From contig CM059432.1 of assembly GCA_030390025.1 (NCBI GenBank), forward strand, positions 98,396,001 through 98,460,000: a stretch of 64,000 nt of DNA. The letters run 5' to 3'. The position numbers and the translations under genes are program-made. Position 1 is the first letter of the stretch. Each line of letters opens with the position of its first letter. Origin of the DNA: Squalus acanthias (taxonomy: Eukaryota). The notes under the pieces were generated by a model. The model searched no databases. It had not been told where the DNA came from and saw only the letters and a program-made list of their open reading frames with translations. Below are positions 1-64,000 of the stretch, piece after piece.

Positions 1-600
1 ATGGCTTAGGGCCTAGATGGCTGATGGTGGGGTGAAAGGAGTGGGGTTACACAAAAGGCCAGAATGGGAGGAATGCAGAGTTGTTGGAGGGTTGTAGGCC
101 TGGAAGAGATAACAGAGATAGGGAGGGACAAACCCATGAATTTGAAGATGATAATGTAAATTGGAGGTTTTGGGAGACCAGGAACCAAAGGTAATCAAGC
201 ACAGGATTGATGGGTGAGTAGGACTTGGTGTGGATTAGGATGTGGATTAGGATGCAGGCACTAGAGATTTGTATGAGTTGATTTTTATGGAGGTTGGGTG
301 ATGGGAGGCCGACAGTAAAGCATTGGAATAGTCGAGTCTACAGGCGAGAAAGGCGTGGGTTACAGATTTGGCAGCAAATGGGCAATGTTAAGGAGGTGGA
401 AGTAGGCAATCTTTTGATGGAGAGGATATAGGGTCAGAAGCTCAGCTCAGGGTCAAATAGTTTACCAAAGTTGCGAACAGTCGGCATCAACCTGAGACAG
501 TGGCCGGAGAGGGGGAGAGAATTGTTGGCGAGGGTATAGAGTTTGTGGTGGGAGAGAAGATGATGACTTCAGACTTCTCGATGTTTAACTGAAGGATGCA
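1..600 (-). mobile_element. Degenerate L2-clade LINE 3' fragment
   Basis: Reverse complement resembles the RT C-terminal/3' region of the long L2 copy at about 57700-58387; boundaries approximate. Confidence 0.65.
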
Positions 601-2211
601 GGATACTCAATCATGTTTAGACCCATGACTAATAAGCGACCGAGATTGCTGGGAAATCATTTTTGTGTGTAAATTCACAGAAGGGGGATAGTAAGAAAAT
701 TATTTCCATGGTGTTAAGCTCATTTCTGCACTATTTTTCTTTTTTTTTTCTGCAGTCACTTAGCCTTTGTGGTAATTGTTCTGCTGGTCTTTATTCCCCC
801 CGACAGCACCATTAGCTATTCAACCACCTCATACAGCACCACCTCCACTTCAGGAGCCATCAATTGGCGGGGGCGTGCTGGAATGGTCAGGTGATGGGAT
901 GCTCAGTTACCTGCCTGCAGACTTGCACCTGTACATTGGGTTTCTCTTCCCTTCATTTCTATCCGTCAATAATCATTTAAGAGCAAATTTGCTAATCCCA
1001 TGTTCCGAGTGGAGATCTGTTCTCAGTGGGAGTGCAGACACATTTCAACTGCAGCTCCCTGGTCAGGTCTGGGGCTCAGTGAATTTACCATTTAGCACTT
1101 TAACCACTTTCAGTTTTGATTTTAATTTCAACCTCATTTACATGCTTAAGGGATCTGAATTCTGCTATGATAACAGCCTTGTTATTATAAAATTGCTTAC
1201 TGTTGCATTGGGATTCTGCAGCTATTTCTAGTTCTCCCTTTGCCCATCTAATTAATCTAAAAAATATTTTTAGGTGGTCCCTGTATTCTTCTCATTGGTC
1301 TCCCTCAATTTCTACCTACTGACTTATAAAGTTTCTTTTTCTTACTTATTTCACTTTATATTGTCCGGTTAACTCAATTAGAATTTGGGCTTACAGTGAG
1401 AAATATCTATTTTGTAATTAAGTTATCATGGCTAATATATTAGAGCATTACTAAAAGGTTGTAATGTTGCTCTGTATTTATTTATCTATCACCTCACCTT
1501 CAAAATTCACAGTTATCCATGATGTGCATATATACTCTGTCATTTAAAGCAGGGAGATATATATAAGCCTCAAAATTCAAAATCAGTTTAGCGAGATGAC
1601 TGGGCCAAATGGCACATTGAAACTGTCATGAGGGCTACTGATGTTACTGATGCATGCTATATACCTTGGTAAAGTACCCTTACAGACACCATGGCCGGAA
1701 TTTTTAGGGGGGTCAGTGAGGGCATTTGGAGGCGGGTCGGCTGGGAAAATGTTTTTTTTTTGACAAGAGTAGGGAACCCGCTGTCAAACCGCCTCCATCG
1801 CAGAACAGGCCTGACACCAAGTGGCGGGGGAGGCATTTGACATCATTAGATACATTGTTAAGAGCCAATTAAGTAGTATTTTATGCCTACCTTTCAATTT
1901 TACGTGTTCCCCCACAGCTTCCCCACTACTCGGGGATCACGTCATGTCAGGAGGTCGGGTGTTGTGTCAGCATGTGATGATTTCTTCATTTGACAGCTAC
2001 AATTGGTCTATAAAAGCTTCGATTTCATCAGTCTTCACTTTCCAAGCTCAGAAGCTGTTGCTTACTGCATTTGGAAGATGGATTGAGCTTTATGCAGGTT
2101 GCAAGTGTTTGGAGCAAACTCTCTATCCAATGTCACCTCATTGGAACAACCTCTCTCACCATTGACAGATCGCTTCTGTCATCTCAACCTCACCTGCCAT
2201 CTATTCCATCA

Positions 2212-2803
2212 TGAGAAGTCGCACAACACCAGGTTATAGTCCAACAGTTTTATTTAAAATTACGAGCTTTCGGAGCTCCGCTCCTTCTTCAGGTACAGGT
2301 ACAGTGAGGGAATCGATTACACAGTATATATACACAGAGAACAATGTGTCTGCAGAGATACAATCTGTTAGGGAGGCATTACATCAAAGACACATCAGAG
2401 TACAGCTAAGACAATAAGATGGGTCACAGGGGGTCCAACGTGTCAAATGCTGCCGTCTGCAGTTAAGCTTTTAACTTTTTTTTTAAAAACTGGAAAAACA
2501 GACAACGATGTCGAGTCACGTTCTGTAGCGTGACATGAACCCGAGATCCCTATTGAGGCCATCCTCATGGGTGCGGAACTTGGCTATCAGTTTCTGCTCG
2601 ATGATTTTGCGTTGTCGTGTGTCTCGAAGGCCGTCTTGGAGAACGCTAACCCGCAGATCCTAGGCTGAATGTCCTTGACTGCTGAAGTGTTCCCCGACTT
2701 GGAGTTAACAATCCTGCCTGGTGATTGTTGCACGGTGTCCGTTCATACGTTGTCTCAGTGTCTGCATGGTCTCGCCGATGTACCATGAATAGATATGTAC
2801 CAT
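2212..2803 (-). mobile_element. 5'-truncated Penelope-like element, family B (GIY-YIG C-terminus plus pLTR)
   Basis: Minus-strand translation WYIGETMQTLRQRMNGHR...VGEHFS...EQKLIAKFRTHEDGLNRDLGF with two stops; 13-bp TSD ATCTATTCCATCA at 2199-2211 and 2804-2816. Confidence 0.85.
2261..2295 (-). ncRNA. Minimal type I hammerhead ribozyme motif (PLE family B)
   Basis: Minus strand TAC-CTGAAGA-A-GGAGC-GGA-GCTCC-GAAAGC-TC-GTA: stem I, CUGANGA core, stem II, GAAA, palindromic AGCU stem III, CUC cleavage triplet. Confidence 0.8.
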
Positions 2804-3796
2804 ATCTATTCCATCAGCATCGGTGCCCTTGAAAAAATCTCATCTTGATCCTCAGACTCCCACCATGATCAGCCCCAACACCAGCACCACCAGGCAGACG
2901 AGCAGCACCAACAACAACACCAACCTTCTCCGCAATCAGCTGGTGCTGCACAGGACAGAGGGCATCAGTACCTGACCACATTGTTGCCCAGGATGGCCTC
3001 ACCATGGCCAGATGCACTTCACTTGACGCTGTACACCCTGGCTGCCACATGATACGCCAGGTTGGCACCACCCCACACCAGCACCATAACGCATCCCTAC
3101 AATGCCCAAGCCATTACTTTCACACTCATCGCCATTGCGGGGGGTACCGTTATGTCTCACCAGTCACTGCAACTCACGAAGCCACTTCCAAAGGTGCACA
3201 CAAATCTGTCCAAGAACACAAAGTGTTGAAAATAAAGGTTTCAATGTTTGACACCACATTAACAGAAACTTTACATGAATATTGCATAAAACACCCAAGT
3301 GCCTACCCTTGTGTGCTGTTAGTTGGTATGATTGCACTAGGATGAGGGTGAGTGTGAGGGGTGGCTAGTGAGATGGGGATGTGATAATGTAGATAGAGAG
3401 GGATGGGTGGAGGTGCAAGGTAAGTTGTTGTGATTAAGGATGTGCAGGATTAGGGTAGGGAAGGCAGAGTGATGGGGATGTGATGAGTGGCACAGCAGGA
3501 TGAGGTTGAGTGTGGTTTTGCAGTAACGTTTCGTGATCTACTGAGATCATTGAAAGGTTTGCGACACTACAGCCTGGTCCTCCTGACCACATCCCTGCTT
3601 GTGTCCTCCTGTGCAAAGTGCAACCAGGCTGCATTGGTCTCCTGGGAATGTCTCTTCCGCCCATGGGAAGGGAAGAGAACCTCCCTGCGTGCTGTGACTC
3701 CTTCCATAAGCATATGGAGGGAGTCATGGGAGAGCCTGGGTACAGCCGTGCACCTTTGTGCAGTGATTGTCAGTGTTTGCAGCACCTCAATATAGG

Positions 3797-4170
3797 TCAG
3801 CGAGAACAGGAATGATGAGTGAACGGGACTTAGTGAGAGTTAAGACATGGGCAGCAGAGCTTTGGATGAGCTCAAATTTATGGAGGGTGGAAGATGGGAA
3901 GCTGGCCAGGAGAGGATTGAAATTTGAGTTTGGAGGTAACAAAAGCATAGATGAGGGTTTCAGCAGCAGATGGGCTGAGGCGGGGCGGAAATGGGAGATA
4001 TTATGGAGGTGCAAGTAGGCGGTCTTTCTGATGAAGAGGATATGGGGTAGGAAGATCATCTCAGGGTCAAATAAGACATTGAGGTTGCGAACAGTGTGGT
4101 TCAGCCTGAGAGAGGCCAGGGAGGGGGATGAAATCGGTGGCTAGAGAACCGATTTTGTAGCGGACAGCGA
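3797..4170 (-). mobile_element. L2 LINE fragment (RT C-terminal region)
   Basis: ORF 3787-4059(-) AYLHLHNISHFRP...ELIQSSAAHVLT matches 57345-58415 AYFHLRNIARLRP...EVIQNSAARVLT. Confidence 0.75.
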
Positions 4171-5058
4171 GCAGGATCATCAATAACAACAACAATTTGC
4201 ATTTATATAGTGTCTCTAATGTAAGAAAATGTACTAAGGCGCTGCACAGGAGTGTAAAATTGATTCCAAGCCAAAGAAGAAGATATTAGGAGGGGTGTCT
4301 AAAAGCTTGGTCAATTAAGTAGGTTTTAAGGAGAGGAGGATGGGGCAGTTGACTTTGTGGCTCTTAAGGAGGCAGCAATGCGTGCTTTCATGTTCCATAC
4401 GAAGAATACTGAGAGAGGCAGAGAGGAAAGTTGTTGACTTATCCAAGAGGGAGTCAAGTTTGGGGTGGTGGCAAGAGAGTAGGACTGTAGAGAAATATTG
4501 AAGGGTTGGGGTAGGAAATTGGGGGTTAGCCAAAAAGTGCATGCAAGTGGACACAGACAAAATTCAGGTTACCATAGTCATGGCAAATTTGATGATAGTT
4601 ATGTGTTAGTTATAAGGAGAAAATAGACAAGCCAGAAATACAAACATTGCTTTATGTTTTATACCTGACTTAGTGGAGGAGATTTTGATCTGGGCCCATT
4701 TTCATTTCCCAAAGATGGAACAACACCCATTTCCAAAAAAAACAGTTTAAAGGATTCTGGAAAGTACCTAACAATCTGATAACCATTTGTTCCGTTAGAT
4801 AGAGAAAATCAGTGAAAGTTAAGTGTTGTATTGCTACCTAATCTGCTGATTTGTCCTTGATTCTGCATAATTTTACTTCTCTGATGTCAGGGTGGTATTT
4901 TCTGCTGATTTGCAGAAATCTGGAGGACACAATGGGCAGGTGGCTGTACTATTTCTGGAGCATACGTCAGTGATTTAAGTGTTCTCCTGTGGTATTTTAT
5001 CTCACATAATTCAAGCATATGTTTGGTGTAGGTTCATAGACTTGCCTATGTAAGTTAA

Positions 5059-5830
5059 TGGCCCAGAAATTCGGGTCGGAGGCTTTCCGCGGGTGCAAGC
5101 ATAGCGGGTGCACTTACATAGCGCGCCTGCCATTGTGCTGTGGGCCCGCGTGGGATTCCGATCCTGGGCCTCCTCCAGCTGCTGGTGTGCAGTGCTTGTG
5201 TATCCCAGGGGCGCAGCTAGTTAGCAGCGTCCCCTGGGTTCACGTGGGCGTGGGCCATGGGGAGCCAATCGGAGCAGGGAATCTCCATTCATAGATTTGA
5301 CAGGAAGACCTGTCAAATCTATGAATACAGATCGGCCCCAAAACCTAAGTAAAACTTCAAATACATTTTTTAAAAAACATCACATTTTTTAAATAACTAT
5401 AAATTACATAAATTAACTACTTCAAACAAAAATTTTAATTTTTGAAAAAGTGTATTAAAGTTTTTAACAGGGCTAAAAATAAACTTACCTTTCTTTAAAG
5501 TATTTAAAAATGATAAACCTGTGGAAAAAATGTTTCAATTTTACTTAATTCACCTCTTACCTTGTTAAAAGCAAGCCTTGCGCCTGCTTTTTCTACGCGC
5601 AGCTGCTAGGGACTTACCCGCACGGAGAAACCTGTAAAAAAAGCCGAAGTTCGCTGCATACGCGCTGCCTCTCCCGTGCACGTGGTTGACCCGCGAACCC
5701 CTTCCTTTAAGAGACTGGAAGTTCCGGTTTCCCATGCATGGGCAGTGCATGCGCGAAACCGGCACTTCCTGTGGCCCTACGGGTGAGTACACATTGCGTA
5801 CTCACCCGTGGGGACCTGAATTTCTGGCCC
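5059..5830. mobile_element. Harbinger-type MITE
   Basis: TIR GGCCCAGAAATTC...GAATTTCTGGCCC with 3-bp TSD AAT; a partial homologue lies at 58388-58917. Confidence 0.7.
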
Positions 5831-6817
5831 AATATTTTAGCATTGAGCATAAGTCAAAAGAATTGGGAAGAAGTCTGAATTGTAATTCAAGAATTGAGTA
5901 CCTAAAAATACTATTTTATGCCGAGTGCATGCAAGTAAATATTTTTATTTATTGGCAAGTATGAACAGAACAAGTGAGAAGTGGTCAACAGAGCCAGAGT
6001 TCAGTAATGAATATATTGGACTAACATGCTGTGATGAAGAACATTTGCTTATAGTACCCTCTGTTTAGCCTTGACTCGTAAGTTATATTGATGCCAAATA
6101 ATTTTGTTAAGCCTGCCTTGGATTTGATTAGATTTTTCAGCTCTATCAGGACATGCTTTTAAAACTTTTTGGTTTCTTACAAACTGCTTCCACTTTTTAA
6201 ACCGTGTCCAACAGCCACAATTCACAGCCTCCGTCTAACATCATGGCAGAAAACATGTCAGGACACAGTTAATGATTTTACACACACACAAAACATTATT
6301 TAACCTCTGTCTTTATGGGAAGCACGTTGGCTGGAGGTAGAACTTTGGTGTCGCATGGGGTAAGGGTTCCTCTCTGCGCTATGGAAAACAAAATAACAAA
6401 TTTGTTTATAATGAAGAGTGCACAGAGGAAAAGTCAGAAAAATTCTCCCTTCCCGTGGACGGAGCAGCACATTTTGTTCCTCTGTGCATGTGTGACCCAT
6501 TTGTTTTGAAAGGAAAAACAAATCTCGCTAAATCTGAGTTTTGAAGAATGCATTTAGAAAGAACCAATTCATAACCCAGCAAGTTTTTTTTTCATTTAAC
6601 TTTCAGGGTCATTGCCAAGGTACAAGGCTTTCTGAAATTTCAAAGCTATGATAGTAACCCCAGTAAAAATAACTGAGCTTTGTAGAGGAAGGAAATTAAA
6701 ATAACCTCCTGCCGTCCAACTGAGGGGACTATAGTTGAGTATGATTGCAATCGATGAACAATTCAGTATAGGAATTATAAAAATTCTGGCTACAGTGTGA
6801 AATTGAATGCTAAATCG

Positions 6818-7580
6818 CATCACACACAAGTGCCAGGCAATGACCATCTCCAACAAGAGAAAGTCTAACCACCTTCCTTTGACATTCAATGGCTTTACCA
6901 TCATCAAATCCCTCACCATCAACATCCTGGGGGGATCACCATTGACCAGAAACTTAACTGGACCAACCACATAATTACTGTGGCAACAAGAGCAGGTCAG
7001 AGGCTAGGTATTCTGTAGCGAGTGTCTCACCTCCTGACTCCCCAAAGCCTTTCCACCATCTACAGGGCACAAGTAAGGAGTGTGATGGAATACTCTCCAC
7101 TTGTCTGGATGAGCACAGCTCCAACAACACTCAAAAAGCTCGACACCATCCAGGACAAAGCAGCCGGCTTGATTGGCACCCCATCCACCACCTTAAACAT
7201 TCACTCCTTCCACCACCGGCGTACCGTGGCTGCAGTGTGTACCATCTACAAGATGCACTGCAGCAACTCACCAAGGCTTCTTCGGCAGCACCTCCCAAAC
7301 CTGCAACCTCTACCACCTAGAAGGACAAGGACAGCAGGCGCATGGGAACACCACCACCTCCAAGTTCCCCTCCAAGTCACACACCATCCTGACTTGGAAC
7401 TATAGCGTAGTTTCTTCAAAGTCGCTGGGTCAAAATTGGGAACTCCCTACCTAACAGCACTATGGGAGTACCTTCACTACACGGACTGCAGCGGTTCAAG
7501 AAGGCGGCTCACCACCACCTTCTCAAGGGGAATTATGGATAGGCAATAAATACTGGCCTTGCCAGCGACACCCATATTGT
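6818..7580 (+). mobile_element. 5'-truncated non-LTR retrotransposon (CR1/L2 group), RT C-terminus and 3' UTR
   Basis: ORF 7022-7405 LSTIYRAQVRSVMEYSPLVW...LDTIQDKAAGLIG is a typical post-RT region; AATAAA near the 3' end. Confidence 0.75.
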
Positions 7581-8355
7581 TGAATAGCTGCCAATGTGTG
7601 TGAGCTGTGACTTGTGAGTGCAAGGCTTTCAACTGTGCAAAGTGTATGAGGGTAAGGTAAAGTATATGAATTGAAAGGTTGAGCACTGATTGATAGAGAT
7701 TGTTGGTAGGTGGGATATGGGGGTGTAGAGAATTGAGCACCGGATGCAGCTAGTGGTGCAGGTGGTAGGATATGCCATTTGAAGATAAAGTCACTAACCT
7801 TGATAACTCGTATCAAATCGTTAAACTTCTTCCTGCACTGCATCCATGTTCTTGGAGCAACACTCCTGGCATTGACCTCTGTCATTACTTCATCATACTG
7901 CCTCCTGAGCATATGTCTGGAGGGCCTCCAGCCGCACTCCTATACACCCCGCCCCCCGCCCCTCCCCCTCCCCCCTCCCCCCCCAAGGATACAGGATGTC
8001 TCTCCTTCTCTCCACGTCTTGCACCAAGACCTCCAGTGCATTGTCACAATAGCTTGGTGATCGCTCTCACAAGTTGAGCAATTCCTCAAAGCATCACAGC
8101 ACAGATTCACGTTTTGAAAAACTTACATCACTTCTTGCAGATGCAGTTTAAGAGCTGCATGCTGCTTTTAAGTAGTGTTAACCACTCGCGATATCGGGCC
8201 TCCTTCTGATGCATGCAGCCAATAAGCAGGTGAGTAGTGCTGGCTGCACGCAGCTATCATTTAAAACAGCAGACAGCACAAATTTAATGTGCTGCCCGCA
8301 TTGTAATGAATGGGCACGGGTTAATTGTTTTCGGGGGTTAGTCAATTTAACCCCC
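7580..8355 (-). mobile_element. Harbinger-derived element carrying a Myb/SANT-like exon remnant
   Basis: ORF 7523-7912(-) EVNARSVAPRTWMQCRKKFNDLIRVIK is a Myb/SANT-like helix; the right end AATTTAACCCCC resembles the family TIRs. Confidence 0.65.
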
Positions 8356-8824
8356 ATTGTTTATTGAAGGTACTGACTTTGAAAAATAGCTGGGATCAAA
8401 GTGAATATAGTCTGTCATTAGAAGTGACTACACCAACCACAGTATCACAGCAATTAAACAGTACCTTCACCTTAAGTTTTTATTGATTTATTGTTAACAT
8501 GGGCTTGTTGTTAAATTGATAGATAAATAAAATTATTTTTGGAGTAAAGAGGTATTTTTCCTAAGATTTCAAGCTTTCTCTGAAAAATTGTTGGAAAGAT
8601 TTTCTGGGAAGTTCACTTGAGGTGCATTAGCCCAGTCATTGAGTAGTCTAACGTCCTATTATCATCTAACTAGGAATTATGCGAAATTACATAACAATTA
8701 CTGCATTATTTTGCCTATTTAACAGTGAGAGTACTTTACAGAAAGTATCATACAGGAAATCATTTACAAAATGAAGTTTCTGATTTCCAGAATATACGGA
8801 GAACAGTTAATGCATGAAAGTTAA

Positions 8825-9358
8825 ACATAGAAACATAGAAGATAGGAGCAGGAGTAGGCCATTCGGCCCCTCGAGCCTGCTCCGCCATTCAATGAGATCA
8901 TGGCTGATCATCCAAATTCAGTACCCTGTCCCTGCCTTTTCCCCAACATCCCTTGATCCCTTTAGCCTTAAGAAATATATCTAACTCCTTCTTGAATATA
9001 TTTAATGAAGTGGCCTCCACTGCCTTCTGTGGTAGAGAATTCCACAGGTTCACCACTCTCTGGGTGAAGAAATTCCTCCTCATCTCTGTCCTAAATGGCT
9101 TACCCCTTATCCTTAGACTGTGACCCTGGTTCTGGACTCCTCCGCCATCGGGAACATCCTTCCTGCATCTAGTCTGTCTGGTCCTGTTAGAATTTTATAA
9201 GTTTCAATGAGATCCCCTCTCATTCTTCTAAACTCCAGCGAATATAAGCCTAATCGACCCAATCTCTCTTCATACGTCATTCCTGCCATCCCAGGTATCA
9301 GCCTGGTGAATCTTCGCTGCACTCCCTCCATGGCAAGAACATCCTTCCTCAGATAAGG
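8825..9358 (-). mobile_element. CR1 LINE 3' fragment
   Basis: PYLRKDVLAMEGVQRRFTRLIPGM...RRNFFTQRVVNLWNSLP followed by an (TTTCTATG)n tail. Confidence 0.9.
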
Positions 9359-9976
9359 AAGAGATATTTTCATTAAAGGTAATGGAGCCATATGAACATT
9401 GCAATAATGGAACATATAGTAAAAAAGAGTAACTGAATTATACAAAGGAAGCACTCAGCACTTGTTTTCAAGAATACGTGATGGATGCTTTTGAACATTA
9501 TGGCTGAGAGAGTAAAGTGTGTATTTAAAAATTAATGTTATTGCTGAAGTTTATATAGTGATTGGTAGTACAAAATGAAGCAAAGAAAGATTTTTATCAG
9601 TTTATCAAGGTCAATAAGTCTTCCTACGGATCATCCATATATTTTATTGGATTAATTATGTATTTTTCATTGTAAAATAGAGGGATAATTTTAACTCCCT
9701 CCACCTGATGAAAACCATGAGGAATGGGAGTTAAAATCCAAGCGGTACACTGACCGTTCATTTCCCGCCCTGCCGCTATTTGAACATTGCTGTTTCCTTG
9801 GTTGGCTGAGCCACCCACCTAACTCAGGCAGGAAGCTCACAGAAATATGCAAATTGGGGTCCAATCACTTAGAGGGGACTGCTGTGACATTCTAACTGGC
9901 TGCTGAGCGGCTCACCTTTCACGGACGTCCTGCTCAACCTGGCAGACACACAGCTGTCAAGTAAGTTTAAAACTTA

Positions 9977-11486
9977 GGGGGAGAAATTCATTATAGCCCA
10001 GGAATGGGCGCTAACTGTAGAAAAGTTTGAAATTTAACGCCAGGCACTAATGATTCAGACTGCGTGCAAAAATCAGTCTCATTGCTGAAAGAAAGGATTG
10101 GAGCACGAAATCAAGTGCTAATGGCCCAGCTCTGTGGCATTCAACTCAAAGCGCTGACCAATATCGGGTGCAGTCTAATCTCAAGTCAGCATCGCCACAG
10201 GTTTTTCCCAGTACTTAAAGGGGAGGTTCATTGCTGCTGCAGCACCTCATTCTCAGCAATGCTGGCTGTGCAGCTGCCTTAGCAAGGGGAAGCACAACAA
10301 GGAGAAGGAGCCAGAGGACTGAAGCAGGTGTGCTCATGGCAGATCCACCTCAGTTGGGTGGTCAGGGTGATTGAATGCTTCAACAAATGCTACATACCAC
10401 CATCTGTACCACAGACTTCACACACTGCCCAAAGCACCAGACCCCCAGCACGCACACACCAACAATCTCTACCTACCAACACTCACACCCACATCTCACA
10501 CCTTGCACACAATGACAGCTATTCAACTATGGCAGGTGCAAGGGTCATTAGTTGTTGGAATGATTGTGATATGTTTATGCATAAATGTATTCATGGAGTT
10601 TGCAATATTTTGTGGTCTCTCTCATTTCAACTTTGTGCCCAGGAGGACACTGTGATATGGCATGACAGAGGGATGGCATGATGGGCATGTGGTGAGCAAA
10701 AGGGATCTGGGGTTTAAGTCATCCTGGTGTGAGGCTGGAAGTCTGTTTGGAGGAGGTGGCAGAGTTCTGTGACCACCACATTGGAGCCCTTTAATACACT
10801 GCTCCTTGCTTCATTGAAGGTAGGAGAATTGCTGTCGGAATATCCTCAGAGGGTAAGGCCTCCTGTTGAGAACCTTAATGGCCCTCTTCCTCCCTCTGGC
10901 CAAATGTTCCAATCTTTCTCACTGCCTCCGCTCCCTCCGCAGTAGATCCTGGAGGGCGAGGTCGACTGTCAGTACAGCCCCCATTAATGTTACCAAGTGT
11001 CGCACTTTGATATGTTGTCAGAATAAATGTAACTAATTTTAAGAGCCACAACACTCCTGAAACCTTTAAAATGACTGTGCAACAGCTTAATTCATTCTCA
11101 AACTGACAAGGAAGCAGTGAAACAGCACAAACCTGACAGCTGCGACTTATAACTCATGATCCCTTTAAGTAACGTCCCTAGAGCTGGCATCCACCTGCTT
11201 GATGCCTCCTTTCCCTGTCGCTGTCGGGGTGAGGTGCTAAGGCAGGGGGGGTGGGGGGAATTAATTTGGCAGATCGGGCACCCAGTGAGCGTTGCACGCT
11301 CACTGACATCATGATCTGCCTGGCGTTGATGTCCCCAGCGGTAACTGTTAGCCTGTGGCGCTATGGGGGGGCCAGATTTGGCGTGTGGTGCTGGATTCAC
11401 CTCGCCCTGGTGCTACTGCATCAGCGCCCCATTTGCGCCCCCGCCAGGCACTAGCGGGAGGTGCTGACCAACTGAATTTCTCCTCC
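9977..11486. mobile_element. Harbinger-type non-autonomous element, apparently nested in an older related element (about 9680-11900)
   Basis: TIR GGGGGAGAAATTCA...TGAATTTCTCCTCC with canonical TTA TSD (9974-9976 and 11487-11489). Confidence 0.75.
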
Positions 11487-12794
11487 TTAGTTTTGTGAGG
11501 CCCGGAGGAGCAGCGGTGCTCCTCCAGGCACTACAAAGATAGTTTGGATGGCTGCCGCCTCAGGCCTACCTCCTTTCGCATCCACAAAATCCCCCCATCC
11601 CCTCCACCTTGACTTATGTGACTGCCAGCCTGGTGGCCTCTGGGCCTCCCGATCTCTCTAGGCCAAAGCCGGTGCGCTGCCTCAAGATGCATGTATCTGG
11701 CAGGCAGCTGGCCAGCGGGTTGATGAGGCCCATCTCTATAAATAACGGTACATTGACAGTAGAGGGTTGGGAGGGGGCGTGTGGCGGAAGAAATATTTGC
11801 AGCCCCTCCATCAGAATTTCTCAATGAGGTCCTAATGGAATCAGTTCTTGGCTCAAATTTCTCCCTCCTGCCTACCCACATTATGTTAATTCTTTGCCTT
11901 AAGCCGACTGGAATTTCTATTTCCTGTATATCAAAACCAACTGTAAGCTGGGCATGGTACTAATAAAACAAAATTGGGGGACCTATCATGCAGCTAAAGG
12001 TTTGTAAACAGATTTCTATCAGTGATGCAATTGGTCACACTCGTGACAAATTAAACACAGATAATTATAAAATATTTCAGAGCTCGAAAAAGTATGACCC
12101 AAAAGCAATGGATCTCTTTATATTTACTCTTTTTTTCTGTGATCCATTAGTTTTATCTGTTTCTTGATTGATTAATCTTCTTTGTAAATAAAGTTTGGCA
12201 CTTCCTGTTGTGGGGGTCGATTTTACCTTGATTTGCCTGGTGTTAACGGGATGATAATGGCCTTCAGTGGGGTCCCTAGCCTTAACGTCCTGTTAACCTC
12301 GATGATGCAGCTGGCGCCATTTTGAAAGGGGCCGACCACTGGGCCTAGTATTTAATATGTAAATTGGGGTCCTGGGACCCTGATGGCCATTTTAGGTTTG
12401 AAATGGTTGGAGCATATGCTGTGCATATTCCAATAATTTCCACGGACAAAAGACTTGAAGAGGCCCAGCCAAGATACGTTTGATATTTTTCTTGTGGGGT
12501 GTGAAAGAGCAGGAGTGCTCCTCTGGCCCCCATTAATATAGTTTGGGCCGTTCCGATCAGCCCGGGCTTCGCCCAGCCGCCCCCCCCATCCCCCAACCAC
12601 GATTGTGAACCCCACCCCGCATTTACCTTGATGGTGGCTGATATTGGCCAGCCTTAATCTGACAAGCTGCATCTGGATAGGTGCTTAGCACCCCACTGCT
12701 CATTGGCCCAATGTAAATGAGACTCGTGCTGCAAAATTGCAGCTGCCTGTTGATCGCCCAAAAGTCAAATTTAACCCAGCATGAAATATTGGAT

Positions 12795-13224
12795 CCAGGA
12801 CCGGCAACGCCTCAATTTTTAAATTCTCATCCTTGATTTCAAGTCCCTCCATGGACTCGCCCCTCCCGATCTCTGTAACCTCCTCCAGCCCTACAACCCT
12901 CTGAGATCTCTGCGCTCCTCCAATTCTGGTCTCTTGCACATCCCTGATTTTTATCGCTCCACCATTGGCAGCTTGTGCCTACAGCTGCGGAGACCCTAAA
13001 CTCTGGAATACCCTCCCTACACCTCTCTGCCTCTCTACCTATCACTCCTCCTTTGATTCGCTCCTTCAAACCTACCTCTTTGATCAAGCTTTTGGTCAGC
13101 TGTCCTAATATCTCCTTCTTTGGTTCAATGTCAATTTTTATTGTTTGATTATACTCCTGTGAAGCACTTAGGGTCGATCTACTATGTTAAAGGCACTATA
13201 TAAATGCAAGTTGTTGTTGTTGTT
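12795..13224 (+). mobile_element. L2 LINE 3' end
   Basis: Matches 58150-58387 and 25730-26101; ends in TATATAAATGCAAG(TTG)n. Confidence 0.8.
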
Positions 13225-13289
13225 TTGATGTCCTGAGCAATCAATCGTCTGTTTTTGTATTGCTGAAGCCTGCAAACAATACAATAATA

Positions 13290-13388
13290 TGTATACAGTG
13301 AATGTATTGAACTGTGTATACAGTGAATGTATTGAACTGTGTATACAGTGAATGTGTTGAACTGTGTATACAGTGAATGTGTTGAACT
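13290..13388. repeat. Minisatellite, 25-bp unit x4
   Basis: TGTATACAGTGAATGT(A/G)TTGAACTG repeated. Confidence 0.9.
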
Positions 13389-14645
13389 ATCACAAGAAGA
13401 ACTGGCAATGAACATAGGAATATCAAGCAAGCAATTAAAAAACTATTATTAATATTGGGATTGTAGGCGTTGCTTCGTGAAGATGTTGCTGCAGTGATGA
13501 ACACGGCCAAACAGTACATCAGCCATCTGTTTAGTAGTTGTCACAACAAAGGAGTGCTGATTAAAGACTGTCTCTGCAGCTATCACTGAAGTGCTACATG
13601 TCAGTTACCACTTCCCTGGACAATCTAAGCCTTTGCATATACTACTCTTTCATTAAGGTCTGGTTGCCACTTGTTGGCCTTTGCACCTGACTCAGGGGTG
13701 AGTGCAGTGAGTTGTGATCCTCCTGCTCTGCCAGCTTGTGCGAGACATAATCTGGTATATATTGTAGCTGTAATGCTCACCGGCATATTTTACCTATCAT
13801 TGTGATACAAAGCGGCTGAAATTTCCTGGGCACGTCAAGCTCTACTGGCAGAAATGTGGCAGAGCAAAACTCCCCTCTGCCCACAGCAAAGGATACAGAC
13901 CTCATATCCCAAATTGTGGGGATTTGGTCATTAATGTAGGTAGGTTAGACAGCCCTCACCTTTAAGGGCATATCAGAGGTGCACACCCTGATTCATTGAC
14001 ACACCAGTAGTAGCCCACAGCTGCTCCAGCAAGTCAAATAAAAAAAATACATTCTTCTTCAGCTTTGAAGCCATAATACATTTATATTATAGGTAATTGA
14101 TTCCCTCGAGAATTAATTCACCGTGGCAAGTTCTGGGGCCTTTCCAAGAGCCTCCACAAAACTTATGCCAGCTCTCAGCTTCTGAAAGTTCCATTTAAGT
14201 ACTTACAAGGGCATAACAAGTGGAATATTTGGGGAACTCCTCCAGATACCCACTTTATGTAGGAGGAGTGAGTGGAAGATTTGCCCACTGTCCCTCAATG
14301 AGAATTTGCAACGTTGGTTACAGGGGGCAGAATTCCGATGAAACTAAGTTCTGGTCCTCTGCTGGGCATTGCACCAACTCTCCATCTCCCCAGGAATTTC
14401 AGACCCAATAACTCAATCAATGATGGGGTGGCGTTCTTAGTAAAGGTTGAAATCAGAGCAATAGTGAGAAAGGATATTGGCTCAGAAAATCAAGATGTAG
14501 AATCAGTCTGGGTAGAGCTAAGAAGCACTAAGGGGCAGAAAACATTGGTGGGAGTTGTCTCTAGGCCTCCAAACAGTAGTGGTAATGTAGGCGATGGCAT
14601 CAAACAGAAAATTAGAGATGCATGTAACAAGAGTACTACAGTAAT

Positions 14646-16317
14646 ACGATAGCAAAATACTGCAGATGCTGGAAATCCGAAATAACAACAGAAAACGCTG
14701 GAAAAACTCAGCAGGCCAGGCAGCATCCGTGGAGAGAGAAAGAGAGTTGACGTTTCAGGTCGATGACCTTTCATCAGAACTGGGAAGAGCTGGAAATCAA
14801 ATAGATTTAAGGCCAGGGTAAAGCTGGGAAAAGGGGGAGGGGATAAAGGAACAAAGGAGGAGATGAAGAGACATTAAGAGACATTAAGAGATATGCAAGG
14901 CTAGAGGTGGTGTTAATGTGACAGATTAAGGCTGAATGAAGTGTGAAATCTACTGGCAGAATGAAGGACAGCTGCCAGCTTCTAGGAGGAAAAAAAGGTG
15001 GGGGGGACAAATAAAAGGGTAGATAAAATAAAATATAAATGTGATTGGAGCTGAGGTTATGATCTAAAATTGTTGAACTCGATATTGAGTCCAGAGGGCT
15101 GTAGCGTGCCTAAACGAAAGATGAGGTGCTGTTCCTCGAGCTTACGCTGAGCTTCCGTGGAACAGTGTATTAGGCCGAGGACGGTGAGGTCAGAGTGGGA
15201 GTGAAGCGGTGAATTAAAGTGACAGGCCACCGGGAGCTCGGGGTCCCCCTTACGGACTGAACGGAGGTGTTCCGCAAAGCGGTCACCCAATCTGCGTTTG
15301 GTCTCCCCAATGTAGAGGAGTCCACATCGTGAGCAGCGAATACAGTATACTAAATTGCAGGAAGTACAAGTAAATCGCTGTTTCACCTGGAAGGGGTGTT
15401 TGGGGCCCTGGACAGTGTGAAGAGGGGAGGTATAAGGGCATGTGTTGCATCTCCTGCGCGTGCATGGGAAGGTGCCGGGCGAAGGGGAAGGGGTGCTGGG
15501 GGTGGTAGAGGAGTGGACTAGGGTGTCGCGGAGGGAGCGGTCCCTGCGGAATGCTGAAAGGGGAGGTGAGGGGAAGATGTGTTTGGTGGTGGGATCACGC
15601 TGGAGGTGGCGGAAATGGCGGAGGATGATCCGTTGAATGTGGAGGCTGGTGGGGTGAAAGGTGAGGACAAGGGGAACCCTATCGTGGTTCCGGGAGGGAG
15701 GGGCAGGGGTGAGGGCAGATGTGCGGGAGATAGAACGGACACGGTCGAGGGCCGTGTCGACCACGGTAGAGGGGAATCCTCGGTTGAGGAAAAAGGAAGA
15801 CATGTCGGAAGCACTGGTATGGAAGGTGGCATCATCAGAGCAGATGCGGCGGAGACGGAGAAACTGGGAGAATGGAATAGAGTCCTTACAGGAGGCGGGG
15901 TGGGAGGAAGTGTAGTCCAGGTAGCTGTGGGAGTCGGTGGGCTTGTAGTGAATGTTAGTCAATAACCTATCCCCAGAGATGGAGATGGAGAAGTCGAGGA
16001 AGGGAAGAGAAGAGTCGGAGATGGACCATGTGAAGGTGAGGGAAGGGTGGAAATTGGAAGCATAGTGAATGAAATGTTCTAGTTCAGGGCGAGAGCAGGA
16101 GACGGCACCGATACAGTCATCAATGTACCGGAAAAAGAGGTGAGGGAGGGGACCCGAGTAGGACTGGAACAAAGAGTGTTCCACATATCCCACGAAAAGG
16201 CAGGCATAGCTAGGACCCATGCGGGTACCCATAGCAACACCTTTAATTTGGAGGAAATGGGTAGAGTCAAAGGAGAAGTTGTTCAATGTGAGAACAAGTT
16301 CAGCCAGGCGGAGGAGG
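14646..16317 (-). mobile_element. 5'-truncated Penelope-like element, family A (Neptune type)
   Basis: RT motifs GVAMGTRMGPSYA and RYIDD, Cys linker CTRRRCNTC, GIY-YIG VYCIRC...YIGET, terminal GLNIEF; TSD GTACTACAGTAAT at 14633-14645 and 16318-16330. Confidence 0.95.
14745..14781 (-). ncRNA. Minimal type I hammerhead ribozyme motif with GUC cleavage triplet
   Basis: Minus strand AGTT-CTGATGA-A-AGGTC-ATC-GACCT-GAAACG-TC-AACT. Confidence 0.85.
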
Positions 16318-18894
16318 GTACTACAGTAATCATGGGTGACTTTAATCCACATATAGACTGGCCAAACCAAATTAACAATAATACTGTGGAGGATGAATTC
16401 CTGGAGTGTGTACGAGATGTTTTTTTAGACCAGTACATTGAGGAGCCAACTAGTGAACAGGCTATCCTAGATTGGGTATTGTGCAATGAGAAGGGGTTAA
16501 TTAATAATCTTGTTGTGCGGGGTCCTTTAGGGAAGAGTAACCATAACATGATAGAATTCTTCATTAAGATGGAAAGTGAAGTAGTCCAATCCGAAACTAG
16601 GGTCCTAAATCTAAACAAAGGAAACTACGAAGGTATAAGTAGTCAGTTGGCTATGATAGATTGGGGATCTTCATTAAAAGGCATGATGGTGGATAGGCAA
16701 TGGCTAACATTTAAGGAATGAATGCATGAATTGCAACAGTTATACATTCCTTTCTGGTGCAAAAACACAAAAGGAAAAGCGGCCCAACCATGGCTAACAA
16801 AATAAATTAAGGATAGTATTCGATCCAAAGAGGAGTTGTATAAAGTTGCCAGAAAAAGAAGCAAGCCTGAAGATTGGGAACTATTTAGAGTTCAGCAAAA
16901 AAGGACCAAGAGATTGATTAAGAGGGGAAAAATAGAGTATGAGAGTAAACTTGCAAGGAACATAAAAGCAGACTGTAAAAGCTTCTACAAGTATGTAAAA
17001 AGAAAAAGATTAGTGAAGACAAATATAGGTCCCTTACAGCCAGAAAAGGGAGAATTTATAATGGGGAACAAGGAAATGGCTGAGCAATTAAACAAATACT
17101 TTGGTTCTGTCTTCATGGAAGAGGACACAAATAACTTTCCGGAAATGCTAGGGAACCAAGAGTCTAGTGAGAAGGAGGAATTAAAGGAAATTAGTATTCA
17201 TAAAAAAATAGTGCTGGAGAAATTAATGGGACTGAAAGCCGATAAATCCCCAGGGCCTGATAATCTGTATCCCAGAGTACTAAAAGAGGTAGCCATGGAA
17301 ATAGTGGATGCATTGGTTGTCATCTTCCAAAATTTTATAGATTATGGAACAGTTCCTGCAGATTGGAGGGTGGCAAATGTAACCCCACTATTTAAAAAAG
17401 GAGGGAGAGAGAAAACAGGGAACTACAGACCGGTTAGCCTAACATCAGTAGTAGGAAAAATTCTAGAGTCTATTATAAACGATATGATAACAGGACACTT
17501 AGAAAACATCAACGGGATTAGACAAAGTCATCATAGATTTATGAAAGGGAAATCGTGTTTGACAAACCGACTGGAGTTTTTTGAGGATGTAACTGGTAGA
17601 ATAGATAAGGGAGAACCAGTGGATGTGGTGCATTTGGATTTTCAGAAGGCCTTTGATAAAGTCCCACAGAAGAGGTTAGTGTGTAAAATGAAAGCACATG
17701 GGATTGGGGGTAATATACTGGCATGGATTAAAAATTGGTTAACAGACAGGAAACAGAGAGTAGGAATAATTGGGTCTTTTTTGGGATGGCAGGCGGTGAC
17801 TAGTGGGGTACCACAGGGATCAGTGCTTGGGCCTCAGCTATTCACAATATATATCAATGATTTGGATGAGGGAACCAAATGTAATATTTCCAAGTTTGCT
17901 GATGACACGAAACTAGGATGCAAAGAGGCTTCAAGGCGATTTAGACAAGTTGAGTGAGTGGAAAAATACATGGCAGATGCAGTATAACGTGAATAAAGGT
18001 GAAGTTATCCACTTCGGTAGGAAAAACAGAAAGGCAGAGTATTATTTAAATGGTGATAGATTGGGAAATGTTGATGTACAAAGGGACCTGGGTGTTCTTG
18101 TACACCAGTCACTGAAAGCAAACATGCAGGTGCAGCAAGCAGTTAGGAAGGCAAATGGTATGTTGGCCTTCATTGCAAGAGGATTTGAGTGCAGGAGCAA
18201 GGATGTCTTACTACAGTTATACAGGGCCTTGGTGAGACCACACCTGGAGTACTGTGTGCAGTTTTGCTCTCCTTACCTAAGAAAGGATCTACTTGCCATA
18301 GAGAGTGTGCAGCGAAGGTTCACCAGACTGATTCCTGGGATGGCAGGACTGTCGTATGAGGAGAGATTGGGTCGAATAGGCCTGTATTCACTAGAGTTTA
18401 GAAGAATGAGAGGGGATTTCATTGAAAAGGTATAAAATTCTGACAGGACTAGGCAGACTGGATGCAGGGAGGATATTTCCCCTGGCTGGGGGTTCTAGAA
18501 CGAGGGGTCACAGTCTCAGGATATGGGGTAGGGCATTTAGGACTGAGATGAGGAGTAATTTCTTCACTCAGAGGGTGGTGAACCTGTGGAATTCTCTACC
18601 ACAGAAGGCTGTGAAGGCCAAGTCACTAAATATATTTAAGAAGGAGTTAGATAGATTTCTAGACACAAAAGGCATCAAGGGGTATGGGGAGAGAGCAAAA
18701 ATGTGGTATTGAGATAGAGAATCAGCTATGATCATATTGAATGGCAGAGCAGGCTCGAAGGGCCGAATGGCCTACTCCTGCTCCTATTTTTCTATGTTTC
18801 TGTGTTCTATGTTTCTAGAGGACCAGAGTAAATAACTGAAACAACAAAATCAAGGCAAAATGGGAAAATCAAAACAAAAGTGCTACATGGAGAA

Positions 18895-20395
18895 TTTCTA
18901 AACTTGCCGATGACACCAAACTTGTGGGCGTGGCAAATGTGATGATGATACCAATCGACTGCAACAGGACATAGAAAGGCTAGCAGAATGGGCAGATAAG
19001 TGGCAGATGGAATTTAATACAGAGAAGTGTGAGGTGATGCATTTTGGCAGAAGGGAGAGGCAATATACACTTAATGGAACAGTTTTAAAGAGTGTGCAGG
19101 GACCGAGGGACCTGGGAGTTAATATGCATATGTCCCTGAAGATGGCAGGACATATTGGGCTGGATTTTCATTGACCCGTGGAGGCGGGTTTGGAGGCGTG
19201 TGGGGGGTTAAAATTGCGAAAAGTGGCGGGCGGACCCGATTCCGCCTCCATTCCGCCACCACGCAATTTTGATGAAATGGTGTGCAGTGGTCCCGTCTCG
19301 GTCCCGCCTCCAAGAGGCGGGAGAGGCCATTAAAGCCCTTAACAAGCCCTACATTGGCTCTGTAATGCCATTTTGATACTTTTTAGCTAGTTTAACCCTT
19401 TTCCCACGTGAAGCATGCCTGATCTGAAACATGCCAGTGAAACCTATCTCTCTCTCAGTCTCTCTCTCTCTCTCTCTGAGCTGCTGCTCATTTTGCATCC
19501 AGGTCCTCTCACAGCAAAGGCCAGGCAGTCTCTGACCTGCAATGCAGCAACAATGATGACATCATCAGAGGCGACTTTCAGACTGAAACCACTAATTGGT
19601 TCATGGGTTCCCACATGCTGGAACTCAATTGCCCAATTAGGTGAAAATTGCATCAATCTCCCACATCCAATTGCAGTCGGATGGATAACATGAAATGCGG
19701 ATGACACGACCCCAACCTGCCCCAGTATCAAAATCCAGCCCATTGAGAGAGTGGTTAGCAAAGCATATGGGATCTTGGACTTCATAAATAGAGGTATTGT
19801 GTACAAAAGTAGAGAAGTTATGCTGAATCTTTATAAAGCGCTGGTTGGGCCACAGCTGGATTATTGCGTCCAGTTCTGGTCACCACACTTTAGGAAGGAT
19901 GTGAAGGCCCTTGACAGGGTGCAGAGGAGATTTACCAGAATGGTTCCGGGGATGGGGGATCTTAGCTACAAGGACAGGTTGGAGAAGCTGGATATGTTTT
20001 CATTGGAGCAAAGGAGGTTGAGGGGTGATTTGATGGAGGCGTACAAGATTATGACGGGTTTGGATAGGCTAGACGGGGAAAGTCTGTTTCCACTGGTTGA
20101 TGGTACAAGGACTAGGGGACACAGATTTAAGGTTTTGGGCAAGAGATACAGGGGGGACGTGAGGAAAACTTTTTTACGCAGCGAGTGGTGAGGACCTGGA
20201 ACTCGCTGCCGACGGAAGTGGTGGAAGCGGAAACACTCAATGTTTTCAAGGGGAGACTGGAGAGGCACTTGAGGGAAATAAACTTGCAGGGCTATGGGGA
20301 TAGAGCGGGGAATGGGACTGACTCGATTGCTCTGCAGAGAGCCAGCACGGACACAATGGGCTGAATGGCCTTCTTCTGTGACGTTATGACTCTAT
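18895..20395 (+). mobile_element. CR1 LINE 3' portion (second subfamily), split by a MITE
   Basis: KLADDTKL near 18900; ORF 19751-20191 LYKALVGPQLDYCVQFWSP; (ACTCTATG) tail resumes after the MITE ending at 21259. Confidence 0.9.
19157..19741. mobile_element. Harbinger-type MITE
   Basis: Perfect 12-bp TIR GGGCTGGATTTT/AAAATCCAGCCC with TSD ATT; interrupts CR1. Confidence 0.85.
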
Positions 20396-21259
20396 GGGGG
20401 GAAAATTTGGTTGCTTTGCGCCTCCCGTTAATGGGGCGCAAAGCAACTAGCGCCCGGGCGTGGTGATGTTTGCGCCACTCGCGAAATTGACCAGACATTT
20501 CGCGGCGGCGCTAAACACTACCGCCACGATCTCCTGCGTCTACAGATTGTGATGTCAGTGGAGTGTGTAGCGCCCCGGACAGGATATTGAGTGGCGCCCC
20601 CTGCCTTACCATCTGCCGCTAGCAATGACAGGTTGAGGGGAGCGTTTTGCAGTCGGTAAAGGACTGGCGGTGCGCTATTTAAAGGTGACCGCCTCCTGCC
20701 TTTTTTTAATCGGCGACATTTTTGCACCACGCATTCTGAGAGAGAGAGAGAGAGACTTCTGGACTGATTCAACGCTGTATGAAGGAGTTTTGGGTACTGA
20801 GCAGCACTTTGCAGGTTCATTTTGATTTGACGTTCCTTACATCGATTTAGAAGAGAGTATGGGGGCTGCACTCTGAGCTCTTTCCCTGGGCCTCTCCATT
20901 GTTCTTTCCAGCAGAATTGATGTACAGGTCTCTCCAGGCCAAGATTCAAGGCTGCAATGCGCAGGGTGTAGATGGAGAGCAAGATCGACCCTCCCCTTTA
21001 AGAACTGGCCAGCGCCAGTGTGTCTGTGTTCCATTGCTGACTGACATCACCTGAGCTTCACCAGCGCTCTGAGTTAGCGCCTCGCTCCTCGGCATTAGTG
21101 CTATAAGAGAGGGGTGTAGTGCCTGATTTTGTGCTCCAATCACCTCCGGGGCGATAGAAGCCAAGTTTGCAGTTGAAGGCGATAATTAGCGCCAGGCGCT
21201 AAACTTTGCGCCCGGCCGATAATTGCGCCCCAAACAGGGCGATACCGAATTTCTCCCCC
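20396..21259. mobile_element. Harbinger-type MITE (same family as 55035-55927, opposite orientation)
   Basis: TIR GGGGGGAAAATT...AATTTCTCCCCC with TSD TAT; inserted in a CR1 tail. Confidence 0.85.
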
Positions 21260-22552
21260 TATGACTCTATGGTGACCACAGGTCATGCAAGGCAGCCAAT
21301 AAACTAGTGCATAGCTCACCTTGGTGTTATTTTTGTTTTTTCTTCTTCCTAAGTTCTAAGTACACCATTATACATGTGCATCGGTTTCCTTGCATCCATT
21401 TATAATATTATTAAATGTTTATTGCTTTAAATATAGTTCATGGTAATTTTTTAACATTTGATATTGTTTGTGAACCATGAAACTTTAAACTTCAATGAAG
21501 TTATCAACATTTACACTGGAACACAGCCAAGTCCATCATCATTTTAATGTTACTTCATTGAAATAAAAACCAGCCTTCTGTTTTTATAAAATTAGCAGTA
21601 TGACTACTTTACAATGATTTCTTGGTATATTCTATTTTCAGCAAATATTTCACAAGAGAGAACTGCCATAGAATAACATATCATTTGTGATGACAGCATT
21701 AAATGTTGTACCTTGGCTTAATTTTATTTCCAACCTTTCCAATAATAAGTATCTTCTGCATTTTAATTGTGAAAGGAAATATAGCCCTGGGATTGTCAAA
21801 ATGAGAGTTTCTTGAATTACAAGTAAAAGTAAATAATTTCATTCTTCTGTTAGAAAATATAAACCATAGCATTTACACACGGACAATTTGTGCAGATCCC
21901 CAGTAATAAATAAAAGTAACATTTAGTAGCAATGACTTAGAGAGGGATGATATTTTAAAGCTGAATAATGGAAAACTCAAGGGGCAGAATTTGATTACTT
22001 TTGTGCTATTGATAAATAATCTTGTCCTGTAATGTGCAGTGTTAACAGTATTTAGTGACATGCAAACAAAGCTGTATATTTAACATCCCTATTAGCAGCT
22101 GCTTCCTAATTTTTCGTACCACTAAGAATGTTCTGGGCACAGGCAAATCTCTTTCAATGTAGTTGAATATGAGCAATCAATAGAAATTTGTATTTTGTTG
22201 TGTAGGTCTTGGGTACAAAGAAACAATTTCCCTATTTCGCTGAACAGGCTGCTTCTGGCCTAGTTTGTACCTGCAATCAAGAGCTTGACAAAAGGAATGC
22301 TAACAAAGACATGCACAGGCAGCCCTTCAACAGTTGCATCAAAGATTTAAAGGAAACAGTTCACATAGGCAACAACATTGGTTTCAGCCTTTCCCAAGGT
22401 TGAAAATAGTTGTTAAATATCTGTTAGCCTTCCTAAAAGCTGTATGGGCAGAAAGAAGGGCCCGGCAAAAGCCAATGGAAGGTAAAGCAAACATGGTGAC
22501 AGGAAACAAAGTCAGTGCACAACTAAAACAGTGGTGCAGTATCCCAAACTAT

Positions 22553-24315
22553 GGCCGTGATTTCGCCTACCTCAGCGGGGTCGGTGGCAGGGTGCGACCC
22601 TGTTGCTGGCTCCAGCCTGCTCTGTGAAATGATTTTACGCTGATTGGGCTTATTAAGCCTGCCCAGCGTGTTTGCCAGCCAATTGAAGGAAGTGGGTCTG
22701 ATGATGTCACTTGATGACGCATCATCAGCCAGTTTCCGTAATGCGTAAATTGATTTTGACAGTTTTGCTGTCAGTGTTCTACAGCATTGAGGTGCTGCAA
22801 ACACTGACAAGCACTGCACAAAGGTGCACGGCTGCACCCAGGTATTCCCATGACTCCCTCCATATGCTTATGGAGGGAGTCACAGTACGCAGGGAGATTC
22901 TCTTCCCTTCCCAGGGGCGGAAGAGACCTCCCCAGGAGATCAACACAGCCTGGTTGCACTTTGCACAGGAGAACACAAGCAGAGATGTGGTCAGGAGGAC
23001 CAGGCTGCAGTGACGCAAACCTTTCAATGATCTCAGCAGATCATGAAATGTTACTGCAAAGCCACACTCAACCCCATCCTGCTGTGCCACTCATCACATC
23101 CCCATCACTCTGCCTTCCCTACCCTACTCCTGCACATCTTTACTCACACCAACTTACCTTGCACCTCCACCCATCCCTCTCTATCTAATTTATCACTTCC
23201 CCATCTCACTAGCCACCCCTCACACTCACCCTCATCCTAGTCCAATCAAACCAAGTAACAATACACAAGGGTAGGCACTTGGGTGTTTAAGCCAATGTTC
23301 ATGTGAAGTTTCTGTTAATGTGGTGTCAAACATTGAAATCTTTATTTTCAACACTTTGCGTTCTTGGACAGATTTGTGTGCACCTTTGGAAGTGGCTTAG
23401 TGAGTTGCAGAGAATGGTGAGACATAATGGTACCCCCCGCAATGGTGATGAGTGTGAAAGGAATGGCTTGGGCATTGTAGGGATGCTTTATGGTGTTGGT
23501 GGGGGCTAGTGCCAACCTGGTGCATCATGAGGCAGCCAGGGTGTACAGCATCAAGTGAAGTAAATCTGGCTATGGTGAGGCCATCCCTGGTGTCCTGGGC
23601 AGCAATGTGGTTGGGTGCTGATGTCCTGTGTCCTGTGCAGCATCAGTTGATTGTGGAGAAGGTTGGTGTTGTTGTTGGTGCTGCTGGTGTGCCTGGAGCT
23701 GCTGGTATTGCGGCTGATCGTGGTGGGATTCTGAGGACCAAGCTGAGATAGTTTCAAGGGCACCGATGCAGATGGAATAGATGGCAGGTAAGGTTGAGAT
23801 AACAGAAGCGACCTGTGAATGGTGAGAGAGGTTCTTCCAATGAGGTGACACGTGATAGAGAGTTTGCTCCAAACACTTGCAAGCTGCATAAAGCTCAGTT
23901 TGTCTTCCAAATGCAGTAAGCAACAGCTTCTAACCTTGGAAAGTGAACCACTATGAAATGGGAGCTTTTGTAGACCATTTGCAGCTGTCAAGTTAAGAAA
24001 TCATCTCATGCTAACACAACACCTGACTTCCTTACCTGATGTGATACTCGAGCAGTGGGGAAGCTGTGGGCGAACTCTTAAGATCTAAAGGTGAGCTTAA
24101 AATAGCTTTTAAGTGCTTGTTAAGAAGCTCTTAACAATCTAAATTGCCTCCCCTGCCGCTTGGTGTCGGGTCTGTTCAGCGATGACAGACCCGCCATCTG
24201 GGAGGCTCGTGTGGAGGCGGGTTGACGCCGGGTTCCTTACCTGCTGTCAAAACATTTTTTTTCCCACCCGACCCACCACCAAACGCACCCGCTGACCCCC
24301 CGAAAAATTCCCCCC
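22553..24315. mobile_element. Harbinger internal-deletion derivative (Myb/SANT remnant on +, Q/H-rich remnant on -)
   Basis: TAT on both flanks, imperfect G/C-tipped TIRs, ORF 22711-23013 APRYSHDSLHMLMEGVTVRREILFP...; homologous to 1693-3795 and 32797-36702. Confidence 0.7.
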
Positions 24316-25729
24316 TATGTGTTTGATGGCTAGAAATGTGGAGGCACTGCTGCATTAAGTGGGTTCAAGGATGGTTGCCCTGGGTGATGTTCTAAGGCAC
24401 CTAGAAGACAGCTGGCTTAACATTGTGTACAGAGCTGCATCTCACATGGAGCCTCCGTTAGACCCAGTTGAAATGAGCTCCCAAAGCAAACAGCAAAATT
24501 CCTGCTGGAAAAGCTGGGAAGTTTCACCTTCAATCAATTAAATAATTCTGTGATCTCTAATGAGGCTCCCTCACACTTTGCACAAGAGCAGGCTTATCCT
24601 GTTCAGTCTGCCAGCTGCAAAATAGAACTAATTAGAATTGGACAAGAAATAGGCCTAAGGCATCGTTGCCCAATTTCCCAATCTGCGGTGATGGGACCAG
24701 CGAGCGGATTGAAAACCTACCTACTGGATTTTTATATTTGGCATTTCTTTAGCTCGTGTCACTAGAGTCGAATGTACATCACTACAACCAGTCCCCTTTT
24801 TTTGATGGCAGAATCATAGGCCCACGCGGTGAGATCACAATTCTGTTGGGATAAGTGAATTTGGCTTATCGACATGAGCGACCACCCCCCACTCCACTCA
24901 TCGGTACAGGTGTGAAAATATCTTTTGTGGTTGAAATTCTGCTGTATATTTTTAGTGTATTTGCTTCAAATGTTTTTGTTCAGTCTTTTAACCGAGCTGT
25001 TCATCCATTTAAGATAAATATTTCAAGCAAATGTATTAATTAGTGCATTACAAAGATCACACAGCAGATTCAACCCTGTAATTGTGTATATTTAATGCAA
25101 TTGGCTGTACAAAGTTTTCAGACTTCACCAGGTCACAATACAATACAGAATGCTTGCTACATTACATCGTGCATTTAACTTGAAAGTACATACATTGGGG
25201 TTTTCATGCAGCTCTGTACATTTGGTTGGTATTAACACAGATCATTACTTGACAGGATCTTAGGTCAGGCAGGAAAGGAGGGGACAGGAGTTTGTCAGGC
25301 AGAGATTGGAGCTATTTACCTATTTATTAAAATTGCATAGTCCCATTCTGATTGGGACAGGTGTTGAATGGCCTTTTACCTTTTCTGTCCTTTTTTTTCT
25401 CTGGGAGTCCAAACCTTTGGTGAGAAGTAGCTGTTTAAATAGCCACTACAAACGTGACCTTTTCTCCCAATGGAATACGAAATCTGAATGCTGAATAAAA
25501 ATAAACTTTCATCAAGATTTAGATACTCCGCCAACAGTACTATAATCAACTGCATCATAGAATTAATAAAAATAATAATATTGGCAACATGGCACTCAGA
25601 ATTGCCCTTAACATTAGTATCAGTAGGTGTTTGCTAACTAGTAGTGCTGTTGCAGGCTCCGCAATTGAGCTATGATTATATAACCTCTATTGTGTGTTAA
25701 AGGGTAAGTCAACTGTGGCTGAAGAACTG

Positions 25730-26101
25730 TGGCCTCGCCCCTCCCTATCTCTGTAATCTCCTCCAGCCCCAGAACCCCCCGAGGTATCTGCGCTCCTCTA
25801 ATTCTGGCCTCTTGAGCATCCCTGATTTTAATCACTCAACTATTGGTGGTCGTGCCTTCAGCTGCCTCGGCCCTAAGCTCTGGAATTCCCTGCCTAAACC
25901 TCTCTGCCTCTCTACCTCTCTTTCCTCCTTTAAGACGCTCCTTAAAACCTACCTCTTTGACCAAGCTTTTGGTCATCTGCCCTAATTTTTCTTTAAGTGG
26001 CTCGGTGTCAAATTTTGTTTTATAACTCTCCCGTGAAGTGCCGTGGGACGTTTTACCACGTTAAAGGCACAATATAAATACAAGTTGTTGTTGTTGTTGT
26101 T
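25730..26101 (+). mobile_element. L2 LINE 3' end
   Basis: Same 3' UTR and (TTG)n tail as 12795-13224. Confidence 0.8.
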
Positions 26102-26759
26102 GAATAATACTGTTTATTACACAATAGAACACAGGGTAATTGTTGAGATAATGTCTATTCTGTCAGCACCAGGTCTAAGATTACAAGAAAAACCTAGGGC
26201 ATTAACTGAAAGCAGCTGGTGGAAAAAAGATCACCGCAGAATAATATCAGGGCTGGGTAATTTAATTTTACAAAAGAAAAGGAATCTTCAGTTGTCTAGT
26301 GATAATATTTTAACTGTTAAAAGAATAAGGTACCCAAAGAGAAAAAAAACCTGCAATACCCAATATATAGATATTGGGAGCAAGTATTTCAGCAAAAATA
26401 TGCTCTTCCTATTTTAATCAAACCATGTAATGAAGCTTGCTTGTAAGAGCTGTAGGTTATCATGCTTAATATGATTGTTTCCACAGCAACGGCATAAATA
26501 GCTAAACATTTATTTGTATACAGCCCCTTACATCGGCAAAACTGCAAGTAATAGATTGCAGCAAAGTGAATTTTCCACTGTTTATTAGTCAATGAATTAT
26601 GGAATGCCATAAAAACATGAGCAATAGCTCAGCAGGTGCACACATAATTATTTCATAATTATGCACCAGCAGTAAACACTGTGTGTATAATTGCTTTCAT
26701 TTCATACTATGTAATTACTTGACTATTAACAGACTGGACAACATGAAAATTAATACCTT

Positions 26760-27012
26760 ACTCAAGTGGTCATTAGTCATGTGTGAGATTAGGCAATGAA
26801 TGCTGGCAAGCTATCTGACCCTGAGGTGTAGCAACTGAGGGCAATCCTGCTCTCATCCGATGTCCACACATGCACGGGTTCCAGCTGCGATGACTGGATA
26901 CTAATCAGGAGCCCGACCTTTGGTTGATTTTTCCTCTCACCAGCCCTGGGTGAGATCAGCAAACTGAGCACAGATGAGAAATTGAACCTAGACCCTTCCT
27001 GGTCTGTTTGGT
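26760..27012 (-). mobile_element. Possible degenerate tRNA-derived SINE
   Basis: Minus strand CAGACCAGGAAGGGTCTAGGTTCAATT resembles a tRNA head with a B box. Confidence 0.35.
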
Positions 27013-27234
27013 TGTGTATTTACTTGTGGTCCGTTTGGTGTCTGACACATCCAGAAACCAATCTCTAAACAATCTCCAAACTAAACAACTGAGAAATTCA
27101 TATAGTCGAGGTTCTGTTTGCCAGATATACAGTGTACTGGAGTACATTCTGTTTCCACAAACCATTTACCAAAATTCAGCTCTGCAAAAACCAAGGCTTC
27201 CACACCTAAGGTAATTTTCAACGACTGGGAAATT

Positions 27235-27580
27235 TGAAGGTTAAGGGGAGATTTATTAGCGGTGTTCAAAATTATGAAGGGTTTTGATAGAGTAAATTGG
27301 GATAAACTATTTCCACTGGCAGAGGGTCAGTAACCAGCGAACACAGGTATAAAATAATTGGCAAAAACGCCAGGGGAGAGATGGTGAGAATTTTTATTTA
27401 CACAGCGAGTTGTTTTGATCTGGAATACACTGTCTGAAAGGGTGGGGGATTCAACAGTAACTTTCAAAAGTGAATTGGATATATATTTTAAAAGGACATT
27501 TTTGCAGAACTATGGGGAAAGAGCTGGAGAGTGGGATTAATTGGCAGATCTTTCAGAGAGTCGGAACAGGCATGATGCAC
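27235..27580 (+). mobile_element. Old CR1 3' fragment
   Basis: RLRGDLLAVFKIMKGFDRV...FTQRVVLIWNTL. Confidence 0.75.
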
Positions 27581-28180
27581 ACTTAACTATATGACACAAT
27601 ACTACACCATATGTTGCACTAATCTCAGTAAACCTCATTTTAATTCTAAATATTGTCTTTCTCATTCACAAAGTAAAACAAGCAAGTATCAGAAAAGCCT
27701 TGAATGTTCAGTTCTCATATACTTACAATTGATAGGTATATATGTAATAGTTTCAGCATGTGCTATTTCCCTGTAGAATAATGGTAAAATAACATCTAAT
27801 GACACTACATTTCAAGATCCAATGTACAGCAGCACTTCAGTTTAAATTAGATGGGCCAGTCAAAGAACACTGATGGCTGTTGCCATGACTCCCATTGTAG
27901 AAAGAAAAAAGTATTAAGATAATAAACAACCACCCAGTAAGTCTGTCTGTCTAGCTATCTATTTAGCTATTCTATAATAAAACTGGTGCATCCACCCTGC
28001 ATTTGAAATCCATTGCACTTCAAGCGACACATAAATTTCTGTCGCACTTTGAAAATGTATTAAATAACAAAGACAGTTATTTGCAAAGTATCAAGTTTCC
28101 CAGTAGTTGAAAATAACTTAATTGACATAGGAGCTAGAATGTCAGTAACCCCTGACAGACTTTGCCAATCACACTTTAAA

Positions 28181-28415
28181 AATAACAACAGAAAATGCTG
28201 GAAACACTCAGCAGGTCAGGCAGCATCCGTGGAGAGAGAAAAGCAGAGTTAACGTTTAAGGTCGATGACCCTTCGTCAGCATTCTGACGAAGGGTCATTT
28301 ACCTGAAACATTAACTCTGTTTCTTTCTCCACGGATGCTGCCTAACCTGCTGAGTGTTTCCAGCATTTTCTGTTGTTATTTCAGATTTCTAGCATCTGCA
28401 GTATTTTGCTATTGT
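28181..28415. mobile_element. ORF-less palindromic Penelope pLTR element (family A) with back-to-back degenerate hammerheads
   Basis: Inverted arms of about 100 bp centred on TCGTCAG-CATT-CTGACGA; TSD ACACTTTAAAAATA at 28171-28184 and 28416-28429. Confidence 0.85.
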
Positions 28416-28449
28416 ACACTTTAAAAATAGATGAAGAAAGATAGAATTA

Positions 28450-30243
28450 AGTGACTTGGCAGATGGAATATAGTATGGGGAAATGTGAGGTTATTCACTT
28501 TGGTAGGAAGAATAGAAAAACAGAATATTTTTTTAAATGACGAGAAACTATTAAACGTTGGTGTTCAGAGGGATTTGGGTGTCCTCGTACAGGAAACACA
28601 GAAAGTTAACATGCAGGTACACCAAGCAATTAGGAAGGCAAATTGTATGTTAGCCTTTATTGCAAGGGGGTTAGAGGACAAGAGTAAGGAAGTCTTACGA
28701 CAATTGTACAGGGCTTTGGTGAGACCACACCTGGAGTATTGTGCACAGTTTTGCTCTCCTTACCTAAGGAAAGATAAACTTGCCTTAGAGCGGTTGCAAC
28801 AAAGGTTCACTAGATTGATTCCTGGGATAAGAGGGTTGTCCTATGAGGAGAGATTGAGTAGATTAGGCCTATAATCTCTGGAGCTAAGAAGAATGAGAGA
28901 TGATCTCATTGAAACATAAGATTCTGAAGGGGATTGACAGGGTAGATGCTGAGAGGTTGTTTTCCCTGACAGGAGAGTCTAGAGCTCGAGAGCATAATCT
29001 CAGGATAAGGGATCGGCCATTTAGGACAGAGATGAGAAGAAACTTATTCACTCAGAGGGTTGTAAATCGTTGGAATTCTGTAACTGAAGGGCTATAGATG
29101 CTGAATCGTAGGGTATATTCAAGGCTGAGCTCGATAGATTTTTGGACTCTAGGGGAATCAAGGAATATGAGGATCATGCGGGAAAGTCTCTTCTTAGGCA
29201 GTCCCTCAGGACCGAGGATGACTTGCTTCCACACTAAAAATTAGTTCTCAGGTGACTGATGAGTCCAATGCGGGACCTACAGTCTCTGTCACAGGTGGGG
29301 CAGATGGTGGTTGAAGGGGCGGGTGGATGGTGTGCTTGGGTTGATGTGCGCTCCTTCCATTGTTTGCGCTTGGCTTCCGCTTGCTCCCGGCGAAGAGACT
29401 CGAGGTGTTCGGTACCTTCCCGGATGCTTCTCCTCCACTTTGTGCGGTCTTGGGCCAGGGATTCCCAGGTGTCGGTGGAGATGTTGCACTTTTTCAAGGA
29501 GGCTTTGAGGGTGTCCTTGAAGCGTTTCCTCTGCTCACCTGGGGCTCTCTTGCCGTGTCGGAGCTCCGAGTAGAGCGCTTGTTTTGGGAGTCTCATATCG
29601 GGCATGCGGATGATGTGGCCCATACATCGGAGCTGATCGAGCGTAGTCAAAGCTTCGATGCTGGGGATGTTGGCCTGAGTGAGAACACTGACGTTGGTGC
29701 ACCTATCCTGCCAATGGATTTGCAGGATCTTGCGGAGGCAGCATTGGTGGTACCTCTCCAGTGCTTTGAGGTGCCTGCTGTTCATGGTCCATGTCTCTGA
29801 AGCATACAGGAGGGCGGGTATCACTACTGCTCTGTAGACCATGAGCTTGGTGCTGGGTTTGAGGTCCTGGTCTTCAAACACTCTCTTCCTCAGGCGACCG
29901 AAGGCTGCACTGGCACACTGAAGGCGGTGTTGGACTTCATCATCGACGTCTGCCCTTGTTGACAGTAGGCTCCCGAGGTATGGAAAGTGGTCCACGTTGT
30001 CCAAGGGCTCGTCATGGATTTTGATAATCGGGGGGCAGTACTGAGTGGTGGGGTCAGGTTGGTAGAGGACTTTGTCTTACGAATGTTTAGTGTAAGGCCC
30101 ATGCTCTCGTATGCTTCGGTGAATGTGTTGACGATGGTTTGGAGTTGAGGTCAAGGATCAGCCATGATCTTATTGAGTGGTGAAGCAGGCTCGAAGGGCC
30201 GTATGGCCTACTCGTGCTCCTATTTCTTATGTTATGTTCTTAT
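28450..30243 (+). mobile_element. CR1 3' portion interrupted in its 3' UTR by an RTE element
   Basis: LYRALVRPHLEYCAQFCSP; the 3' UTR resumes near 30140 with GATCAGCCATGATC and a TTATG tail. Confidence 0.9.
29187..30148 (-). mobile_element. 5'-truncated RTE-clade LINE
   Basis: ORF 29234-30004 VDHFPYLGS...VYRAVVIPALLYASETW...RLPKQALYSEL...C-terminal CPTC-x-SRIGLISH zinc-finger-like motif. Confidence 0.9.
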
Positions 30244-31786
30244 TCTGATGTATATCTAGAAGAGTAATTAAATTAAACAAAATGGATACATTCCCCAGCT
30301 CTCCTGAAAATGCTATTAGTGACCTGTCATATGCAGGGCCAAAGGGGAAAGGGTGACATTGCAGAAGTTCCTCCTGCAGCTTGTAAGGTGTCAATGGCAT
30401 AAAAGTTGAGAGGTGCAAGCTGGTGAAGAGGCAGGCGGAGATCCCACCAACCTGGACTGGAAATTTCAGTCCACAGAAACAGGTTTCACCCCAAAATCTA
30501 ACTTTGAAAATTACACCCCTATCTCACCCAAAACCGCTTGGATTTTCTCGGCCAGTACAACTACATGCATTTTCTGTCTATCACACTTTCTGTGTTGCAC
30601 TTCTGTCCTATTTCTTCATTTATTGTAGGAAACCTCATTCTCGGCAAATATCTTAGATAACATTGGCTTATATAAGTCTCTTCACTTACAACAAACAAAA
30701 CATCAGAACTCAGTGGTATCAATAAGAATTAAAACCCAAATCTGCAGGTAAAACAAGATTTTGCAAATTTACAACTAAAAGATCCATTCAAAAATAACAA
30801 ACACATTGTAAATGACCAATTCAAAATGTTACTATTGTACCAGGCCCAAAATTCCTCAGGATGTAATCCTGGTGGTTACATCGTATCCAGACTACCAACC
30901 CTGCTGGACTTTGTGAGGTCAGCGGGACAGTATCTAATTAGCATAGTGCATCTCTGGTGACGACATGCTTCATGCATGCGGTCAAACATTCTGGTGTCCA
31001 GCACCACGGTAGCGTCCTCAAAACCCCACCCAGCCCTGACCACATTCTCTTCGAGCTCCTGAGCAAGAAGACTGATTTAGAAAATGTTCAGATAAATATC
31101 TGAAGGGTTCTTTGGGGTCTAGCCTGCTTCACAGGCCTGGACCACACGAGCGAAGCCCACATCTGCTCATGTACAAGCCACAACACCTCACCTCACTGGG
31201 CGTACCTTTCTCTACTGACATGCCGCTCCCAACTAAACTAAAGAAACAGGAACTCGCAACCCTGGACCCGCCTCCTTGCCATCAATTGCTTTGTGAGGGG
31301 TGAACAGAGGTTCCGGCCCTTACAAGGCAAAGAGAGCTAGTGCAGCCGGGTTTATTCCACTTTCTGGGGGTGCCATCAGTCTCGCATCGGAGATATGGCA
31401 AACACCGATAGAAGCCGTGAGGAATTTCAGCTCCACTTGCGTTAAATCGCTCAAAATGTTTTCTTTGTGAGACCTCCTCCATCTCTTCAGCCTCAGCCTT
31501 AATTTTCACCCATGCACTCAAAATCCTCCCAAGCCGCAACTTTTGATCTGCTGCCTCCTGAATCATGACTTCTCATATGCGTTTCACAGCTCTGACATCC
31601 TAGCTATTGCCTTCTTAATGTGCCACTCCCACAGAATCACAATACGTCATTCTCACTATCCACCCACCGACTACTATGTTTGAGCATGACCTCTGCTCAC
31701 AATCTGAACATCTCCTTTCCTCTACACTATTTGCTAGCTTGCAATCCACTCCCAGGTTTATGAAGCACTTTCCATTTGCCATTATG

Positions 31787-32254
31787 TTAGCTGTGGCTCA
31801 GTGGGTAGCACTCTTGCCTCTTGAGTCCAGAAGGTTGTGGGTTCATGTCCCATTCCAGGAGACTCTGAGCACAAAAATCTAGGTTGACACTCCAGTGCAG
31901 TGCTGAGGGAGTACTGCACTGTCGGAGGTGCTATCTTTTGGATGAGCTGTTAAATCGAGGTCCTGTCTGCTCTCTCAGGTGAATGTAAAAGATCCCATGG
32001 CACTATTTCAAAGTAGAGCAGGGGATATCCCTGGTGGCCTGGCCAATATTTATCCCTCAATCAATGTAACAAAAACAGATTATCTGGTTATTATCACATT
32101 ACTGTTTGTGGGAGCTTGCTGTGTGCAAATTGGCAGCTGCGTTTCCTGCATTACAACAGTGACTACACTTCAAAATTACTTAATTGGGTGTAAAGCGCTT
32201 TGGGACATCCAGGGGTCATGAAAGGCGCTAGATAAATGCAAGTCTTTCTTTCTG
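31787..32254 (+). mobile_element. DeuSINE (SacSINE1/AmnSINE1-like) tRNA-derived SINE
   Basis: A box TGGCTCAGTGGG, B-box-like GGTTCATGTCCC, Deu-domain-like core (GGATGAG..GTTAAA..GAGGTCCTG...GTAAAAGATCCCATGGCACT), L2-like tail ATAAATGCAAG(TCTT)n. Confidence 0.8.
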
Positions 32255-33241
32255 TTTATTAATGCTCAAGAAGAAAGCTGGGGAAAAATATCACCAGGAC
32301 CAGTCAACCCCACCTAGACATAGTGCAAGCTGGACAAATTCAGCCCAACCGCGCCCCCACCCTCGCCTAACAATGAGAAAGATTGCAGTTGGATCCAGAA
32401 AAAATGTTCTGGGAAATGTCTTTCCCCAGATTCCTCAATGCAGCGAAGATAATCCCCAAACCCCTAATATCCCAGCCACTCAGTAACTTGCCATCTGCAA
32501 GCAGAATGTTCTGTCCTTCCCCAGGAAGCTGATAAGCTCCCTCCTTAAAAGGACTGCAGCAAATCCACATGCACTGAATGCTCAGGCAATCTGCTTCAGA
32601 GGGCAATTACGCTTTGTGACAAAGATAAACACTCCCTGATTTCCAACCCAAATCCCCGCACAAGGATTTTACATTTGTGCCCTGCAATCTCACCATCCTA
32701 ACAACTTATCCAATTGGATTATATCCAATCCGTTCATCATTTCAGAAAGCTCAACCACATCCTAACACCTCTCCAAGTCAAATAGCCAGAGTCTAAGGCT
32801 GCGAATTTAATGGAGGAGGCAGGATAGTGGCGGGACAGCTGGTTTCCTGGTTCCGGTCCCGCTCACAGCTGCAACGCTCTGTAGATGTAATTTTCCCTTG
32901 ATTGGCCTTGTTATGCCTGCCCTGCGGGCTTCACGGCCAATTAACAGGAAGCGGGTCTGATGATGTCATTTGATGACACGTCATCAGCTGGTTTGCTTAA
33001 AGGGACCACGGCCACATGGAGTTTGACAGTTGTTCTTTCAGTGTTCTGTAGCATTGAGGTGCTGCAAACACAGACAATCACTGCACAAATGTGAACGCTT
33101 GCACCCAGGCTCTCCAATGACTCCCTCCATATGCTTATGGAGGGAGTCACAGCACGCAGGGAGGTTCTCTTCCCTTCCAAGGGCGGAAGAGACCTCCCCA
33201 GGACACCAACGCAGCCTGGTTGCACATTGCACAGGAGGGCA

Positions 33242-34881
33242 TGTAAAGTTTCGCAATTATCGCGATTCGAAATAACATAAGAGAAGCAGATTCGTTTGAT
33301 CAGTTTTATTAAACGAAATGCTGTCATGATTATAAAGGACACAGAAGCCTGTAAAATGGCTGCCGCGCATCATGGCAGAAGCTTCCAGAAATACAGTGGG
33401 CAGACAAGATGGCGTCGAATAAACATTCAATATAAGATTGGATCATACTCGGTAAACACTGATAAAGACAGGATGCAACCTGTTTGCATTTGGAACAATA
33501 GCAAAGATATAAGTGCTGGAATCGTTTTCCATGCACAAGTAAGGACCATTGTACTGGGCAATCGAAGGCCCATCCAGACACATCAATAGACAAATACCCC
33601 CACGGCTCTACAATGAGAGAGACATCGACGGGTGATTAAACAAGTATTCGGAGGACCCCAAAACCAGTCAGGGAGACGATTCATACAATCCTGGCTGGGT
33701 CAACAATGGGGAAAACATTAACGGGTAGTTGGCCAGTTTCAGGTGCTACCGAAACCCGTTAAAGAGAAGAATCGCCCCATGCTGGGAGTTTTGAGCGCCA
33801 ATATTACACAAAGGACAAACATTAAGATTTGAGCGGGAGATAAGGGAACACATCACTATAACTATAGTGAACAAATGTCCATCGGTCTCTTGATTCGACT
33901 CTTATTCTCCCGGCTGGCTCTTATTCTCTTGACTCGCTCGATTGCTGGCTGAAGCTCTTCTTTAGGGCTGGACTTTGTTGACTCTTGACTTTTAGCCGTA
34001 CGGGTCGGTTATTCGAATGTTGGGTGGAGCTCAATCGGGACGAGCCGCCCCGACAAGGGCAAGTAGCAGGGTGCACCATCCCAAGGGTCGGTAAATGGTG
34101 TCTGGACCCAGGGCCCGAAGAGACGAGATGAGACGACAAGCAAAGAAGAAGAATTCACGTGCCGCCACGGTCAGTAAACCCCGACCGCGCCCGAAAATAT
34201 AATAAAGAACTCTTCATTGAAATCCCCCGACAACCGGTGTCGGGAACAGGAAGACTCTTCTTTGAACTGTGTCCGAGTTCTGTCGAGTTCTTCATGACAA
34301 CAGAGAGTCTGGCCTGCTTGTCGCAGCAGCAAAGATAAACAAGTGGGGTACAGAGACCCTTCCAAACACGTGACAGTCAGGCGCTGCAGCGAAACGAGCC
34401 GAGTGCCTCACTTTAAAATTCTCCGAAGTAACACGAGTGGTGAGCATGTTTCCCGATCCTACAAATCTAGACGTAGTGTAGGTATTGTTACAGGAGGGTG
34501 GTTTTATTAAGGTTAAAGTATAATGTGTTCCCTTTTTACGATGTGCCGTGCGTTCTTCATTTCCATAGACCAAGCTTTATGAATGTATGTATACTTGTAT
34601 TCTCGTTAATTTGCGCCTATGACATGTACTTCATGATTTTGGACGCTATGCAATAAAGATTTCCATTTCGTACTATTCAACCGGGTCTATTTGAGTTTTC
34701 TCTGCATTACTGCTCCTGCACCTAAGTCCAGTGTTAGAACTGTAAGGGCGAGTGGGTCGAACCACTCACAGGTGCTTATTGCAAAAAGGCTGGCCGGAGA
34801 CCAGAGCAAGCAATAGTATTAGGCAACGAAGGCCTAACCTCGCACCAGCACCGTCTGAGACACAGGCACAAAACCCTTACA
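33242..34881 (+). mobile_element. Solo-LTR-like element copy 1 (1640 bp)
   Basis: TGTAA...TTACA termini with 4-bp TSD GGCA; orientation inferred from a TATA-like motif near 33856 and AATAAA at 34652. Confidence 0.85.
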
Positions 34882-35891
34882 GGCACAAGCAGGGATGTTG
34901 TCAGGGGTCCCTGGCTGCAGTGGATAAACCTTTCAATGATCTCAGTGGATCACGAAACGTTACTGCAAAGCCACACTCACACTGCTGTGTCACTCAACAC
35001 ACCCCCATCACTCTGCCTTCCATACCCTTCTCCTGCACATCCTTACTCACACCAACTTACCTTGCAACTTCACCCAACCCTCTCTATCTACTTTATCATT
35101 TCCCCATCTCACTAGCCACCCCTCACACTCACCCTCATCCTACTGCAAGCATACCACATCCTACTGCAAGCATACCAACTAACAACACACAAGGGTAGGC
35201 ACTTGAGAGTTTTAGCCAATGTCCATGTGAAGTTTTTGGTAATGTGTTGTCATACAGTGAAATCTATTTTTCCAACATCGCCCCTTATTGGACAGATCTG
35301 AGCACACCTTGAGAAGTGTCTTACTGAGTTACAGTGATTGTTCAGTCATAACCACACCCCCCCCCCCCCCCCCCGCCCCCCGCCCCGCTATAGTGATGTG
35401 TGTGCATGGAATGGCTTGGACATTAAAGGGATGCTTTATTGTGCTGGTGTGGGATGGTGTTAACCTTGCGCATCATGTGGCAGCCAGGGTTTACAGTGTC
35501 AAGTGAAGTAAATCTGGCCTTGGTGAAGCCATCGCTGGCCTCCCGGGCAGCAATATTGTCAGGGGCTGATGCCCTGTGTCCAGTGCAGCATCAGGTGATG
35601 GCGGAGAAGGTTGGTGATGTTGTTGGTGATGTTGGTGTGCCTGGTGATGTTGGTGTTGGGGTTGATCGTGGAAGGATTCGGAGGACCAAGGTCTAATTGT
35701 TTCAATGGCTCCGATGTTGCTGCAATAGATGGCAGCTGCAGGTGAGATGACAGAAGCGATCTGTCAATGGTGAGAGAGGTTCACCGAATGAGGTGGCACT
35801 GGACATACAGTTGGATCTAAAAACTTGTAAGCTAAAGAAATCTCTATATGTATTAAAAATGCAGTAACCAACATTTTCTGCGCTCTGAAAC

Positions 35892-36322
35892 ACGGTGGCA
35901 TAGTGGTTAGCACTGGTGCCTCACAGCGCCAGAGACCCGGGTTCGAATCTGACCTCGGGTGACTGTCTGTGTGGAGTTTGCACATTCTCCCTGTGTCTGC
36001 GTGGGTTTCCTCCGGGTGCTCCGGTTTCCTCCCACAGTCCAAAAATGTGCGGGTTAGGTTGATTTGGCTATGATAAATTGACCCTTAGTGTTAGCGGGGG
36101 GGGATTAAATATGTGAGGTTATGGGGATAGGATGGGATATGTTAGGGGGAATTAAATACGTGGGGTTACAGGGCTAGGGTGGGATATGTGTACTGTGGGG
36201 ATTAAAGCAGGGACAAGGTACTGGATTTGAATGATCAGCCATGATCGTATTGAATGGTGGAGCAGGCTCGACGGGCCGAATGGCCTACTCCTGCTCCTAG
36301 ATTCTATGTTTCTATGTTTCTA
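35892..36322 (+). mobile_element. V-SINE (HE1-like) with CR1-derived tail
   Basis: tRNA head with A/B boxes (TGGCATAGTGG, GGTTCGAATC), V-domain GTGTGGAGTTTGCACATTCTCCC...GGGTTTCCTCCGGGTGCTCCGGTTTCCTCCCAC, CR1 3' end with (TTTCTATG)n, TSD TGAAAC. Confidence 0.9.
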
Positions 36323-36981
36323 TGAAACTCACCATCTGCAACATGGTATCCTTTACACCACTTCTGCAACTGTCAGCTTTTCACAAACATCAGAGCAGAC
36401 TCAAAATACGCCAGGTTGAACTGGTGTGTTCCCTGAACAGCGGGTAACCTGTGGGGGAGAACGTAAAATTAGAAGTAAGCCTCAAAATACTCTTAAATTG
36501 GCTCTTAACAAGCCATTTAACAATCTGAATTGTCTCCCCCGCCGCTTGGTGTCGGGTCAGTTCTGTGCTGACAGACCCGACACCTGGAAGACTCGCGTGG
36601 AGGAGGGTTGACAGTGGGTTTCTTACCCGCTGTCAATCTTTGCTATTTTGACAGCGGACCCACCTCCAAACCAGCCCCCTGAGCGCTATTAAATTCGCGG
36701 CCTTAGAGCCTTTTCTGAGTGGCTGCTAATGCAGGCACAAATCCTGTTTCACACAGTGCCAGGTCTTAGGGCTCATCCCTAACTGTACTATATCCTCTAT
36801 ATCTGTGGCACAGGAAGCAATCTAAAGATTATCTGCCTTGAGTTCTTGCTTTTCAATCTAGTGCCTAAATCCCTAAGCTCCCTCTGTAAGATCTCAAACA
36901 TATCTTTATCTACGTTATTGGTTCCAAGATATTGACATTTGGCTGCTTTCCCTCATTTTCCAGATGCTTTTTCTAATCATT

Positions 36982-37252
36982 CATAGAAACATAGAAAAAT
37001 AGGAGCAGGAATAGGCCATTCGGCCCTTCGAGCCTGCTCCGCCATTCAATGTGATCATGGTTGATCCTCTATCTCAATACCATATTCCCGCTCTCTCCCC
37101 ATACCCCTTGATGCCTTTTGCGTCTAGAAATCTATCTATCTCCTTCTTAAATATATTCAGTGACTTGGCCTCCACAGCCTTCTGTGGTAGAGAATTCCCC
37201 AGGTTCACCACCCTCTGAGTGAAGAAATTTCTCCTCATCTCAGTCCTAAATG
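36982..37252 (-). mobile_element. CR1 3' end fragment
   Basis: FRTEMRRNFFTQRVVNL...GIKGYGERAGIWY plus tail. Confidence 0.9.
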
Positions 37253-38530
37253 TTCTCATGATGCTCTTGATGCTGGCAACAAACCATTCAAGAGTCCTGA
37301 TCACAACTTCAAAAAATTTAACCCCTTCACTAGCCACATGTTGAATTTCCTAATCTTATTCTCCTTAATCTATCTATACCCCTGACTATAGAATCTTCCA
37401 CGACTATCACTCCTCTATTTGTGTTGTCTACCTGCCTCTCCCCACCCCCCACCCCCACAATCTTGGGTCGTTCCTTGCTCCATGGAGTTGCAATGTTGCT
37501 CAGGACCACCATCCTCTGAGCTGTCACTGTACACCTCATACTTAACCCATTGTTATTTGGAGCTCATTTGCTGTAACTTCAGAAATTCTGGAAATATGGC
37601 GTAAATGGTGTTGATGCCATTTTTCTGAGGTATTTACGGCACAAGAGGACAAGATGGCTGCTGGGCTGGCAGCCCCTTTCTGAGCTGCTGTACGCTTCAA
37701 CTGTATCCGTGGTCATCTATTGCCATCCTTTGCCCTTTCTTCCCCCAATCTCCTCTCTTCAATTGCTTAAGATACCCTGCCTCTGATAGTGAAGGCATTT
37801 CAGCCCAAACTACGAGTTCAAACTACAAATTTAAAGCTACCCCTGCAGAATCCACTGCCCATCCCCCGGCGTCTTTTGTTCTCACTGAGCTCTTTCAACT
37901 GCTGGAAATCTGCTGAAACTTGACCTCTATCACTGGATTCCTCGCAGACAGGACCTCGTTGACTACACGGTTTGACTCAGTGGCTGTGGCGCTGCTTTGC
38001 TTTTCAGTGACTTCAAGTCTTAAGCTGCAAAATTCTTTTATCAAATTGGTTTCTGATCTCCTGGACTTCTCCAGACATCTACACTACGTTTCTGCTTTGA
38101 ACTACATTGGATCACACTACGCAGAGGCGACGGACCTGGGTGGAGCGACAGCGGCGAGGCGGTGGCCATAAAAGGCGGCAGCGACCAGGTAGGCCCACAG
38201 AGGTGGTGGACCTGGGTGGAGCGACAGCGGTGGGGCGGCGGCAGTAATGGGCGGCAGCGACCAGGTAGGCCCACCAATCTGAGCCCCCAGAGCGGGAGAG
38301 AGAGAAGTGAAAAATAATCAAAGTGTGACGTCACCAGAAAGCAGGTAAGTGATTGGTTGGTGAGTATTTCTCTTTTTCTCCTTTTTCCAAACTTAAATTT
38401 TGTGGTTTAAAGTTTCTAGGGTCTCTGTGGTGTAGCGGGGAAAGTTGGAAAACAAGGGCCCTATATCATTTAATTATAGTATAATTGGTGGGATTGATTT
38501 GATTTAATTTAAGTTCAATTAATTAAAGCG

Positions 38531-39047
38531 GAGAGCGGCTGGAGAGCGCCAAACCTCGGAAGATTTCAAAGGTGAGCGAGAGCGGCTGGAGAGCGCCAAA
38601 CCTCGGGAGATTTCAAAGGTGAGCTAGAGCGGCTGGAGAGCGCCAAACCTCGGGAGATTTCAAAGGTGAGTGAGAGCGGCTGGAGAGCGCCAAACCTCGG
38701 GAGATTTCAAAGGTGAGCGAGAGCGGCTGGAGAGCGCCAAACCTCGGGAGAGTTCAAAGGTGAGTGAGAGCGGCTGAAGAGCGCCAAACCTCGGGAGATT
38801 TCAAAGGTGAGCGAGAGCGGCTGAAGAGCGCCAAACCTCGGGAGATTTCAAAGGTGAGCGAGAGCGGCTGGAGAGCGCCAAACCTCGGGAGATTTCAAAG
38901 GTGAGCGAGAGCGGCTGGAGAGCGCCAAACCTCGGGAGATTTCAAAGGTGAGTGAGAGCGGCTGAAGAGCGCCAAACCTCGGGAGATTTCAAAGGTGAGT
39001 GAGAGCGGCTGAAGAGCGCCAAACCTCGGGAGATTTCAAAGGTGAGC
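38531..39047 (+). repeat. Tandem array, 47-bp unit x11, in CR1 5' UTR
   Basis: GAGAGCGGCTG(G/A)AGAGCGCCAAACCTCGGGAGATTTCAAAGGTGAG(C/T); flanked by direct repeats of about 210 bp (about 38315-38527 and 39083-39300). Confidence 0.95.
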
Positions 39048-39308
39048 TACAACGGACCGGTGAGTGTAAAGAAGTAAAAAGTAATCGAAGTGTGACATCA
39101 CCAGAAAGCAGGTAAGTGATTGGTTGGTGAGTATTTCTCTCTTTCTCCTTCTTTCCATACTTAAATTCTGTGGTTTATAGTTTCTAGAGTCTCTGTGGTG
39201 TAACGGGGACTGCTGTTAAGCAAGGGCCCTTGAGTATATCATTTAATTGAAGTGAAATTGGTGGGATTCAATTAGTTTAATTTTAATTAATTAATTAAAG
39301 GGTAAGTC

Positions 39309-40259
39309 ATGGCAGGAGAGCTCCGCCCTGTGATATGCTTCTCCTGCTATATGTGGGAAATCAGGGACGCTTCCTGTATCCCTGACGACCATGTGTGTGG
39401 GAAGTGTATCCAGCTGCAGCTACTGACGGACCGCATTGCGGCGCTCGAGCTGCGGATGGATACATATTGGAGCATTCGCGAAGCTGAGAACGTCGTGGAT
39501 AACACGTTTAGCGAGTTGGTCACACCGCAGGTAAAGGGTGTACAGGCAGGAAGTGAATGGGTGACCACCAGGCAGAGTAAGAGGTGCAGGCAGGTAGTGC
39601 AGGGGTCCCCTGTGGCCATCCCCCTCTCAAACAGATATACCACTTTGGATGCTGTTGGGGGGGATGACTTATCAGGGGAAGGCGGCAGCAGCCAACTTCC
39701 TGGCACCATGGGTGGCTCTGCTGCACAGGCTGGGAGGAAAAAGTGTGGAAGAGCTATAGTGATAGGGGATTCAATCGTAAAGGGAATAGATAGGTGTTTC
39801 TGCGGCCGCAAATGAGACTCCAGGATGGTGTGTTGCCTCCCTGATGCAAGGGTCAAGGACGTCTCGGAGTGGCTAAAGAACATTTCGGAGGGGGAGGGCG
39901 AACAGCCAGTTGTCGTGGTGCACATAGGCATCAACGATATAGGTAAAAAACGGGATGAGTTCCTAAAAGCAGAATATAGGGAGTTAGGAGGTAAATTAAA
40001 AAATAGGACCTCAAAGGTAGTAATCTCAGGATTGCTACCAGTGTCACGTGCTAGTCAGAGGAGAAATAGGAGGATATTTCAAATGAATACGTGGCTAGAG
40101 GAATGGTGCAAGGGGGAGGGATTCAAATTCCTTGGACATTGGAACCGGTTCTGGGGGAGGTGGGACCAGTACAAACGGGACAGTCTGCATCTGGGCAGGG
40201 CCGGGACCGATGTCCTAGGTGGAGTGTTTGCTAGTGCTGTTGGGGAGGGTTTAAACTAA
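39309..40259 (+). pseudogene. CR1 ORF1 (N-terminal CxxC...CxxC zinc finger plus SGNH esterase) with one internal stop at 39813
   Basis: CFSCYMW...CGKC; IVIGDSIV; VVVHIGINDI; DSLHL. Confidence 0.9.
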
Positions 40260-41952
40260 AGTGGCAGGGTGTTGGGAATCTGAGCAGGGAGACAGAGGAA
40301 AGGGAAACAAGGATAAAAGCTAAAGACAGGAAGGAGAAAAACAAAAGTAGAAGGCAGAGAACCCAACGGTTTAAATCAAACATGGTCACAGTAAATAACA
40401 ATTCATATAGGTCTGAGAGCGTTAAAAAAACAAGCCTGATTGTGTCTTAATGCAAGGAGCATTCAGAACAAGGTGGATGAATTAGCTGCGCAAATAGAGG
40501 TAACTGAATACGATTTGATTGGGATTACAGAAACATGGCTCCAGGGTGGCCAAGGCTGGGAACTCAACATCCAGGGTTATTCAATATTTAGGAAAGATAG
40601 GCAAAAAGAAAGGGAGGTGGGGTAGCATTGCTGGTTAAAGAGGGGATTAACACAATTGAAAAGAAGGATATTAGCTCTGATGATGCGGAATCTGTATGGG
40701 TAGAACTGAGAAATAACAAGGGGCAGAAAACGTTAGTGGGAGTGGTATATAGACCTCCAAACAGTAATACGTAGGTTGGGGACGGCATTAAAAGGAAAAT
40801 TAGAGAAGCGTGCAGTAAGGGCACAGCAGTCATCATGGGTGACTTTAATTTACATATAGATTGGGCTAACCAAATTAGTAAAAATACTGTGGAGGAGGAA
40901 TTCCTAGAATGTTTACGGGATGGTTTTCTGGAACAATATGTCGAGGAACCAACCAGAGATCAGGTCATCTTAGACTGAGTATTATGTAACAAGAAAGGAT
41001 TAATTAGCAATCTTGTTGTATGAGGCCCCTTGGGTCAGAGTGATCATAATATGATAGAATTCATCATTAGGATGGAGAGTGAAGTAGTTGAATCAGAGAC
41101 TAGGGTCCTGAATTTAAATAATGGAAACTATGATGGTATGAGGCGCGAATTGGGTAGGATTGATTGGGGAATGTCACTCAAGGGGTTGACGGTGGATAGG
41201 CAATGGCAAACATTCAAAGACTGCATGGATGAACTACAGAATTTGTTCATCCCAGTGTGGCATAAGAATAAAACAAAAAGGGTGACTCAACCATGGCTAA
41301 CAAGGGTAATTAGGGATAGCATAAGATTCAAGGAGAGGGCATATAAATTGACCAGAAAAAGCGGTAACCCTGAAGATTGGGAGCAGTTTAGGATTCAACA
41401 AAGGAGGACAAAGGGATTAATTAAGAAGGGGAAATAGAATGTGAAAGTAAGCTTGCTGGGAACATAAAAACTGACTGTAAGAGCTTTTATAGATATGTGA
41501 AGAGAAAAAGATTAGTGAAATCAAGTGTAGGTCCCTTGCAGTCAGAAGCGGGGGAAGTTATAATGGGGAACAAAGAAATGACTGACCAATTAAATGCATA
41601 TTTTGGTTCTGTCTTCACAAAGGAGGACACAAATAACCTCCCAGAGATGTTGGAGACCATACGGTCTGATGAAAGGGAGGAACTGAAAGAAATCAGTATT
41701 TGCAGGGAAATGGTGTTAGGGAAATTGACGGGATTGAAGGCCGATAAATCCCCAGGGTCTGATAATCTACATCCTAGGGTACTTAAGGAAGTGGCCCTAG
41801 AAATAGTAGATGCATTGCTGATCATCTTCCAACATTCGATGGAATCTGGAACTGTACCCATGGATTGGAGGGTAGCTAATGTTACCCCACTATTCAAAAA
41901 GGGTGGTAGTTAGAAAGCGGGGAATTACAGACCGGTAAGCCTGACATCGGTA

Positions 41953-43236
41953 GTGGGGAAAATGCCAGAGTCCATTATAAAGGATGTAATAGCTGAGCAC
42001 TTGAAAAACAGTGACAGGATCGGACAAAGTCAACATGGATTTACAAAAGGTAAATCGTGCTTGACTAATCTACTGGAATTTTTTGAGGATGTAACTGGGA
42101 AAATAGATAAGGGAGAACCAGTAGATGTGGTGTATTTGGACTTTCAAAAGGCTTTCGATAAGGTCCCGCATAAGAGATTAGCATGTAAAGTTAAGGCACA
42201 TGGGATTGGGGGCAAGGTATTGACTTGGATAGAGAACTGGTTGGCGGACAGAAAGCAGAGAGTAGGAATTAATGGGTCTTTTTGCGAGTGGCAAGCAGTG
42301 ACTAGTCGGGTACCGCAGGGATTGGTCCTTGGATCCCAGCTATTCACAATATACATTAATGATCTAGATAAGGGAACTAAATGTAATATCTCCAAGTTTG
42401 CAGATGACACAAAGCTGGGTGGGAGTGTTTGCTGCGAGGAGGATACCGAGAAACTCCAGGATGATTTGGACAGGTTGGGTGAGTGGGCAGAAGCGTGGCA
42501 GATGCAATATAACGTGGATAAATGCGAGGTTATCCACTTTGGTGTCAAAAACAGAAAGGCAGACTATTATCTGAATGGCAATAGATTGGGAGAAGGGGAA
42601 GTGCAACGAGACCTGGGTGTCCTTGTGCACCAGTCGCTGAAGGTAAGCATGCAGGTGCAGCAGGCGGTGAAGAAGGCAAATGGTATGTTGGCCTTCATAG
42701 CGAAAGGGTTTGAGTATAGGAACAGGGATGTCCTGCTGCAGTTGTACAGGGCCTTGGTGAGACCACACCTTGAGTACTTTGTGCAGTTTTGGTCGCCTTA
42801 TCTGAGGAAGGATGTTCTTGCCATTGAAGGAGTTCAGCGAAGATTCACCAGACTGATACCTGGGATGGCAGGAATGACATATGAGGAGAGATTGGGTCGA
42901 TTGGGCTTATACTCGCTGGAGTATAGAAGAATGAAAGGGGATCTCATCGAAACACATAAAATTCTGACAGGTCTGGACAAACTAGATGCAGGAAGAATGT
43001 TCCTGATGGTCGGAGAGTCCAGAACCAGGGGTCATAATCTAAGGATAACGGGTAAGCCATTTAGGACAGAAATGAGGAAGAATTTCTTCACCCAGAGAGT
43101 GGTGAACCTGTGGAATTCTCTACCACAGAAGGTAGTTGAGGCCAAGTCATTAAATATATTCAAGAATGAGTTAGATATATTTCTTAAAGCTAAAGGTATC
43201 AAGGGATATGGGGAGAAGGCAGGTACAGGGTACTGA
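41953..43236 (+). pseudogene. CR1 ORF2 reverse-transcriptase segment
   Basis: [33 protein letters not shown]; upstream ORF2 is disrupted. Confidence 0.9.
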
Positions 43237-43833
43237 GTTTGGATGATCAGCCATGATCTCATCGAATGGTGGAGCAGGCTCGAGGGGCCGAATGGCCTAC
43301 TCCTGCTCCTATCTTCTATGTTTCTTCTGTTTTTCTATGTTTCTGCTTTGAATCAAATTGGAGTACACTATGTTTCTACACTGGATTACACTGTAACTGC
43401 TGTGTCTCTATCTTTGAAAAGGTAAAAATCTTTTTACCTTTAAACTTCTGGCTGTGTGTCAGCTGAACTGGTTCTACTGGTTTTTCAGCTCTGCTGGATT
43501 CTAGGTAGCAGCTGCTGCTCCACTTGCTGTCCGGTGACTCGTTCTTATGGTTTTCAGCTTTGCTGGTCATTGGTTTATGGTTTTATTTTTTCTCCGCCGC
43601 TTTAGAAACACAGAAACAGAGAAGATAGGAGCAGGAGTAGGTCATTCAGCCCCTCGAGCCTGCTCCGCCATTCAATGCGATCATGGCTGATCATCCAAAT
43701 TCAGTACGATAGCAAAATACTGCGGATGCTGGAAATCCGAAATAACAACAGAAAACGCTGGAAAAACTCAGCAGGCCAGGCAGCATCCGTGGAGAGAGAA
43801 AGAGAGTTAACGTTTCAGGTCGATGACCTTCCC

Positions 43834-43870
43834 AGTTCTGATGAAAGGTCATCGACCTGAAACGTTAACT
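43834..43870 (+). ncRNA. Minimal type I hammerhead ribozyme motif (5' pLTR)
   Basis: AGTT-CTGATGA-A-AGGTC-ATC-GACCT-GAAACG-TT-AACT; palindromic ACGU stem III; GUU triplet. Confidence 0.85.
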
Positions 43871-44005
43871 CTCTTTCTCTCTCCACGGATGCTGCCTGGC
43901 CTGCTGAGTTTTTCCAGCGTTTTCTGTTGTTATTTCGGATTTCCAGCATCCGCAGTATTTTGCTATCGTATTAGTGTTTGGTTCACTGCCACCACTCTTC
44001 TTGGA

Positions 44006-46756
44006 ATGCCTACCTTGAAGAAGTTCTGCTCTTCTCTTCGACGAGATTTCCGTTTGGCTCTTCAACCTTGTTCATCTTCATTGATTTCAGTTTCCCTTCT
44101 CGTGTTTGATCAGATATCTGCCAAGACTCGGTTTCACAGCCACATTACTTTCCTCAGCAACTGTCTCCGGTTCCGACTTATCCCACGTGGATTCCAACTA
44201 AACTTCCACCCTTCGTGTTTCGGATCCACCCAGGATTACAAATATCTCCAAGATATTCATCGTTCCTCGAACTACTGCTCTCGCCGCATCTTGAGATCCA
44301 CGCTCAACGCCATGCGGCGCCACATGAACACTCTCGACATCTCTCTTCAGCAGCACCGACGCACTCTATCTCAAAGCTGTCCGGGTCCACAGTTCCATTT
44401 CATCCTTAGACTCATCCGACGCTTCAACAAAAAACTTTTCTTCTTCCTTTCCGATGTCAAGGATCGCAAGCTTCAACAACTCTTGGACACTAAAGCCCCT
44501 CCGGAACCTTCTTCCCCTTCACTTTCCTCTGACCCCCCTTCTCCCAATCTCACCCCCTGCCGCGTTTTCACTATCCCCTCTGACCTTCCCCTCTCTGACT
44601 CCGAATGATCAGTCCTCAGCAAAGGCCTGAGCTTCATCCCCTTACGCCCCCATCTCAATGAATTTCGAGCTCGGCACGATGCTGAGCTCTTTTTCCGCCG
44701 CCTCCGTCTCCGTGCCCACTTCTCTGGCCAGGAGTCTTCCCCCCGCACGGCTGACCCTTTCTCCCGCTTTCAGAATTCTCATTCCACCTGGACCCCTCCC
44801 TCTGGCCTCTTACCCTCTCTTGATCTTTTCATTGCTAACTGCCGCCGTGACATCGGCCAGCTCAATTTCTCTGCTCCCCTCACTCACTCCAACCTACCTC
44901 CCTCTGAACTTGCAGCACTCCATTCTCTCCGATCCAACCCTGACATTGTCATTAAACCTGCTGACAAGGGTGGCGCTGTTGTTGTTTGGCGAACCGACCT
45001 CTACCTAGCGGAAGTTGAACGCCAACTCTCCGACACCTCCTCCTACCTCCACCTGGACCATGACCCCACTACCGAACATCAAGCCACCGTGTCCAAGACT
45101 GTCACTGACCTCATCTCCTCTGGAGATCTTCCCCCCACGGCCGCCAACCTCATAGTTCCCCAACCCCGCACAGCCCGCTTCTACCTCCTTCCCAAGATCC
45201 ACAAACAGGACTGCCCCGGTAGACCCATCGTTTCAGCCTGTTCTTGCCCCACAGAACTTATCTCTTCCTATCTCGACTCTATTTTTTCTCCCCTTGTCCA
45301 GTCTCTTCCCACCTACATCCGCGACTCTTCCGATGCCCTCCGCCATTTTAACAGTTTCCAGTTTCCCGGCCCCAACCGTCTCCTCTTCACTATGGACGTA
45401 CAATCCCTCTACACCTCCATTCCCCACCAGGATGGCCTGAGGGCGCTCCGCTTCTTCCTTGAACAGAGGCCCAACCAGTCCCCATCCACCACCACCCTCC
45501 TCCGCCTGGCTGAACTTGTTCTCACATTGAACAACTTCTCCTTTGACTCTACCCATTTCCTCCAAATTAAAGGTGTTGCTATGGGTACCCGCATGGGTCC
45601 TAGCTATGCCTGCCTTTTCGTGGGATATGTGGAACACTCTTTGTTCCAGTCCTACTCGGGTCCCCTCCCTCACCTCTTTTTCTGGTACATTGATGACTGT
45701 ATCGGTGCTGTCTCCTGCTCTCGCCCTGAACTAGAACATTTCATTCACTATGCTTCCAATTTCCACCCTTCCCTCACCTTCACATGGTCCATCTCCGACT
45801 CTTCCCTTCCCTTCCTCGACTTCTCCATTTCCATCTCTGGGGATAGGTTATTGACTAACATTCACTACAAGCCCACCGACTCCCACAGCTACCTGGATTA
45901 CACTTCCTCCCACCCCGCCTCCTGTAAGGACTCTATTCCATTCTCCCAGTTTCTCCGTCTCCGCCGCATCTGCTCTGATGATGCCACCTTCCATACCAGT
46001 GCTTCCGACATGTCTTCCTTTTTCCTCAACCAAGGATTCCCCTCTACCGTGGTCGACACGGCCCTCGACCGTGTCCGTTCTATCTCCCGCACATCTGCCC
46101 TCACCCCTGCCCCTCCCTCCCGGAACCACGATAGGGTTCCCCTTGTCCTCACCTTTCACCCCACCAGCCTCCACATTCAACGGATCATCCTCCGCCATTT
46201 CCGCCACCTCCAGCGTGATCCCACCACCAAACACATCTTCCCCTCACCTCCCCTTTCAGCATTCCGTAGGGACCGCTCCCTCCGCGACACCCTAGTCCAC
46301 TCCTCTACCACCCCCAGCACCCCTTCCCCTTCGCCCGGCACCTTCCCGTGCATGCGCAGGAGATGCAACACATGCCCTTATACCTCCCCTCTTCCCACTG
46401 TCCAGGGCCCCAAACACCCCTTCCAGGTGAAACAGCGATTTACTTGTACTTCCTGCAATTTAGTATACTGTATTCGCTGCTCACGATGTGGACTCCTCTA
46501 CATTGGGGAGACCAAACGCAGATTGGGTGACCGCTTTGCGGAACACCTCCGTTCAGTCCGTAAGGGGGACCCCGAGCTCCCGGTGGCCTGTCACTTTAAT
46601 TCACCGCTTCACTCCCACTCTGACCTCACCGTCCTCGGCCTATTACACTGTTCCACGGAAGCTCAGCGTAAGCTCGAGGAACAGCACCTCATCTTTCGTT
46701 TAGGCACGCTACAGCCCTCTGGACTCAATATCGAGTTCAACAATTTTAGATCATAA
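44006..46756 (+). pseudogene. PLE RT-GIY-YIG polyprotein, 916 codons with a single premature stop at 44606-44608
   Basis: ORFs 43823-44608 and 45089-46756 share a frame; manual translation across the gap is open (SVLSKGLSFIP, IKPADKGG); then LPKIHK, DVQSLYTSI, YIDD, Cys linker, GIY-YIG; start ATG is inferred. Confidence 0.9.
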
Positions 46757-47033
46757 CCTCAGCTCCAATCACATTTATATTTTATTTTATCCACCCTTTT
46801 ATTTGTCCCCCCCCACCTTTTTTTTCCTCCTAGAAGCTGGCAGCTGTCCTTCATTCTGCCAGTGGATTTCACACTTCATTCAGCCTTAATCTGTCACATT
46901 AACACCACCTCTAGCCTTGCATATCTCTTAATGTCTCTTAATGTCTCTTCATCCCCCCCTTTGTTCCTTTATCCCCACCCCCTTTTCCCAGCTTTACCCT
47001 GGCCTTAAATCTATTTGATTTCCGGCTCTTTCC

Positions 47034-47070
47034 AGTTCTGATGAAAGGTCATCGACCTGAAATGTTAACT
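47034..47070 (+). ncRNA. Minimal hammerhead ribozyme motif (3' pLTR; stem III CG to TG change)
   Basis: AGTT-CTGATGA-A-AGGTC-ATC-GACCT-GAAATG-TT-AACT. Confidence 0.75.
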
Positions 47071-47306
47071 CTCTTTCTCTCTCCACGGATGCTGCCTGGC
47101 CTGCTGAGTTTTTCCAGCGTTTTCTGTTGTTAATCCAAATTCAGTACCCTGTCCCTGCCTTTTCCCCATATCCCTTGATCCCCTGAGCCCTAAGAAATAT
47201 ATCTAACTCCTTTCTTGAATATATTTAATGAATTGGACTCAACTGCCTTCTGTGGTAGAGAATTCCACAGGTTCACCACTCTCTGGGTGAAGAAATTCCT
47301 CCTCAT

Positions 47307-48924
47307 TGTAGAATTCGCAATATATCGCGATTTTATTAATAAGGAGAAGAACACTTAGTTTCGTTCAAACAGCTTTTATTTCAGCAGAATGCTGACAGGT
47401 TTTCAAAGTGGACACAAGCAGCTTGTAAAATGGCCGCCGCGCCTCGTGGCGGAACATTCTAGACTTTTCGACAGGCAGACAAGATGGCGTTCCAGTAAAC
47501 ATTTGTGCAAGATCGATTAAGACTCAGCACATTTAAGATAATACACGAGACATCATGGGTTTACAGTATACACATAAATACTGAAATCGGTCTCCCAGGT
47601 GCGAATAAGGGCTATTGTACCAAGTAATCAAGAACCCATCCAAAGACATTAATATGTAAAATCCCAACGACTCTACGATGAGAGAGCCGTTAGCGGGTAG
47701 TTACAGAAAACACTTGGAAGCCCCAAAACCCCTCCAGGGAGAACACCGACCGATTAAACAATGGGAGAAATATTAACAGGTACTCAGACAATTACGAGTA
47801 GCCCCGAAACCCATTAAAACGGAGATCACCCTATACAAGACATTTGAGCGCCAAACCCTAACAAAAGAAAAGACATTAAGGTTGGGCGGGAAACGGAAGA
47901 TTTTGCACTATAATTGCAAGCTCCAAACCGTCCATCTCTCTCTTATCCTCGTGGCTGCTCCTGTGCTCTTATCCTCTTATTCGGTTGACTCTTATCCTGC
48001 TGGTGTTTATCCTCGTGGCTGCTCTTGACTCGCCGTCTTGTTCCTGTTTGATGAACTGGGCTCTGAAGCCTTGAAGCGGGCGCACCATCCCGATAAGTCG
48101 GTAAACGGTGTTGGAACCGAAGGCCCGAGATGAGATGAGATGAGATGAGAAGAGAAGAAGACCATACTTATCGCCACGGTCAGTAAGCTCCGACCGCGCC
48201 TGTAGGTCGAATAGACATTTTCCTTGCCAGGAAGATTATTCTTCGAATTTTATCGTACCTGTGCGAGGGCACAGGAAGACTCTTTTTTGAGTAGAGTCGG
48301 AACTCCGAGGACAACACAGATCTTCATGACAGCAGACGTTCCAGCCTGCTAGCCGGAGCAGAAACGAGTAAACAAGTGGGGCCAGGAGACCCCCTGATCG
48401 ACACGTGGGTGCTGCGGTGAAAAACATCCGATCAGAGTTTTCGGAATTCTCCGAGTTATCACGAGTGGTGAGCATGAGTCTCGAATCCTACGAATCTAGC
48501 TTAGGACAGATATTGATAGGGGAGGGTTTTAAGTATTAAGGATAATTGTAATGTGTGCCCCCATTTACGATGTGTCGTTCGTTGCTCGTTTCCCTGAAAT
48601 TAATTACATAACTGCGTGTAAGATTGTACTGTCATTAATCTGTGCTTATGACATGTATTTCGTAATCTTAAATATTATGCAATAAAGATTTTCCATTTCG
48701 TACCATTCAACCGAGTCTACCTGAGTTTCATCTCCATTACTGCTCTCGCATCTAAGTCCAGTGTCTAGAACCGTAAGGGCGAGTGGGTCGAACCACTCAC
48801 AGGTGTCTAGTGCTCCCAGGCTGGCTGGAGACCAGAACAGGCAACAAGGCCTAAACTCGCACTAGCATCCAGGCTGCACAGAGCCACACGAATCTCACAG
48901 GCTGAGAGACAAAAAACCCTTACA
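47307..48924 (+). mobile_element. Solo-LTR-like element copy 2 (divergent subfamily, 1618 bp)
   Basis: TGTAG...TTACA termini with TSD TCAT; collinear with copy 1 but diverged. Confidence 0.85.
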
Positions 48925-49503
48925 TCATCTCAGTCCTAAATGGCTTACCCCTTATCTTTAGACTGTGACCCCTGGTTCTGGACACCCCTGCCATCAGGAA
49001 CATCCTTCCTGCATCTAGTTTGTCTAGTCCTGTTAGAATTTTATAAGTTTCAATGAGATCCCCTCTCATTCTTCTAAACGCTAGCGAATACAAGCCCAAT
49101 CGACCCAATCTCTCTTCATACGTCATTCCTGCCATCCCAGGTATCAGTCTGGTGAATCTTCGCTGCACTCCCTCCATGGCAAGAACATCCTTCCTCAGAT
49201 AAGGCGACCAAAACTGCACACAGTACTCAAGGTGTGGTCTCACCAAAGCCCTGTACAACTGCAGCAAGACATCCTTGCTCCTGTACTCGAATCCTCTCAC
49301 TATGAAGGCCAACATACCATTTGCCTTCTTAACCGCCTGCTGCACCTGCATGCTTACCTTCAGCAACTGGTGCACAAGGACACCCAGGTCTCGTTGCACT
49401 TTCCCTTTTCCCAATCTATTGCCATTCAGATAATAATCTTCCTTCCTGTTTTTGCCCCCAAAGTGGATAACCTCGCATTTATCCACATTATACTGCATCT
49501 GCC

Positions 49504-51129
49504 TGTAAGGGTTTGGCAAACGTGTCTCTCAGAGACGGTGCTGGTGCGAGGTTAGGCCTTCGTTGCCTAATACTATTGCTTGCTCTGGTCTCCGGCCAGC
49601 CCTTTTGCAATAAGCACCTGTGAGTGGTTCGACCCACTCGCCCTTACGGTTCTAACACTGGACTTAGGTGCAGGGAGCAGTAATGCAGAGAAAACTCAAA
49701 TAGACCCGATTGAATAGTACGAAATGGAAATCTTTATTGCATAGCATCCAAAATCATGAAGTACATGTCATAGGCGCAAATTAACGAGAGTACAAGTATA
49801 CATACATTCATAAAGCTTGGTCTATGGAAATGAAGAACACACGGCACATCGTAGAAAGGGGAACACATTATCTCTTAGCCTTATTAAAACCACCCTCCCT
49901 TAACAATACCTACACTACGTCTAGATTTGTAGGATCAGAAAACATGCTCACCACTCGTGTTACTTCAGAGATTTTTAAAGTGAGGCACTCGGCTCGTTTC
50001 GCTGCAGCGCCTGACTGTCACGTGTTTGGAAGGGTCTCTGTACCCCACTTGTTTATTTTCGCTGCTGCGACAAGCAGGCCAGGCTCCCTGTTGTCATGAA
50101 GAACTCGACAGAACTCGGACACAGTTCAAAGAAGAGTCTTCCTGTGCCCGACACCGGTTGTCGGGAGACTTCAATGAAAGGTTCTTTCTTATATTTTCGG
50201 GCGCGGTCGGGGTTTACTGACCGTGGCGGCACGTGGATTCTTCTCCTTTTCTTCTTGTCTCGTCTCGTCTCTTCGGGCCTCTGGGTCCAGACACCGTTTA
50301 CCGACACTCGGGATGGTGCACCCTGCTACTTGCCCTTGTCGGGGCGGCTCGTTCCGATTGAGCTCCACCCAACATTCGAATAACCGACCAGTACGGCTAA
50401 AAGTCAAGAGTCAACAACGTCCAGAGAGAAAATCAAAAGCTCACCAGTCAAGCGAGTCCATGAAGAGGCAGGCGAATAAGAGACCGATGGACATTTGTTC
50501 ACTATAGTTATAGTGCTGTGTTCCCTTATCTCCCGCTCAAATCTTAATGTTTGTCCTTTGTGTAATATTGGCACTCAAAAACTCCCAGCATGGGGCGATT
50601 CTTCTCTTTAACGGGTTTCGGTAGCACCTGAAACTGGCCAACTATCCATTAATGTTTTCCCCATTGTTGACCCAGCCAGGATGTGTACGAATCGTCTCCC
50701 TGACTGGTTTTGGGGCCCCCCGAATACTTGCTTAATCACCCGTCAATGTCTCGCTCATTGTAGAGCCGGGGGGGTATTTGTGTATTGATGTGTCTGGATG
50801 GGCCTTCGATTGCCCAGTACAATGATCCTTACTTGTGCATGGAAAACGATTCCAGCACTTATATCTTTGCTATTGTTCCAAATGCAAACAGGTTGCATCC
50901 TGTCTTTATCAATGTTTACCGAGTATGATCCAATCTTATATTGAATGTTTATTCGACGCCATCTTGTCTGCCCACTGTGTTTCTGGAAGCTTCTGCCACG
51001 ATGTGCGGCGGCCATTTTACAGGCTTCTGTGTCCTTTATTATCAGGACAGACTTTCGTTTAATAAAACTGATCAAACGAATCTGCTTCTATCTTGTTATT
51101 TTGAATCGCGATAATTGCGAAACTTTACA
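49504..51129 (-). mobile_element. Solo-LTR-like element copy 3 (1626 bp)
   Basis: Reverse-complement homologue of copy 1; TGTAA...TTACA; apparent 3-bp duplication GCC. Confidence 0.85.
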
Positions 51130-53939
51130 GCCATGCATCTGCCCAATCGTCCAACCTGTCCAAATCATACTGGAGTTTGTCTGCATCCTCCTCACAGCAC
51201 ACACGCCCACCCAGCTTTGTGTCGTCTGCAAACTTGGAGATATTACATCTAGTTCCCTCATCTAGATCATTAATATATATATATTGTGAATAACTGGGGT
51301 CCTAGCACCGATCCCTGCGGTACCCCACTAGTCACTGCCTGCCACTCAGAAAAAGACCCATTTATTCCAACTCTTTGCTTCCTGCCTGCCAACCAGTTTT
51401 CTATCCAAGTCAGTACCTTACCCCCAATCCCATGTGCTTTAACTTTGCACGCTAATCTCTTATGCGGGACCTTATCAAAAGCCTTCTGAAAGTCCAAATA
51501 CACCGCATCCACTGGTTCTCCCTTATCTATTCTACAAGTTAGATCCTCAAAGAATTCCAGTAGATTAGTCAAGCATGATTTACCTTTTGTAAATCCATGT
51601 TGACTTTGTCCGATCCTGTCACTGTTTTCCAAGTGCTCTGCAATTGCATCTTTTATAATGGACTCTAGCATTTTCCCCACTACCGATGTCAGGCTTACCG
51701 GTCTATAATTCCCCGTTTTCTCTCTACCACCTTTTTTAAATAGTGGGGTTACATTAGCTAGTCCTCCAATCCATGGGAACTGTTCCAGAGTCTATAGAAT
51801 TTTGGAAGATGACCAGCAATGCATCTACTATTTCTAGGGCCACCTCCTTATGTACCCTAGGATGTAGATTATCAGGCCCTGGGGATTTATCGGCCTTCAA
51901 TCCCGTCAATTTCCCTAACACCATTTCCTTACAAATATTGATTTCATTCAGTTCCTCCCTCTCATTAGATCCTGTGTTCCCCAACATCTCTGGGAGGTTA
52001 TTTGTGTCCTCCTTTGTGAAGACAGAACCAAAGTATGTATTTAATTGGTCTGCCATTTTTTTGTTCCCCATTATAAATTCCCCTGATTCTGACTGCAAGG
52101 GACCTACGCTTGTCTTCACCAACTTTTTCTCTTCACATATCTATGGAAGCTTTTACAGTCAGTTTTTATGTTCCCTGCAAGCTTTCTCTCATACTCTATT
52201 TTCCCCCTCTTAATTAATCCCTTTGTCCTCCTTAGCTGAATCTTAAACTGCATCCAATCCTCAGGTTTGCTGCTTTTTCTGGCCAATTTATATGTCCTCT
52301 CCTTGGATCTTATGCTATCCCTAATTTCCCTTGTTAGCCACGGTTGAGTCACCTTTTTTGTTTTATTTTTATGCCAAACAGGGATGAACAAATTCTGTAG
52401 TTCATCCATGCGATCTTTAAATGTTTGCCATTGCTTATCCACCGTCAACCTTTTAAGTAACGTTCCCCAATCCATCCTAGTAAACACGCGCCTCATACCA
52501 TCGTAGTTTCCTTTATTTAAATTCAGGACCCTAGTCTCTGATTCAACTACTTCACTCTCCATCCTAATGAAGAATTCTATCATATTATGATTGCTCCTCC
52601 CCAAGGGTCCTCGCACAAAAAGATTGCTAATTAATCCTTTCTCATTACATAATACCCAGTCTAAGATGGCCTGATCTCTAGTTGGTTCCTCGACATATTG
52701 GTCCAGGAAACCATCCCGTATACACTCTTGGAATTCCTCCTCCACAGTATTGTTACTAATTTGGTTAGCCCAATCTATATGTAGATTAAAGTCACCCATG
52801 ATAACTGCTGTGCCCTTATTGCACACGTCTCTAATTTCCCATTTAATGCCATTCCCAACATCAGCATTACTGTTTGGGGGTCTGTATACAACTCCCACTA
52901 ACGTTTTCTGCCCCTTGGTATTTCTCAGCTCTACCCATACAGATTCCACATCATCAGAGCTAATATCGTTCCTTACTATTGTATTAATCTCCTCTTTAAC
53001 CAGCAATGCTACCCCACCTCCTTTTCCTTTTTGCCTGTCCTTCCTGAATATTGAATACCCCTGGATGTTGAATTCCCAGCCTTGGTCACCCTGGAGCCAT
53101 GTCTCCATAATCCCAATTCTATCATATCCGTTTACATCTATTTGCGCAGCTAATTCATCCACCTTATTATGAATGCTCCTCGCATTAAGACACAGAGCCT
53201 TCAGGCTTGTTTTTTTAATGCTCTTAGATCATTTAGAATTATTGTTTACAGTGGCCATGTTTGATTTACACCCTTGATTTCTCTGCCTTCCACTTTTGCT
53301 TTTCTCCTTCCTGTCTTTTGTTTCTCTCCTTGCTTCCCTTTCCTCTGTGTCCCTGCACAGGTTCCCAACCCCCTGCCATTTTAGTTTATACCCTCCCCAA
53401 CAGCACTAGCAAACACTTCCCCTAGGACATCGGTCCCGGTCCTGCCCAGGTGCAAACCGTCCAGTTTGTACTGGTCCCACCTCCCCCAGATCCTGAGATT
53501 ACTACCTTTGAGGTCCTATTTTTTAATTTACCTCCTAACTCTCTATATTCAGCTTTTAGGACCTCATCCCGTTTTTTACCTATATCGTTGGTACCTATAT
53601 GCACCACGACAACTGGCTGTTCACCCTCCACCTCCAGATTGCTCTTCAGCCGCTCCGAGACATCCTTGACCCTTGCACTAGGGAGGCAACATACCATCCT
53701 GGATTCTCGTTTGCGGCCGCAGAAACGCCTATCTATTCCCCTTACAATAGAATCCCCTATCACTATAGCGCTCCCGCTCTTTTTCCTCCCGCCCTGTGCA
53801 GCAGAACCACCCATGGTGCCAGGAAGTTGGTTGCTGCTGCCTTCCCCCGATATCCAAAGTGGTATATCTGTTTGAGAGGGGGGTGGCCACAGGGGACCCC
53901 TGCACTACCTGCCTGTGCCTACTACTCTGCCTGGCTTTG

Positions 53940-56900
53940 ATCTACGGTGACCTCCAACTTGCGTCAATTTAGCCATCATCTTTCTGCATCGCCACTGAGT
54001 CTCATTCCGACAGCAACAACCTCCATCCTTGAACTCTCACCCTTCAAATAGCTTCTGGACTTCACTCACCTGCTTTGGACAGCGGTTCATCGATGCTCCG
54101 AACCGGCCCCATCCTGCGTACATTGGCTTGTCCTTCCATGGGACCTCTGACTTTGACCCTGGTCTCCCTACTTTTGTCCCCAACCTATTCCCTGCTATTA
54201 ATTCCATTAATTATTACATTTATTCAGGCCTATGTAACCTGAGCTTTTCCCGTGTCTATTCGCGTGCGCACTTTGGCTGCCGCTCCAGACCTGAGCCATT
54301 CCACTTTTTCCCCCTATTTTCCTTTTCTCACTATCCCTCCCTGACCGCAACTCCTGTCGTCATGCCTCCTTTCATCTCTCCTCTCTCAGATACACTGCCC
54401 TCCCAAATCCCTACCCCAATCCTTCATTACTCTTCAACCTTCCTACTCTCCTGCCGCCGTCCCAGGCTTGACTCCCTCTTAGATAAGCCCACAGCTCCCC
54501 TCTGTGCCTCTCTTGACATCCTATGAAGGGCCCATCGAGGCACTCGTCGCTGCCTCCTTACGAGCAGCAACCCCAACTGTCCCATTCTACTCTTTCGCCG
54601 ACGTTCCCACCCAGCGTGCCCACTGGGGGCAAATCTTGTCAATCTCCTCCCCATCCAACTCATCCCCACAGCGCTGACACTGTGGATGCTGGCAGTGGGG
54701 CAGCCATCGCCGACCCTCTCCGCATCTCTCTCCAGAATGTCCGTTCACTTGCGAACAAAGGCCTTTGCCATCCATGAGCTTATCATGGATGACTGCATCC
54801 ATATCATGGCCCTGATGGAAACTTAGTTGAGGGGTGATGACATCCTACCTTTAAATGAAGCCTCCCCACCTGGCTATACCTTCCACCAATTGCCCCGCTC
54901 AGACCGCCGTGGTGGCGGTGTGGCTCTCATCACCAAATCGCATCTTGGTCTGTCCCCCTATTCCTCTGGTAGTTTCTCCTCCTTTGAGCATCTCACCTTA
55001 TTCCACCACTCTCAACTCTCATTTAAAATTCTTGGGGGTAGAAATTAGGTCGCGCCCCATTTGGGGCGCAAATATCGTCCGGACGCAAATATTAGCGCCT
55101 GGCGCTAATTATCGGCACTGACAGGAAACTTCACTTTTACCGCCCCGGGAGGTGAGTGGAGCGCTAAAGCAGGCGCTGCACACCTGTCTTAAGGCGCAAA
55201 GGCCGAGCAGTGAGGCGCTAACTCAGAGCGCTGGCGAAGCTCATGTAATGTCAGTCAGCAATGGAACACACACACAATGGCACGGGCCAGTTCTTAAAGG
55301 GGATGGTTAATCTTGCTTTCCATCCACATCCTGTTCATTGCAGCCTTGAATCTCGGCCTGGAGAGACTTGCACATCAAATATGCTGGAAAGAACAATGGA
55401 GAGTACCAGGCAAAGAGCTCAGAGTGCAGCTCCCACAGTCTCTGCTAAATCGATACAAGGAATGGCAAATCAAAATGAACCTGCAAAGTGCTGCTCAGTA
55501 CCCAAAACTCCTTCACACAACGTTGAATCTCTCCAGAAGTCTCTCCCTCTCTCTCTCAGAATGCGTAGTTCAAAAATGCCACCAACAATAAAAGACAGGA
55601 AGAGGCCCCCTTTAAATAGCGCCCCCCCCAGCCCCACAGCGATTGATAGCGTTCCAGTCTTCTGGTCGTTGGAAGCGCCAGGCGGTAAGGCAGGGGGCGC
55701 CACTCAATTTCCGCTACGGGGCGCCACAAGGGCGTTGCACCATGGAATGACGTCACAATCTGCGCACGCAGGTGGTCGCAGCGGTAAGTTTTAGCGCCGC
55801 CGCACAATCTCAAGTTAAGTTCTCGAGCGGCGCAAACATCGCTGCGCCCGGGTGTTAGCGGCTTTGCGCCCCATTAGCGCCCTCTTAAGGCGCTAACGGG
55901 AGGCGCAACCAACTGAATTTTTACCCCTTGTTCTCTACCACCCACCCAAGTATCATAAAACTTTATCACTGAGATATCTTCACTGCTTTCCTCCCTCAGC
56001 CTCTGCACCGAACGACTACTCATCCTCGGTGATTTCAACCTCCATCTCAATTCATCATGCTCTCTCTCCTCTGAGTTCACTAGCCTCCTATCCTCCCTTA
56101 ATCTCTCCCTCCATGTGAACTCCCCAACCCATATTCACGGCCACTCCCTCGACCTTGCCATCTCTCGTGGCCTCGCTACTCCCATCATGTCAATTGCAGA
56201 TAAGGCCATCACTGACCATTTCCTCGAATCGCTCTCCACCCACATCCCCCTTCCACCCACCCCCACCAACCCTACTTCCTTTTGTGTTTGCCCCTGGAAA
56301 AAACTCTCTCCCAACTCTCTTACAACTGCACTTATGAAATCCCAACTGTCCAGCCTCTGGCCCTCCATTCACCATGACATTTCTGCAGCTACCGATCTGC
56401 TCAACCACACCCTAACCACTATCTTTGATGCCCTAGTCCCTACTAAAAAATTACCCTCCCTCATCCTGGCCATTCCCCGTGGAACGGCTCTCATCTTCAC
56501 TCCCTTAAGTCCAAGGGACGCAGACTCGAACGGATATGGCGGACAACTGGTTTAGCCATTCACCACCAGATCTAGCTGGACTACATAAAGCACTATCGGA
56601 CCCTGCTCTCGTCTGCCAAAATTGCTCACTATTCCAGAATCATTCTGGAATGAAAAGATAAACCCCAGCTCCTATTCTCTACTGCTAACCGTCTTCTGAA
56701 ACCTGTCTCCCCTGTCTCCTTCACCTTCACCTCCGATAACAAGTGTGAGGAGCTCATGGACTTCTTTGTCTCTAAGATTGAGACCATCCATTCAGCTGCC
56801 TCTGCCACTTCCCTTCCTTCCCCTAGCCCACTGGGCCAAACTTCCTCTAAGGTTCCCCCCTGCCCTAGCCCTGAACTTACATCTTTCTCCAGTTTCTCTC

Positions 56901-58387
56901 TGATCTCCCCTCATGACCTCTCTGCGCTCATCTTGTCTATGAGACCCAACTCTTCTCCCTTGACCCTATTCCCACCAAACCGCTGACCACCCAACTTCCT
57001 TTTCTGGCTCCCATATTAGCTGCTATTGTGAACAGTTCTCTCTCCTCAGGTACTGTCTCCCTCTCGCTGAAATCTGCCGTCATCACCCCTCTTCTCAAAA
57101 AACCAAACCTCCCTCCGTCCTTGCAAACTACCGCCCCCTCTCCAACCTCCCTTTCCTCTCCAAAGTCCTTGACCGTGTTGATGCCTCCCAATTCCGTGCC
57201 CATCTTTCCCGCAATTCCCTGTTTGAATCCCTCCAATCAGATTTCCGCCCTTGCCACAGTACCAAAACGGCTCTCATCAAAGTCACAAATGACATCCTTT
57301 GTGACTGTGACAAAGGTAAACTATCCCTCCTCATCCTTCTTGACTTGTCTGCAGCCTTTGACATGGTTGACCACTCCATCCTTCTCCAACGCCTCTCCAC
57401 CGTCGTGCAGTTAGGTGGGACTGCACTCAACTGGTTCCATTCTTATCTATCTAATCGTAACCAGAGAATCACCTACAACGGCTTCTCTTCCTGCTCCCAC
57501 ATCGTTACCTCTGGTGTCCCCCAAGGATCTATCCTTGACACCCTCCTATTTCTCATCTACATGTTGCCCCTTGGTGACATCATCCGAAAACACAGTGTCA
57601 GTTTCCACATGTACGTTGACGACACCCAGCTCTACCTCACTACCTCTTCTCTCGGCCCCTCCACGGTGTCTAAATTGTCAGACTGCTTGTCTGACATACA
57701 GTTCTGGATGAGCAAAAATTTTCTCCAATTAAATATTGGGAAGACCGAAGCCATTGTTTTCGGTCCCCGCCACAAATTCTGTTTCCTAGCCACTGACTCC
57801 ATCCCTCTCGCTAACATCTATTTGAGGCTGAACCACAACCTTGGTGTCATATTTGACCCTGAAATGAGCTTCCGACCACATATCCGCAGCATAACAAAGA
57901 TCGCCTACTTCCACCTACGCAACATCGCCCGTCTCCGCCCTTGCCTCAGCTCATCCTCTGCTGAAACCCTCATCCATGCCTTTGTTACCTCTAAACTTGA
58001 CTATTCCAACGCACTCCTGGCTGGCCTCCCACATTCAACCCTGCGTAAATTTGAGGTCATCCAAAACTCGGCTGCTCGTGTCCTAACTTGCATAAAGTCC
58101 TGTTCGCCCATCACCCCTATGCTCGCTGACCTACACTGGCACCCGGTTAAGCAGCGCCTCGATTTCAAAATTCTCATTCTTGTTTTTAAATTCCTCCATG
58201 GCCTCACCCCTTCCTATCTCTGTAATCTCCTTCAGCCCCACAACCCCCTGAGATATCTGCGTTCCTCTAATTCTGCCCTCTTGAGCATCCCTGATTATAA
58301 TTGCTCAACCTTTGGTGGCCATGCCTTCTGTTGCCTAGGCCCTAAGCTCTGGAATTCCCTGCCTAAACCTGTCCGCCTCGCTACCTT
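53940..58387 (+). mobile_element. Long L2-clade LINE (endonuclease plus RT, disrupted), split by a MITE
   Basis: LQNVRSL, RRGGGVALI, ILGDFN, DLSAAFDMVDH, SGVPQGSIL, YVDDTQLY (ORF 57345-58415); 5' boundary approximate. Confidence 0.9.
55035..55927. mobile_element. Harbinger-type MITE
   Basis: TIR GGGGTAGAAATT...AATTTTTACCCC with TSD TTG; removing it restores the L2 endonuclease sequence. Confidence 0.85.
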
Positions 58388-58916
58388 TAGGAGACCTGTC
58401 AAATCTGTGAATTGAAATCGGCCCCAAAAGAACAGCTAAACCTCAAATAATTTTTTTTAAAAACCCATCACATTAATAAAATAACTATAGTTAAATAAAT
58501 TAACCACTTTAAACAAAAATTTTAATTTTTGAAAAAATTTAAATTCTTTTTAAAAGTTATAAAAATAAACTTACCTTTCTTTAAAGTCTCTAAAAAAGAT
58601 AAACCTGTTGAAAAAAATTTAAAATTATACTTAATTAACTACTTACCTTGTTCAAAAGGGGTCTTACGCCTCCTTTTTACTTGTGTAAAATCTTCCATAC
58701 TTACCCTCGCGTTGAAACCTGAAAAAAAACCTAAGTGTGCTGCATGCGCACAGCCTCTAGTGCGCACGCGGTTCACCTAGGAACCGCCCCCTTCGCCATA
58801 CCGGAAGTGCCGGTTTCCCGCGCATGCGCAGTGCATGCAGGAAACCGGCACTTCGGGAACGAATACGGGTGAGTACGCAGCGGGTACTCTCCCGAGAACG
58901 GCTGAACTTTTGGGCC
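58388..58916. mobile_element. Partial copy of the MITE at 5059-5830
   Basis: Collinear with about 5300-5830; right end TGAACTTTTGGGCC. Confidence 0.7.
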
Positions 58917-61584
58917 AATACTTAACAAGAAGATAGTCGCAGTCTGTTCATCGAACCCCGGCGTTCCTTCTGAGTGACTGTGGCGGGGTCTCTTTATCTC
59001 TTGCTGTGTTCTGTTCACTGAAGCTTCTCTTCCTCTGGTTTTGCACTGCCTTCAGTGTTCAATAGCTGTTCATTTATACCTTTTTTTCCTCCGTTTTGCC
59101 TACGTGGCAGTAACTAGCCCTCTGACACCTTGTAAATGTCCCTCCTCTCCTTGCCAGTTATCTTATGACCTTGTGAATTCCACTAGGCTTCTTTCTGTGC
59201 ATAACAAGCTACCCTTATCTTAGAGTTTCACTTTACAGAACATTCTTGAGGTGTTTTCTAAACAGTTTGTCTATTCTGCAGCTTCTTATGTGAAGGCTGT
59301 CTCTAACTCATATCTCTCTCCTCCAGCTCTTATCTCTTATCCATAACATTACCGATTTCCATGCCTCCTACTATCTCTGGGTTTACTTAACACAACATTT
59401 CATTACTACAGCATTTTCTAACAGAGTTTTAGTCAGGTTGGCATAATTTCCCATCCTGCTTTATTTCTCAACCATTCGCCATTTTATACAGGCTTTTTAG
59501 GTTTTTAACATACAATTTCACATATTATAGTTATTTAATAATGGTTACAAAATCTTAACAATGTTTACTAAATCCTACAGGTACTCTCTATCCGACACAA
59601 CTGCACAAAGATACTAAACTCCCTCTAATGGCTGAACAACACATTTTTGCACACTTTCACATTCTCTACTGATTTCTAGCAGCTTGAGATTCCCAGACTA
59701 GGATCTTGTAAGTCTTTTTCATCTTTACTCAAATCAAACTGGGTGTTTCTCATCTGGACCTGCTGTAAATGAGTTGTGCCTCTTATCTTACAGCAAACAT
59801 GCAAAACTTGGACGATGGATGTGGTCCTTTCCTGGAATGTTGTACAGGTGTACATTTCCTGAGGGAGGGATCATTGGGAGAATGATTGAGGGATTGGACT
59901 GAAACTATTGAAACTAGTGAGGTTTGGAGCTGCATTGTTGCTTGAATGTTTGTCTACCAGAAAACTTTGGGCAATACTGTAAAATGGGCAATATTGAATC
60001 AGCCACCCGGTGTACATCTCGACCGATTTTCAATTCCATTGAAGTGAACAGTAAGATGTATAACAGGTGGCTGATGCTATATTGCTCGTTTTACACTATC
60101 GCCTAAAGTCAAAATTATGCTCCTTGAAATTTTACTCAAGTTAAATGAACTGAAGTTGTGTCCTACACACGCATCAATAGCTACTGATATCTACAGGCTT
60201 CTGGAAGGTATCAGAATTTAATTTCCAGAAAGCACAAAATCATAAAATTATTTAAAAATGATCTTTTAAATGTGTTTTAAAGAGAATGTGTAATGATGAA
60301 CATTCAGACTGGACAAATATCTTTCTTTATAATCATTGATCATTTCTCATTTTAATTTCTTGTGAGTTTTCTGGTAAGCACACTTGTGGAGATGTTACAG
60401 CCAACAATGAGATATGATAAATATCATCTATTTGTTCTGAATCTACAAGTCTTACCTCAGTAGGATAACATTTGATTATCTTGCCTTTGGATATAATTAC
60501 TTGACATGTGACAGAAACTCCCTCAATTGCAATTATCAGTATGGTCTACAGCTTAGATGAGCAGTGGTTGAAGAAACTAGCATTCATTGAAAGAGGTTCC
60601 AACTCACTTAGTAACAGATTTATGAATCTGTTCATTTGTGCTACGAGTTTCATACATTCAGAATAAGTAATTATTAATTGTGGATTTCCTGTCCAGGACT
60701 GACAAGGCCTGGATTTTTGCCCAGTTTTTGAGTATCTTGATTTCCAGTGTTTTCAATATTACTGTACAAGGCTTTGATGTTATGAAGTGTCTTTTATTTA
60801 CTGTGTGATGGATTGTTTCTCTAATTAACTTTCACGCTGTTAAAGGCAATGATGCCTGATTCCAAAATGACTTTAGAGCATTTTTAACAGGACAGTATTT
60901 AAAATCTCCCAGAAATGCACCATTGTTAAAACACCATCCTTAATATAAGGCTCCTCAACAGATTATTGATTGAGGTTGCCTCCTGCAAATTATCTCTGGA
61001 TAAGTTTCTGGATATAACTGATCACCTCAGGCAGCAAAGAGAGCATAAAGTAAGGGAGAAACAGTAGACGTTATCTATATGCTGGTTAATGGACTATTCC
61101 TCCCTATAGCCTGGCATTCCTCTTTGATTAGAAAAAAAAAGTCAGTTTTCATCATAACTAAAGATCCGTTTACAAAATCAAGGGGTTGCTTGGCTTTGAA
61201 ACACAATTCCTATAGCCGATTATAAACCTGCCCGCCCAGTGGGAATGGGGCGGCTGGGTGGTTAAAATGGTGGTTTGGCGCTTGCCACTGCATTCCCGAC
61301 ATGTTCGCACCTACCACCATTTTAACTGCTGGATTTAAAATTGCCTGGGCCTCACGTCAGAGCCATCATGGCCACTTCCCGCCACACCACACCCCCCACC
61401 CCCCCAGCCCACGGACACCTCACCTATGTCCTCAGTTAAAACCAGGGCTAACCTGATAAAATGGGGGCTAAATTCGATAGCCCCAAAAAACAGACACGGG
61501 GATCGCGATGCGCGATTAACCCACGCCTGTTGCTTCTGATGCAGGTAGCACGCAAATTTCATGTTGCCTGCTAATTTAAATGAA

Positions 61585-61747
61585 GCGGAGATGCCGGTGT
61601 TGGACTGGGGTGGACAAAATTGAGAGGTCGCACAACACCAGGTTATAGTCCAACTACTTCACCTGAGGAAGGGGCGATCGATAGCTCCGAAAACTTGTGA
61701 TTTCAAATAAAACTGTTGGACTATAACCTGGTGTTGTGCAACCTCTC
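61585..61747. mobile_element. ORF-less palindromic Penelope pLTR element (family B) with a hammerhead motif
   Basis: Arms TTGAGAGGTCGCACAACACCAGGTTATAGTCCAAC / GTTGGACTATAACCTGGTGTTGTGCAACCTCTCAA; TSD AATTTAAATGAA at 61573-61584 and 61748-61759; same pLTR as 2212-2300. Confidence 0.8.
61659..61700 (+). ncRNA. Hammerhead ribozyme motif (stem III degenerate)
   Basis: TCAC-CTGAGGA-A-GGGGC-GATCGATA-GCTCC-GAAAAC-TT-GTGA. Confidence 0.65.
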
Positions 61748-61874
61748 AATTTAAATGAATGCAGTGTTGACGCAGCACTTAATGCACTGCTAAGTGGCTT
61801 AATACCTCAGCAGGGGGCCCAAGTTTGTGCGAGGCTAGCACCACTTAAAGCTAGCCTCGCACAAACTTGCTAAA

Positions 61875-64000
61875 GGTAGCACCACTACTGACCAAGCTGG
61901 CAGAGTCCTGAAGTGTAAGGGGTTTGCGGCGTGCTTGTATTGCAGACGGTGCTGGTGCGGAGTTAGGCCTTCGTTGCCTAATACTATTGCTTGCTCTGGT
62001 CTCCGGCCAGCCTTGTTGCAATAAGCACCTGTGAGTGGTTCGACCCACTCGCCCTTACGGTTCTAACACTGGACTTAGGTGCGAGAGCAGTAATGCAGAG
62101 AAAAACTCAAATAGACCCGGTTAAATAGTACGAAATGGAAATCTTTATTGCATAGCGTCCAAAATCATGAAGTACATGTCATAGGTGCAAATTAATGAGA
62201 GTACAAGTATAAATACATTCATAAAGCTTGGTCTATGGTAATGAAGAACGCACGGCACATCGTAAAAAGGGGAACACATTATACTTTATCCTTAATAAAA
62301 CCACCCTCCCTTATCAATACCTACACTACATCTAGATTTGTAGGATCGGGAAACATGCTCACCACTCGTGATACTTCGGAGAATTTTAAAGTGAGGCACT
62401 CGGCTCATTTCGCTGCAGCGCCTGACTGTCACGTGTTTGGAAGGGTCTCTGTACCCCACTTGTTTATCTTTGCTGCTGCAGCAAGCAGGCTGTGCTCCCC
62501 GTTGTCATGAAGAACTCGACAGCACTCGGGCCCGGCTGTAGAACTCAAAGAAAAGTCTTCCTGTACCGACACCAGTTGTCGGTAGAATTCAAAGAAGAGT
62601 CTTTGACCGGTTCGTGCAGTAACCTGTAGAGTTCAAGAAATGGGTCTTATATTTTCGGGTGCGGTCGGGGTTTACTGACCGCGGCGGCACGTGGATTCTT
62701 CTTCTTCTCTTGTCATTTCGTCTTGTCTTGTTGGGCCTTCGGGTCCAAACACCGTTTACCGACTCTCGGGATGGTGCACCCGGTCACTTGCCTTCGTCAA
62801 GGTGGCTCGTTCCGATTGAGCTCCACCCAACATTCGAATAACCGTCCAGTGCGGCTAAAGTCCAGAGTCAACAGAGTCCAGAGAAAACACAGAAGGCTGC
62901 TCGTCCAGCAGAGCGATACCCGAGGATCAGAATAGGAGAATAAAAGTTCAGCCCGAGTCAAGAGTCCGCAGAGATAAGAGACCGATGGACATTTGTTCAC
63001 TATAGTTATAGTGCTGTGTTCCCTTATCTCCCGCCCAAATCTTAATGTTTGTCCTTTGTGAAATATTGGCGCTCAAAACTCCCAGCATGGGGCGATTCTT
63101 GTCTTTAATGGGTTTCAGTAGCACCTGAAACTGGCCAACTACCCGTTAATGTTTTCCCCATTGTTGACCCAGCCAGGATCGTATGAATCGTCTCCCTGAC
63201 TGGTTTTGGGGGCCACCGAATACTTGTTTAATCACCCGAGAATGGCTCTCTCATTGTAGAGCCGTGGGGGTATTTGTGTATTGATGTGTCTGGATGGGCC
63301 TTCGATTGCCCAGTACAATGAACCTTACTTGTGCATGGAAAACGATTCCAGCACTCATATCTTTTGCTATTGTCACAAATGCAAACAGGTTGCATCCTGT
63401 CTTTATCAGTGCTATCGAGTATGATCCCGTCTTATATTGAAATGTTTATTCGAACACCATCTTGTCTGCCCACTGTAATTCTGGAAGCTTCTGCCACGAT
63501 GCGCGGTGGCCATTTTACAGGCTTCTGTGTCCTTTTTAATCATGACAGCATTTCGTTTAAATAAACTGATCAAACGAATCTGCTTCTCTTTCGTTATTTT
63601 GAATCGCGATAATTGCGAAAATTTACAGAAGGACATAACTGCCAGTCTGGGCCTGCGACAGGTGGTGAGAGAACCAACACGAGGGGAAAAACCTACTTGT
63701 CCTCGTCCTCACCAATTTACCTGTCGCAGATGCATCTGTACATGAAAGCATTGGTAGCAGTGACAACCGCACAGTCATTGTGGAGACGAAGTCCCGTCTT
63801 CACACTAAGGACACCCTCCATCGTGTTGTGTGGCACTATCACCATGCTAAATGGGATAGATTCAGAACAGATCTAGCAGCTCAAAACTGGGCATCCATGA
63901 GGCACTGTGGACCATCAGCAGCAGCAGAATTGTATTCCACCACAATCTGTAACCTCATGGCCCAGCACATCCCTCACTCTACCATTACCATGAAGCCAGG
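61875..64000 (+). mobile_element. Non-LTR retrotransposon endonuclease-region fragment interrupted by LTR copy 4
   Basis: TTDQAGRVLK|DITASLGLRQVVREPTRG...LVLTN...IGSSDNRTV reads across the LTR (with a frameshift). Confidence 0.7.
61914..63627 (-). mobile_element. Solo-LTR-like element copy 4 (1714 bp)
   Basis: TGTAA...TTACA termini with TSD GAAG (61910-61913 and 63628-63631). Confidence 0.85.

Follow-up and report, generated by a model that had tools for sequence, protein, structure and literature searches.

Does a Penelope-like element (PLE) that carries a hammerhead ribozyme near each end use the pair to release the RNA from which it is copied, or does it insert from a transcript that was never cut? 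The question is raised by an element found in a 64,000-nt stretch of DNA (hereafter, the window), for which a sequence-only reading had proposed that the two hammerheads could pair within one transcript and excise a possibly circularisable RNA of 3200 nt, which would make it a reconstructable self-processing unit. As an idea this is not new: dimer folding, paired hammerheads about 3 kb apart, unit-length excision and a circular intermediate are already proposed in the 2014 hammerhead survey (PMC4209133), whose Table S1 includes many PLEs with 5' and 3' hammerheads, among them coral Neptune and fish Poseidon and Xena. The reading favoured here, to which we give a probability of about 70%, is that the copy arose from an uncut linear template through a two-cDNA insertion and decayed later, its hammerheads being real but off the main insertion path.

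The element, at 43705..47132, is a recently inserted, slightly decayed Neptune-type PLE copy, full-length and now non-coding, in a genome of cartilaginous-fish type, and it is built, together with its insertion site, of the following parts:

43603..43707, minus strand: distal portion of the 3' end of the host CR1-type LINE (it matches at 90% the CR1-type copy found at 41901-43340)
43693..43707, plus strand: left target-site duplication (TSD), 15 bp, identical to 47133-47147 and overlapping the end of the inverted arm by 3 nt
43705..43830, minus strand: inverted 5' arm, the reverse complement of 43845-43970 (3' part of the pseudo-LTR plus tail)
43828..43932, plus strand: 5' pseudo-LTR (pLTR), 105 nt, a direct repeat of 47028-47132
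43834..43870, plus strand: 5' minimal type I hammerhead (34 bits, independent covariance model)
43933..43970, plus strand: "tail" of about 38 nt, lying between the family's two 3' end sites, the short one at 43932/47132 and the long one at 43969-43970
46757..47027, plus strand: pyrimidine-rich 3' UTR, read from the sequence and also present in copy 2
47028..47132, plus strand: 3' pLTR, which reaches as far as the short 3' site, 66 nt past the predicted cut
47034..47070, plus strand: 3' minimal hammerhead (28 bits), predicted cut after 47066
47133..47147, plus strand: right TSD, 15 bp
47133..47307, minus strand: host CR1-type LINE, proximal part (92% match)

Both hammerheads lie, as had been claimed, on the same strand and 3200 nt apart, inside direct repeats of 105 nt each that differ at two positions, and the insert measures exactly one 3200-nt unit plus 105 nt. 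The exactness of the 3200 nt carries no meaning of its own, since a second copy in the window has 2 nt fewer in its 3' UTR. The inverted arm matches its 126-nt complement with 100% complementarity, meets the main body head-to-head with a 3-nt microhomology at the joint, and is predicted to form with it a single hairpin (-250 kcal/mol, z -41). The flanks, which belong to a LINE that we take to be a CR1 from the look of its protein (the copy at 41901-43340 gives an RVT_1 match, E 3e-30), fuse into a single 3' end that overlaps by exactly the 15 bp of the TSD. The sequence-only reading had overlooked this arm and this TSD, as well as the second copy, two lost arginines and a change at 47063. These features are real but ordinary: direct and inverted pLTRs, an optional tail of 30-40 bp and a variable TSD make up the layout of EN+ PLEs, called "typical Penelope structure" in PMC3846280 and also drawn in Fig. 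2 of Craig et al. The element Pen2a_Av of Adineta vaga (PMC3846280) likewise combines two direct pLTRs with an adjacent, slightly shorter inverted one, a TSD and a tail that is optional, and its ORF too is interrupted by an in-frame stop, although its pLTR is of 218 nt (105 here) and its TSD of 9 bp (15 here), and, unlike it, the pLTR here excludes the probable ORF start.

What the element encodes, and what it has lost, can be read from four further features:

44006..46756, plus strand: single RT + GIY-YIG ORF, 916 codons plus stop, with one internal TGA
44606..44608, plus strand: nonsense codon TGA, private to this copy, an arginine codon in family copies (CpG decay)
45683..45685, plus strand: Trp replacing arginine directly before YIDD (homologue comparison)
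46031..46033, plus strand: Gln replacing a conserved arginine in the thumb/linker region (homologue comparison)

The frame broken by one TGA had been described correctly, and its suspected origin from CGA by a CpG mutation agrees with the contigs of the family, where the codon is CGA, with C at 44606 in 88% of the depth in run X1 (61 contigs; this run may be a sample of the window's own origin) and in 100% and 83% in runs X15 and X17 (4 contigs each; their RNA nature is only a guess). Homologues have R or K at this codon in 13 of 16 non-gap rows; read-through as selenocysteine, as in some Naiads, was rejected on the grounds of both the arginine codon of the family and these residues. Copy 2 retains both of the lost arginines. 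The one before YIDD is also present in 21/21 homologues and 98% of the X1 depth, and the one in the thumb/linker region in 20/20 non-gap homologues and 82% of that depth. Pfam matches are weak (RVT_1, E 1.2e-4; GIY-YIG, E 5e-4; both under the curated cut-offs), and neither a PDB sequence search nor NCBIfam returned anything. Despite these matches and the private stop, the organisation is that of an EN+ PLE: one ORF with RT and, at its C terminus, GIY-YIG, a DKG (44963) upstream of the RT core with its motif C YIDD (45686), and a CCHH motif formed by the CxxC between GIY and YIG (46460) and by histidines downstream. The long RT-EN linker holds, about 28 residues before the GIY motif, a C-X4-C-xx-C (46349) of the Zn-finger-like CX2-5CxxC type, a motif that is absent in Penelope/Poseidon, while the Nematis linker is reduced (Craig et al.). 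Compared by eye, the linker resembles the Neptune rows of Craig's Fig. S2, unlike those of Poseidon and Nematis, the CxxC inside GIY-YIG also has its counterpart in the Neptune rows, and Neptune1_Ap, as given in the published text, looks very close to the homologue P0017. The earlier assignment to Neptune, a group that is itself paraphyletic (Craig et al.), is thereby supported and would rest on these linker and GIY-YIG motifs; among named proteins, those nearest to it come from sharks and rays (66-73% identity). The ATG at 44006 is the probable start, 139 nt downstream of the 5' predicted cut, and is preferred to two other ATGs in the same frame, 43841 and 43889, because the homologue P0004 begins with the same MPTL. 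A start at 43841, inside the hammerhead core as in the Poseidon element PAc, was not favoured either, since relatives often have CUGACGA or CUGAAGA there and homologues start at the position that corresponds to 44006.

Are the hammerheads themselves genuine? A strict descriptor finds three motifs in the window and none in 200/200 shuffles, and a covariance model trained on 11 motifs, all from outside the window, gives the 5' motif 34 bits (rough E 1e-7) and the 3' motif 28 bits (rough E 7e-6), which together argue against chance. The suggested check with covariance models recovered them with this model and not with Rfam, which gave 0 matches at the gathering threshold over the window, with no hammerhead match, and only two chance matches (E 2-3) around the 3' motif; the Rfam library misses minimal hammerheads. 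The motifs of the window have the invariant core CUGANGA...GAAA...NUH and helices I and II. The 5' motif comprises a helix I of 4 bp, a core at 43838-43844, a bulged A between 9 and 10.1, a helix II of 5 bp, a helix III that is a loopless palindrome (15.2-16.2 included) and a GUU triplet; the cuts predicted from this triplet, after 43866 and 47066, agree with those given before.

Conservation among relatives, on which the earlier claim also depended, is found for the catalytic core and the palindrome, both strongly kept in distant relatives, and 7 of 10 stem pairs vary on both sides (score 0.726; 0/500 shuffles; slid controls <=0.156), with the pairing partly produced by construction, as the rows were picked by a stem-requiring descriptor and several come from one family. 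The GUC triplet and the invariant core are kept by most relatives (15/17 matches). The same motif lies about 100 nt past the ORF in 13/80 metagenome loci (1 match in 20 shuffles of all loci), and a strict count in another set of loci gives 10/33, a relaxed count of 24/33 being set aside for want of a shuffle control. The nearest published counterpart is the Neptune of Acropora digitifera, described in PMC4209133 (Table S1 and Fig. S3), where a Neptune-type ORF likewise lies between two pLTR hammerheads, 3033 nt apart, with a bulged base before helix II and a loopless palindromic helix III; its motif is identical in sequence to motifs beside the protein relatives of the present element (L013 and others). 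Unlike it, our element has a shark-type host, an A-U rather than a G-C pair at 10.1-11.1, a GUU triplet in both motifs, a 5-bp helix II and a 4-bp helix I.

Such conservation bears on whether the hammerhead might be a passenger, without a role for the autonomous element and kept by pLTR-derived, retrozyme-like mini-elements that use it. Craig et al. raise parasitic hammerheads as a possibility; animal non-LTR retrozymes, also reported in one chondrichthyan genome, have type I hammerheads derived from pLTRs, as here (bioRxiv 10.64898/2026.07.22.740005), and internally deleted derivatives of our family, joining about 44108 to 46881-46968, appear in three runs. Retrozymes are, however, short non-coding tandem repeats, as opposed to the autonomous-type single insertion seen here (bioRxiv 10.64898/2026.07.22.740005), and the hammerhead occupies the equivalent place in relatives that carry the ORF and whose proteins share only about 45-58% identity, so that we regard this explanation as very improbable.

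In this shark-type family the cleavage position is a U, and the G10.1-C11.1 pair is replaced by A-U in the three rows of the family, against G-C in 12/16 rows. Both kinds of change slow hammerhead cleavage. That pair is termed highly conserved, not invariant, in PMC4209133, which also describes the dimer activity of minimal hammerheads as low; of nine retrozyme dimers from Xenopus, eight showed no cleavage in vitro (bioRxiv 10.64898/2026.07.22.740005). In the present copy, the palindromic helix III that had been described stands in the 5' motif and is broken in the 3' motif by a private C>T at 47063, which leaves a U-G wobble where family contigs have C in 72-91% of the depth. Pairing of the 5' with the 3' helix III is computed at -2.3 kcal/mol, versus -4.1 for two intact palindromes. 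Furthermore, in a read-in RNA the 5' hammerhead is predicted to fold inside the 126-bp hairpin, with pair probabilities of 0 for helices I and II. In unconstrained cofolding, the minimum-energy state is not the dimeric hammerhead and the strands of helix II swap, an outcome that was not counted because energy models leave the hammerhead core unscored.

The ends of the insertions also bear on the question, and two further insertions related to the main element lie in the window:

14646..16317, minus strand: copy 2, 5'-truncated, with pLTR and tail, a GUC-type hammerhead and a 13-bp TSD
28185..28415, no strand assigned: fold-back element of two inverted pLTRs only, about 88% to this family, 14-bp TSD

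Copy 2 is 98.7% identical to the main element over 1639 nt (22 differences) and terminates, like the inverted arm and the fold-back element, at the equivalent of the long 3' site (43969-43970), and family contigs have loose ends at 43964-43977 and at 47132. The main insert spans both predicted cuts, with 36-39 nt ahead of the 5' one and 66 nt past the 3' one, and its template was therefore either uncut or re-ligated. Each of the window's three pLTR-internal 5' junctions (43828-31, ~28282 and ~61659) maps to the 5' strand of helix I or a little upstream of it, and that strand also holds the centre of inversion of the fold-back element. Run X1 contains 77 contigs whose flanks ahead of 47035 are heterogeneous and 133 with loose letters ahead of 47029, a pile that perhaps comes partly from a sister subfamily with a different 3' UTR (agreement 0.6), and no loose ends at the cut (47067) appear among the best-supported rows listed; run X21, raw DNA reads of another organism, comprises 38 reads. 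The position of these junctions is not universal, since the inverted arms of invertebrate relatives end at varied places (128-600 nt). As a separate observation, a splice acceptor (pyrimidine tract plus AG) is possible at the 5' strand of helix I in this element, comparable to that of D. virilis Penelope (PMC4209133); such a sequence is missing from the second family of the window and from most relatives.

An uncut linear template fits best an insert that runs over both cuts and 5' junctions that lie upstream of helix I. A re-ligated template would instead be a circle: the two hammerheads of one transcript would pair via helix III, excise and ligate the 3200-nt RNA, and internal priming followed by slightly more than one lap (3200 + 105 nt) would give an insert with two pLTRs. 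This would account for the insert length, for a start located so that the excised unit retains the whole ORF, and for the conservation of core and palindrome, and circles of non-coding retrozymes do exist (PMC5680766). Circles are endless, yet second-lap stops are concentrated where helix I has its upstream edge, and the low dimer activity of minimal hammerheads weighs against it too. A joint of 47132 to 43933, considered as evidence of circles, was rejected: it is also present in a DNA run, and its short side (<=39 nt) is tail only. We consider the circle unlikely, and about equally so its extension in vivo to a dimer switch, in which the palindromes of the 5' and 3' pLTRs would pair, release and re-ligate a 3.2-kb whole-ORF coding circle as template and, by the same pairing, position the second priming that forms the inverted arm. 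For this copy, the excision proposed before finds little support, given the insert's reach past both predicted cuts, the buried 5' motif, the weakened helix III duplex, the 5' junctions upstream of helix I and the two lost arginines.

The experimental reference, and the one PLE tested, is PAc, the Poseidon of Anolis carolinensis (PMC11167929), likewise an EN+ PLE of a vertebrate, in which the pLTR carries a hammerhead, two internal 3' end sites flank a tail and both strands are used. Hammerhead mutants left the insertion of PAc in vitro unaffected, and RNA-seq showed no ends at the cut, which also counts against the circle. PAc differs in belonging to a clade that lacks the linker Zn-finger and in being cut 26 nt inside the ORF rather than before the probable start, and its cleavage is demonstrated and protein-assisted, whereas here it is predicted. 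Under the uncut-template reading, transcription of a master copy would begin near the upstream edge of the 5' hammerhead and run across the ORF and the 3' pLTR, and the RT-GIY-YIG protein would nick both target strands 15 nt apart, the length of the observed TSD. Reverse transcription would be primed internally at two fixed sites, 66 and ~103 nt past the hammerhead cut, the ends being observed and the mechanism taken by analogy with PAc. One cDNA of 3305 nt would reach the 5' boundary of the RNA and the other would stop after 126 nt, and their 3' ends, presumably united via the 3-nt microhomology seen at the junction, would create the inverted arm, a route that implies a template intact at both hammerheads. 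On this reading the hammerheads are real, selected motifs which, as is established for the family, would show activity only in dimeric form or when aided by protein; most likely their cleavage is weak and stands outside the main route of insertion, for instance trimming or retiring read-through and tandem transcripts, and an obligatory 3.2-kb excised or circular template is most likely not their product. After insertion, the nonsense codon, the loss of two invariant arginines and the helix III mutation would have accumulated, mostly through CpG decay.

There are counterpoints to the uncut template. The window offers only three junctions, PAc is a Poseidon and not a Neptune, and the strong conservation of core and palindrome implies selected catalysis or dimer pairing, so the role of the hammerheads may be larger. 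One such role, a reading that arose in this analysis, would be that the self-complementary helix III serves chiefly to bring together two pLTRs, from one RNA or from two, in the RNP, where two RTs prime at two nicks and the fold marks the 5' boundary of the RNA, cleavage being incidental. Head-to-head junctions in or beside the hammerhead (3/3 cases in the window) agree with it, as do the GUU triplet, which lengthens the palindrome to 6 bp (-4.1 versus -3.1 kcal/mol for GUC/GUC), and the PAc protein, a predicted dimer that cuts and extends both strands (PMC11167929). A 6-bp duplex is nevertheless weak, most relatives retain GUC and the core, and Naiads form inverted arms without canonical hammerheads (Craig et al.), which makes it quite unlikely.

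The words "shark" and "Callorhinchus" do not occur in the supplement file of PMC4209133, and the literature searched, with most subscription journals and Repbase outside its coverage, holds neither a full-length PLE circle nor an account of the shark family. The locus adds one well-preserved example of a published architecture, from a lineage unnamed, as far as that file goes, in the 2014 survey. The main copy itself, with damage to its 3' palindrome and its protein, is ill suited to settling the role of PLE hammerheads, but its young and abundant family, with sharp ends, is a good substrate for it. The dimer switch, if true, would mean that a circular coding intermediate had been demonstrated for the first time in an autonomous retrotransposon of the PLE class in a vertebrate.

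The main element, a Neptune-type Penelope-like retroelement (PLE), carries, as the sequence-only reading had described, two same-strand hammerhead motifs; each lies within one copy of a 105-nt direct repeat (the pseudo-LTR, pLTR). The repeats differ by two mismatches (43831/47031 and 43863/47063), the second of which puts a G-U wobble into the 3' motif's palindromic helix III; C stands at 47063 in 72-91% of depth in family contigs. The 3200-nt spacing, to which that reading had drawn attention, is measured but has no special value, being simply the unit length, from which a second copy (copy 2) departs by 2 nt.

Main-family features in the window
43834-43870, same strand as the 3' motif: 5' hammerhead motif, within direct repeat 43828-43932
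47034-47070, same strand as the 5' motif: 3' hammerhead motif, within direct repeat 47028-47132
43693-43707 and 47133-47147: 15-bp target-site duplication (TSD), enclosing the entire insert
14646-16317, minus strand: copy 2, 5'-truncated, 13-bp TSD
28185-28415: fold-back element of pLTRs only, 14-bp TSD

The sequences flanking the 15-bp TSD reunite as a single LINE 3' end, presumably CR1. CR1-type pieces are numerous (41901-43340, 17410-18817, 48925-51731 and others), some of them 90-92% alike, and the copy at 41914-43236 retains a 440-codon open RT frame. The insert opens at its 5' end with a perfectly matched inverted arm of 126 bp (43705-43830 versus 43845-43970), which a 3-nt microhomology joins to the body. 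Copy 2 is 98.7% identical to the main element (22 differences over about 1640 nt), and members of the family end at either of two 3' sites, 43932/47132 and 43969-43970, with a tail of about 38 nt between them. In element orientation, the TSDs of both ORF-bearing copies (43693-43707 and 16318-16330; n = 2 only) share an initial AT and a terminal AGTAC, a pattern absent from that of the fold-back element.

A strict descriptor detected three motifs in the window, while each of 200 shuffles yielded zero. Rfam returned no hammerhead match for the window motifs, whereas a covariance model trained on 11 hammerheads, all from outside the window, ranked the main family's four motifs first (36, 34, 28 and 22 bits, with rough E-values), ahead of two motifs from a second PLE family. 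A GUU triplet is present in both motifs of the main copy, against GUC in copy 2, and C is the final base in 15 of the 17 hits among relatives; unlike most relatives, the main family has A-U at 10.1-11.1. Both this pair and the GUU triplet may slow hammerhead cleavage. Among 80 metagenome loci retained from 432 confirmed relatives, 13 carry the same motif (17 hits, versus a single hit when all loci were shuffled 20 times), typically 90-140 nt past the ORF, and 10 of the 33 having a C-terminus and sufficient downstream sequence show the strict core. Aligning 16 motifs (four from the window and 12 from loci, L035 being excluded) gave two-sided changes in 7 of 10 pairs and a score of 0.726, versus at most 0.156 for slid pairings; since the rows were chosen by a stem-requiring descriptor and several come from one family, this appears supportive of the hammerhead helices without being independent evidence. 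Invertebrate-associated relatives (L013, L017, L035, L058, L004 and L066) share the inverted 5' arm, which often contains an additional, opposite-strand hammerhead.

The ORF (44006-46756) comprises 916 codons plus stop and is broken, as first read, by a single TGA (44606-44608). It encodes DKG, RT motifs A-C, a long linker with C-X4-C-xx-C and a GIY-YIG domain with an internal CxxC; 8000 scored candidates yielded 1102 homologues, of which the closest with names come from sharks and rays (66-73% identity). In the part of Craig et al. (PMC8557442) consulted, Neptune and Nematis have the linker finger and Penelope/Poseidon lack it, and the linker length, compared by eye, fits the Neptune rows of its supplement. 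Four runs were compared over 43933-47200, namely three contig sets (X1, a DNA run possibly from the same sample as the window, X15 and X17) and one raw set of 38 reads, the variant figures coming from 40 of 307 variant rows (36 annotated). C occupies 44606 in 88% (X1), 100% (X15) and 83% (X17) of depth, which confirms the claimed CpG origin of the TGA from CGA. "Near-intact" holds as regards the single frame break, yet the damage goes beyond the stop codon, because annotated variants at 45683 (the arginine immediately preceding YIDD) and 46032 replace arginines conserved in 21/21 and 20/20 homologue rows. The frame is also open upstream to an ATG within the hammerhead core (extension 43841-44005; 971 codons in all); PAc, the Poseidon PLE of Anolis carolinensis, likewise has an ATG within its hammerhead, but the core ATG of the main element is not conserved among relatives.

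The insert starts 36-39 nt upstream of the predicted 5' cut and ends 66 nt downstream of the 3' one; as it reaches past both, a doubly cleaved linear RNA is ruled out as template of the main copy, which was uncut or re-ligated. Two primings may have produced it, one giving the 3305-nt body and the other the 126-nt arm, with limited generality, the arms of invertebrate relatives (128-600 nt) ending at other places. All three pLTR-internal 5' junctions in the window lie at the helix I 5' strand or just upstream; X1 shows heterogeneous flanks before 47035 in 77 contigs and loose letters before 47029 in 133, a group that may include a sister subfamily, and no contig end at the predicted cut was found among the X1 matches listed (2344 further rows exist). 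Such a fixed stop at the upstream edge of helix I is expected if the RNA starts there and not on a circular template. It speaks against a circular template, and we consider the circle or dimer-switch reading improbable. Two points favour the circle: the insert measures one unit length with 105 nt added, and the ORF probably starts downstream of the predicted cut. The joint of 47132 to 43933, present in X1 (12 contigs), X15 and X17, was rejected as evidence of circles: it occurs in a DNA run and its reach (at most 39 nt) covers the tail only, equally fitting tails, tandems or full-length 5' ends. In an upstream read-in transcript of the main copy, the 5' motif is buried in a hairpin (predicted -250 kcal/mol), and the predicted 5'-3' helix III duplex has -2.3 kcal/mol versus -4.1 for two intact palindromes.

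For PAc, the portion of PMC11167929 consulted reports reverse transcription beginning at two internal sites that delimit the tail, cutting and extension of both target strands, normal in vitro insertion of hammerhead mutants, protein-dependent hammerhead cleavage, and no RNA-seq ends at the cut. A pyrimidine tract at 47010-47035 ends in CAG, overlapping the helix I start, and resembles D. virilis Penelope, whose intron end, in the partial account consulted, maps to helix I; the forward arm of the fold-back element begins directly after the AG of such a tract. Internally deleted derivatives in X1, X15 and X17, with 44108 joined to 46881, 46914 or 46968 (each joint backed by a single contig in each run), retain roughly 280 nt from the 5' end together with the pLTR in units of about 340-430 nt, and are candidate non-autonomous, retrozyme-like elements.

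The second, distant PLE family (40% identity in the endonuclease end) is represented by a 5'-truncated minus-strand copy at 2212-2803, with a 13-bp TSD (2199-2211 and 2804-2816). This copy carries a hammerhead of its own near 2262-2296, with a palindrome in helix III that differs in sequence from that of the main family. A fold-back mini-element of this family (61621-61748) has a 34-nt inverted arm whose junction coincides with the upstream boundary of helix I of the hammerhead; a search for an exact TSD around it found none.

In the parts of these publications consulted, minimal hammerheads occupy both pLTRs of PLEs, with fish Xena, Poseidon and Neptune named, their dimer activity is low, and excision and circularisation had already been proposed (Cervera and De la Pena 2014, PMC4209133); a coral Neptune there, with motifs at 5228 and 2195, carries one identical to those beside metagenome relatives of the main element. 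Likewise, the typical Penelope structure has the same layout, including an in-frame stop (Arkhipova et al. 2013, PMC3846280), and a 2026 preprint (bioRxiv 10.64898/2026.07.22.740005), whose supplements may include the main family, places pLTR-derived retrozymes in a chondrichthyan and reports cleavage of Xenopus retrozyme dimers in only 1/9. Neither the main family nor a full-length circle of any PLE is the subject of a paper in the literature searched, which left out Repbase and most subscription journals. The original observation is confirmed. Its interpretation is partly supported, in that the element is a Neptune-type PLE with genuine minimal hammerheads and a stop codon of CpG origin, and is not original as regards excision and circularisation. 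The main element adds one member to the published PLE architecture; the circle or dimer-switch reading, if true, would deserve markedly more attention than the element as it stands.
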